Assembly (NCBI GenBank): GCA_016927565.1
Contig: JAFGMK010000019.1
Coordinates: 1 to 57,242 of the forward strand
Direction: 5' to 3'
From: Minisyncoccota bacterium
GTDB taxonomy: Bacteria; Patescibacteriota; Microgenomatia; PFEM01; JAFGMK01
DNA length: 57,242 bases
Part shown: piece after piece, positions 1-57,242 of the stretch
Numbering within the stretch: position 1 is the stretch's first letter
How the letters are laid out: the number at the start of each line of letters is the position of its first letter
The notes under the pieces: model-generated
The model's database searches: none
What the model was told of the DNA's origin: nothing
What the model saw: the letters and a program-made list of their open reading frames with translations, nothing else
Translations under genes and position numbers: made by a program

Positions 1-82
1 CAATTATCAATCGCCAAAACCGGATATTTCTACTTTGCCCGCTGACCGGACATTATCACTTTGACATGCCTTATACCCCGGC

Positions 83-111
83 TTGACTTCAGACAGCGTC
101 TTTGTTATATT
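83..111 (+). promoter_or_regulatory. sigma70-like promoter
   Basis: TTGACT (83-88), 17-nt spacer, TATATT (106-111), about 30 nt upstream of T-box Stem I. Confidence 0.5.
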
Positions 112-138
112 ATTTTCCAAATTTAGTTAAAAGCTTTG

Positions 139-530
139 AGGAGAACAAGTAGATTCCGGACCTCTGTCTTTAAAAGAGAGCGGTAGCTGGTGAAAATTCC
201 GCAAGCAAGTCCAGTTTCGAAAAGATCTCTTTATCCCTGAGATTCCGGGGGAAAGCTGCCGGAAGAACCCTCCTTCGCCATAGCTTCGGAAGGGCAAGTG
301 CTTTTCCAAAGCAGATTGCGAAAGAGCAAGTAAAACCGCGCCGGGTGCGCCCGTTAAAGCGCTAGAGTATCACTGCAAGTCAAGTACTCAAACAACGAAG
401 GCGAAGCCTTTTTTTGACGAGAACACCAGTGATGGTGTTTTTTTAGTGAAATCTCGGGGCCTAGCAAAATAAGGTGGTAACGCGGTTTGTAAATCGAGCC
501 GCCCTTATGAAAATAAGGGCGGCTTTTTTT
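139..530 (+). promoter_or_regulatory. T-box riboswitch leader, apparent Lys (AAG) specifier
   Basis: Stem I: GAGA..AGTA (148-151), AGAGAG bulge (175-180), distal-loop CTGGTGAAAA (187-196). Specifier loop: GAA-AAG-A (219-225). CCGTTA F-box-like element (351-356). T-box core AAGGTGGTAACGCGG (471-485) can pair with the 5' arm of the terminator. Confidence 0.8.
498..530 (+). terminator. intrinsic terminator of the T-box expression platform
   Basis: Perfect hairpin AGCCGCCCTTAT-GAAA-ATAAGGGCGGCT followed by T7. Its 5' arm competes with the antiterminator (AAGG / 7-nt UGGUAAC bulge / GCGG). Confidence 0.75.
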
Positions 531-578
531 ATGGTTTACCACCCAAATTTAAATATCAATTCAATAAGGAGGAAGCTT

Positions 579-1382
579 ATGATCCAAAGCAAAAATCAAA
601 ATTATCTTGCTAATTTGCCGGCTTATTTAAAAGAGGCGATTAGGTTTGATGAGGGCTATTTTTCGATTCCCTTAGCCGAAAGCCGGGAAGATTTCGCCTC
701 AATCAGAGAAAGTTTTTCTCAGAGAGATTTGCCGGTTTCGTTTGATCAGGCGCCCGGCCTCTTAAATCAACCCAAAATCTTTTGGGTAAGGCAAAGTTTG
801 ATTGATCCTCTTCTCAGGGCAGCAACTCAGCTAAAAAACAAAAGTTTAAGGTTGCATTTTTTCTCTGCTTACCGACCATTAGAGGAACAAAAAAAACTTT
901 TTGAAACCTCAGTCCGAAAAACAATTCAGGAATTTCCCCAGGTTGATAAAGAAACTTGTTTAAAAATTGCCGGGGTTTATGTTGCCTGTAATCCGGCCAC
1001 TGCCGCTCATGTTAGTGGTGCCGCGGTCGACGTCGGCTTAAGAACTTTATCAGGAAATTTTTTGGATCTGGGAGCAAATTACTTGGATTCTGGCCCTTGC
1101 GTAGCTACTGATTCTTCTCAAATCTCGTTCCGGGCAAGAGAAAATCGGAATTTACTCGCGGAAATAATGAATTCAGTCGGTTTTGTTAATTATCCTTTTG
1201 AATTTTGGCATTTTTGTTTTGGAGATCGGATTGCAACTTTTATCCAAAAAAAACCCCGGGCTTTTTTTGGGTCGGTTGTTTTTGATTCCCAAAAAGGAAT
1301 TATTAAGTTTTTAACCAATAAGGAACAAAAGAAATGTTTTGCCGTCAATCACTTATTTTTTAAAGAAAGGAAGAAAAAATGA
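579..1382 (+). CDS. M15-family D-Ala-D-Ala dipeptidase-like protein (VanX/DdpX-like)
   Basis: AGGAGG RBS then ATG at 579. Motifs YRP, AHVSGAAVDV (S-x-H-x-x-G-x-A-x-D) and EFWHF (E-x-x-H). The ORF-track start at 474 lies inside the T-box terminator. Confidence 0.8.
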   Translation: MIQSKNQNYLANLPAYLKEAIRFDEGYFSIPLAESREDFASIRESFSQRDLPVSFDQAPGLLNQPKIFWVRQSLIDPLLRAATQLKNKSLRLHFFSAYRPLEEQKKLFETSVRKTIQEFPQVDKETCLKIAGVYVACNPATAAHVSGAAVDVGLRTLSGNFLDLGANYLDSGPCVATDSSQISFRARENRNLLAEIMNSVGFVNYPFEFWHFCFGDRIATFIQKKPRAFFGSVVFDSQKGIIKFLTNKEQKKCFAVNHLFFKERKKK

Positions 1383-3283
1383 CAACCGAAAGACTACATC
1401 AAATGGAAACTGACTTTATCTTGATTCCGGATGGTTATCAAAAAGAGGTCGCTGGTCAATCTTATCTTTTCCAAAGATTGTCAGGCATTACCGCTTTGGG
1501 GGAAACTATTCCGCTTCAGCAAGAGGTTTTTGGCTTGACCGACCTTGAGGTTTGTCCGGCTCACATGCTGGTGACTATGGAAAAAGCTGGTGGGATTGCC
1601 GTTGGCGGCTGGGGGAGTAATGGCGAGTTGGTTAGTTTTGCTTATGGTTGGCCGATGAGTGAGCCGGGTTCGATCCTGCTGGATATGATCGGGGTAAGGG
1701 AGGATTTGCGGGATCATGGTCTGGGTTTTGAAAGTCTCAGGGTAATGGCCTTATTGGCTGAGGCAGCAGACTATAAAAGGATCAGGTTTACTTACGATCC
1801 GCTTGAGGCCAGAAATGCTAATTTTTATCTTCGAAAAGCCGGAGCAAGAGCCACCGGCTATGAAGTTAGTCCTTATGGTGATGGAGACTTGGCGGGTGAC
1901 CGATTCTGGGCGGTTTTAGATTTGACTTCTGAAAGAGTTGCTCATCGCCTTCTGGGTCAAAATGGCCAGCCTGGTTTTGATCAGGTAAACGACCTTCCAA
2001 TAGCCGGTCCAACCATATTTCCCCAGACAGACCGGCTGCTCTTGCCGATTCCGGCCTGTTTGGGAAAGTTAGCTGTCGAAGATCAAAGAGGCTGGTGGCA
2101 GTTTTATCGCCAGGTTGGCGAGCATTATTTCCCGAGGTATCAGGCAGTAGAAATGATTGTTCAGGATCAGGGAGAACAAGCAATTAATTATTATCTTTTT
2201 GAAATAGCTGCTTCTGTTAATCAAAGGGCGGCTGTTTTGTTTAAAGGAGGAATCATGTCAACTGAAACGGGGTTTTTTTTACAAACTGCAGATCTTTATG
2301 AAGGTTGCGGCAACCGACTTTTAATTGCCCCTCTAGCGGAAGAATTCTGGTCAACCGATTTTCTGGCGAATGCTCAACTACGTCAAGCTTTGGCTCAGGC
2401 GGGTCAGGAGCAACGGGTAGACAGCATTATGGTTTTGACCGGTCATCCCGAAGAACGGGAAAGTCAGGGCTATGATTGCACCATGGATGTTTTTGAGCCT
2501 GCTGGCAATGACGGCTCCGGGATGGCTGGTAGCTGGTCAACTATGTGCGGCAATGGTGTTAGGGCGGTTGCTCGGTACTTAATGGATACTGGCCAAATAA
2601 GCCAAGAGAAAAATCCTTACCGGATTGCTACCCGAAGTGGTATTAGGGCAATTGAGGTTTTGCCAGGCGATCTTTTCCGGGTCCGGATGGGTGAGTTTGC
2701 TTTTTCACCCCGGGATCTTAGCCGGTATTTAAATCCTGAGGCGATCGGACTGGATTTAACCGAATCAATAGTAGCCCTCCCGTTGCCAGCTTTTTTAAAC
2801 GAGGCCGGAATAAATCAGTTAGGAGTCAACGCTTGGTCAATGGGCTTACATGGTGACCGCGAAAATGGGAGTCAAATTGATGGTGAGCCTCATGTCGTTT
2901 TACTTCTGCCTCCTTCCTCAGCAATGACAATGCCTCAATTAGTTCAGACTGCTCAAGAGTGGGGTCCGAGAGTAACTAAAGCTACTGACTTTTTTCCTCA
3001 AGAGGTTAATTGTAACTTTGTGATTGTTCAGGAGGTTAATCAAGGAGAGAAAAAAATGCGCGTTATTGCCTGCACTCATGAGCGAGGCCTGGGTGATGAT
3101 CCGGCTCATTCTGTTACCCAAGCCTGCGGGACTGGTGCTACCGCTATCGGCTCAACTATGTTTTTAACTCGCAACCTTTCTGATGAATGGGAGGTTGAGG
3201 TTCAAATGCCTGGCGGAAGCTTGTTTATTCGCCGAGAAAATGAGCAGTATTTTATGGTTGGTCCGGCTAACAAATGCGATTAA
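1379..3283 (+). CDS. dapF: fusion protein: N-terminal GNAT-fold-like domain plus C-terminal diaminopimelate epimerase
   Basis: The C-terminal half has NDGSG..MCGNGVRAV and ACGTGATA, the two DapF catalytic Cys motifs. The N-terminal ~290 aa carry TYDPLEARNANFYLRKAGA, which resembles an uncharacterised GNAT-like family. ATGA overlap with the upstream gene. Confidence 0.75.
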   Translation: MTTERLHQMETDFILIPDGYQKEVAGQSYLFQRLSGITALGETIPLQQEVFGLTDLEVCPAHMLVTMEKAGGIAVGGWGSNGELVSFAYGWPMSEPGSILLDMIGVREDLRDHGLGFESLRVMALLAEAADYKRIRFTYDPLEARNANFYLRKAGARATGYEVSPYGDGDLAGDRFWAVLDLTSERVAHRLLGQNGQPGFDQVNDLPIAGPTIFPQTDRLLLPIPACLGKLAVEDQRGWWQFYRQVGEHYFPRYQAVEMIVQDQGEQAINYYLFEIAASVNQRAAVLFKGGIMSTETGFFLQTADLYEGCGNRLLIAPLAEEFWSTDFLANAQLRQALAQAGQEQRVDSIMVLTGHPEERESQGYDCTMDVFEPAGNDGSGMAGSWSTMCGNGVRAVARYLMDTGQISQEKNPYRIATRSGIRAIEVLPGDLFRVRMGEFAFSPRDLSRYLNPEAIGLDLTESIVALPLPAFLNEAGINQLGVNAWSMGLHGDRENGSQIDGEPHVVLLLPPSSAMTMPQLVQTAQEWGPRVTKATDFFPQEVNCNFVIVQEVNQGEKKMRVIACTHERGLGDDPAHSVTQACGTGATAIGSTMFLTRNLSDEWEVEVQMPGGSLFIRRENEQYFMVGPANKCD

Positions 3284-3334
3284 TTGGCAATTTTTCTTGC
3301 CTAGATCAATGATCAATGCTAAACTTATCCTCAA

Positions 3335-5644
3335 ATGAATATGAGTAAATTCTGGGCTGATAAATTAGTTAAGGGGATTATAGATTCCGGCAAGCATCTT
3401 CCTTATTGGGTAGATGATATGAAAACTCCTTCAGGCAGAATTCATGTCGGCGCTTTGCGGGGGGTAGTGATTCATGGTTTAATTCACCAGCTTCTTAAAG
3501 AAGCCGGCCTTAAGTCAACTTATACCTATGTTATTAACGACATGGATCCCATGGATGGTTTTCCCCGCTATTTGCCGGAAAAATTCCGCCGGTATATGGG
3601 CCGGCCTCTTTTTAAAATTCCCTCACCCGAAAAAGGCTATTCTTCCTTTGCCCGTTGTTACGCTGAGCAGTTTATTAAAACTTTTAACAGCTTAGGTTTC
3701 AGACCGAAGATTGTTTGGTCAAGCGAATATTATCTTCGGGGAAAATTTAACCGGGTGATTGAGGAAGCGCTGGACAGGGTGGTTTTGATCCGGAAACTTT
3801 ACAAAGAGATTTCCGGCTATGATAAGCCCGGAAACTGGTATCCTTTTCAGGTAATTTGCCCGAAATGCGGCCGGGTGGGCTCAACCATTGTTACCAACTG
3901 GGATGGCAAAAAAGTGACCTATGAATGCCGGAAGAATCTGGTAGATTGGTGTTCCGGCTGCGGTTATCAGGGAAAGATTTCTCCTTTTGATGGTGCGGGC
4001 AAATTGATGTGGAAAGTTGATTGGGCCGCTCATTGGAAAGTGATCGGAGTAACGATCGAAGGGGCAGGAAAGGATCATATGACTGAGGGCGGTTCGTACG
4101 ATCTTTCCAGTCAGATTTGCCGGCAGGTTTTTGAATATCCGCCACCGTTTGCCTATTTATATGAGTGGTTTTTAGCGAAAGGCGGCGTGAAAATGTCTTC
4201 CTCAAAAGGAATTGGGGTATCGGCGGTAGAAATAGCGGCGACATTGCCGCCGGAGATACTGCGTTTTTTATTGATTAAAACTCATTTTAAGCAAGCGATT
4301 ATTTTTGATCCGGCGAACAATGAAAGCATTTTGGATCTTTTTGATAAGTACGACGATTGCGCCCGGGAATACTGGGAAGAAAAAGATTCTTTGAAAAACC
4401 GGTCTTTCCAGTTATCTCAGGTTGGTAAAATGACAAAAAAAAGTTTTCTGCCTCGATTCCGGGAGGTAGTCAAAAGAATTCAGAATCCCAAAATGGACTT
4501 GGTGGAAAGCTTTGCCAGGGATAAGGGGAAATCCCTGAATGCCAATGAAAAGAAAATTTTAGAAGAGCGAATAAAATACGCCCGAATTTGGCTTAAAAGT
4601 TATGCCCCGGATGAATTAAAACTGGGAATAACCAAGAATCTTCCGGAGGGAGTTAGTGAACTTTCTGTTTCTCAAAAAGAGTATTTGGGTAAGGTTGTCC
4701 GGCTGTTGAAAAGAGAAGGATGGGATCCGGAAAAACTCCAAATGGCGTTATATGAAAAAACCAAAGAAACATCAATTCTCCCCAAAGAGGCTTTTCAGGC
4801 TCTTTATTTAACCTTATTAGGAAAAAACTATGGTCCTAAAGCTGCCTGGTTGTTGCTTGAGGAAGATCAAAATAAAATTATCACTCGATTAACTGCGGCT
4901 GTTAATTATCAAAAAGGATTGATTAAAAAAGAAAAATATCTTTATCCTTTATTGAAAGATTCTAAAATCTTTTCTATTGACCCTGAGTTTGCGGCTAAAT
5001 ACCCTTCCGTTGTGGTCGGAATCGCTCTTATCAAGGGAGTGAAGGTGAAAAAACAGGACCCTGTTTTGATCCGGGAAATTATTCAATTTACTCAAAGTCA
5101 GTCAGGTTTAACCAGTGAACAAATTAGCCGTTTCCCGGAAATTAGAAGTTATCGCCGGCTTTACAGAGAAACCGGCATTGACTGGCACAAAAGAAGGCCC
5201 TCGCCGGAATCTCTAAACAGAAGAATCGCTCGGAATCAGGGATTGCCTAATGTTAACAACTGCGTCGATGCTTATAACTTGGTCGTGGCCAAATACCGAG
5301 TTTCGGCTGGAGCTTTTGATTCAGACCAAATCAGATTTCCGACAGTTTTAAGATTTGCTCAAAAAGGGGAAAATATTCTGCTTCTGGGCGATAGGGAGCC
5401 CACAGAATATCTTCCGGGTGAGGTGGCTTACTTTGATCAAGCAGGAGGTTATAACATTGATTTCAACTACAAAGATGCCGCAAGAACTCTGGTGACCGAG
5501 AAAACAACCAATCTGTTAATCAATACTGAGGGTATTTTTGAGATTGGTCGGCACCAGGTGGAAAGGACCCTTCAAGAGACGATAGACAAGATTATTAAGT
5601 ACTGCGGCGGAAAATTAGAGAGTGCGGGAATCGCTGTCGCCTAA
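3335..5644 (+). CDS. lysS: class I lysyl-tRNA synthetase with C-terminal B3/B4-like domain
   Basis: PSGRIHVGALRG (HIGH-like) and KMSSSKG (KMSKS). It is about 240 aa longer than typical class I LysRS. The tail has PSPESLNRR..NNCVDAYN..GAFD..GE motifs typical of B3/B4 (PheT-like) domains. Confidence 0.9.
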   Translation: MNMSKFWADKLVKGIIDSGKHLPYWVDDMKTPSGRIHVGALRGVVIHGLIHQLLKEAGLKSTYTYVINDMDPMDGFPRYLPEKFRRYMGRPLFKIPSPEKGYSSFARCYAEQFIKTFNSLGFRPKIVWSSEYYLRGKFNRVIEEALDRVVLIRKLYKEISGYDKPGNWYPFQVICPKCGRVGSTIVTNWDGKKVTYECRKNLVDWCSGCGYQGKISPFDGAGKLMWKVDWAAHWKVIGVTIEGAGKDHMTEGGSYDLSSQICRQVFEYPPPFAYLYEWFLAKGGVKMSSSKGIGVSAVEIAATLPPEILRFLLIKTHFKQAIIFDPANNESILDLFDKYDDCAREYWEEKDSLKNRSFQLSQVGKMTKKSFLPRFREVVKRIQNPKMDLVESFARDKGKSLNANEKKILEERIKYARIWLKSYAPDELKLGITKNLPEGVSELSVSQKEYLGKVVRLLKREGWDPEKLQMALYEKTKETSILPKEAFQALYLTLLGKNYGPKAAWLLLEEDQNKIITRLTAAVNYQKGLIKKEKYLYPLLKDSKIFSIDPEFAAKYPSVVVGIALIKGVKVKKQDPVLIREIIQFTQSQSGLTSEQISRFPEIRSYRRLYRETGIDWHKRRPSPESLNRRIARNQGLPNVNNCVDAYNLVVAKYRVSAGAFDSDQIRFPTVLRFAQKGENILLLGDREPTEYLPGEVAYFDQAGGYNIDFNYKDAARTLVTEKTTNLLINTEGIFEIGRHQVERTLQETIDKIIKYCGGKLESAGIAVA

Positions 5645-5655
5645 AAGGAGGTTTT

Positions 5656-6429
5656 ATGAAGCTTCAGAAACTGGAGCAGTTTTTGAAAAATTACTGGGGA
5701 AAAGATTTTTTAACTAAATGGCAGAAAAAAGATGATCATGGCGCCAATGGTCTCCAGGTCGGCGGCCGGGAAAATATCAAAAAAATCGCCTTTGGAGTCA
5801 GCTGCAACGCCGATTTTTTACATCACGCTTTACATGACGAGGTTGATACTTGTATTTTTCATCACGGCTTAGATACTCGGTTTCCTCAAATGCTGATGCC
5901 GGAATATCTCCGAAAGCGTTTTAAACTGATTCTTGAAAACAATCTTAATATCTTTGGTTACCACGGAGCGATGGATGCCCATCCTAAACACGGCCACAAT
6001 ACCCTGATCTTAAAAGAGCTGGGAGTAAAAATTCTAGGCCCAGTTATGGACGAATGGGGTTATTATGGGGTTTTGCCAAGTCCCAGAAAACTCATTGCGA
6101 TCGGCAATCAATGCCGCCGGCTGTTTGATCACGAAGTCTTTGTTGAAGGCAATCCCGATCGGAAAATCAAAAGAGTTGCTGTTTGTTCCGGCGGCGGCAT
6201 TCCCGGCAGAGAAGAAGTGGTGAATTTTGTTACTAAAAAAATTGATCTTTACATTACCGGCGTTATTTCCGAGAGCCGGCCTCACATGTTTTCCGAAATG
6301 GGCATGGCCTATTTTGCCTGCGGCCATTATGCCACTGAAAAAATCGGGGTTTTAGAACTTGAAAAACAAATTAAAAAAACCTTTCCGGAAATAAAAACCG
6401 TTTTTATTGACATCAATAATCCTATTTAG
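5656..6429 (+). CDS. Nif3-family dinuclear metal-centre protein
   Basis: ANGLQVGG and HHG motifs, C-terminal GHYATE, length about 257 aa; AGGAGG RBS. Confidence 0.85.
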   Translation: MKLQKLEQFLKNYWGKDFLTKWQKKDDHGANGLQVGGRENIKKIAFGVSCNADFLHHALHDEVDTCIFHHGLDTRFPQMLMPEYLRKRFKLILENNLNIFGYHGAMDAHPKHGHNTLILKELGVKILGPVMDEWGYYGVLPSPRKLIAIGNQCRRLFDHEVFVEGNPDRKIKRVAVCSGGGIPGREEVVNFVTKKIDLYITGVISESRPHMFSEMGMAYFACGHYATEKIGVLELEKQIKKTFPEIKTVFIDINNPI

Positions 6430-6430
6430 G

Positions 6431-6466
6431 AATAAAGGCTAATCCTTTATTCTTTTGGTTTTTTAT
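6431..6466 (+). terminator. intrinsic terminator
   Basis: AATAAAGG-CTAAT-CCTTTATT hairpin followed by a T-rich tract. Confidence 0.5.
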
Positions 6467-6493
6467 TATTTATTCTTAATTTAAGGAGTGGTT

Positions 6494-7060
6494 ATGATCT
6501 CAAGAGAGGAAGCTTTAAAGTTCTTAAAAGAGCAGATTGAAAACAAAAACATCATCAAGCACATGATTGCCTGTGAAGTCATAATGCGGGCTTTGGCCAA
6601 GCGTTTTGAACCGGGAAAAGAAGAAGTTTGGGCGATGGCCGGTTTGTTGCATGACGGCGATTACCGGGATGATGTTCCTCCGGACCAGCAGGGAATCAAA
6701 GTTAGTCAGATGTTAGAAGCGAGGGGTTTTCAAATTCCTGAAGAAATGAAACAAACAATGGCTGCCCATAATTGGGGAAATACCGGCGTGGAGCCAAAAT
6801 CAAAGATGGATTGGTCGTTATTTTGTGGTGATTCCTTAACCGGCTTGATTGTCGCCACTGCTTTGGTTCATCCGGAGCGGAAATTGGCTCGAATTACGGT
6901 CGAGTCAATTTTAAAAAAGTTCAAAGACAAAGCCTTTGCCCGGGGTACCCGGCGGAAAGAAATTGCTCTTTGTGAGGAGAAACTTGGGATTCCTCTGAAT
7001 GAATTTATGGCGATTGGCCTTAAGGCAATGCAAGATGCCGCTGATGAATTGGGGCTTTAA
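6494..7060 (+). CDS. HD-domain phosphohydrolase
   Basis: LLHDGDY HD motif; AAGGAG RBS 5 nt before ATG 6494. Confidence 0.75.
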   Translation: MISREEALKFLKEQIENKNIIKHMIACEVIMRALAKRFEPGKEEVWAMAGLLHDGDYRDDVPPDQQGIKVSQMLEARGFQIPEEMKQTMAAHNWGNTGVEPKSKMDWSLFCGDSLTGLIVATALVHPERKLARITVESILKKFKDKAFARGTRRKEIALCEEKLGIPLNEFMAIGLKAMQDAADELGL

Positions 7061-7106
7061 AATTAGATTTGAAAGGTTCTCTTTATTAAAGAGAGGAAAG
7101 GTTTAA

Positions 7107-7625
7107 ATGGAGCGGAAATTTTGGCTCGGTGTCGGAGTTGGCGGATTTTTAGCTCTGGCGGCTTTTGCGGGATTGGAGTTTATAAGCTGTATTCCGGAAG
7201 GGACGTGTTTTACCCGGAGAAGCCCGTCTGTTAAGCCGGAAACCGCGATTGACTATGAAAGCTGTCTTTTGACAGGCGGAGAAGCGGCGAATGGATCGTC
7301 TGAAGAGGCCCCTCGCTGTTGTATCGGGGGTCAGTGTTTCTGGAAAGAAGCCGGAAAATCAGTCGAAGACCCGGTCGGTTGTGAGATAACCAACTGCCAC
7401 GGTTTGGAAATTACGTGCGGATCTGTTCCGCCGGACTTTTGCACCATGCTTTATCAGTCCGGCGATGTCTGTCGGCCTTTAGCTCGCTGTGAAGTGATTA
7501 ACGGCCGGTGCCAGCTGGTCGGGGATCCAAGATTAACTGCCTGTTGGGAATGTGTCCGTCAATGTCAGCAAATCACTGATCAAATTAAAAGTATAAATTG
7601 TGAGAGCAGTTGCCGTTTGGAATAA
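7107..7625 (+). CDS. Cys-rich secreted or membrane-anchored hypothetical protein
   Basis: N-terminal hydrophobic helix, then about 20 Cys in 140 aa; GAGAGGAAAGG RBS. Confidence 0.6.
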   Translation: MERKFWLGVGVGGFLALAAFAGLEFISCIPEGTCFTRRSPSVKPETAIDYESCLLTGGEAANGSSEEAPRCCIGGQCFWKEAGKSVEDPVGCEITNCHGLEITCGSVPPDFCTMLYQSGDVCRPLARCEVINGRCQLVGDPRLTACWECVRQCQQITDQIKSINCESSCRLE

Positions 7626-7654
7626 ACAAAAAAATTGCTTTTGACTCCTTTTGC

Positions 7655-7683
7655 TTGCCGAAGTTCTCTCAATGGCTTATAAT
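7655..7683 (+). promoter_or_regulatory. sigma70-like promoter for serS
   Basis: TTGCCG, 17 nt, TATAAT, followed by the perfect 16-nt palindrome CCTGAATCGATTCAGG (7693-7708) in the short 5' UTR. Confidence 0.45.
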
Positions 7684-7715
7684 GTTCCTGGAGCCTGAAT
7701 CGATTCAGGACAATC

Positions 7716-9002
7716 ATGCTTGATCCAAAATTTATTCGGGAAAATCCGGCAGAAGTTAAAAGAGCAACCCGGGCGAAAGGTTTAGCGCCGGCAATAGTTG
7801 ATCGATTCTTGAAAGTTGATAATACCCGGCGGCAGTTGATTGACAGGATTGAAAAAATCCGAGCTAAAAAAAATCAACTTAAACAAGACCAGGTTGAAGA
7901 AGGCAAAAAGCTGAAAAACCTTCTCCGCCGTCTTGAACCGGATTTGCGGGCGGTTGAAGAACAGTTTTATCAATTAGCCTACGAAATTCCCAATTTGATT
8001 GCTGAGGATGTCCCGTCGGGAAAGGACGAGACGGAAAACAAAGTAATTAAAAAATGGGGAAAACCGGAAAAGTTTTCTTTTAAAGCCCGTGACCACTTGG
8101 AATTGGGCGACTTTTTGGGGGTGATTGACACCCAGACAGCAGCAAAAGTTTCCGGGAGCCGTTTCGGGTATCTTAAAGGTGACGCCGTTCTTTTAGAGTT
8201 TGCTTTGGTTTCTTATGCCTTGTCAGTTTTGACCGACAAAAAAATGATCAGTTCTCTGGCCGCTAAAATTTCACCGGATTTTCCGGCCAAAGTTTTTGTT
8301 CCGGTTGTTCCGCCGGTAATGATTAGGCCGGAAGTTTATACTCAAATGGCCCGTTTGAGTCCCCGCGATGAGGATGAGCGTTATTACCTGCCGAAGGATG
8401 ATCTTTATTTAGTCGGCAGTGCCGAGCATACTTTGGGGCCGATGCATCTTAATCAGACCATCGCGGCCGAAGCTTTTCCCCTCCGGTATCTTGGTTTCTC
8501 GACCAGTTTCCGGCGGGAGGCCGGCTCATACGGTAAAGATACTCGCGGAATTTTACGGGTGCATCAATTTGACAAGCTGGAAATGGAATCTTTTTCTTTG
8601 CCGGAAAACTCAAGCTTGGAACAATGTTTTTTTGTCAGTATTCAGGAATACTTAATGCAGGCTTTAAAAATCCCCTATCGGGTAGTGGCTATTTGTACCG
8701 GCGATATGGGCGATCCTGATTACCGCCAGCTGGATATCGAAGCCTGGCTGCCGGGCCAGGGAAAATATCGGGAAACACACACCTCTGATCTTATGCTTGA
8801 TTATCAATCCCGCCGTTTGGGAACTAAATTTAAACGAAAAAACGGAGAGAATGGTTTTGTCCATATGAACGATGCCACTGCTTTTGCTGTCGGTCGGACA
8901 ATCATTGCCATTTTAGAAAATTTTCAGCAGAGGGATGGTTCGGTTCTCGTACCTGAGGTATTGCGAAATTATGTCGGAAAAGATAGAATAAAAAGAGGAT
9001 GA
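7716..9002 (+). CDS. serS: seryl-tRNA synthetase
   Basis: N-terminal coiled-coil arm, class II motifs (FRREAGS.GKDTRGI.RVHQF, GRT), 428 aa. Confidence 0.95.
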   Translation: MLDPKFIRENPAEVKRATRAKGLAPAIVDRFLKVDNTRRQLIDRIEKIRAKKNQLKQDQVEEGKKLKNLLRRLEPDLRAVEEQFYQLAYEIPNLIAEDVPSGKDETENKVIKKWGKPEKFSFKARDHLELGDFLGVIDTQTAAKVSGSRFGYLKGDAVLLEFALVSYALSVLTDKKMISSLAAKISPDFPAKVFVPVVPPVMIRPEVYTQMARLSPRDEDERYYLPKDDLYLVGSAEHTLGPMHLNQTIAAEAFPLRYLGFSTSFRREAGSYGKDTRGILRVHQFDKLEMESFSLPENSSLEQCFFVSIQEYLMQALKIPYRVVAICTGDMGDPDYRQLDIEAWLPGQGKYRETHTSDLMLDYQSRRLGTKFKRKNGENGFVHMNDATAFAVGRTIIAILENFQQRDGSVLVPEVLRNYVGKDRIKRG

Positions 9003-9655
9003 ATTTTTCCCTTATTTCAAAGATTGTTCATCACACTGCTTCTTCTATTAGCGGCGAAATAATTGTTAGAGAACAATTTGGCCAGCACTCTCTTCATGTA
9101 GTCGGCGTTCCTCAGTCTGGTGGGATTGTGAAGCAGATTTGGCAAAAAGGAATTAAATCTCTGCCGGATTTTAAACCCGTTCCGGAGGTTTTATTGTTGG
9201 GATTAGGCGGAGGAACGGTTATCCACTTGGTAAAAAAACGCTGGCCGGAAGCGAAGGTTTTTGCCATTGAGCTTGATCCGCAGATAATTGTTGTCAGCCG
9301 GACTTACTTTGATTTGGATAAAGTTTCAGGATTAAAAATTGTCAGAGATGATGCTTTTAAGGCGGTTTTGCAAAAAAAACACGGATTGGCAAAAAAACTA
9401 TTTGATTTGATCTTGGTGGACATTTATTTGGGCCAATCTTTGCCCGGCTTTGTGGAAACAGAAGAATTTATTCAGGCATTAGGCGGCCTTTTGACTAAAA
9501 GAGGGGTTTTGGTTTTTAATCATCTTTTGAACAAGGAGGGGAAAATGGCCATTATTCCTTTCCGTCAGCGGCTGAAAAAGATCTTTCCCGATCTTAAAAT
9601 GGTACAAACTTTCAGCAATGAACTTCTGATTGCCTCCAAAGGACAAACAGGATAG
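8999..9655 (+). CDS. class I SAM-dependent methyltransferase, spermidine-synthase-like
   Basis: LLLGLGGGT glycine-rich loop, IELDP, LILVD motifs. Confidence 0.7.
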   Translation: MNFSLISKIVHHTASSISGEIIVREQFGQHSLHVVGVPQSGGIVKQIWQKGIKSLPDFKPVPEVLLLGLGGGTVIHLVKKRWPEAKVFAIELDPQIIVVSRTYFDLDKVSGLKIVRDDAFKAVLQKKHGLAKKLFDLILVDIYLGQSLPGFVETEEFIQALGGLLTKRGVLVFNHLLNKEGKMAIIPFRQRLKKIFPDLKMVQTFSNELLIASKGQTG

Positions 9656-9671
9656 CCGGTTTAGGAAAACT

Positions 9672-12386
9672 ATGATCAAATTTTTTTCAAAGTTACTCGA
9701 TAGTCAGCGTAAGCAGCTTGATAAAATCAGACCATTAGTGGAGAAAATCAATTCGCTGGAAGAAGAGACGCAGTCTCTCGGGGAACAGGATTTTCCGGCT
9801 CGGACAGCAGCTTTCCGGCAACGTCTGGCTGATGGCGAGATTCTGGATAACCTTTTGCCTGAGGCTTTCGCTCTGGCTCGGGAAGCGATTAAAAGAGTGA
9901 TTGGCGAACGTGCTTATGATGTTCAGCTGATGGCTGCCGTCTGTCTTCATCAGGGCAAAATCGCCGAACAAAAAACCGGTGAAGGTAAAACCCTATCAGC
10001 CGCCATTGCTGCCTATCTTAATGCTCTTCCCGGAAAGGGAGTTCATATTGTTACTGTTAATGACTATTTAGCCCGGCGGGATGCCGGCTGGTACGGCAAA
10101 GCTTTGAGGTTCTTGGGACTTGAGGTGGGCTGTATTATGCATGAGGCGGCTTTTTCCCTGGATGAGGACTATGCAATTCAGGGTCAGGTTGATGAGCGTT
10201 TGCGCCATTTACGGCCGGTTCCCAAAAGGCAGGCTTATGAAGCAGATGTGGTTTATGGAACTAACAACGAGTTTGGTTTCGATTATCTTCGGGACAATAT
10301 GGCCTACCAGAAAGACCAGCTGGTTCAGAGAGGCCAGAATTTTGCCATTGTGGATGAGGTGGATTTTGTCTTGATTGATGAAGCCAGGACTCCTTTAATT
10401 ATTTCAGCTCCTGATGCCGAGCCGACTGAAAAATACTATCAGGCGACTCAGATGATTAAGATTTTGTCAGCCGATACCGACTATTTAATTGATGAGAAGA
10501 TAAAAACTGCCTCCCTGACCGAACATGGTCTGAGGAAGATTGAAAAAAGATTAGGGGTCGATAATCTTTATGAAAAAGATTTTGACACTATTCACCATTT
10601 GGAAAATGCCCTTCGGGCCCGGACTTTATATCTCAAGGATCGGGATTATGTGGTCAAAGATGGTCAGATTGTCATTGTTGATGAGTTTACCGGCCGGTTA
10701 ATGAATGGCCGCCGTTGGTCGGATGGTTTACACCAGGCAGTGGAAGCTAAGGAAGGAGTGAAAATTGAGCAAGAATCAAAAACAATGGCAACAATTTCTT
10801 TTCAGAATTACTTCCGGTTGTATGAAAAGCTGTCAGGAATGACCGGAACGGCGGCTACCGAGGCAGAAGAGTTTGAAAAAATTTATCAACTTTCAACGAT
10901 TGTTGTTCCTACCAATCTGCCTTTGGCCCGGCAGGACCAGGCTGATGTTATTTATAAAACTACCAGAGCCAAGTATGCGGCGGTGGTAGCCGAAATCGAA
11001 GAGAAATTTCAGCAAGGCCAGCCGATACTGGTGGGGACGACCTCAATCGAGAAAAACCAAATTCTGGATAGTTTTTTAGACAAGAAAGGAATTCCTCATC
11101 AGGTTTTAAATGCTAAGAATCATGAGCGGGAGGCCAAGATAATTGCTGATGCCGGCCGGAAAAAAGCGGTGACAGTAGCAACTAACTTAGCCGGTCGGGG
11201 AGTGGATATTGTTTTGGGGGGGGCCAAGCCCGAAAATCCGACTAAGACTGAAATCGCTTTGTGGCAAAAAGACCATGATGAAGTTGTTAGTTTGGGCGGG
11301 TTGCATGTAATCGGGACTGAGCGTCATGAGTCTCGCCGGATTGATAACCAGCTTCGGGGTCGGGCCGGGCGGCAGGGTGATCCCGGGTCTTCCCGTTTCT
11401 ATGTGGCGCTCGACGATGATATCATGCGTCTTTTTGGCGGTGAACGGATTGCCCGGCTGATGACTGTTTTTAAGCTTCCCGAAGACCAGCCTTTGGAGCA
11501 TAAAATGGTTAGCCGGGCGATTGAACAGGCTCAGGTGAGAGTGGAGAGTTTTCATTTTGACGCCCGGAAAAGAGTAGTGGAATACGATGACGTTATGAAT
11601 CGCCAGAGAGAGGTGATTTACGGCCGTCGCCATCAGCTTCTTGAAGGAGTGGTTTTAAAAGATGGCTTGTTTGAGGCAATGGAGAAAGAAGTTGAAAATT
11701 TAGTGGAGATGTATGCTCCGGAGGGGTTTGCCAAAGCTGAAATTGACCAAATAGTTAATAGCTTTTGTGAGATTTTGCCTTTGGAGAGCGAGTCTCAAAA
11801 AAAGCTCAAAAAAGCTTTGGCTCAAAAAAGTCCGGCTGAAATCAAAAACCTGCTGGAGCAAACTCTGACTTCGGCCTACCGGGCGCGGGAAAAGCAATTG
11901 GGCGAAGAAAATCTTCGTCAGGTTGAAAGAATGCTTTCTTTGATGGTAATTGACCGGCTCTGGGTTGACCATCTTGACAGTATGGACGATTTAAGAGAAG
12001 GGATTGGTCTGAGGGGCTATGGCCAGCTTGATCCTTTGGTCGAATATAAAAAAGAAGCCTTCGGTGCTTTTGAGGCCTTGTTGAAAACGATTGATACTAA
12101 TGTGATTAAAAGAATTTTCCGGGTTCAGGTGGGAACGCCGCCCCAGTTCCGTTCCCGCCAAAACATGGTTGAGAGTCGAGGTCAAATGCCGGAAATACAA
12201 ACTCAAACCAGTTCTTCAGCTCAGACGTCAAATGCCGGCTTGTCTTTTAGCCAGTCCTCGGTAACCGGTTCCGCGGTTGAGCCGGTAGTTTCCGGCCGGA
12301 AAAAAATCGGCCGCAACGAACCCTGCTGGTGCGGCAGCGGGAAAAAGTACAAGAAGTGCCACTATCCCCAACCCTCACCTAATTAG
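9672..12386 (+). CDS. secA: preprotein translocase ATPase SecA
   Basis: MIKFFSKLL.. start typical of SecA, Walker A TGEGKT, DEVD box, C-terminal zinc motif CWCGSGKKYKKCH. Confidence 0.95.
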   Translation: MIKFFSKLLDSQRKQLDKIRPLVEKINSLEEETQSLGEQDFPARTAAFRQRLADGEILDNLLPEAFALAREAIKRVIGERAYDVQLMAAVCLHQGKIAEQKTGEGKTLSAAIAAYLNALPGKGVHIVTVNDYLARRDAGWYGKALRFLGLEVGCIMHEAAFSLDEDYAIQGQVDERLRHLRPVPKRQAYEADVVYGTNNEFGFDYLRDNMAYQKDQLVQRGQNFAIVDEVDFVLIDEARTPLIISAPDAEPTEKYYQATQMIKILSADTDYLIDEKIKTASLTEHGLRKIEKRLGVDNLYEKDFDTIHHLENALRARTLYLKDRDYVVKDGQIVIVDEFTGRLMNGRRWSDGLHQAVEAKEGVKIEQESKTMATISFQNYFRLYEKLSGMTGTAATEAEEFEKIYQLSTIVVPTNLPLARQDQADVIYKTTRAKYAAVVAEIEEKFQQGQPILVGTTSIEKNQILDSFLDKKGIPHQVLNAKNHEREAKIIADAGRKKAVTVATNLAGRGVDIVLGGAKPENPTKTEIALWQKDHDEVVSLGGLHVIGTERHESRRIDNQLRGRAGRQGDPGSSRFYVALDDDIMRLFGGERIARLMTVFKLPEDQPLEHKMVSRAIEQAQVRVESFHFDARKRVVEYDDVMNRQREVIYGRRHQLLEGVVLKDGLFEAMEKEVENLVEMYAPEGFAKAEIDQIVNSFCEILPLESESQKKLKKALAQKSPAEIKNLLEQTLTSAYRAREKQLGEENLRQVERMLSLMVIDRLWVDHLDSMDDLREGIGLRGYGQLDPLVEYKKEAFGAFEALLKTIDTNVIKRIFRVQVGTPPQFRSRQNMVESRGQMPEIQTQTSSSAQTSNAGLSFSQSSVTGSAVEPVVSGRKKIGRNEPCWCGSGKKYKKCHYPQPSPN

Positions 12387-12431
12387 AAAAAGAAACTAAA
12401 ATGGAGTTTAAAGAAGATAGTTTAAAACCGG

Positions 12432-13137
12432 TTGACAGTTTCAGCCAGGCCCGGCAAGTTAATCCTGATAAAGTTGACTGATGCGATGGTGCGGAAAGAG
12501 CTCCTTAAGTTCAAAATGTCGGTAGTGTCTTTCCTCGTTTTTGCCGAGTATTTTGGACAGGGCATGCGAGGGCTGGCTAAGCCAACAACTTCCTGGAAAG
12601 AAGTTTTTAAACATGATGATTACGCCGATGCTTTTTTTGGGGGACTAGGGAAGATCTGCGCTGAACAAAAAAAAGGATGTGATCGTCGTTAATCCGCAAA
12701 CGGTTCCGCCCGAATTGCTCGATATCTGCCTGCTTTTTGGTGTTTCTCTGATGGGAATATACGACCGTTTAAGCGAAAGCGGACAAACCAGAAGATTGAG
12801 AGATGTCTTAATTGAAAGAGGAATTCTTTCGGGTAATTTGACTGATGGGGAAAAAACTAATCTTTTGGGCCGGCATCTGCTCAATTGGTGTAATGTTTGT
12901 ACTGCTTGGGGAGTTTACTCGGCCATAAAGGATTGCGGTAACGAAATTAAGCCGCCTTAATGTTTCAGAGTGATTATCCACGGCGGGCTGATTGAGTATA
13001 TTAGGAGGCCGGTGATTAGAGAGATTAAAGCTGCTTTTTATGCCCGCGATAATTTTATGGGTGACGCCTCCGCCCGTTGCTGGCATTATGATCAGGCAGC
13101 CAATCACCGGGATTTAATTGAAAAGCAAAAGTACTGA
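12432..13137 (+). pseudogene. possible disrupted gene of unknown function (one frameshift at an A8 run, one in-frame TAA)
   Basis: The plus-strand ORFs 12432-12692 and 12649-12960 abut at an A8 homopolymer (12667-12674). The frame of the second ORF continues open after a single TAA (12958-12960) to a TGA at 13135-13137. Confidence 0.3.
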
Positions 13138-13204
13138 TTTTAATGATTTCTTCAGCTCTTTTTTTGATATCATGATATGAATCATAGTATCAGGATTTTT
13201 CTGC

Positions 13205-13233
13205 TTGTTCTTTTAACTTAGCTTCTTTATAAT
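13205..13233 (+). promoter_or_regulatory. sigma70-like promoter
   Basis: TTGTTC, 17 nt, TATAAT. Confidence 0.45.
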
Positions 13234-13277
13234 ACAGCCATTCCCTTTTCCGAGGCGGATTTTTTTGTTTTTTTAAG

Positions 13278-15020
13278 ATGATTAAACTTTTCCGGCGCTA
13301 CTACCAGTTCATCACGAAATATAAAAGAAAATTTATTATTTTCAATCTGGTCGTAGTGGTAACGGCGGTTTTGGAAACTCTCAATCCTTATTTTTATAAG
13401 CTTTTAATTGACAATCTTTCGAGTCGGGATTACTGGTTGTTGGTTAAAATAATTATTCTGTTTGTCGGAGTGAAAATTTTGGCGAATTTGTCTCATGCCA
13501 TGAATTATTGGCTGGGAGATAAGATTTTAATTCCCGCCGCCCGGGATGTCCGCTTGGCCGTTTTCCGCCGCATTCAGGAGCTTGACTTTGCTTATCATGT
13601 CAACAAAAATACCGGTTCTCTGATCAGTGCCTTTAAAAGAGGTGACGGGGCCTTTTTTGATATTTTTCACAGTATCAATCATGAGCTGGCGCGGTTGCTG
13701 ATTAGTTTGTTAGTAGCCCTTTATTTTTTCGTCCGCGTTACTCCCTCCATTGCCTTCATCTTGTTGGGATTTTTTATCGCCAATATTTTTATCAGCTGGA
13801 GATTGATTAAACACAACATGCGGATCCGGCGGGAATTTAACCGGTCTGAGGATGCGGTTTCGGGGATCATTACCGATAATCTCTTGAATTATGAAACCGT
13901 TAAATTTTTTGCTCAGGAGAAAAAAGAAGAGGCTCGTTTGCAGAAGCAGTTTGAAGACTGGTTTGAAAAGCTTTGGGCTTTTGCCAATTCATTCCGGTTA
14001 ATGGATGTGATGGTAGGAAGTTTGGCCAACATCGGTATGCTGGTGATTCTCTGGGTGACTTTGAAGAAAATGGTTAGCCAGGAAATCAGTTCCGGCGATT
14101 TTATTTTGGTAGCGAGCTTCATGACTGGTTTTTACTATCGTTTTTTTGATCTTTTATATCGGATGAGGCATGTTGCCAGACATTATGTCGATATCAAAAA
14201 ATATCTGGAAATTTTAGAACAGCCGATTCTGGTTAAAGACCCCGAAAAGCCGGTAGATCTTTTAAAGGTTAAAGGAGAAATTGAGTTTCAGGATGTCGAT
14301 TTTGCTTATCCGGACTCTAAGAGAAAAATGATTTTAAAGGATATTAACTTAAAAATTAAACCGGGCGAATCAGTGGCCTTTGTCGGCCGGTCCGGGGCCG
14401 GCAAAACAACCCTAGTTAAAATCCTTTTGCGTTTTTATGATCTGAATCAAGGCCGGATTCTTCTAGACGGAGTGGATATTGCCGATTTTGCTAAAAGCCG
14501 ATTACGCTTGTTTATCGGAGTAGTGCCGCAAGAGCCGGTTCTTTTTAACAATACCGTTGGTTTTAACATCAGTTATGGCAATGATCAGGTTTCTCAGGCA
14601 GAAATCGTTAAGGCTGCCAAAACCGCCAATCTTGATCGTTTTATAGATGGCCTGCCAAAAAAATACGAAACCGAAGTAGGCGAGCGGGGAATTAAACTTT
14701 CAGGCGGTCAAAAACAACGCTTGGCGATTGCCCGGATGATTTTGGCGGATCCTCAGATTATTGTTTTTGATGAGGCGACGAGCAATTTGGACTCGGAATC
14801 TGAGCGTTTAATTCAGGAGGCTCTTTGGAAGATTGCTCGGGGACGGACAGTTCTGATAATTGCCCATCGCTTTTCAACTGTCAGAAAAGCCGATCGGATT
14901 ATCGTCATGAATCATGGCCGGATTGCCGAGGAAGGTTCTCACCAGAATCTGATCAAACGCCAGAAGGGCCTCTATCAATATCTCTGGCAGCTTCAAACTA
15001 AGGGTGAGTTAGACGAATGA
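13278..15020 (+). CDS. ABC exporter, fused permease/ATPase (MsbA-like)
   Basis: Six-TM N-terminal half. Walker A GRSGAGKTT, signature LSGGQKQR, Walker B IIVFDEATS. Confidence 0.9.
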   Translation: MIKLFRRYYQFITKYKRKFIIFNLVVVVTAVLETLNPYFYKLLIDNLSSRDYWLLVKIIILFVGVKILANLSHAMNYWLGDKILIPAARDVRLAVFRRIQELDFAYHVNKNTGSLISAFKRGDGAFFDIFHSINHELARLLISLLVALYFFVRVTPSIAFILLGFFIANIFISWRLIKHNMRIRREFNRSEDAVSGIITDNLLNYETVKFFAQEKKEEARLQKQFEDWFEKLWAFANSFRLMDVMVGSLANIGMLVILWVTLKKMVSQEISSGDFILVASFMTGFYYRFFDLLYRMRHVARHYVDIKKYLEILEQPILVKDPEKPVDLLKVKGEIEFQDVDFAYPDSKRKMILKDINLKIKPGESVAFVGRSGAGKTTLVKILLRFYDLNQGRILLDGVDIADFAKSRLRLFIGVVPQEPVLFNNTVGFNISYGNDQVSQAEIVKAAKTANLDRFIDGLPKKYETEVGERGIKLSGGQKQRLAIARMILADPQIIVFDEATSNLDSESERLIQEALWKIARGRTVLIIAHRFSTVRKADRIIVMNHGRIAEEGSHQNLIKRQKGLYQYLWQLQTKGELDE

Positions 15021-15736
15021 ACCGGGATTGTTGCGATCAAACCGCTAAAGATAAAATGAATGACTTTAATCAAAAACTAACCGGTTTTTTTAAAAAATTT
15101 CCTCAACAGAATTTTTCCCGGGGAGAAGTTCTGCTCCGAGCTGAAGACGAACCCCCGGGGGTCTTTTTTCTCCGAAAAGGTTATGTCCGATTTTATTCCA
15201 TTAATGAGGATGGTAAGGAGTTGACTTTAAATATCTTTAAACCCGGCTCCTGTTTTCCTCTTAACTGGGCCGTTGCAGATCAGCCTAATTATTACTTTTT
15301 TGAAGCGATGACCGAGGCCGAAATTATCCGGGCTCCAAAAGGCAGTTTCTTGAAGTTTTTAAAGAACGAACCCGGGATTCTTTATGAATATTTCCGGCGA
15401 ATTTTAGTCGGTCTTTCTGATTTTCTCATCCGGAGCCAATTTCTGTTGCTGGCTGACGCCCGGAAAAAAGTCACAGCGACGATTCTTTTGCTCGCGCGCC
15501 GTTTTAATCAGTCAGAAAAAGATACTTCGGTGAAAATCAGCCTGCGTTTGACTCATCAGGAAATTGCCAATCTGGCCGGGCTAACCCGGGAAACGACCAG
15601 CTTGCAGTTGGAGGCTTTGAAAAAAGAAGGCTTGATTTTTTACCGGCATCAACAGTTAAAGATTCCGGATCTTGACCGGCTTAAAGAAACGGCCTTGATT
15701 TATCAGGATGAAAAGTTATTGCCGTATGCATTTTAA
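15017..15736 (+). CDS. Crp/Fnr-family transcriptional regulator
   Basis: cNMP-binding-like beta-roll (GEVLLRAEDEP..FFLRKGYV) and C-terminal HTH (THQEIANLAGLTRETTS). Confidence 0.85.
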   Translation: MNRDCCDQTAKDKMNDFNQKLTGFFKKFPQQNFSRGEVLLRAEDEPPGVFFLRKGYVRFYSINEDGKELTLNIFKPGSCFPLNWAVADQPNYYFFEAMTEAEIIRAPKGSFLKFLKNEPGILYEYFRRILVGLSDFLIRSQFLLLADARKKVTATILLLARRFNQSEKDTSVKISLRLTHQEIANLAGLTRETTSLQLEALKKEGLIFYRHQQLKIPDLDRLKETALIYQDEKLLPYAF

Positions 15737-15859
15737 GAAAAGAATAACGATTCCGGACCGGATAATTCACTTTTTTGAAAAAACTCCTGCTTGCAAAGTT
15801 TTTCTTTTTTGCTCTACAATGTTTTTAAGTGAATTATGAAAGAGAGGGGGTGAGTGAGA

Positions 15860-16258
15860 ATGCAGAGTAGTTTAAATATTTTCGTTGAGGCAATCCGTCA
15901 ATTAATCTATCAAATGGCGGAGATTTTCCCGAAGGTTGTTATCGCTTTGATTATTTGGTGGGTTGGCAATCGATTTTTGATGATCGGTCTGGATCTTTTG
16001 AAAAAGGTGAACATCAAAGGAACCAAACTTGATGAACAGATTATTGGTGTTTTTTCAAAGATAACTCTCCCCTTGGGGAAATTTATCCTGGTTTTGATTG
16101 TTCTGGACTATCTGGGAATTGGCAGAACAGTTATCAGCGCCTTTATGAACGGCCTGACTTTGGCTGTTTCTATCGCTCTCGGCTTGGCTTTCGGTAAAGC
16201 CTTGGAGAAGGATGCGGGCGAAATTGTCTCAGAAGTTAGAAAACAATTGAAAAAATAG
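15860..16258 (+). CDS. small membrane protein
   Basis: Three or four predicted TM helices; purine-rich RBS. Start 15854 (GTG) or 15860 (ATG). Confidence 0.55.
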   Translation: MQSSLNIFVEAIRQLIYQMAEIFPKVVIALIIWWVGNRFLMIGLDLLKKVNIKGTKLDEQIIGVFSKITLPLGKFILVLIVLDYLGIGRTVISAFMNGLTLAVSIALGLAFGKALEKDAGEIVSEVRKQLKK

Positions 16259-16317
16259 GTTTTTTCTTGTTCTTTGACTGGAGAGGAAAACCTGGTTTTC
16301 TGGTTGGAGTTGTTAAT

Positions 16318-17289
16318 ATGGCTAAAATAGAATTGAGTCGCTGGCCAGGGAATCCCTTGTTAAATCCGAAGGGCAATAAACATTGCTGGTGGGAAAAGGG
16401 ATCAGTTTTTAATCCCGGGGCGGTGGCAGACGGGGATAAAATTTATCTGCTTTACCGGGCGATGGGAAGCTTGCATTATTCTCATTTCGGCCTGGCAGTT
16501 TTGAGCGAGCCGACGAAAGTAAAAAAAAGGTTGCCGTTGCCAATTTTAGAGCCTGAACCGGGGAATGACCTGGAAAGATTCGGGATAGAAGATCCCCGAG
16601 TTGTTTCGCTTGAGGGCCGTTTTTATATTGTTTATAACGCGGCTTCGGTTTACTCCTGCCTGAGAGAAAAACCGGGAAAGTTAGGCCGGATGATTACTCC
16701 CTGGAAATTACGCTGTTCATTGATCTCAACATCGGATTTTAAAAATTTTAAACGTCATGGAGTAATTCTGCCGGGAATAGACAGTAAAAACGGAACTCTT
16801 TTTCCGGAAAAGATTCAGGGTCATTACGCATTAATGCACCGTTGTTTTCCTCATATCTGGCTGAGCTTTTCCCCTAAAGTTGATTCCTTTACCAAGGGAG
16901 TGATCCTGGCCCGGACGAGAGAGGGCTGGTGGGACAGCGAAAGGATCGGAGCCGGAGCGCCGCCAATTAAAACTCCCCTCGGGTGGCTGGAGTATTATCA
17001 CGGGGTCAGTCGCAATAGTCGCGGCCGGTTTGTTTACCATGTCGGGATTTTACTCCTGGACTTGAAAAACCCTAAAAAAATTCTCTATCGGAGTTCGGAG
17101 CCGGTTCTCTCGCCTAAGGAAGATTGGGAAAAGAGAGGTTATGTTAACAATGTTGTTTTTGTTTGCGGGGCAGTTGAGTGGGGAGACCGGTACTGGGTTT
17201 ATTATGGAGCGGCTGATTCCCGGGTGGGGGTTGCTTCAATTGAAAAGAGTAAACTTCTTAAGGCTTTGGCAAAAGAATTGGAACAATGA
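16318..17289 (+). CDS. GH130-family glycoside phosphorylase/glycosidase
   Basis: NPGAV..GDKIYLLYRA, GIEDPRV, YYGAADS motifs typical of GH130 (PH1107-related). Confidence 0.8.
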   Translation: MAKIELSRWPGNPLLNPKGNKHCWWEKGSVFNPGAVADGDKIYLLYRAMGSLHYSHFGLAVLSEPTKVKKRLPLPILEPEPGNDLERFGIEDPRVVSLEGRFYIVYNAASVYSCLREKPGKLGRMITPWKLRCSLISTSDFKNFKRHGVILPGIDSKNGTLFPEKIQGHYALMHRCFPHIWLSFSPKVDSFTKGVILARTREGWWDSERIGAGAPPIKTPLGWLEYYHGVSRNSRGRFVYHVGILLLDLKNPKKILYRSSEPVLSPKEDWEKRGYVNNVVFVCGAVEWGDRYWVYYGAADSRVGVASIEKSKLLKALAKELEQ

Positions 17290-17942
17290 TCCCGCTTAAG
17301 GATCATAATCCTTCTGGCCGGATCCCGGTGGTGACCTATGCCTTAATCGGGATTAATCTTTTGATTTTTTTTATGATGCTGGGATTGAATGAGGCGGCTT
17401 TGACAAAGACGCTTTTTGATTTTGCTCTGATCCCCAGTCTGATTTTTTCCGGCGGAGGATTTTATCGTTTTTTAACCTCCATGTTTCTCCATGCCGGTTT
17501 TTTTCATCTTTTGACTAATCTGCTTTTTTTACACATTTTTGGTGATAATCTGGAGGATTTTTTGGGTAGCTTCGCCTTTTTGATTTTTTATTTTTTTTGC
17601 GGTTTCGGAGCTTCGGGCCTGCAGATAATGGCTAATCCGGTTTCCGACATTCCTATTTTGGGCGCCTCCGGGGCAATTGCCGGCGTGATGGGAGGCTATT
17701 TGGTTTTGTTTCCCCGCTACCGGGTTGATGTTCTGGTGCCTTTGGGTTGGGTTTTTCGCCGGGCAACTGTTCCGGCCTTTGTGATGCTTATTTACTGGTT
17801 TATCCTCCAGCTTTTTTCCACTATCGGCAGTTTAGCTACTTTGGGTTATGAAACCGGTGGCGTGGCCTATTTTGCCCATATCGGCGGTTTTGCCTGCGGT
17901 TGGCTGGGAATGAGGCTGGCAAAACGATTCAAACGAGTCTGA
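17286..17942 (+). CDS. rhomboid-family intramembrane serine protease
   Basis: HAGFFHLLTN and GASGAIAGVMG (GxSG) motifs, six TM helices. Confidence 0.85.
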   Translation: MIPLKDHNPSGRIPVVTYALIGINLLIFFMMLGLNEAALTKTLFDFALIPSLIFSGGGFYRFLTSMFLHAGFFHLLTNLLFLHIFGDNLEDFLGSFAFLIFYFFCGFGASGLQIMANPVSDIPILGASGAIAGVMGGYLVLFPRYRVDVLVPLGWVFRRATVPAFVMLIYWFILQLFSTIGSLATLGYETGGVAYFAHIGGFACGWLGMRLAKRFKRV

Positions 17943-17958
17943 TTTTGAAAGGTTTACA

Positions 17959-17976
17959 GCTTAAATAATTTAAGCC
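17959..17976. terminator. hairpin between convergent genes
   Basis: GCTTAAAT-AA-TTTAAGC palindrome between the 17942 and 17995 gene ends. Confidence 0.35.
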
Positions 17977-17994
17977 GTTTAGTTTGTTCCGGAG

Positions 17995-18357
17995 TCAGTG
18001 CTTTTTTTTGTCGGTAATTTTTTCCCAAAACATTTTTGTTCCCAACTTTAACAAGGGGAGGGTTTCGAAGGCGATTCTTCTGGCGCCGTCAACTGCCAGA
18101 GCCAGCCCAGTGCCGAGACCGATGACGCCAAAAGCTTCCAGGTATCCGGGGAGAGGATTATCCAGAATAACTCTTAGATGCGGTTCGGCTGAAGGCGGCA
18201 ATAGAGGGGAATTGCTCAGAACGGCTGTGATTGCCGCGCTGATTGCCAAACCCGCAAGATATTCTTTTCCGGGGGGAAGACTCTCTCTGATTTGGTCAAC
18301 GGATCTGGCAAATAAGCCTTGAGTACTTCCTGGTTCTCCCTGATCTCCTTCTGTCAT
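17995..18357 (-). CDS. hypothetical protein
   Basis: Minus-strand ORF with more protein-like composition than the overlapping plus-strand ORF (17984-18322). No clear RBS. Confidence 0.4.
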   Translation of the reverse strand: MTEGDQGEPGSTQGLFARSVDQIRESLPPGKEYLAGLAISAAITAVLSNSPLLPPSAEPHLRVILDNPLPGYLEAFGVIGLGTGLALAVDGARRIAFETLPLLKLGTKMFWEKITDKKKH

Positions 18358-18475
18358 TTTTTTTCTGCATTAAGAGTATTTTTAGTCAAATTTTTTAATT
18401 CTGAAGGCGCTTGTGATTTTAACTGAAATCAAGGTTAATTGCAATTTGCGGGGCTTCCTGATATCCTGAATTCAA

Positions 18476-18865
18476 ATGTGGCGAGAGCGGACTAAAGGAT
18501 TGTTGGTAATTGTCACGATTGGTTTAATTGTTTTTGGCTTGGCTCATTATCTGACCTCCCATCGAAATGAGATATCTCAGGTTGATTTTAAGGTTTCACC
18601 GGCTAAGATGGAAGAAAGAATTCTCGGAACTATCAGCCGGTTGAGCGGCAAGAAAGAAGAGGAAATCAATCTCAAAGGTCCGGTTGAAGCCATTGAACAG
18701 CAGGCCGGTGAGTTAATTAATCAAATTAAACAATTGCCCCAAGAACAAATGGAGATAGTCAAAGAGCGGGTGGTCAATCAAATGTGCGCTGGCCTGATCG
18801 AAGAAAAAGCTAAAGAAGCTACTGATGGCGGAATTCAGGAAGATCAAAATGATACCGATGATTGA
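18476..18865 (+). CDS. hypothetical membrane-anchored acidic protein
   Basis: N-terminal TM helix, charged C-terminal region. Confidence 0.5.
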   Translation: MWRERTKGLLVIVTIGLIVFGLAHYLTSHRNEISQVDFKVSPAKMEERILGTISRLSGKKEEEINLKGPVEAIEQQAGELINQIKQLPQEQMEIVKERVVNQMCAGLIEEKAKEATDGGIQEDQNDTDD

Positions 18866-19880
18866 TTTGGATAATTTTAAAAAGCGCCTTCAGGTTTTGA
18901 AAGAAGGCTTGAATCTGCCCGGAAAGCAGGCCGAAATCAGACGCCTTGAGGCGGAAACAATGACGCCTGATTTTTGGGCTGACCAGAAAAAAGCCAGCCG
19001 GGAAATGAAAAAACTGGCTCATCTTCAGGAGGAGATAAGCGAGATCTTTAAGCTTGAGGAATTGATTAAAGCCAATCAGCTTGATCAAATTGAGGAAAGG
19101 CTTAAAAGGCTTGAGCTTAAGCTTTTTTTCTCCGGACCTTACGATTCTCTGCCGGCTCTTTTGTCAATTCACGCCGGCCAGGGCGGTGTCGAAGCAATGG
19201 ACTGGGCTTTAATGCTTCAGCGGATGTATCTTAAGTATTTTGACAGGAAGAAATGGACTTGGCGGCTTCTGGACGAAAGCCCGGGAGAAGAAGCGGGAAT
19301 TAAAAGCGTTTTAATCTTGGTTGATGAGCCTTTTGCCTACGGCTATCTTCATTTTGAGGCCGGTACTCATCGGCTGGTCCGTCAATCTCCTTTCAATGCC
19401 GATCAAAAAAGACAGACTTCTTTTGCCCTGGTCGAGGTTTTGCCTCAGATGAAAAAAGGCGAAGTAGAAATCAAAGACGATGATTTGGAATGGCAATTTT
19501 TTCGTTCTTCCACTCAGGGAGGCCAGAATGTTCAAAAAGTTTCCACTGCCGTTCGTTTGCGCCATAAGCCCAGCGATCTGGTGGTTACTTGTCAAACTCA
19601 GCGTTATCAAGAGCAAAACCGGAAAATTGCCCTCGAGTTATTATCCGCTAAGCTTTGGCAGCGACAGGAATTTTTAAAACACCGGGAGATGGAAAGATTA
19701 AAGAAAGGTCGGACTATGGCCGCCTGGGGAACTCAAATCCGTTCCTATGTCCTTCATCCCTACAAACAGGTTAAAGATGTCAGGACCGATGTGGAAACCA
19801 GCAATGCCGAGGCAGTGCTGGATGGCGATTTGGAAATTTTTATTGAAGCTGAGATTCACCGGCTTTCGAAAAGCAATTGA
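18849..19880 (+). CDS. prfB: peptide chain release factor 2
   Basis: SPF tripeptide (RQSPFN) and GGQ (STQGGQNVQK). Start ambiguous (18825, 18849 or 18858). No internal in-frame TGA, so no programmed +1 frameshift. Confidence 0.9.
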   Translation: MIPMIDLDNFKKRLQVLKEGLNLPGKQAEIRRLEAETMTPDFWADQKKASREMKKLAHLQEEISEIFKLEELIKANQLDQIEERLKRLELKLFFSGPYDSLPALLSIHAGQGGVEAMDWALMLQRMYLKYFDRKKWTWRLLDESPGEEAGIKSVLILVDEPFAYGYLHFEAGTHRLVRQSPFNADQKRQTSFALVEVLPQMKKGEVEIKDDDLEWQFFRSSTQGGQNVQKVSTAVRLRHKPSDLVVTCQTQRYQEQNRKIALELLSAKLWQRQEFLKHREMERLKKGRTMAAWGTQIRSYVLHPYKQVKDVRTDVETSNAEAVLDGDLEIFIEAEIHRLSKSN

Positions 19881-19889
19881 ATGAGATTA

Positions 19890-19999
19890 TTGAATAAAAA
19901 TTTTTTCACCGTTATCCTGAGCAAAGAGAAGGATTCTCCTCGGCGGGGATCTTTCGGCCTTTAGCCTCGGCATGACAATGGATTAAGACAATTATTCAA
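19890..19999. repeat. long imperfect inverted repeat downstream of prfB
   Basis: Outer arms TTGAATAA / TTATTCAA and inner arms CCGTTATCCTGAG / CTCGGCATGACAATGG. Confidence 0.3.
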
Positions 20000-20078
20000 C
20001 AAGTCTTATTGAGTCGGGGGTGTTTTTCTCCTGACGGCTATGCTATAGTTTATAAACGGAAGAAAGGAGGCCGGTTAA

Positions 20079-20612
20079 ATGGCGTTTTCAGAGTTTATGG
20101 CAGCTGAAAATCAAACAACAGGAATTAAAGCCGAAGCCCCGGAAAAAAAATTGCTTCATCAATTTGAAAAAGAAGATAAGGGTTGGTTTCAGGCAGTTAT
20201 TTTTGCTTTAGTAATTGTTCTCCTTCTTGGTGCCGGCGGTTTGACTGGTTTCTTTCTGGCCCGGAGAAGAACTGCCGGTCCGTTTTTGGACGGGGAAACA
20301 ACGGGTGAAGAAAGAAAGATTGTTTCCGGTCCTAACGAGGTGGGAATAAAGGATGAAACGGCTTTTCCCGATGATGCCGAAGGCAGGCTGGAGATTAATG
20401 ACTTTTCGCAAGTAGAAGAAGGTTCTCACAAACTGATCAGGCCTTACGGGGAGAGTCAGGCGGCTTATTTAAGTTCTACCGTAATTGACCTGAATCAATA
20501 TGTCGGCCAGTGTGTTAAGGTCTGGGGAGAAACTTTTTCTGCCCGCCAGGCAGGCTGGTTTCTGGATGTTGGTCGGCTCAAGGTTCTTGACCGTTGTCCT
20601 GAAGGGATATAG
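20079..20612 (+). CDS. hypothetical membrane-anchored protein
   Basis: AAAGGAGG RBS, one TM helix, soluble C-terminal domain. Confidence 0.55.
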   Translation: MAFSEFMAAENQTTGIKAEAPEKKLLHQFEKEDKGWFQAVIFALVIVLLLGAGGLTGFFLARRRTAGPFLDGETTGEERKIVSGPNEVGIKDETAFPDDAEGRLEINDFSQVEEGSHKLIRPYGESQAAYLSSTVIDLNQYVGQCVKVWGETFSARQAGWFLDVGRLKVLDRCPEGI

Positions 20613-20621
20613 TCATTTTCA

Positions 20622-21299
20622 ATGATCCGGTTTAAAAAAGTCTCCAAAAAATTTGGCGAAGTGACTGCCTTGGAGGAGGTTAATTTTGAAGTGGCGCCTC
20701 AGGAATTTGTTTTCTTGACCGGACCATCGGGTTCGGGGAAAACAACCCTTATCAGATTGATTACCCGGGAACTCCGGCCGACTTCGGGAGAAATTTTCGT
20801 TAACGATCTTAATCTTAACAATTTGCAAGGGCGGAACCTTTTTATTCTCCGCCGGCAGATCGGGGTTGTTTTCCAGGATTTTAAACTTTTGCTGGACCGG
20901 ACGATTAGGGAAAATGTGGCCTTAGTTTTAGAAGTGGCCGGCAAGGACATCAGCCGGAAAGATCGGGTAGAAGAAGTCCTGGAACAAGTCGGAATTTTGG
21001 AACAAGCTGATTTTTTCCCTTCCCAGTTGGCGGGCGGCGAGCTCCAACGGGCTTGCCTGGCTCGGGCTTTGGCGGCTGATCCGGAGATATTGATTGCTGA
21101 TGAACCCACCGGTAATCTGGATATTACAACTGCCTGGCAAATTATCAATCTTTTACAGGCGGCCAATCGTCAGGGCAAAACTGTTTTAGTGGCAACCCAT
21201 AATGTCGAGATCGTTGATTCCTTGAAAAGCCGGGTGATTGAGCTTGATAAGGGCCGGATTATAAGAGATGAAAAAAAAGGCGACTATCAAATAAAATGA
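20622..21299 (+). CDS. ftsE: cell-division ABC ATPase FtsE
   Basis: GPSGSGKTT, LAGGELQR and ILIADEPTG motifs; followed by ftsX. Confidence 0.9.
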   Translation: MIRFKKVSKKFGEVTALEEVNFEVAPQEFVFLTGPSGSGKTTLIRLITRELRPTSGEIFVNDLNLNNLQGRNLFILRRQIGVVFQDFKLLLDRTIRENVALVLEVAGKDISRKDRVEEVLEQVGILEQADFFPSQLAGGELQRACLARALAADPEILIADEPTGNLDITTAWQIINLLQAANRQGKTVLVATHNVEIVDSLKSRVIELDKGRIIRDEKKGDYQIK

Positions 21300-22168
21300 A
21301 AAAGATTTTAAGGACCAGCTGGCGCTATATCAGACGGTCTCCCTATCAGGCCCTGGCGGCTATCGGGATTATGAGCCTGACTCTTTATGCGGCCGCTGTT
21401 TTTGTTTTGATTGCCGCCGGCTCGGAAAAAATTTTAGTTCATTTTGAAGCCAGGCCTCAGGTAGTTGCTTTTTTAAAAGATGAAATGGAAAGATCCCAAA
21501 TTGACTCTTTGGTTTTAAAGCTGAAGGCAAGCAGCAAAATTTCTTCGGTGGTTTATGTCAGTAAGGAAGAGGCTTTAGAAATTTACCGCGAGCAAAACAA
21601 GAATGACCCGCTGTTGTTGGAGATGGTCAGTGCGGAGATTTTGCCCGCATCGTTGGAAGTGGCAACTAAGGAAATCTTCCAGCTCGAAGAAATTGCCGGA
21701 TTGCTGAGAAAAGAGCCGGGAGTGGAGGAGGTCAGTTTTCAGGAAGATGTTGTTCAGGTTCTCCAAAAAGCCATTACGAACATCAGGACCGGAGGTATAG
21801 TTTTAATCTCTTTTTTGGTGCTGGTTTCTTTTTCGGTTGTCTTGATGGTGATCGGAATGAAGGCCTCAAGCCGGAGGCGGGAAGTGAAAATCATGAAACT
21901 GGTAGGAGCGACCTCGGGTTATATTCGGGCTCCTTTTTTGCTGGAGGGTATTTTTTACGGGGTAACCAGCGCTTTTTTGGCCTGGGGAGCGGCCTATACT
22001 TCTCTTTTGTATGCAACTCCTTTTTTGATTAATTTCCTTTCCGGAATTGCCCTTCTGCCGGTTTCAGTGGTTTTTATGCTTTTGGTTTTGGCCGGCCTGC
22101 TTTTGGGAGGAGTAATTATTGGGACTTTAGGCAGTTTGATTGCCGTGAGAAGGTACTTGCGCCTTTAA
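21296..22168 (+). CDS. ftsX: cell-division permease-like protein FtsX
   Basis: TM1, large extracytoplasmic loop, three C-terminal TM helices; overlaps the ftsE stop. Confidence 0.85.
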   Translation: MKKILRTSWRYIRRSPYQALAAIGIMSLTLYAAAVFVLIAAGSEKILVHFEARPQVVAFLKDEMERSQIDSLVLKLKASSKISSVVYVSKEEALEIYREQNKNDPLLLEMVSAEILPASLEVATKEIFQLEEIAGLLRKEPGVEEVSFQEDVVQVLQKAITNIRTGGIVLISFLVLVSFSVVLMVIGMKASSRRREVKIMKLVGATSGYIRAPFLLEGIFYGVTSAFLAWGAAYTSLLYATPFLINFLSGIALLPVSVVFMLLVLAGLLLGGVIIGTLGSLIAVRRYLRL

Positions 22169-22173
22169 CCGCT

Positions 22174-23382
22174 GTGTTTTACTTTTTAAAAAAAATTCCG
22201 TTTTTCTTTATCCTTCTGCTTCTGGGCCTGGTCATTATTCTGAGACCGGATTATTCGTGGGCGATTACCCAAACTGAGTGTGAGCAAAAAGTCGGCCGGG
22301 AAGATTTGGATCTGGGTCAGTTGGAAGAGTGCCAGCGCCTTTTTGAAACTCTGATGGAAGCCGCTCAAAAGCAGGAAAGAGATTTGGGTTCGGAGGTGAA
22401 TCGTTTTAATAGCCAGATCTCGCTGACTAATACCCAGATTGCCCAGAAAAATGAACAAATCAAATTACTGGAGGAAGAGATTGAACTTTTGGCCGAAAGG
22501 GTAACCAGGCTGGATGAGGCTTTGGATAAAATTGCAATCCTGCTGGCGAGGCGGATAGAACAAAGTTATAAAAAGGGTAAAGCTGATCCGCTCCTCATTC
22601 TTTTTTCTTCTCAAAGTTTTCCTCAATTTTTGGCCCGATTTAAATATTTTCGGGTGGTTCAGCTTCATGATCAAAGATTGGCCATTCAGATGGCAGAAGC
22701 CAAAGAAAATTATCACCAGCAAAAAGAATTTAAGCAGGTTAAACAGGAAGAACTGGATCAGGTGAAGCAAAAGTTGGAGCTGGACCGGGAAAAGTTTTCC
22801 CGCCAAAAAAAAGACAAAGAAAGATTTTTAGCTGAAACCCAAGGCAACAAAGAACATTTCCGTCAGCTGCTGGCAGTTACCCGGGCTGAAGTGGACGCTA
22901 TCCAGCGAATCGCGGCCGGAGAGGGTGAATGCGCTCAGATGAGCCGGGTTAATCAGGGTGACAGGGTTGCCACTTTGATCAGTGGTCCTTCTGCCTGTTC
23001 AACCGGCACTCATCTTCATTTTGAGGTCAGGGAGGGGGATGAAGTCAGGAATCCGTTTTCCTACCTCCGGCCGATTACTCTTCTTGATGATTCCGGCGGT
23101 GATCCTCATCAGGCCAGCGGTGATTGGGAATGGCCGCTTAATGAACCGATCAGATTTAACCAGGGATTTGGGCCGGGAACAGCAGCGATTCGGGCCAGAA
23201 TTGTCTGGTATGATTTCCATACCGGCATTGATATTGTTTCTGAGCAGTTGACCGTCAAAGCGGTTAAACCCGGCGATCTCTATCGTTGTTCGATTCCCTG
23301 CGGGGGAGGAAATCTGAAATACGTTAAAGTTGACCATGAAGATTCAAATTTGAACAGCTACTATTTGCATGTCAATTATTAA
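22174..23382 (+). CDS. coiled-coil M23 peptidase (EnvC/PcsB-like), domain order apparently permuted
   Basis: Signal/TM, about 200 aa of heptad-rich sequence, then STGTHLHFEV (23011-23025) located upstream of HTGIDI (23218-23232). The ORF ends at YYLHVNY. Confidence 0.8.
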   Translation: MFYFLKKIPFFFILLLLGLVIILRPDYSWAITQTECEQKVGREDLDLGQLEECQRLFETLMEAAQKQERDLGSEVNRFNSQISLTNTQIAQKNEQIKLLEEEIELLAERVTRLDEALDKIAILLARRIEQSYKKGKADPLLILFSSQSFPQFLARFKYFRVVQLHDQRLAIQMAEAKENYHQQKEFKQVKQEELDQVKQKLELDREKFSRQKKDKERFLAETQGNKEHFRQLLAVTRAEVDAIQRIAAGEGECAQMSRVNQGDRVATLISGPSACSTGTHLHFEVREGDEVRNPFSYLRPITLLDDSGGDPHQASGDWEWPLNEPIRFNQGFGPGTAAIRARIVWYDFHTGIDIVSEQLTVKAVKPGDLYRCSIPCGGGNLKYVKVDHEDSNLNSYYLHVNY

Positions 23383-23433
23383 CCGTTAAGAAAATTAGGG
23401 ATTCAATAAAAAATAATAAATTAAAATGGAAGG

Positions 23434-24627
23434 ATGACTGCCCGGAAAATTATTCCTTACTTGAGAGGGTTTTTTTTTAACGATAAAAGATTCTGTTTAA
23501 TTTTTTTTTGGCTGATTTTCTTGTTTTCTTCTTTCCCGCAAATAGTTTCTGGCCAGCTGGTGATGAGTGAATTTTCTCCTTTAAGCTCCGAAGCTGATTG
23601 GGTGGAAATTTATAATTCAGGAGAAGAACCGGTTAATCTCGGGGAATATTTTTTAATTGACGCGGCCGGCAATCAGAATAATTTCCCGGCTTGCGATCTT
23701 TGTTCCCGGGGTTTTTTCTCTCTTGACTGGAATAATCGTCTTAATAATTCCGGTGACAGAATTATTCTGAAAAAAGGGGAGCTGGAAATTGATTGCGTGG
23801 CTTACAACAGCGGTCCGTTTTGCCGGGATCGGGAAATTGATTTACCTGATTTGAATGAAGAATTTCCTTACGGAGCCAGAAATTTTGATGATTCGGGTGA
23901 ATGGGTCAGAAGCGATCGGGCGGACAAAGCCGGTAACTCTGATTGTCAATTATTACCCAGCCCGAATCCTTCTCCTTTGCCGACAACGACTGCCGCGCCG
24001 ACCCCGACGATTGCTCCTGTCGCTACTCTTCCTTTGCCGACGCCCAGCCCGGTTCCGGTTACTGCTACCGGCAAAATTAATGAAGTAAAAAATGAAGCGG
24101 GGGTTATTGTCAATCAGGTTGAAATTTATCTTGACGGCGCCTACATTAACCATTGGGCGCCGGAAGTTTTGACTTTTGGTGAAAATCGATATTGCAACGA
24201 CGCCGGGACGGTTGCCTGTTCTTTGGGAAGCCATCTTATCAGTCTCGAAAAAAGCGGCTATGAAACTTGGCAGACGACGGTGGAAGTTGAGGCCGGCGAT
24301 TATTTTGAACTGGACCCGGTTTTGGCTGATTTAGAGCCGACTCCGCTCCCGAGTCCGACGGTTTTTCCCAGTGCCACTCCGACTCCTCCAATAACTCCAA
24401 TTGTTTTTTCCTCGCCGGCGCCAGCCGTTGAGTTGACCGGCCCGGCTGCCTCGGAAGCTTCTAAATCAAGCTTGAATTTTTTTCCCGAGGAAGCTTCGTC
24501 GGGCCAGAGTGATCAGAGTGAAAAAGGATCGGTCCTGGGAGAATCTGCTTCAACCAAAAGGCCCTTTTTCATTTTAGCCGGTTCGGGTTTGGTTTTAATC
24601 GGGCTGGCGCTGGCATTCTTCAGATAG
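23434..24627 (+). CDS. secreted lamin-tail-domain (LTD) / PEGA-like surface protein
   Basis: SEFSP..DWVEIYN..GDRIIL LTD motifs, Pro/Thr linkers, PEGA-like segment (YLDGAY..GSHLISLEKSGY). C-terminal LAGSG plus hydrophobic tail plus R. Confidence 0.7.
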   Translation: MTARKIIPYLRGFFFNDKRFCLIFFWLIFLFSSFPQIVSGQLVMSEFSPLSSEADWVEIYNSGEEPVNLGEYFLIDAAGNQNNFPACDLCSRGFFSLDWNNRLNNSGDRIILKKGELEIDCVAYNSGPFCRDREIDLPDLNEEFPYGARNFDDSGEWVRSDRADKAGNSDCQLLPSPNPSPLPTTTAAPTPTIAPVATLPLPTPSPVPVTATGKINEVKNEAGVIVNQVEIYLDGAYINHWAPEVLTFGENRYCNDAGTVACSLGSHLISLEKSGYETWQTTVEVEAGDYFELDPVLADLEPTPLPSPTVFPSATPTPPITPIVFSSPAPAVELTGPAASEASKSSLNFFPEEASSGQSDQSEKGSVLGESASTKRPFFILAGSGLVLIGLALAFFR

Positions 24628-24666
24628 ACTTTGTTATACTACTTGTTAAGTCTTTCGGGGTTTTAA

Positions 24667-25077
24667 ATGAAGGTTAAAACTTTCTTGGTAAACTGGGGGC
24701 CGCTTTGCTTTTGGGCAGGGTTGATTTTTTATCTTTCCTCAATTCCCAATCTTAAAACCAGTCAGGATCCTTTTTGGGATGAGCTGATCAGAAATTTTTT
24801 CCATTTTTTGTTCTATTTTATTTTAGCCCTTTTGGGGCGCCGGCCGCTTAATTCTTTGCCGGCGGGAAAAAAAGACATTCTGGGTTTAGCTCTGGTTTTT
24901 TTTTACTCCCTGACTGATGAGTTTCACCAGCACCTTGTCCCCACCCGGACCTTTCAGATAGCGGATCTTCTGATTGACAATTCAGGTTCTTTGCTGGCGG
25001 TTTTGTTTGCTCGATTTCTCTTGCCTCGGGCGCCGCGATTAATCAAAGACTGGGCTCAGAAACTGGCTCTGCTCTAG
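24667..25077 (+). CDS. VanZ-family membrane protein
   Basis: LTDEFHQ..P.R...ADLL.D..G motif, four TM helices. Confidence 0.8.
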   Translation: MKVKTFLVNWGPLCFWAGLIFYLSSIPNLKTSQDPFWDELIRNFFHFLFYFILALLGRRPLNSLPAGKKDILGLALVFFYSLTDEFHQHLVPTRTFQIADLLIDNSGSLLAVLFARFLLPRAPRLIKDWAQKLALL

Positions 25078-25110
25078 ATGATGTGGTATAAGAAAAGAAG
25101 GATTTGACCA

Positions 25111-25731
25111 ATGCATTTTCTTAAACCGGAAAAAATCGGCTTTTTTCTGCTTTTCCTGGGTCTGGGACTTTATTTTTATCTGACTGTGCCTTACGGGATC
25201 AGTTTGATCAAACTTGTTTCCCTCGCTGGTTCCGGGGTAAGTTATGCCCTTAAAGATCGTCAGGGTCTCAGCGGTGGGGAGTCAGTTTTGATTAAGCCGG
25301 TCTCAACTAATTTTGGCATAGTTATCACCAGATTGGGAATTAACCGGAAGATTACTCCCGAGGTTAATCTCTATGATCCTCAAAAATTGGCCGGTGCTTT
25401 AAGAGGGGGGCCGGCTCATGCCGGTCTTTCCGCTCTGCCCGGAGAGTTCGGCGCCGTTTTGCTGGTTGGCCATCCGTTGGATAGTTTTTTTAACTTCGCT
25501 CATTTTAACCCTGATTTTTATTTAATTGACAAGTTAGTCATCGGTGATGAGATTGTGATTTTTTACCATGGTTTTGAATATGTCTACCGGGTGACCAAAA
25601 AAGAATTGGTTCCTTCAAACTATCTGGATTTTTTTGATCCGGGCGAGGAAGACAAGCTGGTTTTAGTTTCCGGTTTTCCGCCCGGAATGGCTTTAAAATA
25701 CCGGGTGGTTGAGGCAGAGGAAATCAATTAG
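25111..25731 (+). CDS. sortase-fold homologue lacking the catalytic cysteine
   Basis: N-terminal TM, PGE..LLVGHP (His present), GDEIVIF..YVYRV. LVLVSGFPPG replaces L-x-T-C-x-P (Gly codon 25672-25674 at the Cys position). YRVV Arg retained. Confidence 0.65.
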   Translation: MHFLKPEKIGFFLLFLGLGLYFYLTVPYGISLIKLVSLAGSGVSYALKDRQGLSGGESVLIKPVSTNFGIVITRLGINRKITPEVNLYDPQKLAGALRGGPAHAGLSALPGEFGAVLLVGHPLDSFFNFAHFNPDFYLIDKLVIGDEIVIFYHGFEYVYRVTKKELVPSNYLDFFDPGEEDKLVLVSGFPPGMALKYRVVEAEEIN

Positions 25732-25753
25732 AAAAACTGCGCCTCTTGATTCG

Positions 25754-26389
25754 ATGCTAAAAAAAATTTTATTTTTACTGGTTTTTTTGAAAACCGCTTC
25801 GTCAGTTTGGGCGAATAGTTCTTTTATTTTTGCTGATCCGGTTTTCCGCCGGGCGTCTAATCAGTTTTCTCCCAACCAGTCGATTTATATCCGCCTCGAC
25901 ACTCAGGCGGCCGGCAGCGACCGGGCGGTTTTGCAGATTCTGGATGCCGCCAAAAAACCGGTTCAGAGCCGCAATCTGGCTCCGGCTGAATTGGACCCGG
26001 GTGTTTATCAGGCAGTTTTAACTGCTCCGGCGGCGGCCGGAATTTATTATCTTGATTTTAAGGCATCCGGGCCCGGTTTTTCTTTTGCCGCTCAGGAAAA
26101 TATTCAAGTCGGCTCCGGAGATCAGAGTCCGGTGGCAGTTGAGGTCCAGGCACAAAGCCGGATCGGTAATTTTGAGCCTGCCGTGCCGTTGTCGCCGGCT
26201 CCTTCTCCTGTGCCGACGGCCGAATCCGGGACCGCTGTCACCACTGAAGGCTGGCGGCCGGCCGAACCCGTCCCGATCGGCCCGCTGGCCCAGCCAACTG
26301 CCGCGCCGCCCCCGGGAGTCAGCACGATTAAAGTTTTCTTGAGTGATTTTTTCCGGAAGCTTTCTTTATGGCTGGCCCGCCTGGCTTGA
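25754..26389 (+). CDS. secreted hypothetical protein, Pro/Ala-rich C-terminal half
   Basis: Signal peptide MLKKILFLLVFLKTASSVWA from ATG 25754. Confidence 0.55.
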   Translation: MLKKILFLLVFLKTASSVWANSSFIFADPVFRRASNQFSPNQSIYIRLDTQAAGSDRAVLQILDAAKKPVQSRNLAPAELDPGVYQAVLTAPAAAGIYYLDFKASGPGFSFAAQENIQVGSGDQSPVAVEVQAQSRIGNFEPAVPLSPAPSPVPTAESGTAVTTEGWRPAEPVPIGPLAQPTAAPPPGVSTIKVFLSDFFRKLSLWLARLA

Positions 26390-26482
26390 CAATTGAGAAG
26401 AGTTGAATTATACTCGGCCTACCTTTTAAACAAAGAATCTTTTCAGTTTCCTGTTCTTTCTGCCCCAAACTTTTTTAAGACC

Positions 26483-26653
26483 ATGCCGATGACGAGTTCG
26501 TTATATTCCACCCAATCAGTTTCCAAAGAATTGTTAGCGGAAATCAAGAAAACTCTGGAAGGTTTGGACTTCGGCAGTTTAGAAGTTTATGTCGTCAATA
26601 ACCAGGTCACTCAAATTACTAAGCGCCAGATTAAGAAAACCGGTCAGAAGTAG
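26483..26653 (+). CDS. YezD/DUF2292-like small protein
   Basis: GSLEVYVVNNQVTQITKRQIKK resembles the DUF2292 core. The start is uncertain. Confidence 0.55.
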   Translation: MPMTSSLYSTQSVSKELLAEIKKTLEGLDFGSLEVYVVNNQVTQITKRQIKKTGQK

Positions 26654-26664
26654 GTTTTTCCTAC

Positions 26665-26694
26665 TTGACAAAAGTTTTCACAGGCGGTTATATT
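26665..26694 (+). promoter_or_regulatory. strong sigma70-like promoter
   Basis: TTGACA (26665-26670), 18 nt, TATATT (26689-26694). Confidence 0.55.
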
Positions 26695-26699
26695 AACCC

Positions 26700-26845
26700 A
26701 ACAATTTAAATAAAAAGGGCTGGCCGCAAACGGAAGCTGTTTTTATGTGGTTTTGAAGATGGACCAAAAAAACACTGCCGTTAGCGTTTATCAGTTTAGA
26801 TCAAATAGAACTTCTGGAACCTCGATTCTTGGATCGGGGTTTTTT
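26700..26845 (+). ncRNA. candidate small RNA or attenuated leader (unclassified)
   Basis: The promoter above plus an intrinsic terminator (CCTCGAT-TCTTGG-ATCGGGG followed by T6, 26820-26845). No convincing ORF or RBS. Confidence 0.3.
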
Positions 26846-26920
26846 CATGGCCAATTTTTATTAGTTGGGCAGGCAAGTCCTTTTTAAAAAAGGTCTGGCA
26901 AAGGCCTTGTCTGTAACTTG

Positions 26921-27008
26921 TCTTTTTGATCAATGGCTACGGAGGGCAGGCCCTCCCAGGCAAAGGTCTTCGGAGGGGGCAACCCTTCGGAGCAAGCGAT
27001 CAAAAAGA
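26921..27008 (+). promoter_or_regulatory. structured 5' leader immediately upstream of the RBS of the repeat-protein gene
   Basis: Closing helix TCTTTTTGATC / GATCAAAAAGA encloses hairpins GGAGGG-CAGG-CCCTCC and GAGGGG-GCAA-CCCTTC. RBS GGGAGGAGG at 27012-27020. Confidence 0.35.
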
Positions 27009-27032
27009 AACGGGAGGAGGTGAACAAATAAC

Positions 27033-27563
27033 ATGATGAAAAAATTAATCGCCGTTGCCGGTGGTGTGGCTATTTTAGCTACCGCCGTTATGCCGGTAAT
27101 GGCTTTCCGAGGTCGACGTCCAATGCCGCTAAGAGATGTTAATGATGTTGATGTAGTGGTTTATTCCCAATCAACTGCCAATACTGGTGGCAACACTCAA
27201 AGCAGCGAGGCTGAAGCTGAAGATGGCTGGATGCAAACCGCCCGCGCCGGTGGTTCTCAAACCATCGTCACCGGGAATGCTGATTCCGCTGCTATGGCCA
27301 GTGCTATGGTCAGCACCGACGCCAGTTGCCGTTGCCGCCGTGGTCGTGATTGCGACTGCGAGACCAGCAATGTCAATGATGTTGATGCGAATGTAGCCGC
27401 TGATTCTTGGGCTGATACCGGACTTAACCATCAGGAAAGAGAGGCGGAAGCCGAAGATGGTTGCGGGCAGACAGCCGGTGATCGGGGTCCCCAGAGGATC
27501 TTTACCGGTTGGGCCCATGACAGGGCCACCGCTTTTGCGGTAGTCGGGACTGATATTCGCTAA
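27033..27563 (+). CDS. secreted two-repeat protein (uncharacterised A-x-TG-x-N ... TG-x-A repeat family)
   Basis: Signal peptide. Two ~62-aa repeats, each starting VNDVD and containing TG.N.Q..EAEAEDG..QTA...TG.A. Cys/Arg cluster between them. Confidence 0.7.
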   Translation: MMKKLIAVAGGVAILATAVMPVMAFRGRRPMPLRDVNDVDVVVYSQSTANTGGNTQSSEAEAEDGWMQTARAGGSQTIVTGNADSAAMASAMVSTDASCRCRRGRDCDCETSNVNDVDANVAADSWADTGLNHQEREAEAEDGCGQTAGDRGPQRIFTGWAHDRATAFAVVGTDIR

Positions 27564-27575
27564 GAATTCAATTTA

Positions 27576-27597
27576 GGGGGCGCCGGCTGGTGCCCCC
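27576..27597 (+). terminator. GC-rich hairpin between the small and large repeat-protein genes (possible partial terminator)
   Basis: GGGGGCGCC-GGCT-GGTGCCCCC, a 9-bp stem with one G-U pair and no clear U tract. Confidence 0.35.
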
Positions 27598-27660
27598 TGG
27601 CCAGACCTTCTCTTTGCCAAAGCGGTGAAGGGTAAGTAAAAAATTAAAAAAAAGACAGGC

Positions 27661-30561
27661 ATGTTTTTAAAGAAGAAAAAAATCGAAATCAGGCTTTTGG
27701 GGCTTTTTTTAAGCTTTGCTTTAACCTTTAACCCCTTTATTGTTCCCATGGCTTTGGCCGGCGAGGAAGAAATTGAGATCGAAGAACCGACTGTCTCAGT
27801 CGGAGCCGAGTCTCAGGATGAGCCGGCAGAAACTGCTCCGGCTGACGGCGGACCCGTTCCGACTCAGACTGAAACTGAAACAGCCAGTGATTCCACCACT
27901 CAGACCGGTGATGCCCGGTCAAGCGCCCAGACCGAAACCGAGGTCAATGTTCAGCAAGATTGTCTTGAGGGCGGAGTTGATCAGCCAGAGGGGGTTTGCG
28001 ATTTGCCGGAACTTGATTTCGACTGCGGTGAATGCGGTTGCGGCGGCAACAATGACGCCGGTGTCGCCAATGAGGCTTCAGCTTCAGCTGATACCGGCGG
28101 AAATGCGGTCACCGGCAGTGAGGGAGAGGCCGATTTGACTACCGGTGATGCCACTGCCAGCGCTTCAGCCCAAAACACCGTTAATAAAAATACCTTCCTG
28201 ATAGAATCTCCTTTAGAAGCGACCGCCAGTGCTCAGGAGGCCAGCGGCAGCGCCTCAGAGGCGAGTTCGAGCGCCCGGCCGGAGGGAGAAACCGAAGAAG
28301 AGCGAACCGGCTGCGGTGAAGATGTCGATTCGGGCCCGGAAAATGAAATTATCAACCAGAATCAGGCCGCGGTGACTAATAATCTGACGGCTGAGGCCAA
28401 TACGGGTGCTAATCAGGCTGATGATAATCAGGGTGGGGCAACGGTCGAAACCGGCGATGCCCGGGCTCTGGCCAACTTGTTGAACTTCATCAATGCCAAT
28501 ATTGTCGGGTCGCAATTTGAAATTATGCTGGATAATTATCTTGACGGGTATGAGGGCGAGCTTGATTTGAATCAGATTTGGCAGGAGATGCTTGGCGAGG
28601 GGGGCGATTGGCAATTGATCGAAAAGGACGGCCGCTTCTTTTTGGTTTGGAATAACAATGTTGCCAGCTTGGTTAATGAGGTTAAGGTTGCCGCTTCAAC
28701 CGGCGGCAATCAGGCTGATGACAACGGCGGTGAAACGGCAATCACGACCGGCAGTGCTCAGGCTTTGGCTAATGTCGTTAATCTGGTTAACCTTAATTTA
28801 ATCGGCTCCCAATTCTTTTTAGGAGTTTTTAACATCCTGGGCGACTTTACCGGTGATTTGATTTTGCCGCGGCCGGAAAATTTCCTGCCGTCGGTCGGAG
28901 AAGCCGGCTCGACGGAAGGCGGAGTTGAATTTCTCAATCATAATCAAGCCGGAATCAGCAGCCGGGTTTCCGCGGAAGCAGATACCGGTCATAATCAGTC
29001 TGCCGGAAACGAGGGCTCAACTTTGACTACTACCGGCGGCGCCGTGGCCCGGACTAATGTTTTTGAATGGGTCAATACGAATGTTAGTCAGAATTACTGG
29101 TTTACAACAGTAGTAAATCATCTTGGTTCCTGGTTCGGCGGCACTTTGAACTGGTCGGCTCCGGGTTCCTGGAATCCGGGCGACGACAATCTGATGACTG
29201 CTTACCAGATTATTCCTTCTCCTTCTCCGGAAGAGGCTGAAACAGCCGCTGATTCGGGGGCGGTAGTCAATCAAAATCAGGCGACTGTTGAAACTAAAAT
29301 TGATGTATCCGCCGCCACCGGCGGCAATCAGGCTGATGACAATCAGGGCGAAGCGGTGATAAAAACCGGCAGCGCCCGGGCTTTGGCTAATCTTTTTGAT
29401 CTGGTAAATTTTAATTTTTTAGGCGGCCGGTCATTTTTAGGGCTGATTAACATTCTGGGCAATTGGCGGGGAAATGTTGTTTTTGCCTATCCCGATGTTG
29501 TTGTTTCTTTGACTAACGGCTTAGGCGAGGTTCAGGTTGGGGAAATGACCAGTTTTACCGTCAGTTACCGGAATCAGGGCTATGACCTGGCGGAATTTGT
29601 TTGGGCCCAGCTTCAGTTTCCTCCCGGAATAGCTTATGTCAGTGATACCAGCGGGATGAGTCCGAATATTAACGGCCAAGACTGGTCCTGGTTTCTGGGT
29701 GATCTGGAAAGAGGTGAATCAGGCCAGTTTAAGGTGACGGTTCGAGTTGAGCCTGACTATAACCCAGTGGCGACGCTTGGTTTTTGGCAGGGTTTTAAAA
29801 ACATTTTTAGTTCCCGGGTTTATGCCGCTGAGCCGAGACGGGAATACCCTCTGATTGTCAATGCCGCCATTGCCACTCCGGACCCGGAGTCCAATCTTGA
29901 AAATAATCTTGCTTCGGTCCGGACAATTGTTTTTTATCCTGAAGAAACGCCCGAATTGGTTGAAGAAGAAAAAGATGCCGGAGGAATTGATCCCCGCCTG
30001 CCTGTTTTGAAAATCAGCGGCTGGAATAATGTGGCTGAATTTGTTTATCCCGGAGATACGGTTACTTTTGAAATCGAAATTAAAAATACCGCCGATGTGC
30101 CCTCCCTGGAAACCATCGTTTATCAGGAGCTTTATAACGGTGTCCCGGACAAGGGTTTCGGTTCTGCCGCTTTTGATATCGGCACTGTCGAGCCGGGCGG
30201 CAAGCTGATTCTTTCTTTCGGCCTTCAATTGGCTGATGACGGGATATTGCCTGCTGGTTTTTATCATACTGAGGCTCAAGCTTACGGCTTTGGTCCGGGA
30301 GGAGAGGAAATTGCCTCAAACATCACCCGAACCGATTTTGCGATTCAATGGAAAGAGATTGCTCCTTTATTTGAAGCCCGGGCCAGCGGCAGGGAAGAAG
30401 AAATTCTGGGATTGATTGATCAGGCGGAGTGTTTGCCGGAAAAGGAAAGTATTTTGCCTTATCTTTTAAGCCTGCTGGTATCTTCTTTCTGGTTAGTCGA
30501 AAAGTCACGTCAGAAAATTGCTCTCCTGCGCCAACCAGCGGATGACTCTGTCCAAAATTAG
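27661..30561 (+). CDS. large secreted repeat protein with CARDB/DUF11-like domains and a C-terminal TM anchor
   Basis: Signal peptide and acidic linker. Four clear repeats plus one degenerate repeat of 60-75 aa: N.N.A.V...A.TGGNQADDN.G.A...TG.A.ALAN...L.N.N..G. Two Ig-like segments (EVQVGEMTSFTVSYRN; YPGDTVTFEIEIKN). Hydrophobic tail plus KSRQK. Confidence 0.8.
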   Translation: MFLKKKKIEIRLLGLFLSFALTFNPFIVPMALAGEEEIEIEEPTVSVGAESQDEPAETAPADGGPVPTQTETETASDSTTQTGDARSSAQTETEVNVQQDCLEGGVDQPEGVCDLPELDFDCGECGCGGNNDAGVANEASASADTGGNAVTGSEGEADLTTGDATASASAQNTVNKNTFLIESPLEATASAQEASGSASEASSSARPEGETEEERTGCGEDVDSGPENEIINQNQAAVTNNLTAEANTGANQADDNQGGATVETGDARALANLLNFINANIVGSQFEIMLDNYLDGYEGELDLNQIWQEMLGEGGDWQLIEKDGRFFLVWNNNVASLVNEVKVAASTGGNQADDNGGETAITTGSAQALANVVNLVNLNLIGSQFFLGVFNILGDFTGDLILPRPENFLPSVGEAGSTEGGVEFLNHNQAGISSRVSAEADTGHNQSAGNEGSTLTTTGGAVARTNVFEWVNTNVSQNYWFTTVVNHLGSWFGGTLNWSAPGSWNPGDDNLMTAYQIIPSPSPEEAETAADSGAVVNQNQATVETKIDVSAATGGNQADDNQGEAVIKTGSARALANLFDLVNFNFLGGRSFLGLINILGNWRGNVVFAYPDVVVSLTNGLGEVQVGEMTSFTVSYRNQGYDLAEFVWAQLQFPPGIAYVSDTSGMSPNINGQDWSWFLGDLERGESGQFKVTVRVEPDYNPVATLGFWQGFKNIFSSRVYAAEPRREYPLIVNAAIATPDPESNLENNLASVRTIVFYPEETPELVEEEKDAGGIDPRLPVLKISGWNNVAEFVYPGDTVTFEIEIKNTADVPSLETIVYQELYNGVPDKGFGSAAFDIGTVEPGGKLILSFGLQLADDGILPAGFYHTEAQAYGFGPGGEEIASNITRTDFAIQWKEIAPLFEARASGREEEILGLIDQAECLPEKESILPYLLSLLVSSFWLVEKSRQKIALLRQPADDSVQN

Positions 30562-30608
30562 TTTTGATAAAAAAAGAGGCATTCCGTTCTGCTCCGGAAT
30601 GAAAAAAG

Positions 30609-31493
30609 GTGACCAAAAAAATTTTTAATCTGCTCCTGTTTCTTTTTGTTTTGGGAGTTTTTGGCTTTTCCCTTTACAAGGTTTTAACCATCAGCCGGGT
30701 AATCACTCCGGTTTTTGGAGCCCGCCGGCGGGTGGAATGTGCCGGCGATCTTTGCCAATGGTTTGATAATTGGTGTCTTTGTGATTGGTGCGGTAACAAG
30801 TGGTGTGACCCGGGCTGTCCTTGTCCTCTGCCCGAACCGACACCGACGCCCCCGGCCGGACCGACGCCAACCGGGATTGAACCGACTGTCGCTCCGGTGG
30901 CAACTGCGACTCCTGCTCAACCGACACCGACTGACTCGTTTCCCCTGCCGGCGGAACCGACGCCTGTCCCTCAACAGACAGCGACGCCGGCTCCGGCGAC
31001 CGATTCACCGTCCTCTTCCGGCGGAGTCGGCGGTTCCGGCGATGATCCGGGGACGCCGCCGCACTGCGGTGCTGCTGTTCCCGGGGCACCGGTTTTACTA
31101 AGTGTTACGCCGGCTGATGATGTCGAATTAATCTGGACCGAGGTCAGCCCGGCGACTCATTACAGCATTGTTTACGGGTTGGAAAGCGGCCAATGGCTTT
31201 ACGGAGTGGCAAATACCGGCCGGACAACTAATTTTGTTGTCGACGGCCTGGCGCCGGAAACAGAGTATTGTTTTGCGGTCCGGGCAGTCAACGACTGCGC
31301 TCCGGGACCGCTTTCCAATGTCATTTGCACCGGCCAAGCAGGCGGGGCTTCGCGGGGCCGGGTTCTGGGGGCGACCAGCTTAGCCGGCACCGGCTTTAAC
31401 TGGCGTTTTATTGGTCTGGGAGTTTATACTTTAGGTTGTTTATGTCTCAGTCTGGCGATCAGATTCAGAAAAATCAGCTCAAGCGCAGCTTGA
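30609..31493 (+). CDS. FN3-domain surface protein with LAGTG sorting signal
   Basis: GTG start, TM/signal, Cys-rich segment, Pro/Thr linker, FN3-like domain. LAGTG (31380-31394) followed by an 18-residue hydrophobic stretch and RFRK. Confidence 0.75.
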   Translation: MTKKIFNLLLFLFVLGVFGFSLYKVLTISRVITPVFGARRRVECAGDLCQWFDNWCLCDWCGNKWCDPGCPCPLPEPTPTPPAGPTPTGIEPTVAPVATATPAQPTPTDSFPLPAEPTPVPQQTATPAPATDSPSSSGGVGGSGDDPGTPPHCGAAVPGAPVLLSVTPADDVELIWTEVSPATHYSIVYGLESGQWLYGVANTGRTTNFVVDGLAPETEYCFAVRAVNDCAPGPLSNVICTGQAGGASRGRVLGATSLAGTGFNWRFIGLGVYTLGCLCLSLAIRFRKISSSAA

Positions 31494-32020
31494 ATTTTAA
31501 GCTGATTAGCCAAAAATTTTTCTGGGCGGGAATTATCTTACTAGCGGTTTCTGCCTCGTTCTTAACTTCTTTGCCTCCCTCAGTTGGTTTTTCTCGGCCT
31601 CCGGAATTAGTCGTTGATCCGGTTTTGCTTTTGCCTGAGAAGATTAAGATCGCCTCGGCAGGGATTGATTTGCCGGTGGAGCCGGTAACAGTTAAAGGCA
31701 ACAACTGGCCTCTTTTTGACGAGGCGGCCTCTTATCTGGCCGGGTCAGGCCGGCCTGGTGAAAAAGGAAACATGATTATCTACGCTCATAACCGGTCCGG
31801 GCTCTTCGGCAATTTGAAAAGAGTCGGAGAGGGAGACCTGATCGAAATCGAAGACGGATCGGCCAATCGCTATCTTTATCAGGTGGCTGATTTATTTACA
31901 ATCAACCCTGACCAGGTCGGCATTTTATCCTTCAGTGAGGAATCGATTCTTACTCTTTACACTTGCACCGGCTGGTTTGACCGGCAGCGGCTGGTGATCA
32001 GGGCCAGGTTGAAAAATTAA
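31442..32020 (+). CDS. sortase (transpeptidase)
   Basis: N-terminal TM, IIYAHN (His), TLYTC (Cys), RLVIRA (Arg). Confidence 0.85.
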   Translation: MSQSGDQIQKNQLKRSLNFKLISQKFFWAGIILLAVSASFLTSLPPSVGFSRPPELVVDPVLLLPEKIKIASAGIDLPVEPVTVKGNNWPLFDEAASYLAGSGRPGEKGNMIIYAHNRSGLFGNLKRVGEGDLIEIEDGSANRYLYQVADLFTINPDQVGILSFSEESILTLYTCTGWFDRQRLVIRARLKN

Positions 32021-32067
32021 TTTTTTTCAACTTGCTTTGATTCTAAGGCTTTCTTATAATAAAAGAG

Positions 32068-32979
32068 ATGGAATTTTCTGCTGCTCGCTTAAATCATTAT
32101 TTTGTTCCTTCTCTTTCCAATAACCATCGGGCTCGATTTCTGCACCCGCCAATCCTTTCTTTGCTGGTGGCTCTTTTTTTAACCAGCCAGTTTTTTTTAA
32201 ACTATTTTGGTTTCTTCTTCCCTCGGGTTTTGGGTTATGCGGCCAATATCAGTCCGGATAGACTGATTGAGTTGACTAACCGGGAAAGAGCAACCAGGGG
32301 ATTAGCGCCTCTGGAAAATAATTCGCTTTTGAATGAGGCGGCACGGCGTAAAGCCGGCGATATGTTCAGTCTTGATTATTGGGCGCATTTTTCGCCTACC
32401 GGCCGTTCTCCCTGGGCTTTTTTTAAAGAAACCGGTTATCATTATTTATTTGCCGGGGAAAACTTGGCCCGGGATTTTAATGATTCGGAATCAGTGGTAG
32501 CGGCATGGATGGAGTCTCCCAGCCATCGGGACAATATTTTAGGCCAAGATTACGAAGAAATCGGCATCGCTGTTGTCGATGGCCAATTGGAGGGTTTGGA
32601 AACGACTCTCATTGTTCAGCTTTTCGGTTCGCCTCTTTCCGACTCATCGGTTTCGGTGGAGGCCAAAGAGGCTCGTCAGTCTTTGATTGGTCCGGTTTTG
32701 GCCAGCGGCCAGGCTACCAGTTCGGCCGAAGCGATTCATCCGGCAACCGCCGGAATTCAGGAGAAGAGGGCTCTGCCTTCCTTGTTTAATCCCTTCTCCC
32801 TGACCAAGACGATGGTTATTTTTTTAATTAGTCTGATTTTGGGGATTTTACTGCTGGATCTTGTTTTGGTGGCTCAAAAAAGATTGGTTCGTTTGGGAGG
32901 GAGAAGTCTGGCCCATTTGACTTTTCTATTGTTTATTCTTTTGGCTATTTTAAGCACCCAGCCGGGCTTGATTCTGTGA
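32068..32979 (+). CDS. CAP/SCP-domain (YkwD-like) protein with C-terminal TM segments
   Basis: NRERATRGL.PL..N..L..AA..KA.DM, GENLA and W..SPSHR.NIL motifs. Confidence 0.8.
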   Translation: MEFSAARLNHYFVPSLSNNHRARFLHPPILSLLVALFLTSQFFLNYFGFFFPRVLGYAANISPDRLIELTNRERATRGLAPLENNSLLNEAARRKAGDMFSLDYWAHFSPTGRSPWAFFKETGYHYLFAGENLARDFNDSESVVAAWMESPSHRDNILGQDYEEIGIAVVDGQLEGLETTLIVQLFGSPLSDSSVSVEAKEARQSLIGPVLASGQATSSAEAIHPATAGIQEKRALPSLFNPFSLTKTMVIFLISLILGILLLDLVLVAQKRLVRLGGRSLAHLTFLLFILLAILSTQPGLIL

Positions 32980-33009
32980 AATTTTTAGCCGGATCAGCAA
33001 TGGATAAAA

Positions 33010-33270
33010 ATGATTAATCTCAAAGAAGATTATAAAGACTATCTGGCTCTTTTATCTATCTTAACCTTTGGTTTGCTGGCTTTTGTCTGGTTTGGCTACG
33101 ACCGCACCTTTCAGTCCGTAGTGATTATTATTCTGGCTGCAGCTTATGTTTTCTGGGGTGCGGCTCACCACCTCCTCAAGGGAGATTTTCATTTTAGGGT
33201 TTTGTTGGAATACTTGGCGGTGGCTTTTTTCGGAACCGGTCTGGTTTTGATCTTGTTAGGCAGAGCCTGA
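33010..33270 (+). CDS. small membrane protein
   Basis: Three hydrophobic helices, 86 aa. Confidence 0.55.
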   Translation: MINLKEDYKDYLALLSILTFGLLAFVWFGYDRTFQSVVIIILAAAYVFWGAAHHLLKGDFHFRVLLEYLAVAFFGTGLVLILLGRA

Positions 33271-33305
33271 TTTTTCCAAAAACCGGTTGGTTTTCAACTT
33301 TGCCC

Positions 33306-34589
33306 TTAACCCAGCCAGCGATATCCCCGGCCGCGGATTGTTTGGATTAGAGAAGCGGCTATCCCCAGCCTGGCGAGTTTTTTTCTTAGATTGGAAATTG
33401 CCTGATCGATTGCCCAGTCGGAGTATTTATCATAGTATTCCTTTCCCCAAAGGCTTTGAGCAACTGTGTCTCGGGAATGAACAATCAGAGGTTTTCGGGT
33501 AAAGAGAGCCAGAAGCTGAATTTCCTGGAGAGTGAATTTAATCGGGGTCGGTAAGTTATTTATCAGGATTTGGTGTTTTCGGTCGTCAAAAGAGATCAGG
33601 TTTAACTTGCTTTTTTTGTTTTTGATGAATTGAGAAAATAAAGGTGAAAAAATAACCGCCTTTTTGTTTTTGAAAATTACCAGGTTAAAGTTCAGCAATC
33701 TCTGGGGTATGTCTTGTCGGCTGAGGGGAGCTTTATTAGTCAAACCGCGAAGAGCCTGTTTTTCTTTTTTGGTCAGATTTTGCCAAAGGTCTTCCAGGAT
33801 CATTTGGATTTCGGCTTCCTTCAGAAAAAGAGAATTCTCTTTGCTTCCGGCCTGAAGGGGATTTTTATTAAAAATTCGGGCTAAAGATTTTAAAAGATAA
33901 GGGTGGCCGCCGGCCAGTTCAAAAATGATTTTTTTCTTTTCAGCAGAGAGCTGATAATGATAGCGCCGGCAGATTCGGGTGAGGACATGCCGGCTTTCCT
34001 GAAGATCGAGAAGGGGGAAAAAAATGATGTTCTGGCATATTACCTCTCTTAGCTGGCCGTATTTTTGCTGTTTTCGCAGAAATGAGGCGGGAGTGGTGAC
34101 AGTAAAAATAAAATGGAGCCGGGTTTTGTCAATTTCCCAGAGTCTTTTAAGATTATTGAAAAAAACTGCCGGCATTTTTAATTCGTCCAATTTATTAATG
34201 ATCAGAATCAGGTGGTATTCAGCCTTAACCAGCTTTTCCAAAGTTTCTTTTAAAGTTGTCAGAGGATTCCGTTTCTTTGATTTTAGTTTTGTTTTCTTTA
34301 AAATAACGACCTTTTTTTCCTCCAGACAATTAAGAATCAGCCTAAAAAAATAAGCCGGACTTTCCCGGGCCAGTTCGTCATGATCAATAAAACAGCAGAG
34401 GGATTTGCCGAGCTTTAAAAAAGCCGGTCTGCGGCTTTTTCGGGAAAAGTACTTCATCAGGGTTTTTTTGCCGCCATGGGGAATAAAGCAGATGGTGAGG
34501 CTTTCGCCTAGAAGGAGATTTTTTAAAATCAACTCGTTAAAGAAATGTTTTTCCCCGGCCGGGCTTAAAGGAGGAGGTAGTTTTTTCAT
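33306..34589 (-). CDS. P-loop ATPase fused to a C-terminal OmpR/PhoB-type winged-helix DNA-binding domain
   Basis: Walker A-like PHGGKKT and Walker B-like LILIINKLDE. The C-terminus (LTLQEIQLL..., WAIDQAISNLRKKL, IQTIRGRGYRW) is typical of Trans_reg_C. Confidence 0.75.
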   Translation of the reverse strand: MKKLPPPLSPAGEKHFFNELILKNLLLGESLTICFIPHGGKKTLMKYFSRKSRRPAFLKLGKSLCCFIDHDELARESPAYFFRLILNCLEEKKVVILKKTKLKSKKRNPLTTLKETLEKLVKAEYHLILIINKLDELKMPAVFFNNLKRLWEIDKTRLHFIFTVTTPASFLRKQQKYGQLREVICQNIIFFPLLDLQESRHVLTRICRRYHYQLSAEKKKIIFELAGGHPYLLKSLARIFNKNPLQAGSKENSLFLKEAEIQMILEDLWQNLTKKEKQALRGLTNKAPLSRQDIPQRLLNFNLVIFKNKKAVIFSPLFSQFIKNKKSKLNLISFDDRKHQILINNLPTPIKFTLQEIQLLALFTRKPLIVHSRDTVAQSLWGKEYYDKYSDWAIDQAISNLRKKLARLGIAASLIQTIRGRGYRWLG

Positions 34590-34721
34590 TGCCAGTTTTC
34601 TCAGATTTCTCAGGTTTGATTATATCACAATTACTAGATTATTTCAGTTTGATCTCAAGCGAGTCCGGATTGTCAGCAATTAAAATTGTTTTAAAGATTA
34701 AAAAAGAAAGGGGGTGCTCAA

Positions 34722-34928
34722 TTGAATCCAGAAGGGCAAATCGAGAATTTTGGGCTGGCCGATTGTTTTAAACTGATAGAATATTATCAGCAAAATCCGG
34801 ATGACTGGCTTGCTTTATCAGAAGACCTCCGGGAATTGCTTTTCGGAGCTGCTCTGGAATTATTTTCAAGAACTAATTGGGAAATAAACCGGCTTGAAAG
34901 AAAATCCCGGGAAAGATTTCCCGGCTAA
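34722..34928 (+). CDS. hypothetical small protein
   Basis: TTG start with AAAGGGGG RBS; divergent from the ATPase-wHTH gene. Confidence 0.4.
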   Translation: MNPEGQIENFGLADCFKLIEYYQQNPDDWLALSEDLRELLFGAALELFSRTNWEINRLERKSRERFPG

Positions 34929-34988
34929 TTTGTTGGCGATTGGAAATTGCCTTTACCGGACCTTAATGAATTATGGCTGAGCCGGTAT

Positions 34989-35027
34989 CGGCGGATTTGA
35001 TATCCCGAACCTGCCGGGGTTGTTTTT
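34989..35027 (+). terminator. candidate intrinsic terminator
   Basis: CGGCGG ... CTGCCG stem followed by GGTTGTTTTT. Confidence 0.35.
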
Positions 35028-35139
35028 GAAGAAGCGATCGGTTTTTTTGTCAGCGGTTTTTGGTCGAGGATGGTTTTCGCCCAGAAATTTTGTTAAAATG
35101 ATTTTGATAACTTTTAGCCAAAGGAGGTGAAGGGAAAAG

Positions 35140-35739
35140 ATGAAAAAAATTTTACTCATTTTAATCGGGGCGGCGGCTTTTGCCGGATTGAGTTTAGCCG
35201 GGCTTTATAATAGTTTAGTTTCGCGGGCCCAGGGAGTCGAGAATCAATGGGCTCAAGTGGAGACTCAATATCAACGCCGGCTGGATTTAATTCCGAACCT
35301 GGTTAATTCGGTTGAGGGAATTATGAAACAGGAGCAGACGGTTTTCGGCTTGATTGCTGAAGCCAGGACCCGCTACTCTGGTGCCCAAACGGCTGACGAA
35401 AAAGCTCTGGCGGCGACTCAGATTGAATCGGCCTTGAGCCGCTTGTTGGTGGTAATGGAAAATTACCCTGAAATAAAATCCAGCGAGAATGTTACTGGCT
35501 TAATGGATGAATTAGCTGGGACCGAAAACCGAATTTCAGTTGAGCGGCGGCGTTATAACGACTTGGTTCGGGATTATAATACGGCCATTAAAAAATTTCC
35601 CGCTAATCTGATTGTCGGTTTCTTTGGCTTTGGCGAGCGGGCTTACTTTGAGGCTGCTCAGGGGGCGGAAATTGTCCCTGAGGTTGAGATAAATACAGGA
35701 GATTCCGACGGTTCGGGGCATTCGGATGTTTTTCTTTAA
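35140..35739 (+). CDS. lemA: LemA-family protein
   Basis: N-terminal TM; NQWAQVETQYQRRLDLIPNLV and RRYNDLVRDYN..KKFP motifs. Confidence 0.9.
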   Translation: MKKILLILIGAAAFAGLSLAGLYNSLVSRAQGVENQWAQVETQYQRRLDLIPNLVNSVEGIMKQEQTVFGLIAEARTRYSGAQTADEKALAATQIESALSRLLVVMENYPEIKSSENVTGLMDELAGTENRISVERRRYNDLVRDYNTAIKKFPANLIVGFFGFGERAYFEAAQGAEIVPEVEINTGDSDGSGHSDVFL

Positions 35740-35818
35740 GAGAGATAAACCTAGGCCATTTCACTTTTAAGGTGTCTGGATATTCCGCCTTGAAAGTGTT
35801 TGCAAGGAGAGTTTTCTG

Positions 35819-36697
35819 GTGCTTAAAAAAGTTTTTCAGAAACAGCTTGTTTTTTTGTCTGTTTTTTTGTCTGTTTTTTTGTTTCCGGTTAGAGTGGCTG
35901 CTTTGGATTTTCCTGCGCCGGTAGGTTATGTTAACGACTTTGCCGGCATTTTTTCTTCGGGTTTTATCCTTTCTCAAGAAGCGGATCTGGCTGCCTTTGA
36001 GGAGCAAACAGGAATAGAAATTGCCGTGGTGACAATTGACAGCCTTCAGGAAACCACTATTGAGGAAATGGCGGTTAGGCTTTTTGAAAGCTGGCAGATC
36101 GGTAAAAAAGAGGCCGATAACGGCCTTTTATTTTTAATTGCCCCCAATCAGAGAAAATTGAGGATTGAGGTTGGTTATGGTTTGGAAAGTTTAATTACTG
36201 ACAGCCGGGCCGGTCGGATTATTCGGGAAGAAATTACGCCTGAATTTATGAAAAACAACTATGAAGAAGGGGTGAGGAAAGGGGTTGATCGGGCTAAGGA
36301 CTATTTGGTTGGCGGCGGGGAGCCGGCAGAAATAGCAAAGGCAATTGATGAAATAGAGGACAACTTGCCGTTGATTGTTTTTGGTTTTTTCACCCTCATT
36401 TATTTTTCCAGTTTTTGGGGAAGATCCAAGCGGATTTGGCCCGGAGGAGTTGTCGGGTTGGGCCTTGGCGGTTTTTTGACCGCGATTGGCGGTACTTTTC
36501 TTTATGTGGTTTTTTTCGGGCTGCTGGGTTTGTTTTTGGACTGGTTGCTTTCTAAAAATTATCGGAAGCTCCGTTCTTTGGGAAAATCAACCGGCTGGTG
36601 GTCGAGCCGGGGCGGTTTTGGCGGTGGCGGGAGAAGCGGTTTTGGCGGTTTTGGCGGTGGTTCATCCGGCGGTGGCGGGGCAAGCGGAAGCTGGTAG
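35819..36697 (+). CDS. TPM-domain (YgcG-like) membrane protein
   Basis: GYVNDFAGIFS..., IEIAVVTIDSL, LLFLIAPNQRKLRIEVGYGLE, Gly-rich tail. This is the standard LemA partner. Confidence 0.85.
   Translation: MLKKVFQKQLVFLSVFLSVFLFPVRVAALDFPAPVGYVNDFAGIFSSGFILSQEADLAAFEEQTGIEIAVVTIDSLQETTIEEMAVRLFESWQIGKKEADNGLLFLIAPNQRKLRIEVGYGLESLITDSRAGRIIREEITPEFMKNNYEEGVRKGVDRAKDYLVGGGEPAEIAKAIDEIEDNLPLIVFGFFTLIYFSSFWGRSKRIWPGGVVGLGLGGFLTAIGGTFLYVVFFGLLGLFLDWLLSKNYRKLRSLGKSTGWWSSRGGFGGGGRSGFGGFGGGSSGGGGASGSW
35849..35882 (+). repeat. 12-bp tandem repeat (GTTTTTTTGTCT x2.8) inside the signal-peptide coding region
   Basis: Direct reading; encodes FLSVFLSVFLF. Confidence 0.8.
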
Positions 36698-36706
36698 TTT
36701 GGTTGT

Positions 36707-36735
36707 TTGACAAAGAAAGATTTAGTTGATAAAGT
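36707..36735 (+). promoter_or_regulatory. sigma70-like promoter of the rml operon
   Basis: TTGACA, 17 nt, TAAAGT. The ATG at 36748 is only ~12 nt downstream of the -10 and there is no SD. Confidence 0.5.
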
Positions 36736-36747
36736 GATTTTGGCAAA

Positions 36748-37473
36748 ATGAAAGGTGTAATTTTAGCTGGCGGTCTGGGAACGCGTCTTTACCCGCTGAC
36801 CTTTGTGACCAATAAGCATCTTCTTCCGGTTTTTGATAAACCGATGATTTTTTATCCCATTCAAACTCTTGTCCAGGCCGGAATAAAAGAAATTTTGGTC
36901 GTGACCGGCGGCCCTTATGCCGGTCACTTTTTAAGAGTTTTGAAAAACGGCAAAGAGCTTGGAGTTAAGCATCTGGAGTATGCTTTTCAGGAAAAAGAGG
37001 GCGGAATTGCTCAGGCTCTCTCTTTAGCCGAAGATTTTGCCGACGGCGGGCCGGTAGCTGCTATTTTGGGCGACAATACTACTGACGCTGACATTTCCCG
37101 GACGGTTCGGGATTTTAAAGAAGGATCAATGATTTTTTTAAAAAAAGTGCCTGATCCCCAGCGTTTCGGAGTGCCGGTTTTTGACCCCGATGATCCTAAA
37201 AAGATCAAAAAAATTGAAGAAAAACCCCAGCGGCCTCAAAGTTCTTATGCCGTTACCGGCCTTTATCTTTACGATCATCAGGTTTTTAAATTTATTAAAA
37301 GATGCCGGCCCTCGAAGAGAGGCGAGTTAGAAATTACCGATGTGAACAATTTTTATATCAAGAACGGTTTGATGCGCTGGTCTTATTTAAAAGGCTACTG
37401 GTTGGATGCGGGCACTTTTAAGACTCTCTTTCTAGCCAATCGTTTCTGGGCTAAAAGATCAGGAATTAAATGA
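36748..37473 (+). CDS. rmlA: glucose-1-phosphate thymidylyltransferase (short form)
   Basis: [23 protein letters not shown] motif; first gene of the rmlABCD order. Confidence 0.85.
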
Positions 37474-38438
37474 AAATTTTAGTTACCGGCGGCGCCGGCT
37501 TTATTGGTTCGGCTTTTATCCGTTACTGGTTAAGGCGCTATCCTAAAGATCAGATTGTTAATCTGGACAAACTTACTTATGCCGGCAGTCTGGCCAGTCT
37601 TCAAGCGGTTAAAGATCAGGGGCGGTATTTTTTTATTAAAGGGGATATTACTGATTCCCGGTTGGTCAGGCGGGCGATGGCGGGTTGCGAGACAGTAGTT
37701 CATTTTGCCGCTGAAACCCATGTTGATCGTTCGATTTCCGGGCCGGCAGTTTTTATCAGAACGAACGTGATCGGCACTCGGGTTTTGCTTCAGGAAGCTC
37801 TGAGGGCAAAAGTAAAACGGTTTCATCATGTTTCCACGGATGAGGTTTTTGGTTCTCTGCCTTTGAAGAGTAAAAAGAAATTCAGCGAAAAGACTGCTTA
37901 TGCTCCCCGAAGTCCCTATGCGGCCTCGAAAGCAGCCGCTGACCATCTGGTTCGGGCTTGGTTTTTTACTTACGGATTGCCGATAACGATTACTAATTGC
38001 TCGAATAATTTCGGTCCTTTTCAGCAGCCGGAAAAACTGATCCCGAAGGCGATTGTCCGGATTTTAAAAAATCAAACGGTTCCGATCTATGGTGACGGTC
38101 TTTATGTCCGGGATTGGCTTTATGTGGACGATCATTGCCGGGCGATTGAGCTGGTTTTAAAAAAAGGCAAAACAGGAGAGACTTATCTGGTGGGCGGAAT
38201 GGGGCAGGAAATTAATAATCTCCAACTTATTAAGTTGATTTTGAAAATTATGGGGCGTAGTCAGGATTTAATTGAGTTTGTCAAAGATCGTCCCGGCCAC
38301 GACCGGAAGTATCGTGTTGAATCAAAAAAAATCAGGAGGGATCTTGGTTGGGAGCCTCAGGCTGAATTTGAAAAAAACCTTTCAAAAACGATTAAATGGT
38401 ATCAAAAAAACCAGCAATGGTGTCGGGAGCAAAAATGA
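37470..38438 (+). CDS. rmlB: dTDP-glucose 4,6-dehydratase
   Basis: [15 protein letters not shown] and YAASKAA (YxxxK) motifs. Confidence 0.95.
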
Positions 38439-38971
38439 AGCTGGCCGAAGAAGTTTTAAAAATAGTTACGGATCAGTCTTATCAAAAAAAGCCTTTAATT
38501 GCGGGGGTTAAAATTGTTGAATTGAAAAGGCACTTAGCGGAAGATGGTGCTTTTGCGGAGATTGTTAGGTTTGAACGGGGAAAAATTGTCGCTCCGGAAG
38601 AGTTTCGGGGATTTGTTGTTGCTCAGGTGAATCATTCTCTGATGGTTCCGGGAACTGTTAAGGCCTGGCATCTTCATCAGCTTCAAGACGAAATTTGGTT
38701 TGTCCACCCTTCTGCCTGTTTGATCGCCGGTTTACTGGATGTCCGTACCGGTTCAAAGACGAAAAACCTGACAATGCGGTTAAGCTTAGGCGGGGGAAGG
38801 GCCTGCCTACTTTATATTCCCTGCGGCGTTGCTCACGGTCTCAGCAATCCTTATTTTGGCAATGCGACTATGACCTATCTTGTCAGCCGGCATTTTGACG
38901 GTTCGGATGAGAAAAGATTGCCGTTTGATTTTGGCGTTAATAAAGACTTTTGGGAAATTAAAAAAGGTTAG
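38435..38971 (+). CDS. rmlC: dTDP-4-dehydrorhamnose 3,5-epimerase
   Basis: ATGA overlap with rmlB; cupin core with WHLH..Q.E.W and GVAHG. Confidence 0.85.
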
Positions 38972-38972
38972 G

Positions 38973-39944
38973 ATGAAATCCAGAATTATCGCCACCGGAC
39001 TGTCTGGTTTGGTGGGTTCCCGTCTAAAAGAACTGTTAACGCCCCGATTTTCCTTTATAAATCTTTCCCAACCAAATTTTGACATTCTCAGGCGGAAGGA
39101 ATTAGAACCCGTTTTTAGGAAAGAAAATAAAGCAGAAATTGTTTTGCATTTAGCGGCTTTTACCGATGTTAAAGCCGCCTGGCGGCAACGGGGCCAAAAA
39201 GAAGGGCTTTGTTTCCGGGTTAATGTCAGCGGTACCCAGAATTTAATTGAATTGTGCCGGTTTTACCATAAACATCTGGTTTATATTTCGACCGATTTTG
39301 TTTTTTCAGGTAAAAAAAGGTCGACTTACACTGAAAAAGACCGCCCCGATCCGATTGAATGGTATGGCCAGACTAAGCTTTGGGCTGAAGAAGCAATTCA
39401 AAACCAGCTTGAGGATTGGACGATTGCCCGGATTGCCTTTCCTTATCGGGCTTCTTTTGCTCCCAAAATTGATCTGGTCAGAAAGATCATTCAGGGCCTC
39501 CAAGATAAAACTCTCTATCCGATGTTTACTGATCAGATTACTACTCCCACTCTGATTGATGACCTCGCTTTGGCAATGGCGGCTATTTTTAAAAAAAGAC
39601 CTCGGGGAATCTTTCATCTGGTCGGTTCCAGTTCTCAATCCCCTTATGAATTAGCTTGCCAGATAGCCGCAGTTTTCGGCTTTGAAAAAAAACAGATTAA
39701 AAAAGGTTCTCTGCTTAGGTATTTGAAGGCCAAATCGGAAGATATTCCTCCCTGGCCCCGATTTTTGGCTCTTTCCAACCAGAAGGCCAAGACCCAGTTG
39801 GGGATTAAGTTTTCCACTCTTCGCCAGGGTCTGGAGAAAATATTTTCCCAACTCAACCGGTCAGTCGGGTCAGGCCGGTCAGTCGGGTCAGGCCGGTCAA
39901 CAAACCAAATTGACCCGATCACCAAAAAAAGTTCAATGAACTGA
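38973..39944 (+). CDS. rmlD: dTDP-4-dehydrorhamnose reductase
   Basis: ATGLSGLVGSRL Rossmann motif, STDFVF, YGQTKLWAE (YxxxK). Repeat-encoded C-terminal tail. Confidence 0.85.
   Translation: MKSRIIATGLSGLVGSRLKELLTPRFSFINLSQPNFDILRRKELEPVFRKENKAEIVLHLAAFTDVKAAWRQRGQKEGLCFRVNVSGTQNLIELCRFYHKHLVYISTDFVFSGKKRSTYTEKDRPDPIEWYGQTKLWAEEAIQNQLEDWTIARIAFPYRASFAPKIDLVRKIIQGLQDKTLYPMFTDQITTPTLIDDLALAMAAIFKKRPRGIFHLVGSSSQSPYELACQIAAVFGFEKKQIKKGSLLRYLKAKSEDIPPWPRFLALSNQKAKTQLGIKFSTLRQGLEKIFSQLNRSVGSGRSVGSGRSTNQIDPITKKSSMN
39857..39899 (+). repeat. 18-bp tandem repeat x2.4 (9-bp GGTCAG periodicity) at the 3' end of rmlD
   Basis: CCGGTCAGTCGGGTCAGG at 39857-39874 and 39875-39892, then a partial copy. It encodes RSVGSGRSVGSGRS. 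Confidence 0.85.
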
Positions 39945-39955
39945 ATCATTGAACT
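39930..39955. repeat. 26-nt perfect hairpin repeat, copy 1
   Basis: AGTTCAATGA-ACTGAA-TCATTGAACT, identical in all three copies. This copy overlaps the rmlD stop codon. Confidence 0.9.
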
Positions 39956-39975
39956 GTTCTTAATTTTGGAAAATC

Positions 39976-40416
39976 ATGCCTCAAATATCCAAATTCGAAA
40001 TAAATCAAAAAATATCTAAAAGGATTACAGAAGTTTTTCTGAATTCAATTTTAAAGATTAAGAATAAGAAAGAAGCAATTGATTTTTTTTCTGATCTTTT
40101 AACTTCGACAGAACAGACAATGCTGATAAAAAGATTGGCAATTGCTGTTTTGGCAGGAAAGAATTATTCGTATGAATCAATTATGGATATTTTAAAAGTA
40201 AGTCGGGCTACGATAAGTTCAGTTAAAAATGTTATTAATCAATCTGAGGGGGGTTACGATAAGGTAATCAAGAGACTTTTAAAAGAAGAAAAAATTAAAA
40301 AATTTTTTCTTACAATTGAAGAGATATTAGAAATAATGCCGCCGAAAGGTTCAGACCGGCGAGAATGGGGAAAGCGGAAAAGGCAACGGATAATTGAAAA
40401 ACAAGCCCCCTTTTAG
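39976..40416 (+). CDS. TrpR-related YerC/YecD-like DNA-binding protein
   Basis: FFSDLLTSTEQTMLIKRLAIAVL...YESIMDILKVSRATISSV matches the YerC/YecD pattern. Confidence 0.7.
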   Translation: MPQISKFEINQKISKRITEVFLNSILKIKNKKEAIDFFSDLLTSTEQTMLIKRLAIAVLAGKNYSYESIMDILKVSRATISSVKNVINQSEGGYDKVIKRLLKEEKIKKFFLTIEEILEIMPPKGSDRREWGKRKRQRIIEKQAPF

Positions 40417-40417
40417 C

Positions 40418-40443
40418 AGTTCAATGAACTGAATCATTGAACT
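40418..40443. repeat. 26-nt perfect hairpin repeat, copy 2
   Basis: Identical 26-mer starting 2 nt after the TrpR-like stop codon. Confidence 0.9.
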
Positions 40444-40533
40444 AAATGAAACTATTAAGAAGAGCTCGGATCGAAAAGGCAAAGAAGTTAAAGAAATCGG
40501 GAAGACCAAGAATGATGGCAAAGCAAAAGAAAA

Positions 40534-41262
40534 CTACTTCAAGAGATCGGGGCGGCGGCTTCGGGTGCGTTTCAAAGACTGATTTTGACGCCAATTTTTG
40601 ATTTTCTGATGATTACCGGAAAGCAAAACTTTCGGAACCGACCAGCCGCGAAAACTTCTCGGATGAGTATATTGAGGATAGTCGAGGAGACTTTTGGGCT
40701 TGGGCTGTTTTCCGATTTTACTTTCAGCCTGAGAGTAGTCAGTTAATTCCAAAGCCGAAAAAGATTCGTTTTTGGTAGCTTCTTTTTTTTTCAAAACACC
40801 GGGAATCAGTCTGGTAATGGCATCGGTCAGAACCATTGCCGGAATCTCGCCGCCGGTTAAAATATAATCGCCGACAGAAATTTCCTCATCAACCAGATGC
40901 CGACGAATCCGTTCGTCAATTCCTTCGTAATGACCGCAGATAAGAATTAAATTTTTAAGGGCCGATAATTCCCGGACCTTTTTTTGTTTTAGCACTTGAG
41001 CCTGAGGGGTTAATAAAATAACCTTTTGGTTTTTTGATTTTAAATCACAGACGGCTTTATAAACAGGCTCGATTTTTAAAATCATTCCCGCACCGCCGCC
41101 ATATGGTCGGTCATCTACCGTCTTGTGGGGATCGTTTGCCCAGTTCCGCAGATTGTGAATCTTAATCTGGAGAATTCCTTTTTTTTGCGCCCGTTTAAGA
41201 ATGCTTTGGCTTAAAGGGCCGACAAACATCTCCGGAAAAAGAGTTAAGATTTCAATTTTCAT
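40534..41262 (-). CDS. trmD: tRNA (guanine37-N1)-methyltransferase
   Basis: LTLFPEMF and DDRPYGGGAGM motifs, CGHYEGIDER. Confidence 0.95.
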   Translation of the reverse strand: MKIEILTLFPEMFVGPLSQSILKRAQKKGILQIKIHNLRNWANDPHKTVDDRPYGGGAGMILKIEPVYKAVCDLKSKNQKVILLTPQAQVLKQKKVRELSALKNLILICGHYEGIDERIRRHLVDEEISVGDYILTGGEIPAMVLTDAITRLIPGVLKKKEATKNESFSALELTDYSQAESKIGKQPKPKSLLDYPQYTHPRSFRGWSVPKVLLSGNHQKIKNWRQNQSLKRTRSRRPDLLK

Positions 41263-41332
41263 TACCCTATTTTAAACCTCTAATATTTAGAGTACAATTT
41301 TCAAAGAAAGAATTACTATTATTTAAAAGAAG

Positions 41333-42469
41333 ATGAGAGTCGTTCATTTGTTGGCTACCTATAACGAAAAGGAAAATCTCGAGGCAATGATTGAGGCTAT
41401 TGATAAAATCGGCCAAAATTTGCCGCAACATGAATTTCTGATCCTAGTGGCCGACAGTAATTCGCCTGACGGCACCGGAAGGATTGCCGACCGCTTGGCC
41501 AAAAAGAGAAAAGACCTTTTTTATATTCAAACTCCCCGGGGATTAGGAATCTCTTTGATTCGAGGTTACAGTTATGCCATGAAGGAACTGAAGGCAGAGG
41601 TTGTTTTGCCTAATGACGTTGATTTTCAGTGGAATCCGGCTTATATTCCCGAACTTTTAAAGAAAATTGAGGCCGGTTACGATGTAGTGGTGCCTTCACG
41701 TCATGTTGCCGGCGGCAGTGATAATTTTTCTGCCTTCCGTAAGTTGACCCATTGGGTTTCAAATACTTTATTTGCCTATTATTTGGCCGGAATTACCCAG
41801 GTGAAAGATCATAACGGCAATATGAAAGCAATTCGGGTGAAGGGAATTTTGGATCGAGTTGATTTGACTAAGCTTGAGGTTCGGGGATTTGTTTTTCAAA
41901 TGACGATGATTTATGAACTGGCTAAGACAGGAGCCAGTTTTGTAGAAATTCCGGCCCGGTATCAAGACCGGCGTGCCGGTCAGACTAAGGTTGGTTTCAA
42001 CCTTCAGTTTTTTAAAGATATTTTTGAATACATGATTCATTCAGCCAAAATCAGACTGGAGCGCTCCCGGCGATTTTTAAAATTTGCCGTGGTCGGTTTT
42101 GTTGGCTTTTTGATTAACGCTATCGGTTTAGAGACTTTTTACGGATTGGGATTGGGGGCGGGTTTGGCGGCGGCCGGGGGGGCTGAGTTGGCAATTATTT
42201 CTAATTTTACCTTTAACAATCTTTGGACATTTGCCGGCGAAAAAATCACCGGTATCAGAAAAATCCTGGCTAAATTTTTTCAGTTCAATCTTACTTCCCT
42301 GGGAGCAATTGTGATTCAATGGATAGTGGTCGGACTTTTGGCTCGGTTTTTTGGAGATCAATGGCGTCAATTATATCTGGTGATTGCCATTGGTTTTTTT
42401 GTTTTGCCTTACAATTATCTGATGTATACCCGGGTGATTTGGCGAACTAAACAGGCTCTTCAAAAATAA
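41333..42469 (+). CDS. polyprenyl-phosphate glycosyltransferase (GT2, DPM1-like) fused to a GtrA-like TM domain
   Basis: ATYNEKENL, ADSNSPDGT, DVD; C-terminal four-TM region RFLKFAVVGFVGFLIN. Confidence 0.85.
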   Translation: MRVVHLLATYNEKENLEAMIEAIDKIGQNLPQHEFLILVADSNSPDGTGRIADRLAKKRKDLFYIQTPRGLGISLIRGYSYAMKELKAEVVLPNDVDFQWNPAYIPELLKKIEAGYDVVVPSRHVAGGSDNFSAFRKLTHWVSNTLFAYYLAGITQVKDHNGNMKAIRVKGILDRVDLTKLEVRGFVFQMTMIYELAKTGASFVEIPARYQDRRAGQTKVGFNLQFFKDIFEYMIHSAKIRLERSRRFLKFAVVGFVGFLINAIGLETFYGLGLGAGLAAAGGAELAIISNFTFNNLWTFAGEKITGIRKILAKFFQFNLTSLGAIVIQWIVVGLLARFFGDQWRQLYLVIAIGFFVLPYNYLMYTRVIWRTKQALQK

Positions 42470-43620
42470 GGCGTCCAGTCAGCGACCGGCGCTGTGTTTC
42501 CCAGAATAAAATTAAGACTGAAAAAATAGATTGCCGGTAAAATGAACCAAAAAGCAATCCTGAATTCTCTTTTAATAATTAAAGGCTCAAGGCCGATCAG
42601 TAAAAAAGGCCAGGCGGGTAAAAGATAGCGGCTGATGTCCCGATGAGCGACAAAAACAGTGGCTAAGTAAAAAATCAGGGCAAAGAAGCCCATAACAACC
42701 TGTTTTTTCTTGAAAAGAAGCAAAATTCCGATAGCGCCAATCAGATAGAGCCAGACCATATCTTCAATCCAGATTTGTCCCAACCAGCTGCGGGAAGCGT
42801 TAAAAGACTGGAAGGGAAAAGGAGTCAGGTGAAAGTTATCCCCGGAATGAAAGTAGGCCCAGAAATTACCGGTTTGGTTTTGATAAAAGAAAAAAACCGC
42901 CATGAGGGTGAGGGGAATTAGAAACAGCGGCAAAGTTTTGCAGAGAGAATTGATTTTGGACTGAACTGATTTGCCGGATTGCTCAAGATCAATTCTTTCC
43001 CGGATAAGATAATAAAGACCATAGGCGGCAAAAAGGAGAATTGCCGGACTTTTGGTTGCTTGAGCTAAGGCGCCAAAGCCGCCGGCTAGCCAATACCTTT
43101 GTTTCCTGAAGAAATAAATTGAAGTTAAAATAGCAAAGACAAAAAAAGATTCCGGAGCCCCGACGCTCCGGACAGCAAAAAGTCTGGCCGGTAAAAAAAG
43201 AAAAACAAAACTTAACCAAAAAGGCTTTTGGGAAAGATTGAAATCGGTTATCAGGCGATAAAAAACAAAAACCGCCGCCATGCTTGAAAAAAGGTTGGCA
43301 ATCAGCATCGCCCAGGGTGGAGCCAGAAATAAACTGCCCAAGCGAATCAATGCCGGATAGCCCGGAAAATGAGCCGGGTAGTATTCGAGGGGAAGAGGAA
43401 GAGAGAAGAGCCGGCCAATCAGCTCTTTTTGGTACCAGGTTTTGGCAATAATAAGATAGTTCGGCCCATCATAATTGGCAAAAACGGTTTTCATTCCTCC
43501 GGGCGGGATCTCAAAACCCAGAAAGCGGGAGAACCCTCCAAAAAAAGGCCACCACAAAAGCAGGGTAGAGAAAACAGTTACCAGAATAAGTAAAAGAAGC
43601 TCTTTGGTTGACCTTTTCAT
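42460..43620 (-). CDS. polytopic membrane protein, GT-C-like glycosyltransferase candidate
   Basis: About 10 TM helices and an aromatic-rich first loop; context of GT2/GT-C genes. Confidence 0.6.
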   Translation of the reverse strand: MKRSTKELLLLILVTVFSTLLLWWPFFGGFSRFLGFEIPPGGMKTVFANYDGPNYLIIAKTWYQKELIGRLFSLPLPLEYYPAHFPGYPALIRLGSLFLAPPWAMLIANLFSSMAAVFVFYRLITDFNLSQKPFWLSFVFLFLPARLFAVRSVGAPESFFVFAILTSIYFFRKQRYWLAGGFGALAQATKSPAILLFAAYGLYYLIRERIDLEQSGKSVQSKINSLCKTLPLFLIPLTLMAVFFFYQNQTGNFWAYFHSGDNFHLTPFPFQSFNASRSWLGQIWIEDMVWLYLIGAIGILLLFKKKQVVMGFFALIFYLATVFVAHRDISRYLLPAWPFLLIGLEPLIIKREFRIAFWFILPAIYFFSLNFILGNTAPVADWTPYF

Positions 43621-43647
43621 TTCGCTGTTTTTGATTCCGTATAATCA

Positions 43648-43736
43648 CTTACCCCCTTTGACAAAGGCAATGATTCCGGATCGTCTGCGGATTTCGATCC
43701 GGGGTCGGGGGGCTTCGGATTGTCAAAGAAAGTAAG
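43648..43736. promoter_or_regulatory. structured palindromic intergenic element
   Basis: Outer arms CTTAC..CTTTGACAA / TTGTCAAAG..GTAAG enclose an 11-bp stem ATTCCGGATCG / CGATCCGGGGT. TATAAT at 43640-43645. Confidence 0.3.
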
Positions 43737-43798
43737 CAGTTGTGATTCTGCTTTATGATAGCACAATCAAAGTTACCTATGCTATACTTGATCCTAAG

Positions 43799-44512
43799 AT
43801 GGAGAGAATAAAATCCCTTTCAGTTTTTTTTCCGGCCTATAATGAGGAAGGGAATATTGCCCGGACAATTAACCGGGCAATGGCAATTCTTCCTCAGATT
43901 GCCCGCGAGTGGGAAATTATCGTCATTAATGACGGTTCGACTGACAAAACCGGTCAGATTGTTAATTGTCTCATCAAAAAAGAGCCGCGGATAAAGATGA
44001 TTGTCCACACTCCGAACCGGGGTTACGGTGCGGCTCTAAAAAGCGGTTTTTACAGTGCCCGATATCAATGGATAGCCTTCACTGACAGTGATGGCCAGTT
44101 TGACTTTGATCAAATCAGGCGTTTTTTACCTTTAGCTGAAAAGGCAGATGCTATTTTTGGTTTCAGAGAGAAAAGAGGCGATAGTTTTTACCGGAATTTA
44201 TTGCAAAAGGTTTTATCTCTGGTTAATCGGCTTCTTTTCGGCTTAAAAGTTCGGGATGTTGATTGCGGATTTAAAATGATTAAAAAAGAGGTGATTGAAA
44301 AAATCCCTCATCTGATTACCGAAAGCGCGATTACCGAAACGGAACTGGTCGTCAGGATTAAAAGAGCCGGGTTTAAAATTGCTGAGGTGGGAGTAAGTCA
44401 TCTTCCCCGGAAGAAAGGGAAGCAAACGGGAGGAAATTTTAAAATTATCTTCAAAGCGGGAATTGAGGGTTTGAAACTATGGGGGCGAATGCTTCAAAAA
44501 GAAAAAGAATAG
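43799..44512 (+). CDS. polyprenyl-phosphate glycosyltransferase (GT2, ArnC/DPM1-like)
   Basis: LSVFFPAYNEEGNI, INDGSTDKT, TDSDGQ (DxD). Confidence 0.85.
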   Translation: MERIKSLSVFFPAYNEEGNIARTINRAMAILPQIAREWEIIVINDGSTDKTGQIVNCLIKKEPRIKMIVHTPNRGYGAALKSGFYSARYQWIAFTDSDGQFDFDQIRRFLPLAEKADAIFGFREKRGDSFYRNLLQKVLSLVNRLLFGLKVRDVDCGFKMIKKEVIEKIPHLITESAITETELVVRIKRAGFKIAEVGVSHLPRKKGKQTGGNFKIIFKAGIEGLKLWGRMLQKEKE

Positions 44513-45945
44513 CCCTTTTGATTTTAATTATTTTGGCCGCTTCCTTTTTCCGGCTTTACCAAATCAGAGGGTACGCTATTTTTTTAGGCGACGAAGGCCG
44601 GGATGCTTTGGTGGTTAAAAGGATGATTGTCGACCGTGATTTAACTCTCTTGGGACCCAGAACCAGTGTGGGAGATTTATACTTAGGTCCGGCTTATTAT
44701 TACTTAATGACTCTCCCGCTTTGGTTGTCGCGATTGGATCCGGTTGGTCCGGCGATAATGGTTGCCTTATTAGGAGTAGCCACTGTTTTCCTGATTTACC
44801 TGATTGGTCAAGCCTTGTTCGGTCTTTCAACCGGCCTGGTCGCGGCCTCTCTTTATGCGGTTTCCCAACCGATTATCGAACACACCCGTTTTTCCTGGAA
44901 TCCGAATCCGATGCCTTTTTTTACCGGTTTGTCAATTTATGCCTTTTTAAGATTGATTAAAAATCAAAAAAGAATTTGGGCTTTTATTTTGGGGGCTTGT
45001 TTGGGAGTCTGTCTCCAGCTTCACTATTTGGGTTCAATTTTTATTCTGATGATTATTTTGCTTTGGGTCTTTTCCCGATCCCAGATTCCCAGGCGAACCT
45101 GGCTATTGGCTTTAGGGGCTTTTCTTTTAGTGCTGTCTCCCTTTATTCTTTTTGAATTCCGCCACAATTTTGTTGTCACCCGGAGTTTTCGGCGCTTTAT
45201 TAAAGAGGACGATAAGCTCGGTTTTAATTTGGGGAGTTATTTTAAAAGAGCTGGTTTTGTTTTCTGGCGGCTTTTTTCCCATTTTCTGGCTGTTGATCAG
45301 CGGTGGTTGGCCCTGGTTTTGGTTATCGGGGCTTTTTTTGGCTTTTTTAGTTTAGTTGGTAAAAACAAATCAGGCCGGCGTTTAATGTTTATCTGGTTAG
45401 CAGTCGGGGTTTCCGGCGCCGCTTTTTACACCGGCGATATTCATGATCATTATTTAGGTTTTTTGTTTTTAGTTCCTTTTCTCTTAACGGCGCTGTTTTT
45501 AGAAAGACTGAAAAAGACTAAATTTGGTTTTTTAGCCGTCTTGCTTTTTCTGGGAATCTTTGCCAAAAATCTTTTAAATCTTGATATCTTTGTCGGTCGG
45601 GCGCCTAACAATCAAATCCGGCGGGCGAAGGAAATCGGGGAAATAATCGCTCAGGATGCGCGGGGAAGTAGATTTAATTTGGCCTTAGTTTCGCCTACCA
45701 ATGATTTTCGGGCTATGAATTACCGCTATTTTGTTGAAATAAATGATGCTCAACCCGAGCATTATGACAACTATAGCGAACTCGAGACCTTATATGTGAT
45801 TGTCGAGCAAGAGGGTATTCCTTTAACTGATATGACTGCCTGGGAGATTGCCAGTTTTGGCGATTCAGAAACGATTGCCGAATGGCAACTTGAAGAATCA
45901 GGTTTTAAAATTTTAAAATTAGGCAAAAGGCCGGGGAAAAAATGA
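44479..45945 (+). CDS. GT-C glycosyltransferase (ArnT/PMT, GT39/83-like)
   Basis: GDEGRD acidic first-loop motif, more than 10 TM helices, soluble C-terminal domain. Confidence 0.75.
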   Translation: MGANASKRKRIALLILIILAASFFRLYQIRGYAIFLGDEGRDALVVKRMIVDRDLTLLGPRTSVGDLYLGPAYYYLMTLPLWLSRLDPVGPAIMVALLGVATVFLIYLIGQALFGLSTGLVAASLYAVSQPIIEHTRFSWNPNPMPFFTGLSIYAFLRLIKNQKRIWAFILGACLGVCLQLHYLGSIFILMIILLWVFSRSQIPRRTWLLALGAFLLVLSPFILFEFRHNFVVTRSFRRFIKEDDKLGFNLGSYFKRAGFVFWRLFSHFLAVDQRWLALVLVIGAFFGFFSLVGKNKSGRRLMFIWLAVGVSGAAFYTGDIHDHYLGFLFLVPFLLTALFLERLKKTKFGFLAVLLFLGIFAKNLLNLDIFVGRAPNNQIRRAKEIGEIIAQDARGSRFNLALVSPTNDFRAMNYRYFVEINDAQPEHYDNYSELETLYVIVEQEGIPLTDMTAWEIASFGDSETIAEWQLEESGFKILKLGKRPGKK

Positions 45946-46019
45946 AAAAAATGACAAAATACCTTCAAAGTGAAACGTCCGGGCACTTTGAGGGTGAGTT
46001 AAAAAGTGGAGGTTAAAAG

Positions 46020-46829
46020 ATGGGGAAATTTTTTTTATCAGTCGTTATCCCTTGTTATAACGAAGAAGCCAATCTGAAAAGAGGGGTGCTTAAAGAGGTG
46101 GCTGATTATCTCAAGCAACAAAGTTACTCGTGGGAGGTTTTGGTTTCCGATGACGGTTCGACGGACAGGAGTCTGGCTCTAATAAGTGCCTTTGTTAAAA
46201 AAAATCCCGGTTTCCGGGTTTTGAAAAACAAACATGGCGGTAAGCCCTGGGCGGTATCCCGGGGAATCAAAGAAGCCCGGGGTCAATTGACTCTTTTAAC
46301 CGACATGGACCAGTCAACTTCAATAGATCAATTGGAAAAATTGTTGCCTTGGGTTAGCAGGGATTATCCGGTGGTAATCGGCTCCCGGGGAATGGAACGG
46401 AAGGGATTTCCTTTTTTTAGAAAGGTCGGCGCCATGGTTTTTCGGCAATTCAGAGGTTTTTTTATTCTTAAAGAAATTAGTGACACTCAATGCGGTTTTA
46501 AACTGTTCCGGAGTGATTTGCTGAAAGAAACCTTCCCTCAGCTTGATGCCCTGGGTAGGATTGCCTCCGGCTGGACGGTAACTTCTTTTGATGTCGAACT
46601 TTTATTTATGCTTCAAAAAAGAGGTGCCAGAATCAAAGAAGTTTTAGTTTCCTGGCAGGATCGGGATGCCAGCGTGACCAAGGGTAAGGCCGGGAAGTCT
46701 TCAAACTTAAGAAGTTATCTGGCACGATATTTTAAAGAATCCAGGGATATGGCCAGGCAGGTTCTCAAAGTGATTTTAAACAACTGGCGGGGAAAGTACG
46801 ATCGGCAACCATCAGACATCAAAATTTAG
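46020..46829 (+). CDS. polyprenyl-phosphate glycosyltransferase (GT2)
   Basis: LSVVIPCYNEEANL, VSDDGSTD, TDMDQS. Confidence 0.85.
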   Translation: MGKFFLSVVIPCYNEEANLKRGVLKEVADYLKQQSYSWEVLVSDDGSTDRSLALISAFVKKNPGFRVLKNKHGGKPWAVSRGIKEARGQLTLLTDMDQSTSIDQLEKLLPWVSRDYPVVIGSRGMERKGFPFFRKVGAMVFRQFRGFFILKEISDTQCGFKLFRSDLLKETFPQLDALGRIASGWTVTSFDVELLFMLQKRGARIKEVLVSWQDRDASVTKGKAGKSSNLRSYLARYFKESRDMARQVLKVILNNWRGKYDRQPSDIKI

Positions 46830-46850
46830 AAATCTGAAATTATCCAATAA

Positions 46851-48437
46851 ATGAGCAATCACCCACATTCTTTGGTAATAAATTCACCTTCCGGGCGTTT
46901 GTATATTTCATCCGTAAATTGTTTACGAATTTTTTTCCTAAGCTTAATTATCATTCTTTTCTTTTTACTTCGTTTGCCCAATTTAACTCTTTTGCCGGTT
47001 TTTGCCGATGAGGCCATCTATCTCCGTTGGGCTCAGGTGATGAAATCTGAGCCGACTTTACGCTTCTTGCCGCTTTCCGATGGCAAACAACCTCTTTTTA
47101 TGTGGCTGGTAATGATTTTCTTAAAGTTTTTTAAAAACCCGCTTTATTGTGGCCGGGCAATTTCAGTTTTTTCCGGCCTGGGTTCGCTGGCGGGTATTTT
47201 TTTCTTGGGTAGATTAGTTTTTGATGATCAAAGGGTGGGTTTGGCCGGGGCTTTTTTTTATGCGATTACTCCTTTCTTTGTTTTTTTTGATCGGATGGCT
47301 TTGGTTGACAGCCTTTTGACTTGTCTGGTAATTTGGTTTTTTGTTTTTTCCATCTGGTTGGCTAAAAATCCTCGGTTGGATTTAGCCATGATCTCCGGAA
47401 TTATTTTGGGCTTGGCGCTGATTACCAAATCACCGGGTTTGTTTTTAGCATTTTTGCTGCCCGCCACCCTTCTTTGGTTTAGACCGGAAAGGAAAAAAAA
47501 CCGGAAAAAAAAGTTGTCTTTGTTTCGGTTGGGGATTTTTTGGCTGGTGATTTGGTTTTTTGGCTTTGTAATTTATAACTTATTGCGTCTGGGACCTAAT
47601 TTTGGCCTGATCAGCTCCCGTAATCAGGATTATGTCTTTTCATTGGCGGAGGTTTTGTCCCATCCTCTTGACCCTCTTCGGCCGCATTTGAACGATTTGA
47701 GACAATGGCTGCCTAATCTTTTTACTTGGCCGATTTTAGGTTTGGCGATTTGGGGTGTGATCCGGGGGTTTAAATCTCCCTCGATTAAAGCAGTCATTTT
47801 CCTTTTGACTATCGCTGGCTTGCCGGTTTTGGCTCAGGCCGGCATTGCCCGGGTTTTTACCCCCCGTTATTTGCTTTTCGCCGTTTGGCCGGTTAGTTTG
47901 CTGGCGGCTTTTGGCCTGGTCAGCCTGTCCGGACGGCGGCCGAAATATCAAGCCTGGTTGATTTTAGTCTTTTTGATTTGGCCGCTTTTTTACAATTGGC
48001 ATCTCTTAACTGATCCGCCAAAAGCGCCCCTGCCGCGGAAAATGAGATCTGGCTATTTGGAGGAATGGACTTCGGGTAGCGGTATTCTGGAAGCAGCTGA
48101 TTTTATCAAAGAAAGACTGAGGAGCGGCCGGGCTGAGAAGGTTTTGGTCGGAACTGAGGGTTATTTCGGCACTTTGCCGGACGGATTGCAAATCTATCTT
48201 AATCATTTTCCCGGGGTGGTGGTTTTGGGGGTCGGTCAACCAATCCGGCAGGTGCCTCCGGAGCTTTTAAGCGCCACGGTAGATAATGAAGTTTATTTAG
48301 TGGTTAATCAATCGAGGATGTTTGTTCCCCAAGATCCGCGGCTGGAATTAATCAAGAAATACCCTAAAGCTATTGGTCCCGACAACCAAGACTTTTTACT
48401 TTTGTATCAAGTCAAAAATACAAAGCCGGGGGCGTGA
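46851..48437 (+). CDS. GT-C glycosyltransferase (ArnT/PMT-like)
   Basis: FADEAIYLRWA first-loop DE motif, polytopic, C-terminal periplasmic-type domain. Confidence 0.75.
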   Translation: MSNHPHSLVINSPSGRLYISSVNCLRIFFLSLIIILFFLLRLPNLTLLPVFADEAIYLRWAQVMKSEPTLRFLPLSDGKQPLFMWLVMIFLKFFKNPLYCGRAISVFSGLGSLAGIFFLGRLVFDDQRVGLAGAFFYAITPFFVFFDRMALVDSLLTCLVIWFFVFSIWLAKNPRLDLAMISGIILGLALITKSPGLFLAFLLPATLLWFRPERKKNRKKKLSLFRLGIFWLVIWFFGFVIYNLLRLGPNFGLISSRNQDYVFSLAEVLSHPLDPLRPHLNDLRQWLPNLFTWPILGLAIWGVIRGFKSPSIKAVIFLLTIAGLPVLAQAGIARVFTPRYLLFAVWPVSLLAAFGLVSLSGRRPKYQAWLILVFLIWPLFYNWHLLTDPPKAPLPRKMRSGYLEEWTSGSGILEAADFIKERLRSGRAEKVLVGTEGYFGTLPDGLQIYLNHFPGVVVLGVGQPIRQVPPELLSATVDNEVYLVVNQSRMFVPQDPRLELIKKYPKAIGPDNQDFLLLYQVKNTKPGA

Positions 48438-48472
48438 ATAGATTTTCACCCTGAGGGCGCAACTTTATTGCT

Positions 48473-49000
48473 ATGACTGAAGAGCTTAAGATTTATATAA
48501 CTAATCCTGGAAAGATTGAGAGGAAGTTAAATTCTATTGGCGCAATTTTTGTCAGTGAAATGCAAATTGTGGATACTTACTTCGATATGCCGGGAATGGT
48601 ATTAAAACTTACCGAGACTAAAGATCGGTCTTTCTTGACCCAGTTACAAGCAGAAGATGGGGGATTCAAGTTTATCAAGGAAGAGGACGTAGAAAATATC
48701 AACGAAACAAAAAGCAAACTTGGAAAAAGATACGGCATCAAAACAATACTTAAGAAGAAAAAAAAGAACTGGGTTTATAAGGACTTCAAGATAAATTTAA
48801 ACCTATTTGACGATATCGGAAGTTTTTTAATAGTAGAAGGGGAAAAAGTCACTCCTGAAATATTTTCCAAGACTTTAAACATTGAGCGCCCTAAGTATTT
48901 GACGAAATCATTTGCTCAGTTAAAATTAGAATTACGGCAAAAGTACCCCGGAGATATCTTGGGTACACGACTACCCCAAAGGCGTAAGGATAAAAAATGA
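48473..49000 (+). CDS. CYTH-domain protein (CyaB/ThTPase-like)
   Basis: N-terminal ELKIYI, QIVDTYFD, VLKLTE, NLFDDIGSFLIVEGE pattern. Confidence 0.65.
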   Translation: MTEELKIYITNPGKIERKLNSIGAIFVSEMQIVDTYFDMPGMVLKLTETKDRSFLTQLQAEDGGFKFIKEEDVENINETKSKLGKRYGIKTILKKKKKNWVYKDFKINLNLFDDIGSFLIVEGEKVTPEIFSKTLNIERPKYLTKSFAQLKLELRQKYPGDILGTRLPQRRKDKK

Positions 49001-50757
49001 GAATGAAAAAAAGCCAATTTCTGTTTTTTTTGGCCGTAGTTTTATCTTTTTTTGCTTGGCAGACACTTTTAAAGCCGGGTTATTTTTCGATGCATGATGA
49101 CATGCAGGCTTTTCGTTTGCTTGAGATGGATAAGTGTTTCCGCGATTCTCAACTGCCCTGTCGGTGGGTGCCTGATGCCGGCTTTGGTTATGGTTATCCT
49201 CTTTTTAATTATTACCCGCCCCTGCCTTATTATTTGGCCCAATTAATCCACTCGTTAGGATTTTCTATCTTAGATAGTATTAAAGCCGTTTTTATTCTTG
49301 GTTTTCTTATTGCCGCTGGCACAATGTATCTTTTGGGCCAATCGCTTTGGGGGCCCTGGGGGGGATTTTTAGCCAGTATTTTATATAGCTTTGCGCCTTA
49401 TCATGCGGTTGATATCTATGCTCGGGGAGCGCTGAATGAATTTTGGGCTTTTGCCTGGTTTCCTGCAGTTTTCTTCTCGATATATCGATATATCGAGACT
49501 GAGAAAAAGAAATACTTATTGGGCTTTGCTCTTTTTTATGCCCTGCTGTTTCTAACTCATAATCTGATGGTTCTGATCTTTACTCCGGTGGCTATAGGCT
49601 GGCTGGTTTTAAATCTCTTATCTTTTAAAAAAGTCAGGCTTTGGTCACGGTTTATCGGTTCGTCTTTATTATCGCTTGGCCTGGCAGCTTTTTTTGTCTT
49701 TCCGGTGGTTTTGGAAAAAAAACTGGTTCATCTGGAAACGATGATTGTCGGCTATTTTAATTATCTGGCTCATTTTGTTTCTTTGAATCAATTATTCTTA
49801 AGGCGGAACTGGGGTTATGACGCTTCGGTCTGGGGAATGGAGGAAGATTTGAGTTTTCAAATCGGCTGGCCCCATTGGTGGCTGGCCTTCCTCGTTATTC
49901 CTCTGGCTTTTTTTCTGCCTAAAAATAAAGAGGACGAAAAAAAAAGACGACTGATTTTCTATTTTCTTATCTTCGGACTGACAGCGGCTTTTTTGACTCA
50001 TCCGCGGTCGACCTTTTTGTGGAAAAAATTGCCTTTTCTGGAATATCTTCAGTTTCCCTGGCGATTCTTGTCCTTAGTTATCTTTTCTTTTTCGCTTTTG
50101 GCCGGAGCATTGCCGTTTATTCTGAAACGAATAATTCAAAATCAGAAGAGGAGCCGGAACAATTCAAAAGTATCTGAATTTAAGACGGTCTCGGATCAGC
50201 AGGGCCGGATTTTTATTTCTTTTGTCACTCTTGCTCTGGCCGCTTCCGCCATCCTTTTAAACGCCCCCTATTTTAAAGAAGATATTTGGTATTGGCATTT
50301 GACTGACAGCCAAAGATTCTCTGATCCTGGACAATGGGAGCGTCAAATAACTTCGGGCATCTTCGATTATTTGCCTAAAAGCGCTCCTTTCCCGCCGGGT
50401 GAAGCTGCTTTAAAAAGTCCCTGGTTCGAATCGGGTGAAGGAGAGATAATAAATTATCAACGGGGTACAAATTGGTATCGGTTTCAGGTTCGGGTGGTTT
50501 CTGATGAGGCAGTGATTAAAATTCCGACGTTTGATTTCCCCGATTGGGAGCTTAAAGTCGATCAGGAAGTGCGGTCTTTTGAGGCTGACAAAGAATTAGG
50601 TCGCCCCTTTTTTTACCTTTCCCAGGGAGAATATAGGGTAAGTTTTGAACTTAAAAATACTCCGATTAGAGTTTTTTCCAATTGGCTCTCATTAATTTCC
50701 TGGCTGGGTTTTTTTTGGCTGGCATTCAAATATTCATCTGCTGAAAAAGCGGAGTAG
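48997..50757 (+). CDS. polytopic membrane protein, GT-C-like (PTPS-related/YfhO-like)
   Basis: HDDMQAFRLLEMDKC..RWVPDAGFGYGYPLFNYYPPLPYY, more than 10 TM helices, beta-rich C-terminal domain. Confidence 0.65.
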   Translation: MRMKKSQFLFFLAVVLSFFAWQTLLKPGYFSMHDDMQAFRLLEMDKCFRDSQLPCRWVPDAGFGYGYPLFNYYPPLPYYLAQLIHSLGFSILDSIKAVFILGFLIAAGTMYLLGQSLWGPWGGFLASILYSFAPYHAVDIYARGALNEFWAFAWFPAVFFSIYRYIETEKKKYLLGFALFYALLFLTHNLMVLIFTPVAIGWLVLNLLSFKKVRLWSRFIGSSLLSLGLAAFFVFPVVLEKKLVHLETMIVGYFNYLAHFVSLNQLFLRRNWGYDASVWGMEEDLSFQIGWPHWWLAFLVIPLAFFLPKNKEDEKKRRLIFYFLIFGLTAAFLTHPRSTFLWKKLPFLEYLQFPWRFLSLVIFSFSLLAGALPFILKRIIQNQKRSRNNSKVSEFKTVSDQQGRIFISFVTLALAASAILLNAPYFKEDIWYWHLTDSQRFSDPGQWERQITSGIFDYLPKSAPFPPGEAALKSPWFESGEGEIINYQRGTNWYRFQVRVVSDEAVIKIPTFDFPDWELKVDQEVRSFEADKELGRPFFYLSQGEYRVSFELKNTPIRVFSNWLSLISWLGFFWLAFKYSSAEKAE

Positions 50758-50811
50758 CCGGTCTTGTTTTATTCTGCTGTCGGCGCTTCCTCTTGTGTTA
50801 AAATAGCAACT

Positions 50812-52287
50812 ATGGCGGGAAAATTGTCTGCTTCGGGAATTAATTTGGATATCATCAAAAAACGGGCGGTTAAAGGAGTGGCGGCTTTAGCCGGGAAGAC
50901 TTTTTTGCTCCAGGTGATTTCTTTTTTTGGCTTTTTTTATTTAACGGTTTTTTTAGACCAGGCCGAAATCGGTCTTTTTTTTGCAATTTCAGAGGTGGTG
51001 GCAATCTTGGGCTATTTTTCTGATATTGGTTTAGCTGCGGCCCTGATCCAGAAAAAAGGCCGTTTAAAAAAAATTGACATTCAAAGTACTTTTACGATTC
51101 AGCAGGCAATTGTTTTGCTGTTGATTTTAACCAGTTTAATTCTGACTCCCCGGATCGTCCGCTTCTATAATATCTCCCCTGCCGGACTTTGGTTGTTTAG
51201 GAGTTTGCTGGCCGGTTTTTTTTTCGCTTCACTAAAGACAATTCCTTCAGTTTTGCTGGAGCGGAAACTCCGTTTTGATTATCTGGTTTTGGTGGAATTA
51301 GTTGAAAATCTTTTGTTTTATGGTCTTTCGGTCTGGTTGGCCTGGCGAGGTTTGGGCGTCAATGCCTATGCTTGGGCTGTTTTAGCCAGGGGATTAGTCG
51401 GGGCTGTTCTGATTTATTTTCTTTCGCCGTGGCCGATCGGTTTGGCTTTTGAGGCTGCTTCTCTGCGGCGCTTGCTTCATTTCGGCGTTCCTTATCAGGC
51501 TAATACGGTTTTGGCGGTGATTAAGGATCGGTTAATGAATGTCTTTTTGTGGAAAATTATCGGTGCTTCAGGAGTGGGAATTTTAGGTTGGGGCCAAAAA
51601 TGGGCTCAGATGCCTTTGCGGTTTGTGATGGATCCGGTTATGCGGGTGACTTTTCCGGCTTTTTCCCGGCTTCAACGACTTCTGGGTCAGTTTAAGAAAG
51701 CCCTAGAATTTTCTCTTTTTGCCATTTCATCATTGGCCTTTCCGCTTTTAACCGGCTTGGCTCTTCTGGCCCGGCCTTTAATCGGAATGATTCCCAAGTA
51801 CCAGAAATGGGAGGCGGCTTTGGTGCCGCTTTATCTTTTTTGTTTTAATGCCTTTTGGGGAGCAATTACCACGCCTTTGACTAATGCCTTTAACGCCGTC
51901 GGCAGGATTAAGGTTACCTTTAAATTGATGATCCTCTGGACCGGATTAACTTGGATTTTGACGCCGGCCCTGGCAATTAAGTTTGGTTTTTTAGGAGCGG
52001 CTTGGGCTTTAGGTTTAGTGCCCATTTCTTCTTTATTGGTTTTTCGTCTCGCTCAAAAAGAGTTTAAGATCAGGGTTTTCAAATCAATCAGCGCCCCCCT
52101 GCTGAGCAGTTTCCTAATGAGTCTTTATCTCTTTTTTCTGCCCTGTGTTTTTCCTTTTTCCGGCTGGCTACATCTGATTTTAGCGATCTTAAGCGGGGGT
52201 TTAATTTATTTGTTCTTCCTTTTTATTTTTGCTCGGGGAAATTTTATTAAGGGATGGAGGATGATGAAAAATGCTTTCGATCGTTAG
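50812..52287 (+). CDS. Wzx-like oligosaccharide/polysaccharide flippase (MOP superfamily)
   Basis: About 14 TM helices; N-terminus (KGVAALAGKTFLLQVISF) typical of the polysaccharide biosynthesis protein family. Confidence 0.8.
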   Translation: MAGKLSASGINLDIIKKRAVKGVAALAGKTFLLQVISFFGFFYLTVFLDQAEIGLFFAISEVVAILGYFSDIGLAAALIQKKGRLKKIDIQSTFTIQQAIVLLLILTSLILTPRIVRFYNISPAGLWLFRSLLAGFFFASLKTIPSVLLERKLRFDYLVLVELVENLLFYGLSVWLAWRGLGVNAYAWAVLARGLVGAVLIYFLSPWPIGLAFEAASLRRLLHFGVPYQANTVLAVIKDRLMNVFLWKIIGASGVGILGWGQKWAQMPLRFVMDPVMRVTFPAFSRLQRLLGQFKKALEFSLFAISSLAFPLLTGLALLARPLIGMIPKYQKWEAALVPLYLFCFNAFWGAITTPLTNAFNAVGRIKVTFKLMILWTGLTWILTPALAIKFGFLGAAWALGLVPISSLLVFRLAQKEFKIRVFKSISAPLLSSFLMSLYLFFLPCVFPFSGWLHLILAILSGGLIYLFFLFIFARGNFIKGWRMMKNAFDR

Positions 52288-54313
52288 TTTTTGTTTTTCT
52301 TTGATTCTTTTCCTGGTGGCAGTTTTCTGCTGTCTTTTTTTGCCCGGTTTTTGGCTGGTGAAAAAAAACAGATTTAAGGTTGACGGGGCGGAAATTTTAG
52401 CGGTTTCATTGAGCTTGGGAATAGTCCTTTTTGTTTTAACATCAATTGTTTTAGGCTTTCTGAAAATCCGGTTTTTATTACTTTGGCTGATTCTTTTGGC
52501 AGATTTTTTGATCTTGAGGCGTTACGGCCGGGAGCCTTTTTTTGTTCTTTGCCCTTGTCGCTGGCAGATTAAAAAAAGAAATTTTTTCTGGTTCGGCTTG
52601 ACTTTGGGGTTTATAACTCAAATTTGGATAAATGTTTTTTCCGGCTGGTTATATGCTGACGGAATCCGTTTCTGGTCCGCTCACGGTCATGACGCGGTTT
52701 GGCATGGCAGTCTGATGCAGGAAATTGCTGTTCATTTCCCGCCCCGGATGCGTTTTATCGGTAATCTTCCTCTGAAGAATTATCATTTCTTTGTTGACAT
52801 TCTTTTAGGTGAATTTCATCGGCTGTTCGGTTTCAATCCAATGGATCTTTATTTCCGCCACTTTAGCTTCGTTTTCGCTTTTTTGTTCTTGCTGAATGTT
52901 TTTGTTTTTGTCCGTAATTGGAGTGATGAAGCGGCCGGTCTTTGGGCAATGCTTTTGACTGTTTTCTCCGGTAGTTTTGGCTTTTTGGTAACGCTGGGGC
53001 GAAACAAGACTCTTTTCGGAGTCAGGAGTGAATCGATTTTCTGGGTTTCCCAGGGAAATACGGCGATCGGCAATCCGCCGCAAATGATTGCTTTTATTTT
53101 GTTTTTAGCCTTTTTAAATCTCTTCTGCCGTTTTTTAAAAGAGCCGAATAATTTCCGGCTGATTACTTTGGGAATTTTGGGGGGAATGTTATTTGGTTTT
53201 AAAATTTATGCCGGGGCGACGATCCTGGCGGGATTGGGATTATTGGCTGGCTATGAATTGGTTTTTTTAAAAAAAACCCAGGCCTTAAAGGTTTTCTTGG
53301 TTGTTTTACTGCCGGCCTTGGTTATCTTTTTTTCCACCACTCAGAAAGGGGGCAGTTTTTTAGTTCTTAAACCTTTTTGGTTTGTCAGGACGATGGTAGT
53401 TGCCGGTGACCGTTTGGGTTGGAACGACCTTGAGATGCGACGGCAATTCTATCAAAGTTTGGGTGGTTGGCGGGGTTGGATAAGAGTGATTCAGTTTGAG
53501 TCTCTGGCTTTGGCGATTTTTACCTTGGGTAATTTAGGAACTAAAGTTTTGGGCTTTTCTAAAGTTTTCCAGATCCTTGCCTCCAGAAAAAAAATTGTTT
53601 CTTTTAATCTTTTCTTATTTTTTGGCCTTTTGGCCTGCTCGCTTACTCCTCATGTCTTTGTCCAAAAGGGGATTGCCTGGAACACGGTTCAATTTTTTCA
53701 TTATTTTGTTTTATTGATGGGCCTTTTTAGCGGAGCAACGGTTGCCGGAATCCTTCAAAAGAGCAGGAATCGGCTTAAGCCGATCTTTATTGCCTTTCTG
53801 GTTCTCTTTTCTGTCCCCACTGTTTTGGCGGATCTTAAATTCTTTTCACCCCGGAACGCTTTGGCAATAGTGGAAAACGAAGAGCTCCGGGCACTTGAAT
53901 TTTTGAAAAAACACACGAGTCCTGAGGAGTTGATTTTAACTGTGCCTTATGATCGTTGGGCGGCGGCCGGCCATCCCGGCCAACCCCGGCCGATCTACAG
54001 CTGGGATTCGACCGGCTATGTTTCTTATTTTACCAATCGGCCGACCTTTTTATCGGATCAGGCCCAAGTGGAAATTATGGGTTATCCGGAAGGCAAGGAA
54101 AGGCTGGCCGATCTTTACCGGTATTTGTTTTACAGCGGGAGTGGTCAGGAGATTGACAGAAATCCTCAGAAAGCCCGACAATTTCTTGAAAAAAACAAAT
54201 TGAGATTTGTTTATCTGGTTTATGATCAGAAATTCAGCTTTAATCCTGAAGAAGCAGGTCTGGAGGAAATCTATCGCAATCAGGTTGCCCGGATCTACCG
54301 ATTAAAAAATTAG
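52271..54313 (+). CDS. large polytopic membrane protein, paralogue A (unclassified, GT-C-like)
   Basis: FWSAHGHDAVWHGSLMQE, LKNYHFFVD, C-terminal ELRALEFLKKHT...; collinear with 54640-56610. Confidence 0.65.
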   Translation: MLSIVSFCFSLILFLVAVFCCLFLPGFWLVKKNRFKVDGAEILAVSLSLGIVLFVLTSIVLGFLKIRFLLLWLILLADFLILRRYGREPFFVLCPCRWQIKKRNFFWFGLTLGFITQIWINVFSGWLYADGIRFWSAHGHDAVWHGSLMQEIAVHFPPRMRFIGNLPLKNYHFFVDILLGEFHRLFGFNPMDLYFRHFSFVFAFLFLLNVFVFVRNWSDEAAGLWAMLLTVFSGSFGFLVTLGRNKTLFGVRSESIFWVSQGNTAIGNPPQMIAFILFLAFLNLFCRFLKEPNNFRLITLGILGGMLFGFKIYAGATILAGLGLLAGYELVFLKKTQALKVFLVVLLPALVIFFSTTQKGGSFLVLKPFWFVRTMVVAGDRLGWNDLEMRRQFYQSLGGWRGWIRVIQFESLALAIFTLGNLGTKVLGFSKVFQILASRKKIVSFNLFLFFGLLACSLTPHVFVQKGIAWNTVQFFHYFVLLMGLFSGATVAGILQKSRNRLKPIFIAFLVLFSVPTVLADLKFFSPRNALAIVENEELRALEFLKKHTSPEELILTVPYDRWAAAGHPGQPRPIYSWDSTGYVSYFTNRPTFLSDQAQVEIMGYPEGKERLADLYRYLFYSGSGQEIDRNPQKARQFLEKNKLRFVYLVYDQKFSFNPEEAGLEEIYRNQVARIYRLKN

Positions 54314-54365
54314 ACGGAGATGGTTTTCTAAAAAGAAATGGCAGTCGCCATTTACCAAAAAATTA

Positions 54366-54608
54366 ATGATTGAGACAGGGGGGGTGTTTTCTCTTCTTGA
54401 GATTCTTCGTAATGAGCTCATGTCTCCAGAATTACAGCAAAGGTTCGCGAATTATAAGACCGAAAGAGATTTGGTCTTGAAGATGGGGCATGAATCAGGA
54501 ACATTATCTCCGCAGTCTAATTATCTTCCTCGGGCTGTTGAAACTCGGCTGCTGGCTAAATACGGCCTCTTAAACCTTTGGGCCGAGGATGATCCCGTTG
54601 AGGGTTAG
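54366..54608 (+). CDS. hypothetical small protein
   Basis: 80-aa ORF between the two paralogues; no recognised motif. Confidence 0.4.
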   Translation: MIETGGVFSLLEILRNELMSPELQQRFANYKTERDLVLKMGHESGTLSPQSNYLPRAVETRLLAKYGLLNLWAEDDPVEG

Positions 54609-54639
54609 CAGTAAATTCATGTGTTAAAATAGGGACGGG

Positions 54640-56610
54640 ATGTCAAACCTTTTAAAATTTCTTCTTTTTAGTTATTTTTTTCTATATTTGCCCGGGAGGT
54701 TGATTCTTTCCCGATTAAAATTTGAATTTAACCGATTAGAGAAAATTGTTCTTCCTTTGGTTTTGGGAATTGCTGTCCTGATTCTCTTGGCCTTTGTTTT
54801 TGGTTGGTTGGGGGAGCGGGAATGGTTGAAGGTTGTCTTGGGGTTGCTGGGGTTTGGGGGAGCTTTATCCGCGCTTCGGGGTAGGGCTAAAAAGGGGAAA
54901 ATTAAAAAAATAAACGGGTTGGTGTTGGGTTTGATCATTCTGGCGACTATCTGCCAGAGTTTAGTGATGGTCAGCAGCGGCCGGCTTCGCCGCGAAGGAG
55001 TTGTTTTCTGGGGAGTGAGCGGCCATGACGGCCTTTGGCATTTGACTTTAATTCAAGAATTGGCCCAAACTGAAAAGTTTCCCGGTCAGAATCCGGGTTA
55101 TGCCGGCGAATCTCTTAAAAATTACCATTTCTTTTATGATCTTCTGATCGCAGAAAGTTACCGACTGACAAGAATTCCCCTGATGGAGCTTTTTTTTCGT
55201 TACTGGGTTTTATTTTTAGGATTTTTACAAAACAGCCTGGTTTTTTGTTTTGCCAAACGCTGGTCAGGTAAAATAACTGTCGGTTTTTGGGCAATATTTT
55301 TTACTGCTTTTGCTTCAAGTTTGGGCTTTGTTCTGCCCTGGTTGGGAATTGGTTCAGAGAATTGGGAAACGGCTTTTTGGTCGATGCAGCCGGCCAGTTT
55401 TATGCAGAATCCGCCATTAGTCCTTTCGTTGGTTTTTTTAACCGGCGGATTAATCTTCTTTCTTTTTCTGGCAAAATCAAAATTAAAAAATTGGCGGTTA
55501 ATTTTGGCAATCAGCCTGCTTTTTGGCCTAATGATGGAAACCAAAGTTTACGGAGGTTTAGTTGTTTTAGTCAGTCTTTTGGTTTTGGCTTTTTGGCAAT
55601 TTGTGATTTACCGCCAAAAAAAATATTTTCTCCTTTTGAGCCTGATATTTTTGCTGGCCCTGGCAACTTATCTTCCAACCAGCCGGGCAACTGTCTCCTT
55701 TGTCAAATGGGAGCCTTTTTGGTTTATTCGGAGTGTGATTCAGGCACCGGATCGAATGAATTGGGTCAGTTGGGAGCTGAGGCGGCAGGTCTACGTCGCC
55801 CGCCAAAATCGATTAGGGATTTTTATAGTTGACAGTGTTGCCTTGGGAGCTTTTTTTATAGGTAATTTAGGCACCCGGGTTTTAGGATTGGGGCATTTTT
55901 TGAGCCGGTTCAGGGCAGGTTTAAAAGGAAGAGCGGTTGATTTGTTTTTAGGGCTTTTATTTCTGGCCGGAATTTTGCCCAGTCTTTTATTTTTGCAGGA
56001 ACATTTAGCTTGGAACACGATTCAGTTTTTTTATTTCAGCCTTTTTATCTTTTGTTTTTTTGCCGCTTTGGGAACGGATTTTCTTTTCAGAAAGTTTAAG
56101 AAAACGAGCTTGAGATTGATTTTTCTTTGTTTGCTTCTCGGGTTTTCTTTGCCCGGAACCTTAAAAACCGTCAGCTGGCATTGGAGTGAGCCGCCGGCTT
56201 CAATCGTGGATCGGTCTGAAATGGAGGCGCTTGAATTTTTAAAAAAAACTTCCCCCAAAAGTGATTTAGTTTTGACTTATCCTTATCAGGAAGGGGTTGA
56301 ACAAAAGTTCCCGCCGCCGGTGCCACTTTCATATTATAACGCGGCTTATGTTTCGTTTTTTTCCAATCGCCATCTTTATCTTGAGGATCAGACTGTAGCC
56401 AAAATCCAAGGCTACGGGCTTAACAGTCGGCTTGATAAGGTGAATTATTTTTTTAATACCAAGAATTCCTCAGAAGCAATCGGTTTTTTAAAAGCCAACC
56501 GACTCCATTTTGTCTATCTGGTTGACAATCAAAACTGGCAAGCCGATTTAAGCAGGGAGCTTGAGTTGATCTTTAAAAATCAACGTGTCCGCATCTATCA
56601 GGTGAAATAA
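54640..56610 (+). CDS. large polytopic membrane protein, paralogue B (unclassified, GT-C-like)
   Basis: FWGVSGHDGLWHLTLIQE, LKNYHFFYD, EMEALEFLKKTS... Confidence 0.65.
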   Translation: MSNLLKFLLFSYFFLYLPGRLILSRLKFEFNRLEKIVLPLVLGIAVLILLAFVFGWLGEREWLKVVLGLLGFGGALSALRGRAKKGKIKKINGLVLGLIILATICQSLVMVSSGRLRREGVVFWGVSGHDGLWHLTLIQELAQTEKFPGQNPGYAGESLKNYHFFYDLLIAESYRLTRIPLMELFFRYWVLFLGFLQNSLVFCFAKRWSGKITVGFWAIFFTAFASSLGFVLPWLGIGSENWETAFWSMQPASFMQNPPLVLSLVFLTGGLIFFLFLAKSKLKNWRLILAISLLFGLMMETKVYGGLVVLVSLLVLAFWQFVIYRQKKYFLLLSLIFLLALATYLPTSRATVSFVKWEPFWFIRSVIQAPDRMNWVSWELRRQVYVARQNRLGIFIVDSVALGAFFIGNLGTRVLGLGHFLSRFRAGLKGRAVDLFLGLLFLAGILPSLLFLQEHLAWNTIQFFYFSLFIFCFFAALGTDFLFRKFKKTSLRLIFLCLLLGFSLPGTLKTVSWHWSEPPASIVDRSEMEALEFLKKTSPKSDLVLTYPYQEGVEQKFPPPVPLSYYNAAYVSFFSNRHLYLEDQTVAKIQGYGLNSRLDKVNYFFNTKNSSEAIGFLKANRLHFVYLVDNQNWQADLSRELELIFKNQRVRIYQVK

Positions 56611-56662
56611 AGAGATTAATGGTGGAGAAATTCAGCCTTTTTTAAGTTTCTGTTCTCAAAAT

Positions 56663-56688
56663 AGTTCAATGAACTGAATCATTGAACT
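56663..56688. repeat. 26-nt perfect hairpin repeat, copy 3
   Basis: Identical 26-mer, 52 nt after the stop of the last cluster gene. Confidence 0.9.
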
Positions 56689-56849
56689 ATTTGAGGAAAA
56701 AGTACTTTTTTAAATGTTTTAACGACCCTTGAGAAAACTTTAAGAAAACTTTAAGAAACCCTTTTTTTCCAAAAATGACTGCCTAAAAAAAGATATTCCA
56801 GCCAAAAAATTATCGGAACTCCTAACAGATAAGTTGCCATTTGAACTGC

Positions 56850-57155
56850 TCAGTCTGCTTCAAGAATCCCGGCAGATAATTTTAAAATAAAATTATTTTC
56901 GTCCTTATATACACCGACGGTCAGGGTGATTAGCATAGCAAGCAGGATAAAAAAAGTAGTTAAAAGTAGCCTTGTTTTTTTATTCGACCAAGGAGATATT
57001 AAATGGCTAAACAAAAAGGCCAATAGTGCTGGCAGTAAGTAAAGAAAAAGGATTATCAGAATGAGGTTGACAAAAAGAGATAAAACAGCTTTTTCAAAAA
57101 CATTTTCCCAAAGATCAACAAAAAGAATCATTTTATCCGGCCTGAAAAAGGACAA
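56850..57155 (-). CDS. hypothetical small membrane protein
   Basis: Three hydrophobic helices; starts 17 nt after the stop of the transposase fragment. Confidence 0.45.
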   Translation of the reverse strand: MSFFRPDKMILFVDLWENVFEKAVLSLFVNLILIILFLYLLPALLAFLFSHLISPWSNKKTRLLLTTFFILLAMLITLTVGVYKDENNFILKLSAGILEAD

Positions 57156-57171
57156 GAGCTGAATTCAATGT

Positions 57172-57242
57172 TCAAATGCCCCAGCCTGTCTCCTTTTCAA
57201 ATACTTCGCTTGGGGTATAATAGCCCAGTCTTTTTCTGGGAC
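57172..57242 (-). mobile_element. 3' end of an IS30-like DDE transposase gene (truncated by the window edge)
   Basis: The minus-strand frame reads PRKRLGYYTPSEVFEKETGWGI-stop, resembling the conserved RPRK.LG..TP.EVF C-terminus of IS30-family transposases. Confidence 0.4.

Follow-up and report, generated by a model that had tools for sequence, protein, structure and literature searches.

We identified at the start of a 57,242-nt contig from a Minisyncoccota bacterium (JAFGMK010000019.1, analyzed at full length and hereafter called the window) a leader, at positions ~118-530, that we consider with a probability of about 0.86 to be a T-box riboswitch of class I, acting by transcription attenuation, with specificity for tRNA-Lys (Table 1). 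A Lys-specific transcriptional T-box at this locus is well supported, because its structural modules covary, an AAG-A specifier and a UGGU bulge are common to six leaders, and a lysyl-tRNA synthetase (LysRS) gene lies downstream of five of the six. The Rfam T-box model (RF00230) matched positions 127-509 over the full model (positions 1-219) with 46.6 bits (E = 4.7e-9 on 700 nt; 3.9e-7 on the whole window), and it was the sole match with E<0.01 in the window among all 4227 Rfam families. A first-pass annotation, made from the letters alone, had proposed both the T-box and a covariance-model check of it; the match is significant window-wide, though below the curated Rfam threshold. The gathering score for RF00230 is 93, about twice that of the window leader, and a default Rfam scan of the window returned nothing; the match was obtained in permissive mode. 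Standard annotation thus misses this leader, since 46.6 bits falls short of the cut-off. Its length, lineage-specific insertions included, is ~410 nt, and relative to the Rfam model Stem II is enlarged by 102 nt, with another ~100 nt inserted ahead of the T-box sequence. The first-pass annotation also held that all canonical T-box parts could be read directly; most motifs are indeed in place, but the K-turn is degenerate and no canonical Stem III was recognized.

Table 1. Features of the leader and of the operon downstream (positions of the 57,242-nt window).
Feature	Position	Strand	Description
Sigma-70-like promoter	83..111	+	-35 TTGACT 83-88, 17-nt spacer, TG-extended -10 TATATT 106-111; assigned by consensus match only, transcription start putative
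Stem I (anticodon/elbow-binding arm by the T-box model)	133..234	+	Rfam alignment; helices 133-134/233-234, P1 141-144/226-229, 152-161/209-218, 169-171/203-205, distal 180-185/197-202
K-turn 5' half UGA	137..139	+	3' strand 230-232 reads UUU instead of GA
Specifier-loop S-turn, 5' half AGUA	148..151	+	partner GAA 219-221; invariant in aligned leaders
AG bulge and distal loop	175..196	+	AGAGAG 175-180; GCUGGUGAAAA 186-196; on helix 180-185/197-202
Specifier codon AAG (Lys)	222..224	+	followed by conserved purine A225, then P1 226-229
Stem II	260..338	+	base CGG 260-262/CCG 336-338; S-turn loop AAGAA 263-267/AGUAAAA 329-335; upper helix ~268-326
Stem IIA/B pseudoknot	342..362	+	IIA hairpin 342-344/351-353; F-box CCGUUA 351-356; IIB GCGC 347-350/GCGC 359-362
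Two internal hairpins, each with U7	398..444	+	398-410, U-run 409-415; 422-439, U-run 438-444
AAUCUCGGGG	450..459	+	10-bp long-range complement of CCCUGAGAUU 235-244 in the Stem I-II linker; stands where Stem III is expected
T-box sequence AAAAUAAGGUGGUAACGCGG	466..485	+	7-nt bulge UGGUAAC 475-481; UGGU 475-478 predicted to pair with ACCA-3' of uncharged tRNA
Antiterminator	469..508	+	A1 469-474/503-508, A2 482-489/495-502, bulge 475-481; -15.5 kcal/mol, z = -3.0
Intrinsic terminator	496..530	+	perfect 13-bp hairpin 496-508/513-525, GAAA loop, U-run 524-530; -23.9 kcal/mol, z = -7.1
RBS and gene 1, VanX/DdpX-like M15 D-Ala-D-Ala-type dipeptidase	566..1382	+	RBS AAGGAGG 566-572; gene 579-1382; Peptidase_M15 3.5e-15
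Gene 2, GNAT acetyltransferase domain (aa 1-290) fused to DapF-like epimerase	1379..3283	+	both catalytic Cys motifs retained (MCGNG, ACGTG)
Gene 3, class I LysRS with C-terminal B3/4 domain	3335..5644	+	tRNA-synt_1f 2.5e-88, B3_4 6.4e-20
Gene 4, NIF3/DUF34 protein	5656..6454	+	gene 5656-6429, then terminator-like hairpin 6428-6454

Five related leaders were found in other CPR contigs, with RF00230 scores of 91.4 (L030), 71.6 (L032), 58.9 (L009), 44.4 (L036) and 39.0 bits (L005), and in this set compensatory changes preserve the pairing of Stem I, of the IIA/B pseudoknot and of the antiterminator. All five carry a promoter of the TTGACA/TTGCAT type at the equivalent place upstream of Stem I. 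The LysRS downstream is of class I in the window, L009, L036 and L005 (in the last, 1.8 kb beyond the last operon gene) and of class II in L032; the L030 contig ends inside the operon, before any LysRS is reached. L005 also carries a lysine 2,3-aminomutase, which scores 575 bits on TIGR03820 (cut-off 525). The highest-scoring member of the set, L030, is a compact leader. The Stem I of L036 is truncated and without the distal platform, as in the short-Stem-I (class II, actinobacterial ileS-type) T-boxes, but this leader retains C-AAG-A, Stem II and the pseudoknot and ends in a terminator; the window leader differs from the short-Stem-I type in its long Stem I, its U-tailed terminator and the lack of a Shine-Dalgarno sequestrator. 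The divergent L005 leader was missed by a Stem I model (R1, default filters) and by the first T-box-core regular expression and was found by Rfam, and the pattern was loosened. A degenerate Stem I pattern scan of metagenomes gave two matches, one of them a duplicate of L009. No T-box was present before the same gene cluster in L033, L034, L035, L037, L038 and L039, and of 21 CPR species representatives 19 showed none in the vicinity of lysK. Judged from the sequences, the window leader is a member of a small lineage of Lys T-boxes in the CPR/Patescibacteria that precede LysRS operons of either class.

The pairing of Stem I was assessed in a structural alignment of seven leaders that followed a model derived from three of them, which biases the counts towards the structure: 86.3% of the cells were paired, as opposed to 33-44% with slid partners, and 21 of 25 pairs had changed on both sides. 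The P1 helix, which adjoins the specifier, was paired in 100% of the cells, with compensatory changes in all four pairs. We used this model-guided alignment in place of MAFFT, which misaligned Stem I of L005 and of the Fusibacter leader L028 discussed below. In minimum free energy (MFE), Stem I on its own did not surpass shuffled sequence (z = +0.26). The GA/AGTA motif that the earlier annotation placed at the base of Stem I is half right; AGUA is there at 148-151, but it is one half of the specifier-loop S-turn and not a K-turn or GA element. The base of Stem I folds instead as a continuous 8-bp helix (137-144 with 226-233). The K-turn reads as degenerate in the window leader, and likewise in L005, because the 3' GA is missing there and is retained (as GGA, AGA or UGA) in L030, L009 and L036. 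The AGAGAG bulge (175-180) and the distal loop CUGGUGAAAA (187-196) stand where they had first been read, and as sequence motifs they agree with the Rfam consensus AGAGA ... UGGUGaaA. In solved T-boxes, the AG bulge and distal loop form a platform that stacks on the tRNA elbow; by analogy, those of the window leader make a putative elbow platform.

Stem II has an unusually long upper helix, which appears in the MFE fold. Read from the sequences, its base covaries, being CGG/CCG in the window and L030, AGG/CCU in L009 and L032, CGA/UCG in L036 and CAG/CUG in L005. The IIA/B pseudoknot was paired in 100% of the cells, and three of its four pseudoknot pairs change on both sides (GCCU/AGGC in L009, UCGC/GCGA in L032 and L036 and, aligned by eye, GUGU/ACAC in L005). 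Between the pseudoknot and the T-box sequence, the two internal hairpins could be pause sites or leaky early terminators, and L009 has an element of the same kind. Such hairpin and U7 elements (398-415 and 422-444) could also terminate transcription regardless of tRNA, which counts against the tRNA-responsive reading. No canonical Stem III was recognized beside the T-box sequence of the window leader; the closest upstream hairpin, 422-439, is ~30 nt away and carries a U7 tail, and an adjacent Stem III is present in L030 and L032. The long-range pairing that occupies the expected place of Stem III is part of the MFE fold of the full leader (z = -3.9); it was not seen in L009 or L030, and it may be specific to the window leader or due to chance.

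The T-box core AAGGUGGUAACGCGG (471-485), with its UGGUAAC bulge, was located where the first-pass annotation had put it. UGGU is common to all six CPR Lys leaders, and a Ser-type T-box on the same CPR3 contig as the L005 Lys leader has UGGC instead. The A1 and A2 helices of the antiterminator were 98.2% paired across the seven leaders, with compensatory changes in four of eight pairs. Because both structures use positions 496-508, the antiterminator and the more stable, U7-tailed terminator exclude each other, as had been proposed from the first reading. Control is transcriptional, given that the ribosome-binding site lies 36 nt beyond the terminator, and the traits of translational (class II) T-boxes are absent from the leader: Stem I is long and has a distal platform, the hairpin carries a U7 tail and the ribosome-binding site (566-572) is unpaired.

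The departures from the canonical architecture could be taken as signs of decay, leaving a non-functional relic that does not respond to tRNA and whose terminator acts as a constitutive attenuator or serves an upstream gene. The loss of the 3' half of the K-turn, the absence of a canonical Stem III, the large insertions in Stem II and before the T-box sequence, and the two internal terminator-like hairpins fit this explanation, and the T-box is missing from the same gene cluster in L033, L034, L037 and L039, so the element is dispensable and in the course of being lost in places. Yet the specifier, AG bulge, distal loop, F-box and pseudoknot and UGGU bulge remain intact, as do the two alternative helices, and all of these are maintained through compensatory changes across six diverged leaders. 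Furthermore, L005 likewise lacks the K-turn but has retained everything else. We therefore regard a relic as quite improbable.

Several observations bear on the amino acid that the leader reads. The first-pass annotation had placed the codon within a GAA-AAG-A specifier loop (219-225), and the motifs, the frame rule of the T-box database (TBDB) and the covariation of P1 agree with that placement. The covariance model sets GAA-AAGA on its GAAauuca, and, counted from its 3' end, the specifier bulge has AAG at positions 2-4, which fits the '+0' frame of TBDB. The Lys assignment was upheld as well, AAG-A before P1 being identical in all six CPR leaders (window, L009, L030, L032, L036 and L005), and the class I LysRS encoded in the window operon handles the amino acid that AAG specifies. 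Against this assignment, AAG is the minor Lys codon in the window ORFs, where AAA makes up 74% of Lys codons, and a minority among the Lys specifiers in TBDB. A conserved neighboring tRNA-Glu gene had raised the idea of a Glu specifier at GAA (219-221); this reading was rejected, as GAA is the S-turn motif found universally, the triplet is AAA in L030, and the neighboring tRNA-Glu has the anticodon CUC. With ARAGORN, the window gave no tRNA gene at all, and the 33 fetched loci gave tRNA-Glu(CUC), tRNA-Leu and tRNA-Phe only, none of them a tRNA-Lys. From the UGGU bulge, a discriminator A is predicted for the cognate tRNA. In general, bacterial tRNA-Lys carries A73.

As a further explanation, the T-box could be functional but respond to a different tRNA, or to several, either through the +1 frame or through cross-induction by tRNA-Asn. 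TBDB considers -1, +0 and +1 specifier frames (PMC7778990), the last of which gives AGA (Arg) here, and the lysK T-box of Bacillus cereus is partly induced by uncharged tRNA-Asn (Foy et al., 2010; PMC2916919). In the +1 frame, however, the codon would be followed by U226, which is paired, and not by an unpaired purine, and the -1 (AAA) and +0 (AAG) frames both specify Lys. The regulated operons, moreover, hold LysRS and lysine enzymes, and none of them holds ArgRS or AsnRS. A specificity other than Lys is, in our view, very improbable. That the element is no T-box at all, as a chance resemblance beside an ordinary intrinsic terminator or as another lysine-sensing leader such as an L-box, would suit the sub-threshold RF00230 score and the unremarkable folding energy of Stem I but is effectively refuted by the E value of 3.9e-7 against 4227 families with no other family at E<0.01, by related leaders that score up to 91.4 bits and by covariation in three separate structural modules.

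The operon downstream encodes an M15 dipeptidase, a GNAT-DapF fusion, LysRS-B3/4 and NIF3, in this order; lysK stands third of the four and not first. Its extent was deduced from the short intergenic gaps (an overlap, 51 nt and 11 nt), and the hairpin at 6428-6454 probably ends it. The start codon of gene 1 was called identically in an independent assembly, and the sequence is also contained in the Logan assembly of SRR13394437. The DapF-like half of gene 2 scored 97.9 bits against TIGR00652, below the cut-off of 114.65, and the AF2 model of its N-terminal domain (pLDDT 93.6) matches GNAT folds. A word-index search for the fusion elsewhere gave only itself and one DapF-like fragment. Membership of the GNAT domain in the family unk362 was ruled out by BLAST and by an hhalign probability of 0.2%, and for both GNAT-type proteins NCBIfam, PDB sequence searches and Foldseek returned generic GNAT folds only and no specific function. 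Gene 3 scored 366 bits against TIGR00467 (cut-off 147.55). All close relatives of its product are Patescibacteria MAGs, in keeping with the CPR-like genome suspected at first reading. No second LysRS was found among the window ORFs scanned, a subset of all ORFs.

The lysK T-box of Bacillus cereus and B. thuringiensis likewise has a class I LysRS under its control (Foy et al., 2010; PMC2916919). The window leader resembles it as a Lys-specific transcriptional T-box of the rarest specificity class, and the rarity of Lys T-boxes, to which the first-pass annotation had pointed, is borne out by the same study and by TBDB. In contrast to the B. cereus gene, lysK of the window follows genes for peptidase, GNAT and DapF, its host is a CPR organism with a small genome, and the leader has the specifier AAG, a length of ~410 nt and a degenerate K-turn. 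A second lysK T-box, in a MAG of the Firmicute Fusibacter (L028, positions 9546-9841), was found in the present analysis and has, to our knowledge, not been published. It too lies upstream of a class I LysRS and shares with the window leader the UGGUAAC bulge, a near-identical IIA/F-box (GCCGGGUGCNCCCGUUA) and a Lys codon at the same loop position. It differs in its score (92.8 versus 46.6 bits), its specifier (AAA-G versus AAG-A), its canonical K-turn and its place directly before lysK, and its LysRS is only 25% identical to that of the window. Canonical class I T-boxes (RF00230; B. subtilis tyrS and glyQS) have the same order of elements, namely Stem I with its S-turn, specifier, purine, AG bulge and distal loop, the Stem II S-turn, the IIA/B pseudoknot, the T-box sequence and its UGGN bulge, and the competing antiterminator and terminator. 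The window leader departs from them in its degenerate K-turn, a Stem II that is ~55 nt longer, the lack of an adjacent Stem III, a ~100-nt linker with two hairpin and U7 elements, and a host from the CPR rather than the Firmicutes. The cis-acting RNA usually found before bacterial genes for lysine biosynthesis and transport (dap, lysC, lysA) is the L-box (RF00168), which has the same physiological role but senses free lysine and not tRNA charging, with an unrelated fold. No RF00168 match was found at E<0.01 anywhere in the window.

The motifs, alternative folds, covariation and downstream gene identities come from the analysis itself. By analogy with the established T-box mechanism, the leader would bind tRNA, sense its charge state and control read-through. 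Transcription would start at the promoter (83-111), and the nascent Stem I would offer AAG (222-224) to the anticodon of tRNA-Lys while the AG-bulge/distal-loop platform (175-196) contacts the tRNA elbow. With uncharged tRNA, the free ACCA-3' end would pair with UGGU (475-478) and stabilize the antiterminator (469-508), and RNA polymerase would read through into the genes for the M15 dipeptidase, GNAT-DapF, class I LysRS-B3/4 and NIF3. With lysine-charged tRNA, the stronger terminator (496-530) would form and transcription would stop.

A broader reading, which we offer tentatively and consider rather doubtful, is that in several Patescibacteria lineages a Lys T-box switches the sole LysRS, whichever its class, along with a co-regulated module for lysine scavenging, and that these leaders form a distinct structural subclass systematically missed by current thresholds. 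In the proposed module, a GNAT-fold protein would be accompanied by one of three partners: an ArgE/DapE-type deacylase, lysine 2,3-aminomutase, or M15 peptidase with DapF. The subclass would be marked by a dispensable K-turn, by a Stem III that has been replaced or moved, and by internal hairpins for pausing or termination. If true, this would contradict the rule that a T-box-controlled LysRS always coexists with an unregulated copy and would give two uncharacterized CPR protein families a lysine-related role.

We found no published T-box in the CPR, a group of ultrasmall bacteria; full-text searches gave no paper linking T-boxes with this group, and a recent review of the CPR/Patescibacteria does not mention them (PMC11665869). 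Rfam-based annotation reports none of the six CPR leaders, because their scores of 39-91 bits all fall below the gathering threshold of 93, and the distribution of T-boxes across phyla is therefore probably underestimated. The rare Lys specificity here precedes LysRS of both classes, beside enzymes linked to lysine or diaminopimelate metabolism. From this company one gains a hint of what a conserved but unnamed family of GNAT-fold proteins (116 clusters), its M20 partner and the unique GNAT-DapF fusion may do. Almost nothing is known about gene regulation in the CPR/Patescibacteria, and a recognizable tRNA-sensing riboswitch would provide a directly testable regulatory element and, possibly, a tool for inducible expression in these bacteria.

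The leader ahead of the window's lysyl-tRNA synthetase (LysRS) operon is a genuine lysine-specific transcriptional T-box, with a response to tRNA proposed by analogy. A default Rfam scan of the window returned zero matches. Run in E-value mode, the Rfam T-box model (RF00230) was covered in full by positions 127-509, and the match was significant (E 4.7e-9 on 700 nt; 3.9e-7 on the full 57 kb) at 46.6 bits, under the curated threshold of 93. The element is thus statistically solid yet invisible to routine annotation. RF00230 was the only family with E<0.01 across the full 57 kb, and 9 of the 12 membership features tested or considered were supported; the K-turn was not found in the window's leader.

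Coordinates of leader elements and associated genes
Locus	Feature	Position	Detail
Window	Promoter	83-111	sigma-70-like, TG-extended; sequence match
Window	Stem I	133-234	
Window	P1	141-144/226-229	closes specifier loop
Window	AGAGAG	175-180	
Window	CUGGUGAAAA	187-196	
Window	GAA-AAG-A	219-225	
Window	Stem II	260-338	S-turn loop present, upper helix extended
Window	IIA hairpin and F-box	342-356	
Window	Pseudoknot	347-350, 359-362	loop GCGC can pair with GCGC
Window	Linker hairpins	398-415, 422-444	in ~100-nt linker 3' of pseudoknot; U7 after each
Window	Antiterminator	469-508	-15.5 kcal/mol
Window	T-box core AAGGUGGUAACGCGG	471-485	bulge UGGUAAC, 475-481
Window	Terminator	496-530	-23.9 kcal/mol
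Window	RBS; ATG	566-572; 579	
Window	M15 dipeptidase	579-1382	VanX/DdpX-like
Window	GNAT-DapF	1379-3283	GNAT domain fused to DapF-like epimerase; both catalytic cysteine motifs kept
Window	Class I LysRS	3335-5644	C-terminal B3/4 domain; TIGR00467, 366 bits (cut-off 147.55)
Window	NIF3 protein	5656-6429	then terminator-like hairpin, 6428-6454
L009	Lys leader	5082-5515	Beckwithbacteria; 58.9 Rfam bits
L030	Lys leader	1517-1235 (-)	metagenome; 91.4 Rfam bits; compact, canonical K-turn and Stem III
L032	Lys leader	782-1112	71.6 Rfam bits
L036	Lys leader	3744-3985	44.4 Rfam bits; truncated Stem I without distal platform
L005	Lys leader	4538-4940	CPR3; 39.0 Rfam bits
L009; L032	GNAT-fold/M20 pair	5542-7778; 1120-3371	
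L033, L034, L036, L037, L039	GNAT-fold/M20 pair		
L009; L030; L032; L036	tRNA-Glu(CUC) gene	4305-4377; 2257-2330; 54-128; 2619-2692	

Every motif coordinate read in the first-pass annotation was recovered on the window sequence, and one motif changes identity: AGUA at 148-151, taken there for a GA motif of the Stem I base, belongs to the specifier-loop S-turn. The K-turn is degenerate, and because its 3' strand reads UUU (230-232), the Stem I base forms an 8-bp regular helix. At Stem II, the Rfam alignment handles 102 nt as an insertion. No canonical Stem III adjoins the T-box sequence in this leader; in its place, 450-459 are complementary to 235-244 over 10 bp. The terminator is, as described, a perfect 13-bp hairpin (496-508/513-525) followed by U7 (524-530), and it excludes the antiterminator, as claimed, because 496-508 are common to both folds. 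The ribosome-binding site and start codon lie beyond the terminator; hence, control of the operon is transcriptional. Hairpins followed by U6-U7 also occur inside the leader, 5' of the T-box sequence, in the window (linker) and in the related contig L009 (~5311-5333), and resemble intrinsic terminators or pause signals. Contig L005 carries a further such hairpin 3' of its T-box terminator (~4945-4995).

The T-box database (TBDB; PMC7778990) places the specifier at bulge positions 2-4, counted from the 3' end. Applied to the 3' side of the window's specifier loop, which reads GAA (S-turn), AAG and A in order, this rule returns AAG; the -1 frame gives AAA, also a lysine codon, and the +1 frame AGA. 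Together with the invariance of AAG-A in the six leaders from CPR bacteria (Patescibacteria) and the LysRS downstream, the frame rule bears out the lysine specifier first proposed. Two controls support the specifier and bulge reading. The lysK T-box of the Firmicute Fusibacter (92.8 bits) has AAA-G at the matching loop position. On L005, a second T-box (13549-13750; 50.8 bits, short Stem I) has the bulge UGGC, so that the variable base differs between a Lys (UGGU) and a Ser leader on one contig, as expected for discriminators that are generally A in tRNA-Lys and G in tRNA-Ser. This second element is probably Ser-specific, given its bulge and the genes that follow it, for a HAD (SerB-like) hydrolase and for SerRS, and extends CPR3 T-boxes beyond lysine.

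In CPR contigs we identified five more leaders of the Lys type, all with AAG-A directly 5' of P1, the bulge UGGU and a similarly placed promoter; P1 itself varies (GAGA/UCUC, GGAG/CUCC, GAGG/CCUC, AGAA/UUCU, GGAG/CUCU). Motifs and alternative folds are accompanied by covariation. Seven leaders were aligned to a model derived from three of them, a fit that biases pair counts towards the structure; in this model-guided alignment, Stem I was 86.3% paired versus 33-44% with slid partners, and 21 of 25 pairs had double-sided changes. The pseudoknot was 100% paired (three of four pairs compensatory) and the antiterminator, counted with its variable loops swapped for a 4-nt placeholder, 98.2% (4/8). 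By analogy with characterised T-boxes, AAG and the distal platform would dock uncharged tRNA-Lys, whose ACCA end would pair with UGGU, locking the antiterminator for read-through; charged tRNA-Lys would be unable to do so and the terminator would win. The window leader is thereby predicted to bind tRNA and sense its charge. As AAG is a minor codon in window ORFs (26% of Lys codons) and a minority Lys specifier in TBDB, the sensed isoacceptor may be tRNA-Lys(CUU), or tRNA-Lys(UUU) by wobble. No tRNA-Lys gene was found in the window or the related loci scanned.

The window genes overlap or are spaced 11-51 nt, from which we infer a four-gene operon. Close LysRS relatives all come from Patescibacteria/CPR metagenome-assembled genomes (Beckwithbacteria, Gottesmanbacteria, Dojkabacteria, CPR3 and others), in keeping with the CPR-like genome first suggested. 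Downstream synteny (NIF3, HD, SerRS, SecA) agrees with the relatives' loci, and the identical sequence is present in a second assembly (Logan, SRR13394437). The window contig alone yielded the GNAT-DapF fusion, whose GNAT domain falls in a large, unnamed family of stand-alone proteins of ~280 aa (1479 representatives at E<=0.001). The B3/4 domain, which shares its fold with the editing domain of the PheRS beta subunit, is C-terminal on class I LysRS in the window, L002, L005 and L039, a fusion recurrent in several CPR lineages. Between the HD-domain gene and SerRS, 7107-7625 encodes a predicted Cys-rich protein of 172 aa that has a hydrophobic segment at its N terminus and matches no Pfam family.

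The association of the AAG specifier with LysRS or lysine enzymes recurs independently, as gene orders in related CPR loci demonstrate. In L009 and L036 the T-box precedes unk362 (an unnamed GNAT-fold protein), an M20 ArgE/DapE-type deacylase, class I LysRS and NIF3; in L032, it precedes unk364, M20, a class II LysRS with an HDIG domain (NF001756, 635 bits vs 468) and NIF3. In L005 follow a GNAT protein, lysine 2,3-aminomutase (TIGR03820, 575 bits vs 525), M20, 1.8 kb of non-coding DNA and class I LysRS-B3/4. The first gene of L030 is a distant unk362 homologue (E 2e-5), where the contig ends. Distribution is patchy: T-boxes occur in 2 of 21 CPR species representatives bearing this LysRS, and none was found at the same cluster in L033, L034, L037 or L039.

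In many CPR genomes, with or without the T-box, a LysRS of either class is immediately preceded by a conserved pair, the ArgE/DapE-type M20 deacylase and an unnamed GNAT-fold protein of ~360 aa (116 clusters; AF2 pLDDT 91.7). A tRNA-Glu(CUC) gene and greA directly upstream of the Lys T-box operon are conserved in several CPR lineages. In L037, a 217-nt leader (3785-4000) occupies the T-box position between greA and unk360, with a terminator-like hairpin immediately 5' of the start codon; it lacks the T-box core and may be either a remnant or a leader of another kind. The ~1.8 kb between M20 and LysRS in L005 (8240-10000; CPR3 bacterium GWF2_35_18, MESW01000003.1) has no sizeable ORFs and no Rfam matches at E<0.01. 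Its core (8400-9600; 43-56% GC vs ~35% for the genome) folds extensively (-398 kcal/mol for 1221 nt), and the region may be an intron-like element or a large structured RNA that has escaped annotation.

The rarity of Lys T-boxes, asserted in the first-pass annotation, agrees with TBDB, where Lys is among the least common specificities, and with a survey of 891 genomes that found T-box control of LysRS in four species, each with a second LysRS lacking such regulation (Foy et al., 2010; PMC2916919). In a Fusibacter genome (L028), T-boxes with Lys-type loops (..AUAAAGC and GAAAAAAG) at 5437-5614 and 9546-9841 each precede a synthetase, a class II D/K/N-type enzyme (5680-7179), probably LysS, and class I LysRS. 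Should the former prove to be LysS, T-boxes would control both LysRS genes of a single organism, counter to that generalisation. A full-text search found no paper linking T-boxes to CPR/Patescibacteria; earlier mention elsewhere is possible, and the phylum appears to have had no T-box described before. The mechanism proposed for the window's leader is the textbook one of the T-box family; its structural oddities are lineage-specific. The system merits follow-up for its CPR host, its rare specificity, the fact that LysRS of both classes come under its control, and the uncharacterised enzymes that accompany it.

Follow-up and report, generated by a model that had tools for sequence, protein, structure and literature searches.

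A paired-gene module of Patescibacteria that may build a cell-surface structure from an undescribed beta repeat

Two adjacent genes encoding exported proteins that share a repeat were found in the window, the 57,242-nucleotide stretch of DNA analysed here, which comes from an uncultured, ultra-small bacterium of the Patescibacteria. We tentatively propose, with confidence falling somewhat short of even, that they form a two-gene Patescibacteria module in which an anchored nucleator and an excess small subunit build a cell-surface structure from an undescribed beta repeat. Both ORFs were located where the first-pass annotation had placed them, the small one at 27033..27563 (176 aa) and the large one at 27661..30561 (966 aa), and these, like every feature described below, lie on the forward strand. 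Patescibacteria account for a sizeable fraction of bacterial diversity and live attached to other cells, with surface proteins that are mostly unannotated; if the proposal is true, the module would offer a concrete molecular handle on how they build their surface or attach to hosts.

The small protein consists of a signal peptide (approximately aa 1-24, cleavage predicted by eye after PVMA) and two 62-aa repeats, S1 (27135..27320) and S2 (27369..27560), that are 55% identical. Aligning the two halves gave 34 identities in 62 columns and a score of 133, against 28 +/- 5.6 in 1000 shuffles (z = 19), which bears out the duplication noticed earlier. S1 is laid out as a strand, a TGGN turn, a long hairpin insertion, a TGNA turn and a strand; the third strand of the full large-protein repeats is missing from the small-protein repeats, and these two-strand units are connected by a short linker. 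The Cys-rich linker ASCRCRRGRDCDCETS lies at 27321..27368, and a C-x(1-4)-C motif was present here in 9 of 12 orthologues. Inspection of the small protein for a C-terminal anchor or hydrophobic segment revealed neither.

In the large protein a signal peptide (approximately aa 1-33) is followed by a half repeat and five further repeats, one of them degenerate and four full; behind these come two CLIPPER/DUF11 Ig-like domains and, at the C-terminus, a transmembrane (TM) helix. The repeat starts reported in the first-pass annotation (28050, 28354, 28651, 28936 and 29268) correspond to R0-R4, which begin at aa 126/131, 228/232, 327/331, 422/426 and 533/537, confirming four clear copies and one degenerate copy; an additional half repeat that had been overlooked was modelled at aa 77-107 (27889-27981) with pLDDT >90. 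R0 is a degenerate two-layer repeat (aa 126-182), and together with the half repeat and a Cys-rich segment it forms an N-terminal small-like module (27889..28206). The full units are R1 (28342..28539, aa 228-293, a three-strand unit), R2 (28639..28869, aa 327-403), R3 (28924..29151, aa 422-497), which is the most diverged of them, and R4 (29257..29493, aa 533-611), which abuts the first Ig-like domain. R1, R2 and R4 are mutually 46-54% identical, R3 and R0 are approximately 35% identical to R4, and the linkers between full repeats span 30-45 aa. Gly, Ala and Asn are the prominent residues of this repeat region (12.1, 12.1 and 11.3%), and Ala, Asp, Gly and Arg those of the small protein; Thr is not especially abundant in either, which corrects the original description of an Asn/Gly/Thr-rich repeat.

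The tandem Ig-like domains and TM anchor suggested previously were also recovered. Domain 1 (29494..29940) matched CLIPPER/DUF11 (PF01345) over aa 612-723 with 34.8 bits against a gathering score of 24.6, domain 2 (30001..30345, DUF11-type) matched TIGR01451 over aa 795-819 with 25.7 against a cut-off of 24, and in the AF2 model both regions are beta-sandwich domains, as expected of tandem Ig-like domains. A conserved EE(V/I)LG motif precedes the TM helix (aa 932-957, 30454..30531), which is also present in the AF2 model; the tail carries only this helix and basic residues, with no LPXTG or LAXTG sorting signal found in it. The large protein is exported, and this C-terminal helix keeps it in the membrane.

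The repeat has a core of 57 aa, or 79 aa with the third strand, and the consensus N.N.A.V.N.V.V.A.TG.N.A..N.G.A.I.TGDA.A.AN..N.VN.N. Asn or Gly occupies repeat positions 5, 7, 22, 24, 38 and 51 with little or no variation in any repeat of the 26-60 species compared. Judged from sequence, the repeat is widespread yet undescribed: no match was obtained in Pfam, NCBIfam or PDB sequences even at E<=10, including for a single repeat run against Pfam, in keeping with the earlier view that it is uncharacterised. A single-repeat profile detected at least 3,055 cluster representatives (50% identity) at E<=1e-3, 553 of them at <=1e-30, mostly proteins of 800-1100 aa with 5-6 repeats, and every named representative is a Patescibacteria "hypothetical protein". 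Of the 134 word-index homologues of the large protein, those that carry names are likewise all from Patescibacteria, a group of the candidate phyla radiation; the closest named relatives are Microgenomates. The module is thus distributed widely, lies in a conserved envelope locus and has a confidently predicted fold lacking a solved relative. At a minimum, the repeat merits a family definition, with one profile for the 57-aa core, another for the 79-aa three-strand unit, and a family for the small protein.

Reciprocal profile searches established that the two proteins share the repeat, as had been claimed. With the large-repeat profile, each of the 12 small proteins scored 13-47 bits (600 shuffles reached 7.4 bits at most), and in a six-frame search of the window the small ORF was the profile's only other match (E 6.5e-6). 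Conversely, the small-family profile matched the large ORF at 2.7e-19, best on the N-terminal module, where profile positions 34-166 of 170 align with aa 36-176 (32.9 bits), making this module colinear with the whole small protein. Cys-rich linkers are conserved in both proteins. On the strength of these alignments the outermost part of the large protein (half repeat, Cys linker, R0) is a copy of the small one incorporated into it.

The first-pass annotation had proposed surveying relatives for the small and large genes together. Among the related loci that included upstream flank, a signal-peptide protein of 150-190 aa with two repeats was encoded directly upstream of the large gene in 13 of 13, and in more distant loci other short paralogues adjoin it. 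A promoter-like site (TTGACA-18-TATATT, 26665..26694) lies 5' of the small gene and is kept in L001, L002 and L003. It is followed by a conserved non-coding leader of approximately 340 nt (26695..27032) in which sequence blocks are identical in three loci and helices show compensatory changes; the leader had no match in Rfam. The small gene is preceded by a strong, invariant Shine-Dalgarno sequence, AGGAGGTGA (27015-27023), and the ribosome-binding site of the large gene is weak. The hairpin noticed between the genes is real: a GC-rich 11-bp stem with a 4-nt loop (27574..27599) begins 11 nt past the small-gene stop codon, and the 103-nt intergenic region folds at -35.7 kcal/mol (z = -2.9). It lacks a U tract and is kept in 12 of 14 related loci, with its structure conserved but not its sequence; in the other two the genes are 10-26 nt apart. 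The conserved hairpin and the invariant strong Shine-Dalgarno would match an arrangement in which the small protein is made in excess. No contig carrying the locus was present in metatranscriptome runs from the same study.

Around the locus lie envelope genes, namely FtsEX, an M23 peptidase, an LTD/PEGA protein, VanZ, sortases, a sortase-substrate fn3 protein and a CAP protein, and a Pfam scan of ten neighbouring genes returned LTD, VanZ, sortase, fn3, CAP and a regulator. The tail of the fn3 protein reads SLAGTG, a TM helix and RFRK. In some family members a peptidoglycan-binding domain replaces the TM anchor of the large protein.

AlphaFold modelling of the repeat region showed ordered repeats (pLDDT >90), and the pTM of 0.85 for four full repeats indicates one rigid body rather than beads on a string. 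DSSP assigned uninterrupted strands of 20-22 residues. Foldseek searches with the repeat model against PDB and viral folds returned nothing at E<=1e-3; 9 of 12 weak PDB matches were beta-solenoids or beta-helices (FapC 9nqd, CsgA 8c50, FHA, GH28, SufB/SufD, NeuO), with FapC best (E 0.065, probability 0.02, TM 0.07, non-significant) and CsgA second (E 2.1, also non-significant). By mean-field DCA, each of the ten strand 1-strand 4 couplings with z>2 pairs an odd-numbered position in strand 1 with an even-numbered one in strand 4, and 5 of 6 strand 4-strand 6 couplings use odd positions of strand 4. Because of this parity the two faces of strand 4 contact different strands, which indicates layers and not one sheet. 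The coevolution data indicate a face-to-face packing of three strands, consistent with a three-layer solenoid-like rung with Asn ladders; AF2 and DCA are not independent, since both draw on the same coevolution signal. Strand 1 is amphipathic with a polar, variable outward face and strand 4 is apolar on both faces. In-register covariation showed no clear excess in adjacent over non-adjacent repeats (mean Z of 1.9 against 1.6), and shared ancestry is a possible source of it instead of contact. Three-strand units always have long return linkers, and the two-strand small-protein repeats a short one. Parity, chemistry, linker lengths and the weak Foldseek matches (TM about 0.07) lead us to infer that the rungs may stack in parallel and in register. 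The curlin or beta-solenoid likeness suggested at the outset is supported indirectly, by the pTM of 0.85, the parity and the weak Foldseek matches; the repeat does not belong to the curlin or Fap families.

In the mechanism we propose, each full repeat would be one rung of three long strands lying face to face: strand 1 (approximately 20 aa, N.N.A.V.N.V.V.A), strand 4 (TGDA.A.AN..N.VN.N) and strand 6 (F....N.LG.W.G). Stacked in register, these rungs would be held by ladders of Asn and by turns that contain Gly, in the manner of the curli and Fap beta-solenoids, and invariant Asn and Gly at equivalent repeat positions are expected for such ladders and arcs; through the 30-45-aa linkers the chain would return to where the next rung begins. 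The two CLIPPER/DUF11 Ig-like domains are the stalk, and the four full repeats are modelled above it as one rigid body. More tentatively, the small protein would be produced in excess from its strong Shine-Dalgarno, and the post-stop hairpin may attenuate read-through or stabilise the upstream mRNA. Copies of the small protein would then stack, through hydrogen bonds between strands, onto the small-like tip of the large protein and onto one another, giving a fibre or envelope layer that is attached to the cell and serves structure or attachment. In this scheme the large protein would act as anchor and nucleator, like CsgB, FapB and long chaplins, and the small protein as major subunit, like CsgA, FapC and short chaplins.

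Several other readings were weighed against this proposal. That the similarity is a chance effect of low complexity, or the small ORF non-coding, is conceivable in that no member has diverged further than the window's small protein, which scores 13.3 bits against the large-repeat profile, and a word-index search with it gave no homologue. Profile searching, however, added 12 homologues with E down to 2e-43, and an orthologue of identical architecture and position in all 13 loci, the internal repeat at z = 19 and the invariant Shine-Dalgarno refute this reading, which we reject as having a negligible probability. A somewhat unlikely alternative with more in its favour is that the large protein functions alone as a stalked adhesin, its rigid beta-repeat head on the CLIPPER stalk binding a host or substrate surface, and the small paralogue does not polymerise, instead capping the exposed beta edge of the head, acting as a soluble competitor or regulator, or serving as an independent secreted binding protein. 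CLIPPER/DUF11 domains are typical of fibrillar-adhesin stalks (10.1101/2025.04.25.650565), cultivated Patescibacteria are epibionts, the modelling of the head as a monomeric body is confident, and the polar, variable outward face of strand 1 is expected of a binding or exposed surface. Yet very diverse Patescibacteria have kept the module, and its invariant residues are mainly structural, a pattern more in keeping with a core part of the envelope than with an adhesin specific to a host, and a 1:1 cap leaves the small-like tip, the strict gene pairing and the signals for small-protein excess unexplained.

A two-dimensional envelope lattice formed by the anchored large protein and the small one, as a surface layer or sheath likened to the anchored S-layer pairs of archaea or to the amyloid-like sheath proteins known from Methanothrix and Methanospirillum, is distinctly improbable. 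It agrees with the location among envelope genes, the replacement of the TM anchor by a peptidoglycan-binding domain in some members, and the signal peptide and amyloid-like beta core of archaeal sheath proteins, some with Ig-like domains (PMC11576556), but no sequence or fold match was found to any solved S-layer or sheath structure and a 15-kDa two-rung subunit is far below typical S-layer protein size. To a similarly low probability we assign the repeats being not a solenoid but long antiparallel beta-hairpin meanders that together make up one large sheet or sandwich, with a superficial likeness to amyloid-type stacking. Unbroken strands of 20-22 residues are long for solenoid rungs, couplings at i+j = 59-61 are also expected from a hairpin, and Foldseek TM-scores to solenoids are approximately 0.07. 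Set against this are the strict parity (10/10 and 5/6), the apolar faces of strand 4 beside an amphipathic strand 1, the invariance of buried Asn at equivalent positions in every repeat, and long return linkers that always follow three-strand and never two-strand units.

Within the preferred reading of an anchored nucleator and excess small subunit, a more specific version appears unlikely, though less so than the lattice or the meander: that Patescibacteria possess their own functional-amyloid-like system, sequence-unrelated to curli, Fap, chaplins and TasA, in which the 15-kDa two-rung subunit polymerises by cross-beta stacking on the anchored nucleator, with its own copy of the subunit at the tip, into a core envelope fibre or sheath with a fold lacking a solved representative. 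If it is true, the product is possibly the fibres or surface layer seen on ultra-small epibiont cells, and polymerisation on the large protein would define a new functional amyloid or beta-solenoid fibre lineage in a monoderm-like, genome-reduced group.

In the Fap system of Pseudomonas (FapC major subunit, FapB nucleator; 9nqd), imperfect repeats of approximately 50-60 aa are each proposed to form one multi-strand cross-beta layer (PMC12392863). Shared features are conserved Asn/Gln and Gly at arcs, variable and poorly ordered linkers between repeats, and two paralogous repeat proteins encoded side by side. In contrast to Fap, the strands here are much longer, there is no sequence relationship, the TM-score is 0.07, the nucleator role would fall to a 966-aa protein that is anchored in the membrane and carries Ig-like stalk domains, and FapF-type outer-membrane secretion machinery is absent from a host without an outer membrane; family membership was rejected given the lack of a Pfam or PDB sequence match and the non-significant Foldseek match to 9nqd. 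Like curli (CsgA/CsgB), the module has Asn/Gly/Ala-rich strand-turn-strand repeats with small residues inward and would pair a cell-bound nucleator paralogue with a secreted major subunit, and the two-strand rungs and short linker of the small protein resemble the CsgA arrangement. Unlike curlin, with repeats of approximately 22 aa (19-23) and the consensus S-x5-Q-x-G-x-G-N-x-A-x3-Q, the repeat here spans 57-80 aa with a different consensus. Curlin_rpt (PF07012) did not match either protein at E<=0.1 in Pfam, nor a single repeat, the consensus, the mature small protein or aa 70-612 at E<=10, and CsgE/F/G-type genes were found neither among the ten neighbouring genes by Pfam scan nor in related loci; on these grounds curlin family membership was also rejected.

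Chaplins of Streptomyces (DUF320) comprise the long, sortase-anchored ChpA-C and the short, secreted ChpD-H, which assemble on the surface. The module likewise combines a long anchored multi-copy protein and a short secreted one with the same domain, in a monoderm with sortase genes nearby; the sequences are unrelated, the repeat is longer and Asn-rich, and the large protein has a TM helix and no LAXTG/LPXTG. With no Pfam match to the chaplin domain (DUF320) in either protein, membership of this family was rejected.

In fibrillar adhesins, CLIPPER/DUF11 domains typically form stalks, and some DUF11 domains lack a Lys-Asn isopeptide bond (10.1101/2025.04.25.650565). The large protein shares their signal peptide, distal functional region, CLIPPER Ig-like stalk and C-terminal anchor, and differs in having only two stalk domains, the new repeat as distal region and a dedicated small paralogue. 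By eye, the isopeptide first-strand Lys is also absent from domain 1 (VVVSLTNG) and not conserved in domain 2, which carries K785, but the family consensus at that place is LEI. Archaeal SH proteins of Methanothrix and Methanospirillum are secreted proteins of 150-350 aa whose beta core is amyloid-like and has been described as two sheets of six antiparallel strands; paralogues with Ig-like domains co-assemble and disulfides are implicated in assembly (PMC11576556). They belong to a different domain of life and gave no fold or sequence match; the likeness extends to Cys residues, as Cys-rich linkers are conserved here in both proteins.

The two surface proteins are encoded on the same strand, a small one of 176 aa (27033-27563, +) and a large one of 966 aa (27661-30561, +), and each opens with a hydrophobic segment resembling a signal peptide. 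The small protein consists of two tandem 62-aa units (34/62 identities; unit-versus-unit alignment score 133, versus 28 ± 5.6 for 1000 shuffles) separated by a 16-aa Cys-rich linker, and it is rich in Ala, Asp, Gly and Arg. The repeat region of the large protein is rich in Gly, Ala and Asn and contains a degenerate repeat (R0, aa 126-182) followed by four full repeats (R1, aa 228-293; R2, aa 327-403; R3, aa 422-497; R4, aa 533-611). These features agree with a first-pass annotation made from the sequence alone, which had placed both ORFs at these positions, described two repeats of ~62 aa in the small protein and listed five repeats in the large one; a half repeat at aa 77-107 was absent from its list. 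Also predicted there were two CARDB/DUF11-like Ig domains and a TM anchor, and these correspond to a DUF11 (CLIPPER) domain at aa 612-723 (PF01345, 34.8 bits versus a cut-off of 24.6), a second DUF11-type domain at aa 795-819 (TIGR01451) and a C-terminal helix with a basic tail at aa 932-957. The large protein has a stalk-and-anchor architecture, and by profile match its C-terminal domains are assigned to the CLIPPER/DUF11 family (10.1101/2025.04.25.650565). When the whole small-protein profile was aligned to the large protein, it matched best at the N-terminal module, where profile positions 34-166 of 170 align colinearly with aa 36-176 (32.9 bits), a segment comprising the half repeat, a Cys-containing stretch and R0. 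This colinearity indicates that the large protein runs from a small-like module through four full repeats and two Ig-like domains to a TM helix.

Related loci were located using an alignment of 26 closer sequences. In 13/13 loci with upstream flank, an ORF of 150-190 aa lies immediately 5′ of the large gene and encodes a signal peptide and two repeats, usually with a C-x(1-4)-C linker. The small protein of the window, used alone as a word-index query, returned no homologue because its orthologues are only 22-54% identical to it; they were recovered by synteny and then by profile, the latter adding 12 further members, all labelled "hypothetical". A profile built from the large-protein repeats alone gave 13-47 bits on 12/12 small proteins, while only 2/600 shuffled controls gave any match (maximum 7.4 bits). 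Searched against all six reading frames of the window, this profile had a single other match, the small ORF (E = 6.5e-6; next best 0.12), and the small-family profile detected the large ORF at E = 2.7e-19. Taken together, these observations demonstrate that an anchored and a secreted protein built from a common repeat form a conserved pair.

At locus L007 the small orthologue (6421-6983) appears cut to 123 aa and lies ~190 nt from the large gene, which may reflect a frameshift or an assembly error, and an 847-kb metagenome contig (L016) carries the same small protein as L003. At distant loci from Minisyncoccia, Parcubacteria and Gottesmanbacteria, further repeat paralogues, short or mid-sized (171-388 aa; L017 827-1498 and 7274-7789; L018 1867-2994 and 3187-3858; L019 2731-3897), adjoin the large gene, indicating that subunit number and anchoring differ across the phylum. 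In the paralogue at L018 3187-3858, a C-terminal TM helix is preceded by a Pro/Thr-rich spacer and an LPAAG-like motif.

Neither Pfam nor NCBIfam returned a match to the large-protein repeat region or to the small protein, and Pfam stayed empty at E≤10 when queried with the repeat consensus, one repeat by itself, aa 70-612 or the mature small protein, in keeping with the earlier statement that the repeat fits no named family. PDB sequence searches gave only noise, whether the query was one of the two proteins or a profile of 56 repeat sequences. The large protein has 134 word-index homologues, 30-48% identical along their full length. Where a source names them, they are called "hypothetical", "uncharacterized repeat protein (TIGR01451)" or, in one case, "peptidoglycan-binding", and where an organism is given it belongs to Patescibacteria, Parcubacteria, Minisyncoccia and Gottesmanbacteria. 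The contig itself derives from a sediment metagenome. When 1.84 billion 50%-identity representatives were searched exhaustively with a 57-position repeat profile, 3,055 proteins matched at E≤1e-3, 1,705 at ≤1e-10 and 553 at ≤1e-30, mostly of 800-1100 aa with 5-6 repeats; the repeat is a new and widespread family. The loci of large-protein relatives carry the titles Amesbacteria, Shapirobacteria or Patescibacteria, and several titles look mislabelled: clear orthologues at L003, L005, L006, L010, L011, L013 and L014 stand under Bathyarchaeia archaeon, uncultured Gammaproteobacteria or Bacteroidales, and these records are probably mis-binned or mislabelled MAG contigs.

The large protein was modelled with AF2 from a 60-sequence alignment (mean pLDDT 80.8; repeats >90, linkers low). 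Each full repeat is predicted to contain a strand of 20-22 residues, a TG.N turn, a short hairpin, a TGD turn, a strand of 11 residues, an N.N turn and a strand of 9-14 residues, followed by a linker of 30-45 aa. The only parts of the whole model that Foldseek matched were the two tandem Ig-like domains (to integrin legs, RbmA and transglutaminase C-terminal domains), and therefore aa 224-612 were modelled on their own (pLDDT 84.9, pTM 0.85). The pTM indicates that the mutual placement of the four repeats is confident and that they form one body. With this repeat model, Foldseek found nothing at E≤1e-3 in the PDB or in the viral BFVD. Among its weak PDB matches 9/12 were beta-solenoids or beta-helices with TM-scores of about 0.07, including FapC amyloid (E = 0.065), CsgA curli (E = 2.1), filamentous haemagglutinin, a GH28 enzyme, SufB/SufD and NeuO; at the level of the model they suggest only a resemblance of local geometry to stacked beta structures, not a common fold. 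The repeat is probably a new fold, judging from the predicted structure. Membership of the pair in the curlin, Fap or chaplin families was ruled out by the empty Pfam search (to E≤10) together with the lack of a significant Foldseek match.

To examine packing, mean-field DCA was performed on 974, then 833, non-redundant repeat units aligned to profiles. Couplings that linked G22, N24, G38 and N51, the invariant residues of the turns, were set aside, since degenerate repeats that have lost the entire motif probably account for them. Strand 1 was coupled antiparallel to strand 4 (i+j = 59-61), with 10/10 couplings of z>2 joining odd strand-1 positions (N5, N7, A9, V11, N13, V15, V17, A19) to even strand-4 positions, and 5/6 of the couplings between strands 4 and 6 fell on odd strand-4 positions. 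This split indicates that each face of strand 4 touches a different strand, and from these contacts three layers face to face would be expected, rather than three neighbours in a single sheet. The residue chemistry agrees with such packing: strand 1 has polar, variable residues at its even positions, both faces of strand 4 consist of apolar residues or Asn, and the contacting faces are Ala-rich. Asn and Gly at equivalent sites of every repeat are invariant across species, and a long return linker follows every three-strand unit, with a short linker between the two-strand repeats of the small protein. We infer that these features fit rungs stacked in parallel and bearing Asn ladders, the arrangement described for FapC (PMC12392863). 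In-register covariation was highest between R2 and R4, with a mean Z of 1.9 for adjacent and 1.6 for non-adjacent repeats, values confounded by repeat ancestry. The data give moderate support to a solenoid-like three-layer rung; a main rival is an antiparallel fold that is not a solenoid.

We favour the view that the pair constitutes a cross-beta or solenoid-type surface repeat system, in which the repeat is new and the anchored-nucleator architecture unusual. The small subunit would stack onto the small-like tip of the anchored large protein, and onto other small subunits, yielding a fibre or envelope layer. CsgB/CsgA, FapB/FapC and the long and short chaplins are the models for this stacking, an analogy that suggests the mechanism more tentatively than the rung. 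Two further main rivals concern what the pair builds: the large protein may be a self-contained stalked adhesin, with the small paralogue as its cap or regulator, or the pair may form an S-layer or sheath lattice (compare the archaeal sheath proteins, PMC11576556). The initial observation is confirmed and its interpretation partly supported: the uncharacterised repeat in both proteins, the Ig-like domains and the TM anchor are borne out, and the likeness to curlin or beta-solenoid repeats has indirect support from the AF2 model, the weak Foldseek matches and the DCA.

The 97-nt spacer between the genes contains the previously noted GC-rich hairpin (27574-27599, 11-bp stem), and a similarly strong hairpin of dissimilar sequence lies directly 3′ of the small gene in 12/14 loci, being missing only where the small-large gap is 10 or 26 nt. 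None of the hairpins is followed by a U tract and a terminator-consensus scan did not rise above shuffles, ruling out a canonical intrinsic terminator; attenuation of read-through and protection of the upstream transcript are possible roles for the hairpin. An invariant AGGAGGTGA precedes the start codon of the small gene and the large gene has a weak ribosome-binding site, signals that would be compatible with an excess of small over large product. Three metatranscriptome runs from the same sediment study contained no contig of the locus.

A non-coding leader of ~340 nt lies 5′ of the small gene (window 26665-27032; L003 5890-6278; L001 6982-7386). Blocks of it, such as GGGCTGGCCGCAAACGGAAGC at 26717-26737, are identical in the three loci, where the small proteins are only 32-54% identical. 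RNAalifold on the three sequences predicted 86 pairs, 23 with compensatory changes, and in the helix TCTTTTTGATC / GATCAAAAAGA 7/11 pairs are compensated. Rfam gave no match to the leader or intergenic region, and a metagenome scan for the 21-nt block found only another contig of the L003 organism. The leader is a candidate cis-regulatory RNA or sRNA. A small ORF (26393-26653) resembling DUF2292, from a weak Pfam match on the L001 orthologue, is kept just 5′ of it in L001, L003, L004 and L005.

In closer relatives the gene order is FtsE/FtsX, M23 peptidase, LTD protein, VanZ, (sortase), small, large, (fn3 protein, sortase), CAP protein and an 86-aa membrane protein. The conserved string of envelope genes upstream of the pair in the window (20622-25731: FtsE-like ABC ATPase, FtsX, M23 peptidase, LTD+PEGA surface protein, VanZ, sortase) is syntenic in L001 and L002, and partly in L006, L007 and L011. 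Of the small, large and sortase neighbourhood put forward for survey, the small gene stood beside the large one in all 13 loci, and a sortase gene adjoins the pair in only ~6/15. Neither protein of the pair has an LPXTG or LAXTG motif, unlike the fn3 neighbour. On both grounds, the local sortases are probably not dedicated to the pair. The fn3-domain protein (30609-31493) ends in ...VLGATSLAGTG, a hydrophobic segment and RFRK, a class-E-like LAXTG sorting signal (TLADTG, TLGVTG or TLAGTG in orthologues), and is followed by a sortase gene (31436-32020); by its tail, the likely local sortase substrate is this protein and not the repeat pair. A conserved (E/Q)(V/I)LG motif occurs 8-17 residues ahead of the C-terminal TM helix in the LTD/PEGA, large repeat and fn3 proteins (24540-24627, 30400-30460 and 31400-31440) and in orthologues at L001, L003, L004, L007, L008, L010 and L013, and may serve this lineage as a specific signal for processing or sorting. 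A gene at 33306-34589 (-), lying just 3′ of the surface-gene cluster and convergent with it, encodes a protein in which an AAA/NACHT-like ATPase domain is combined with a C-terminal winged helix (Trans_reg_C).
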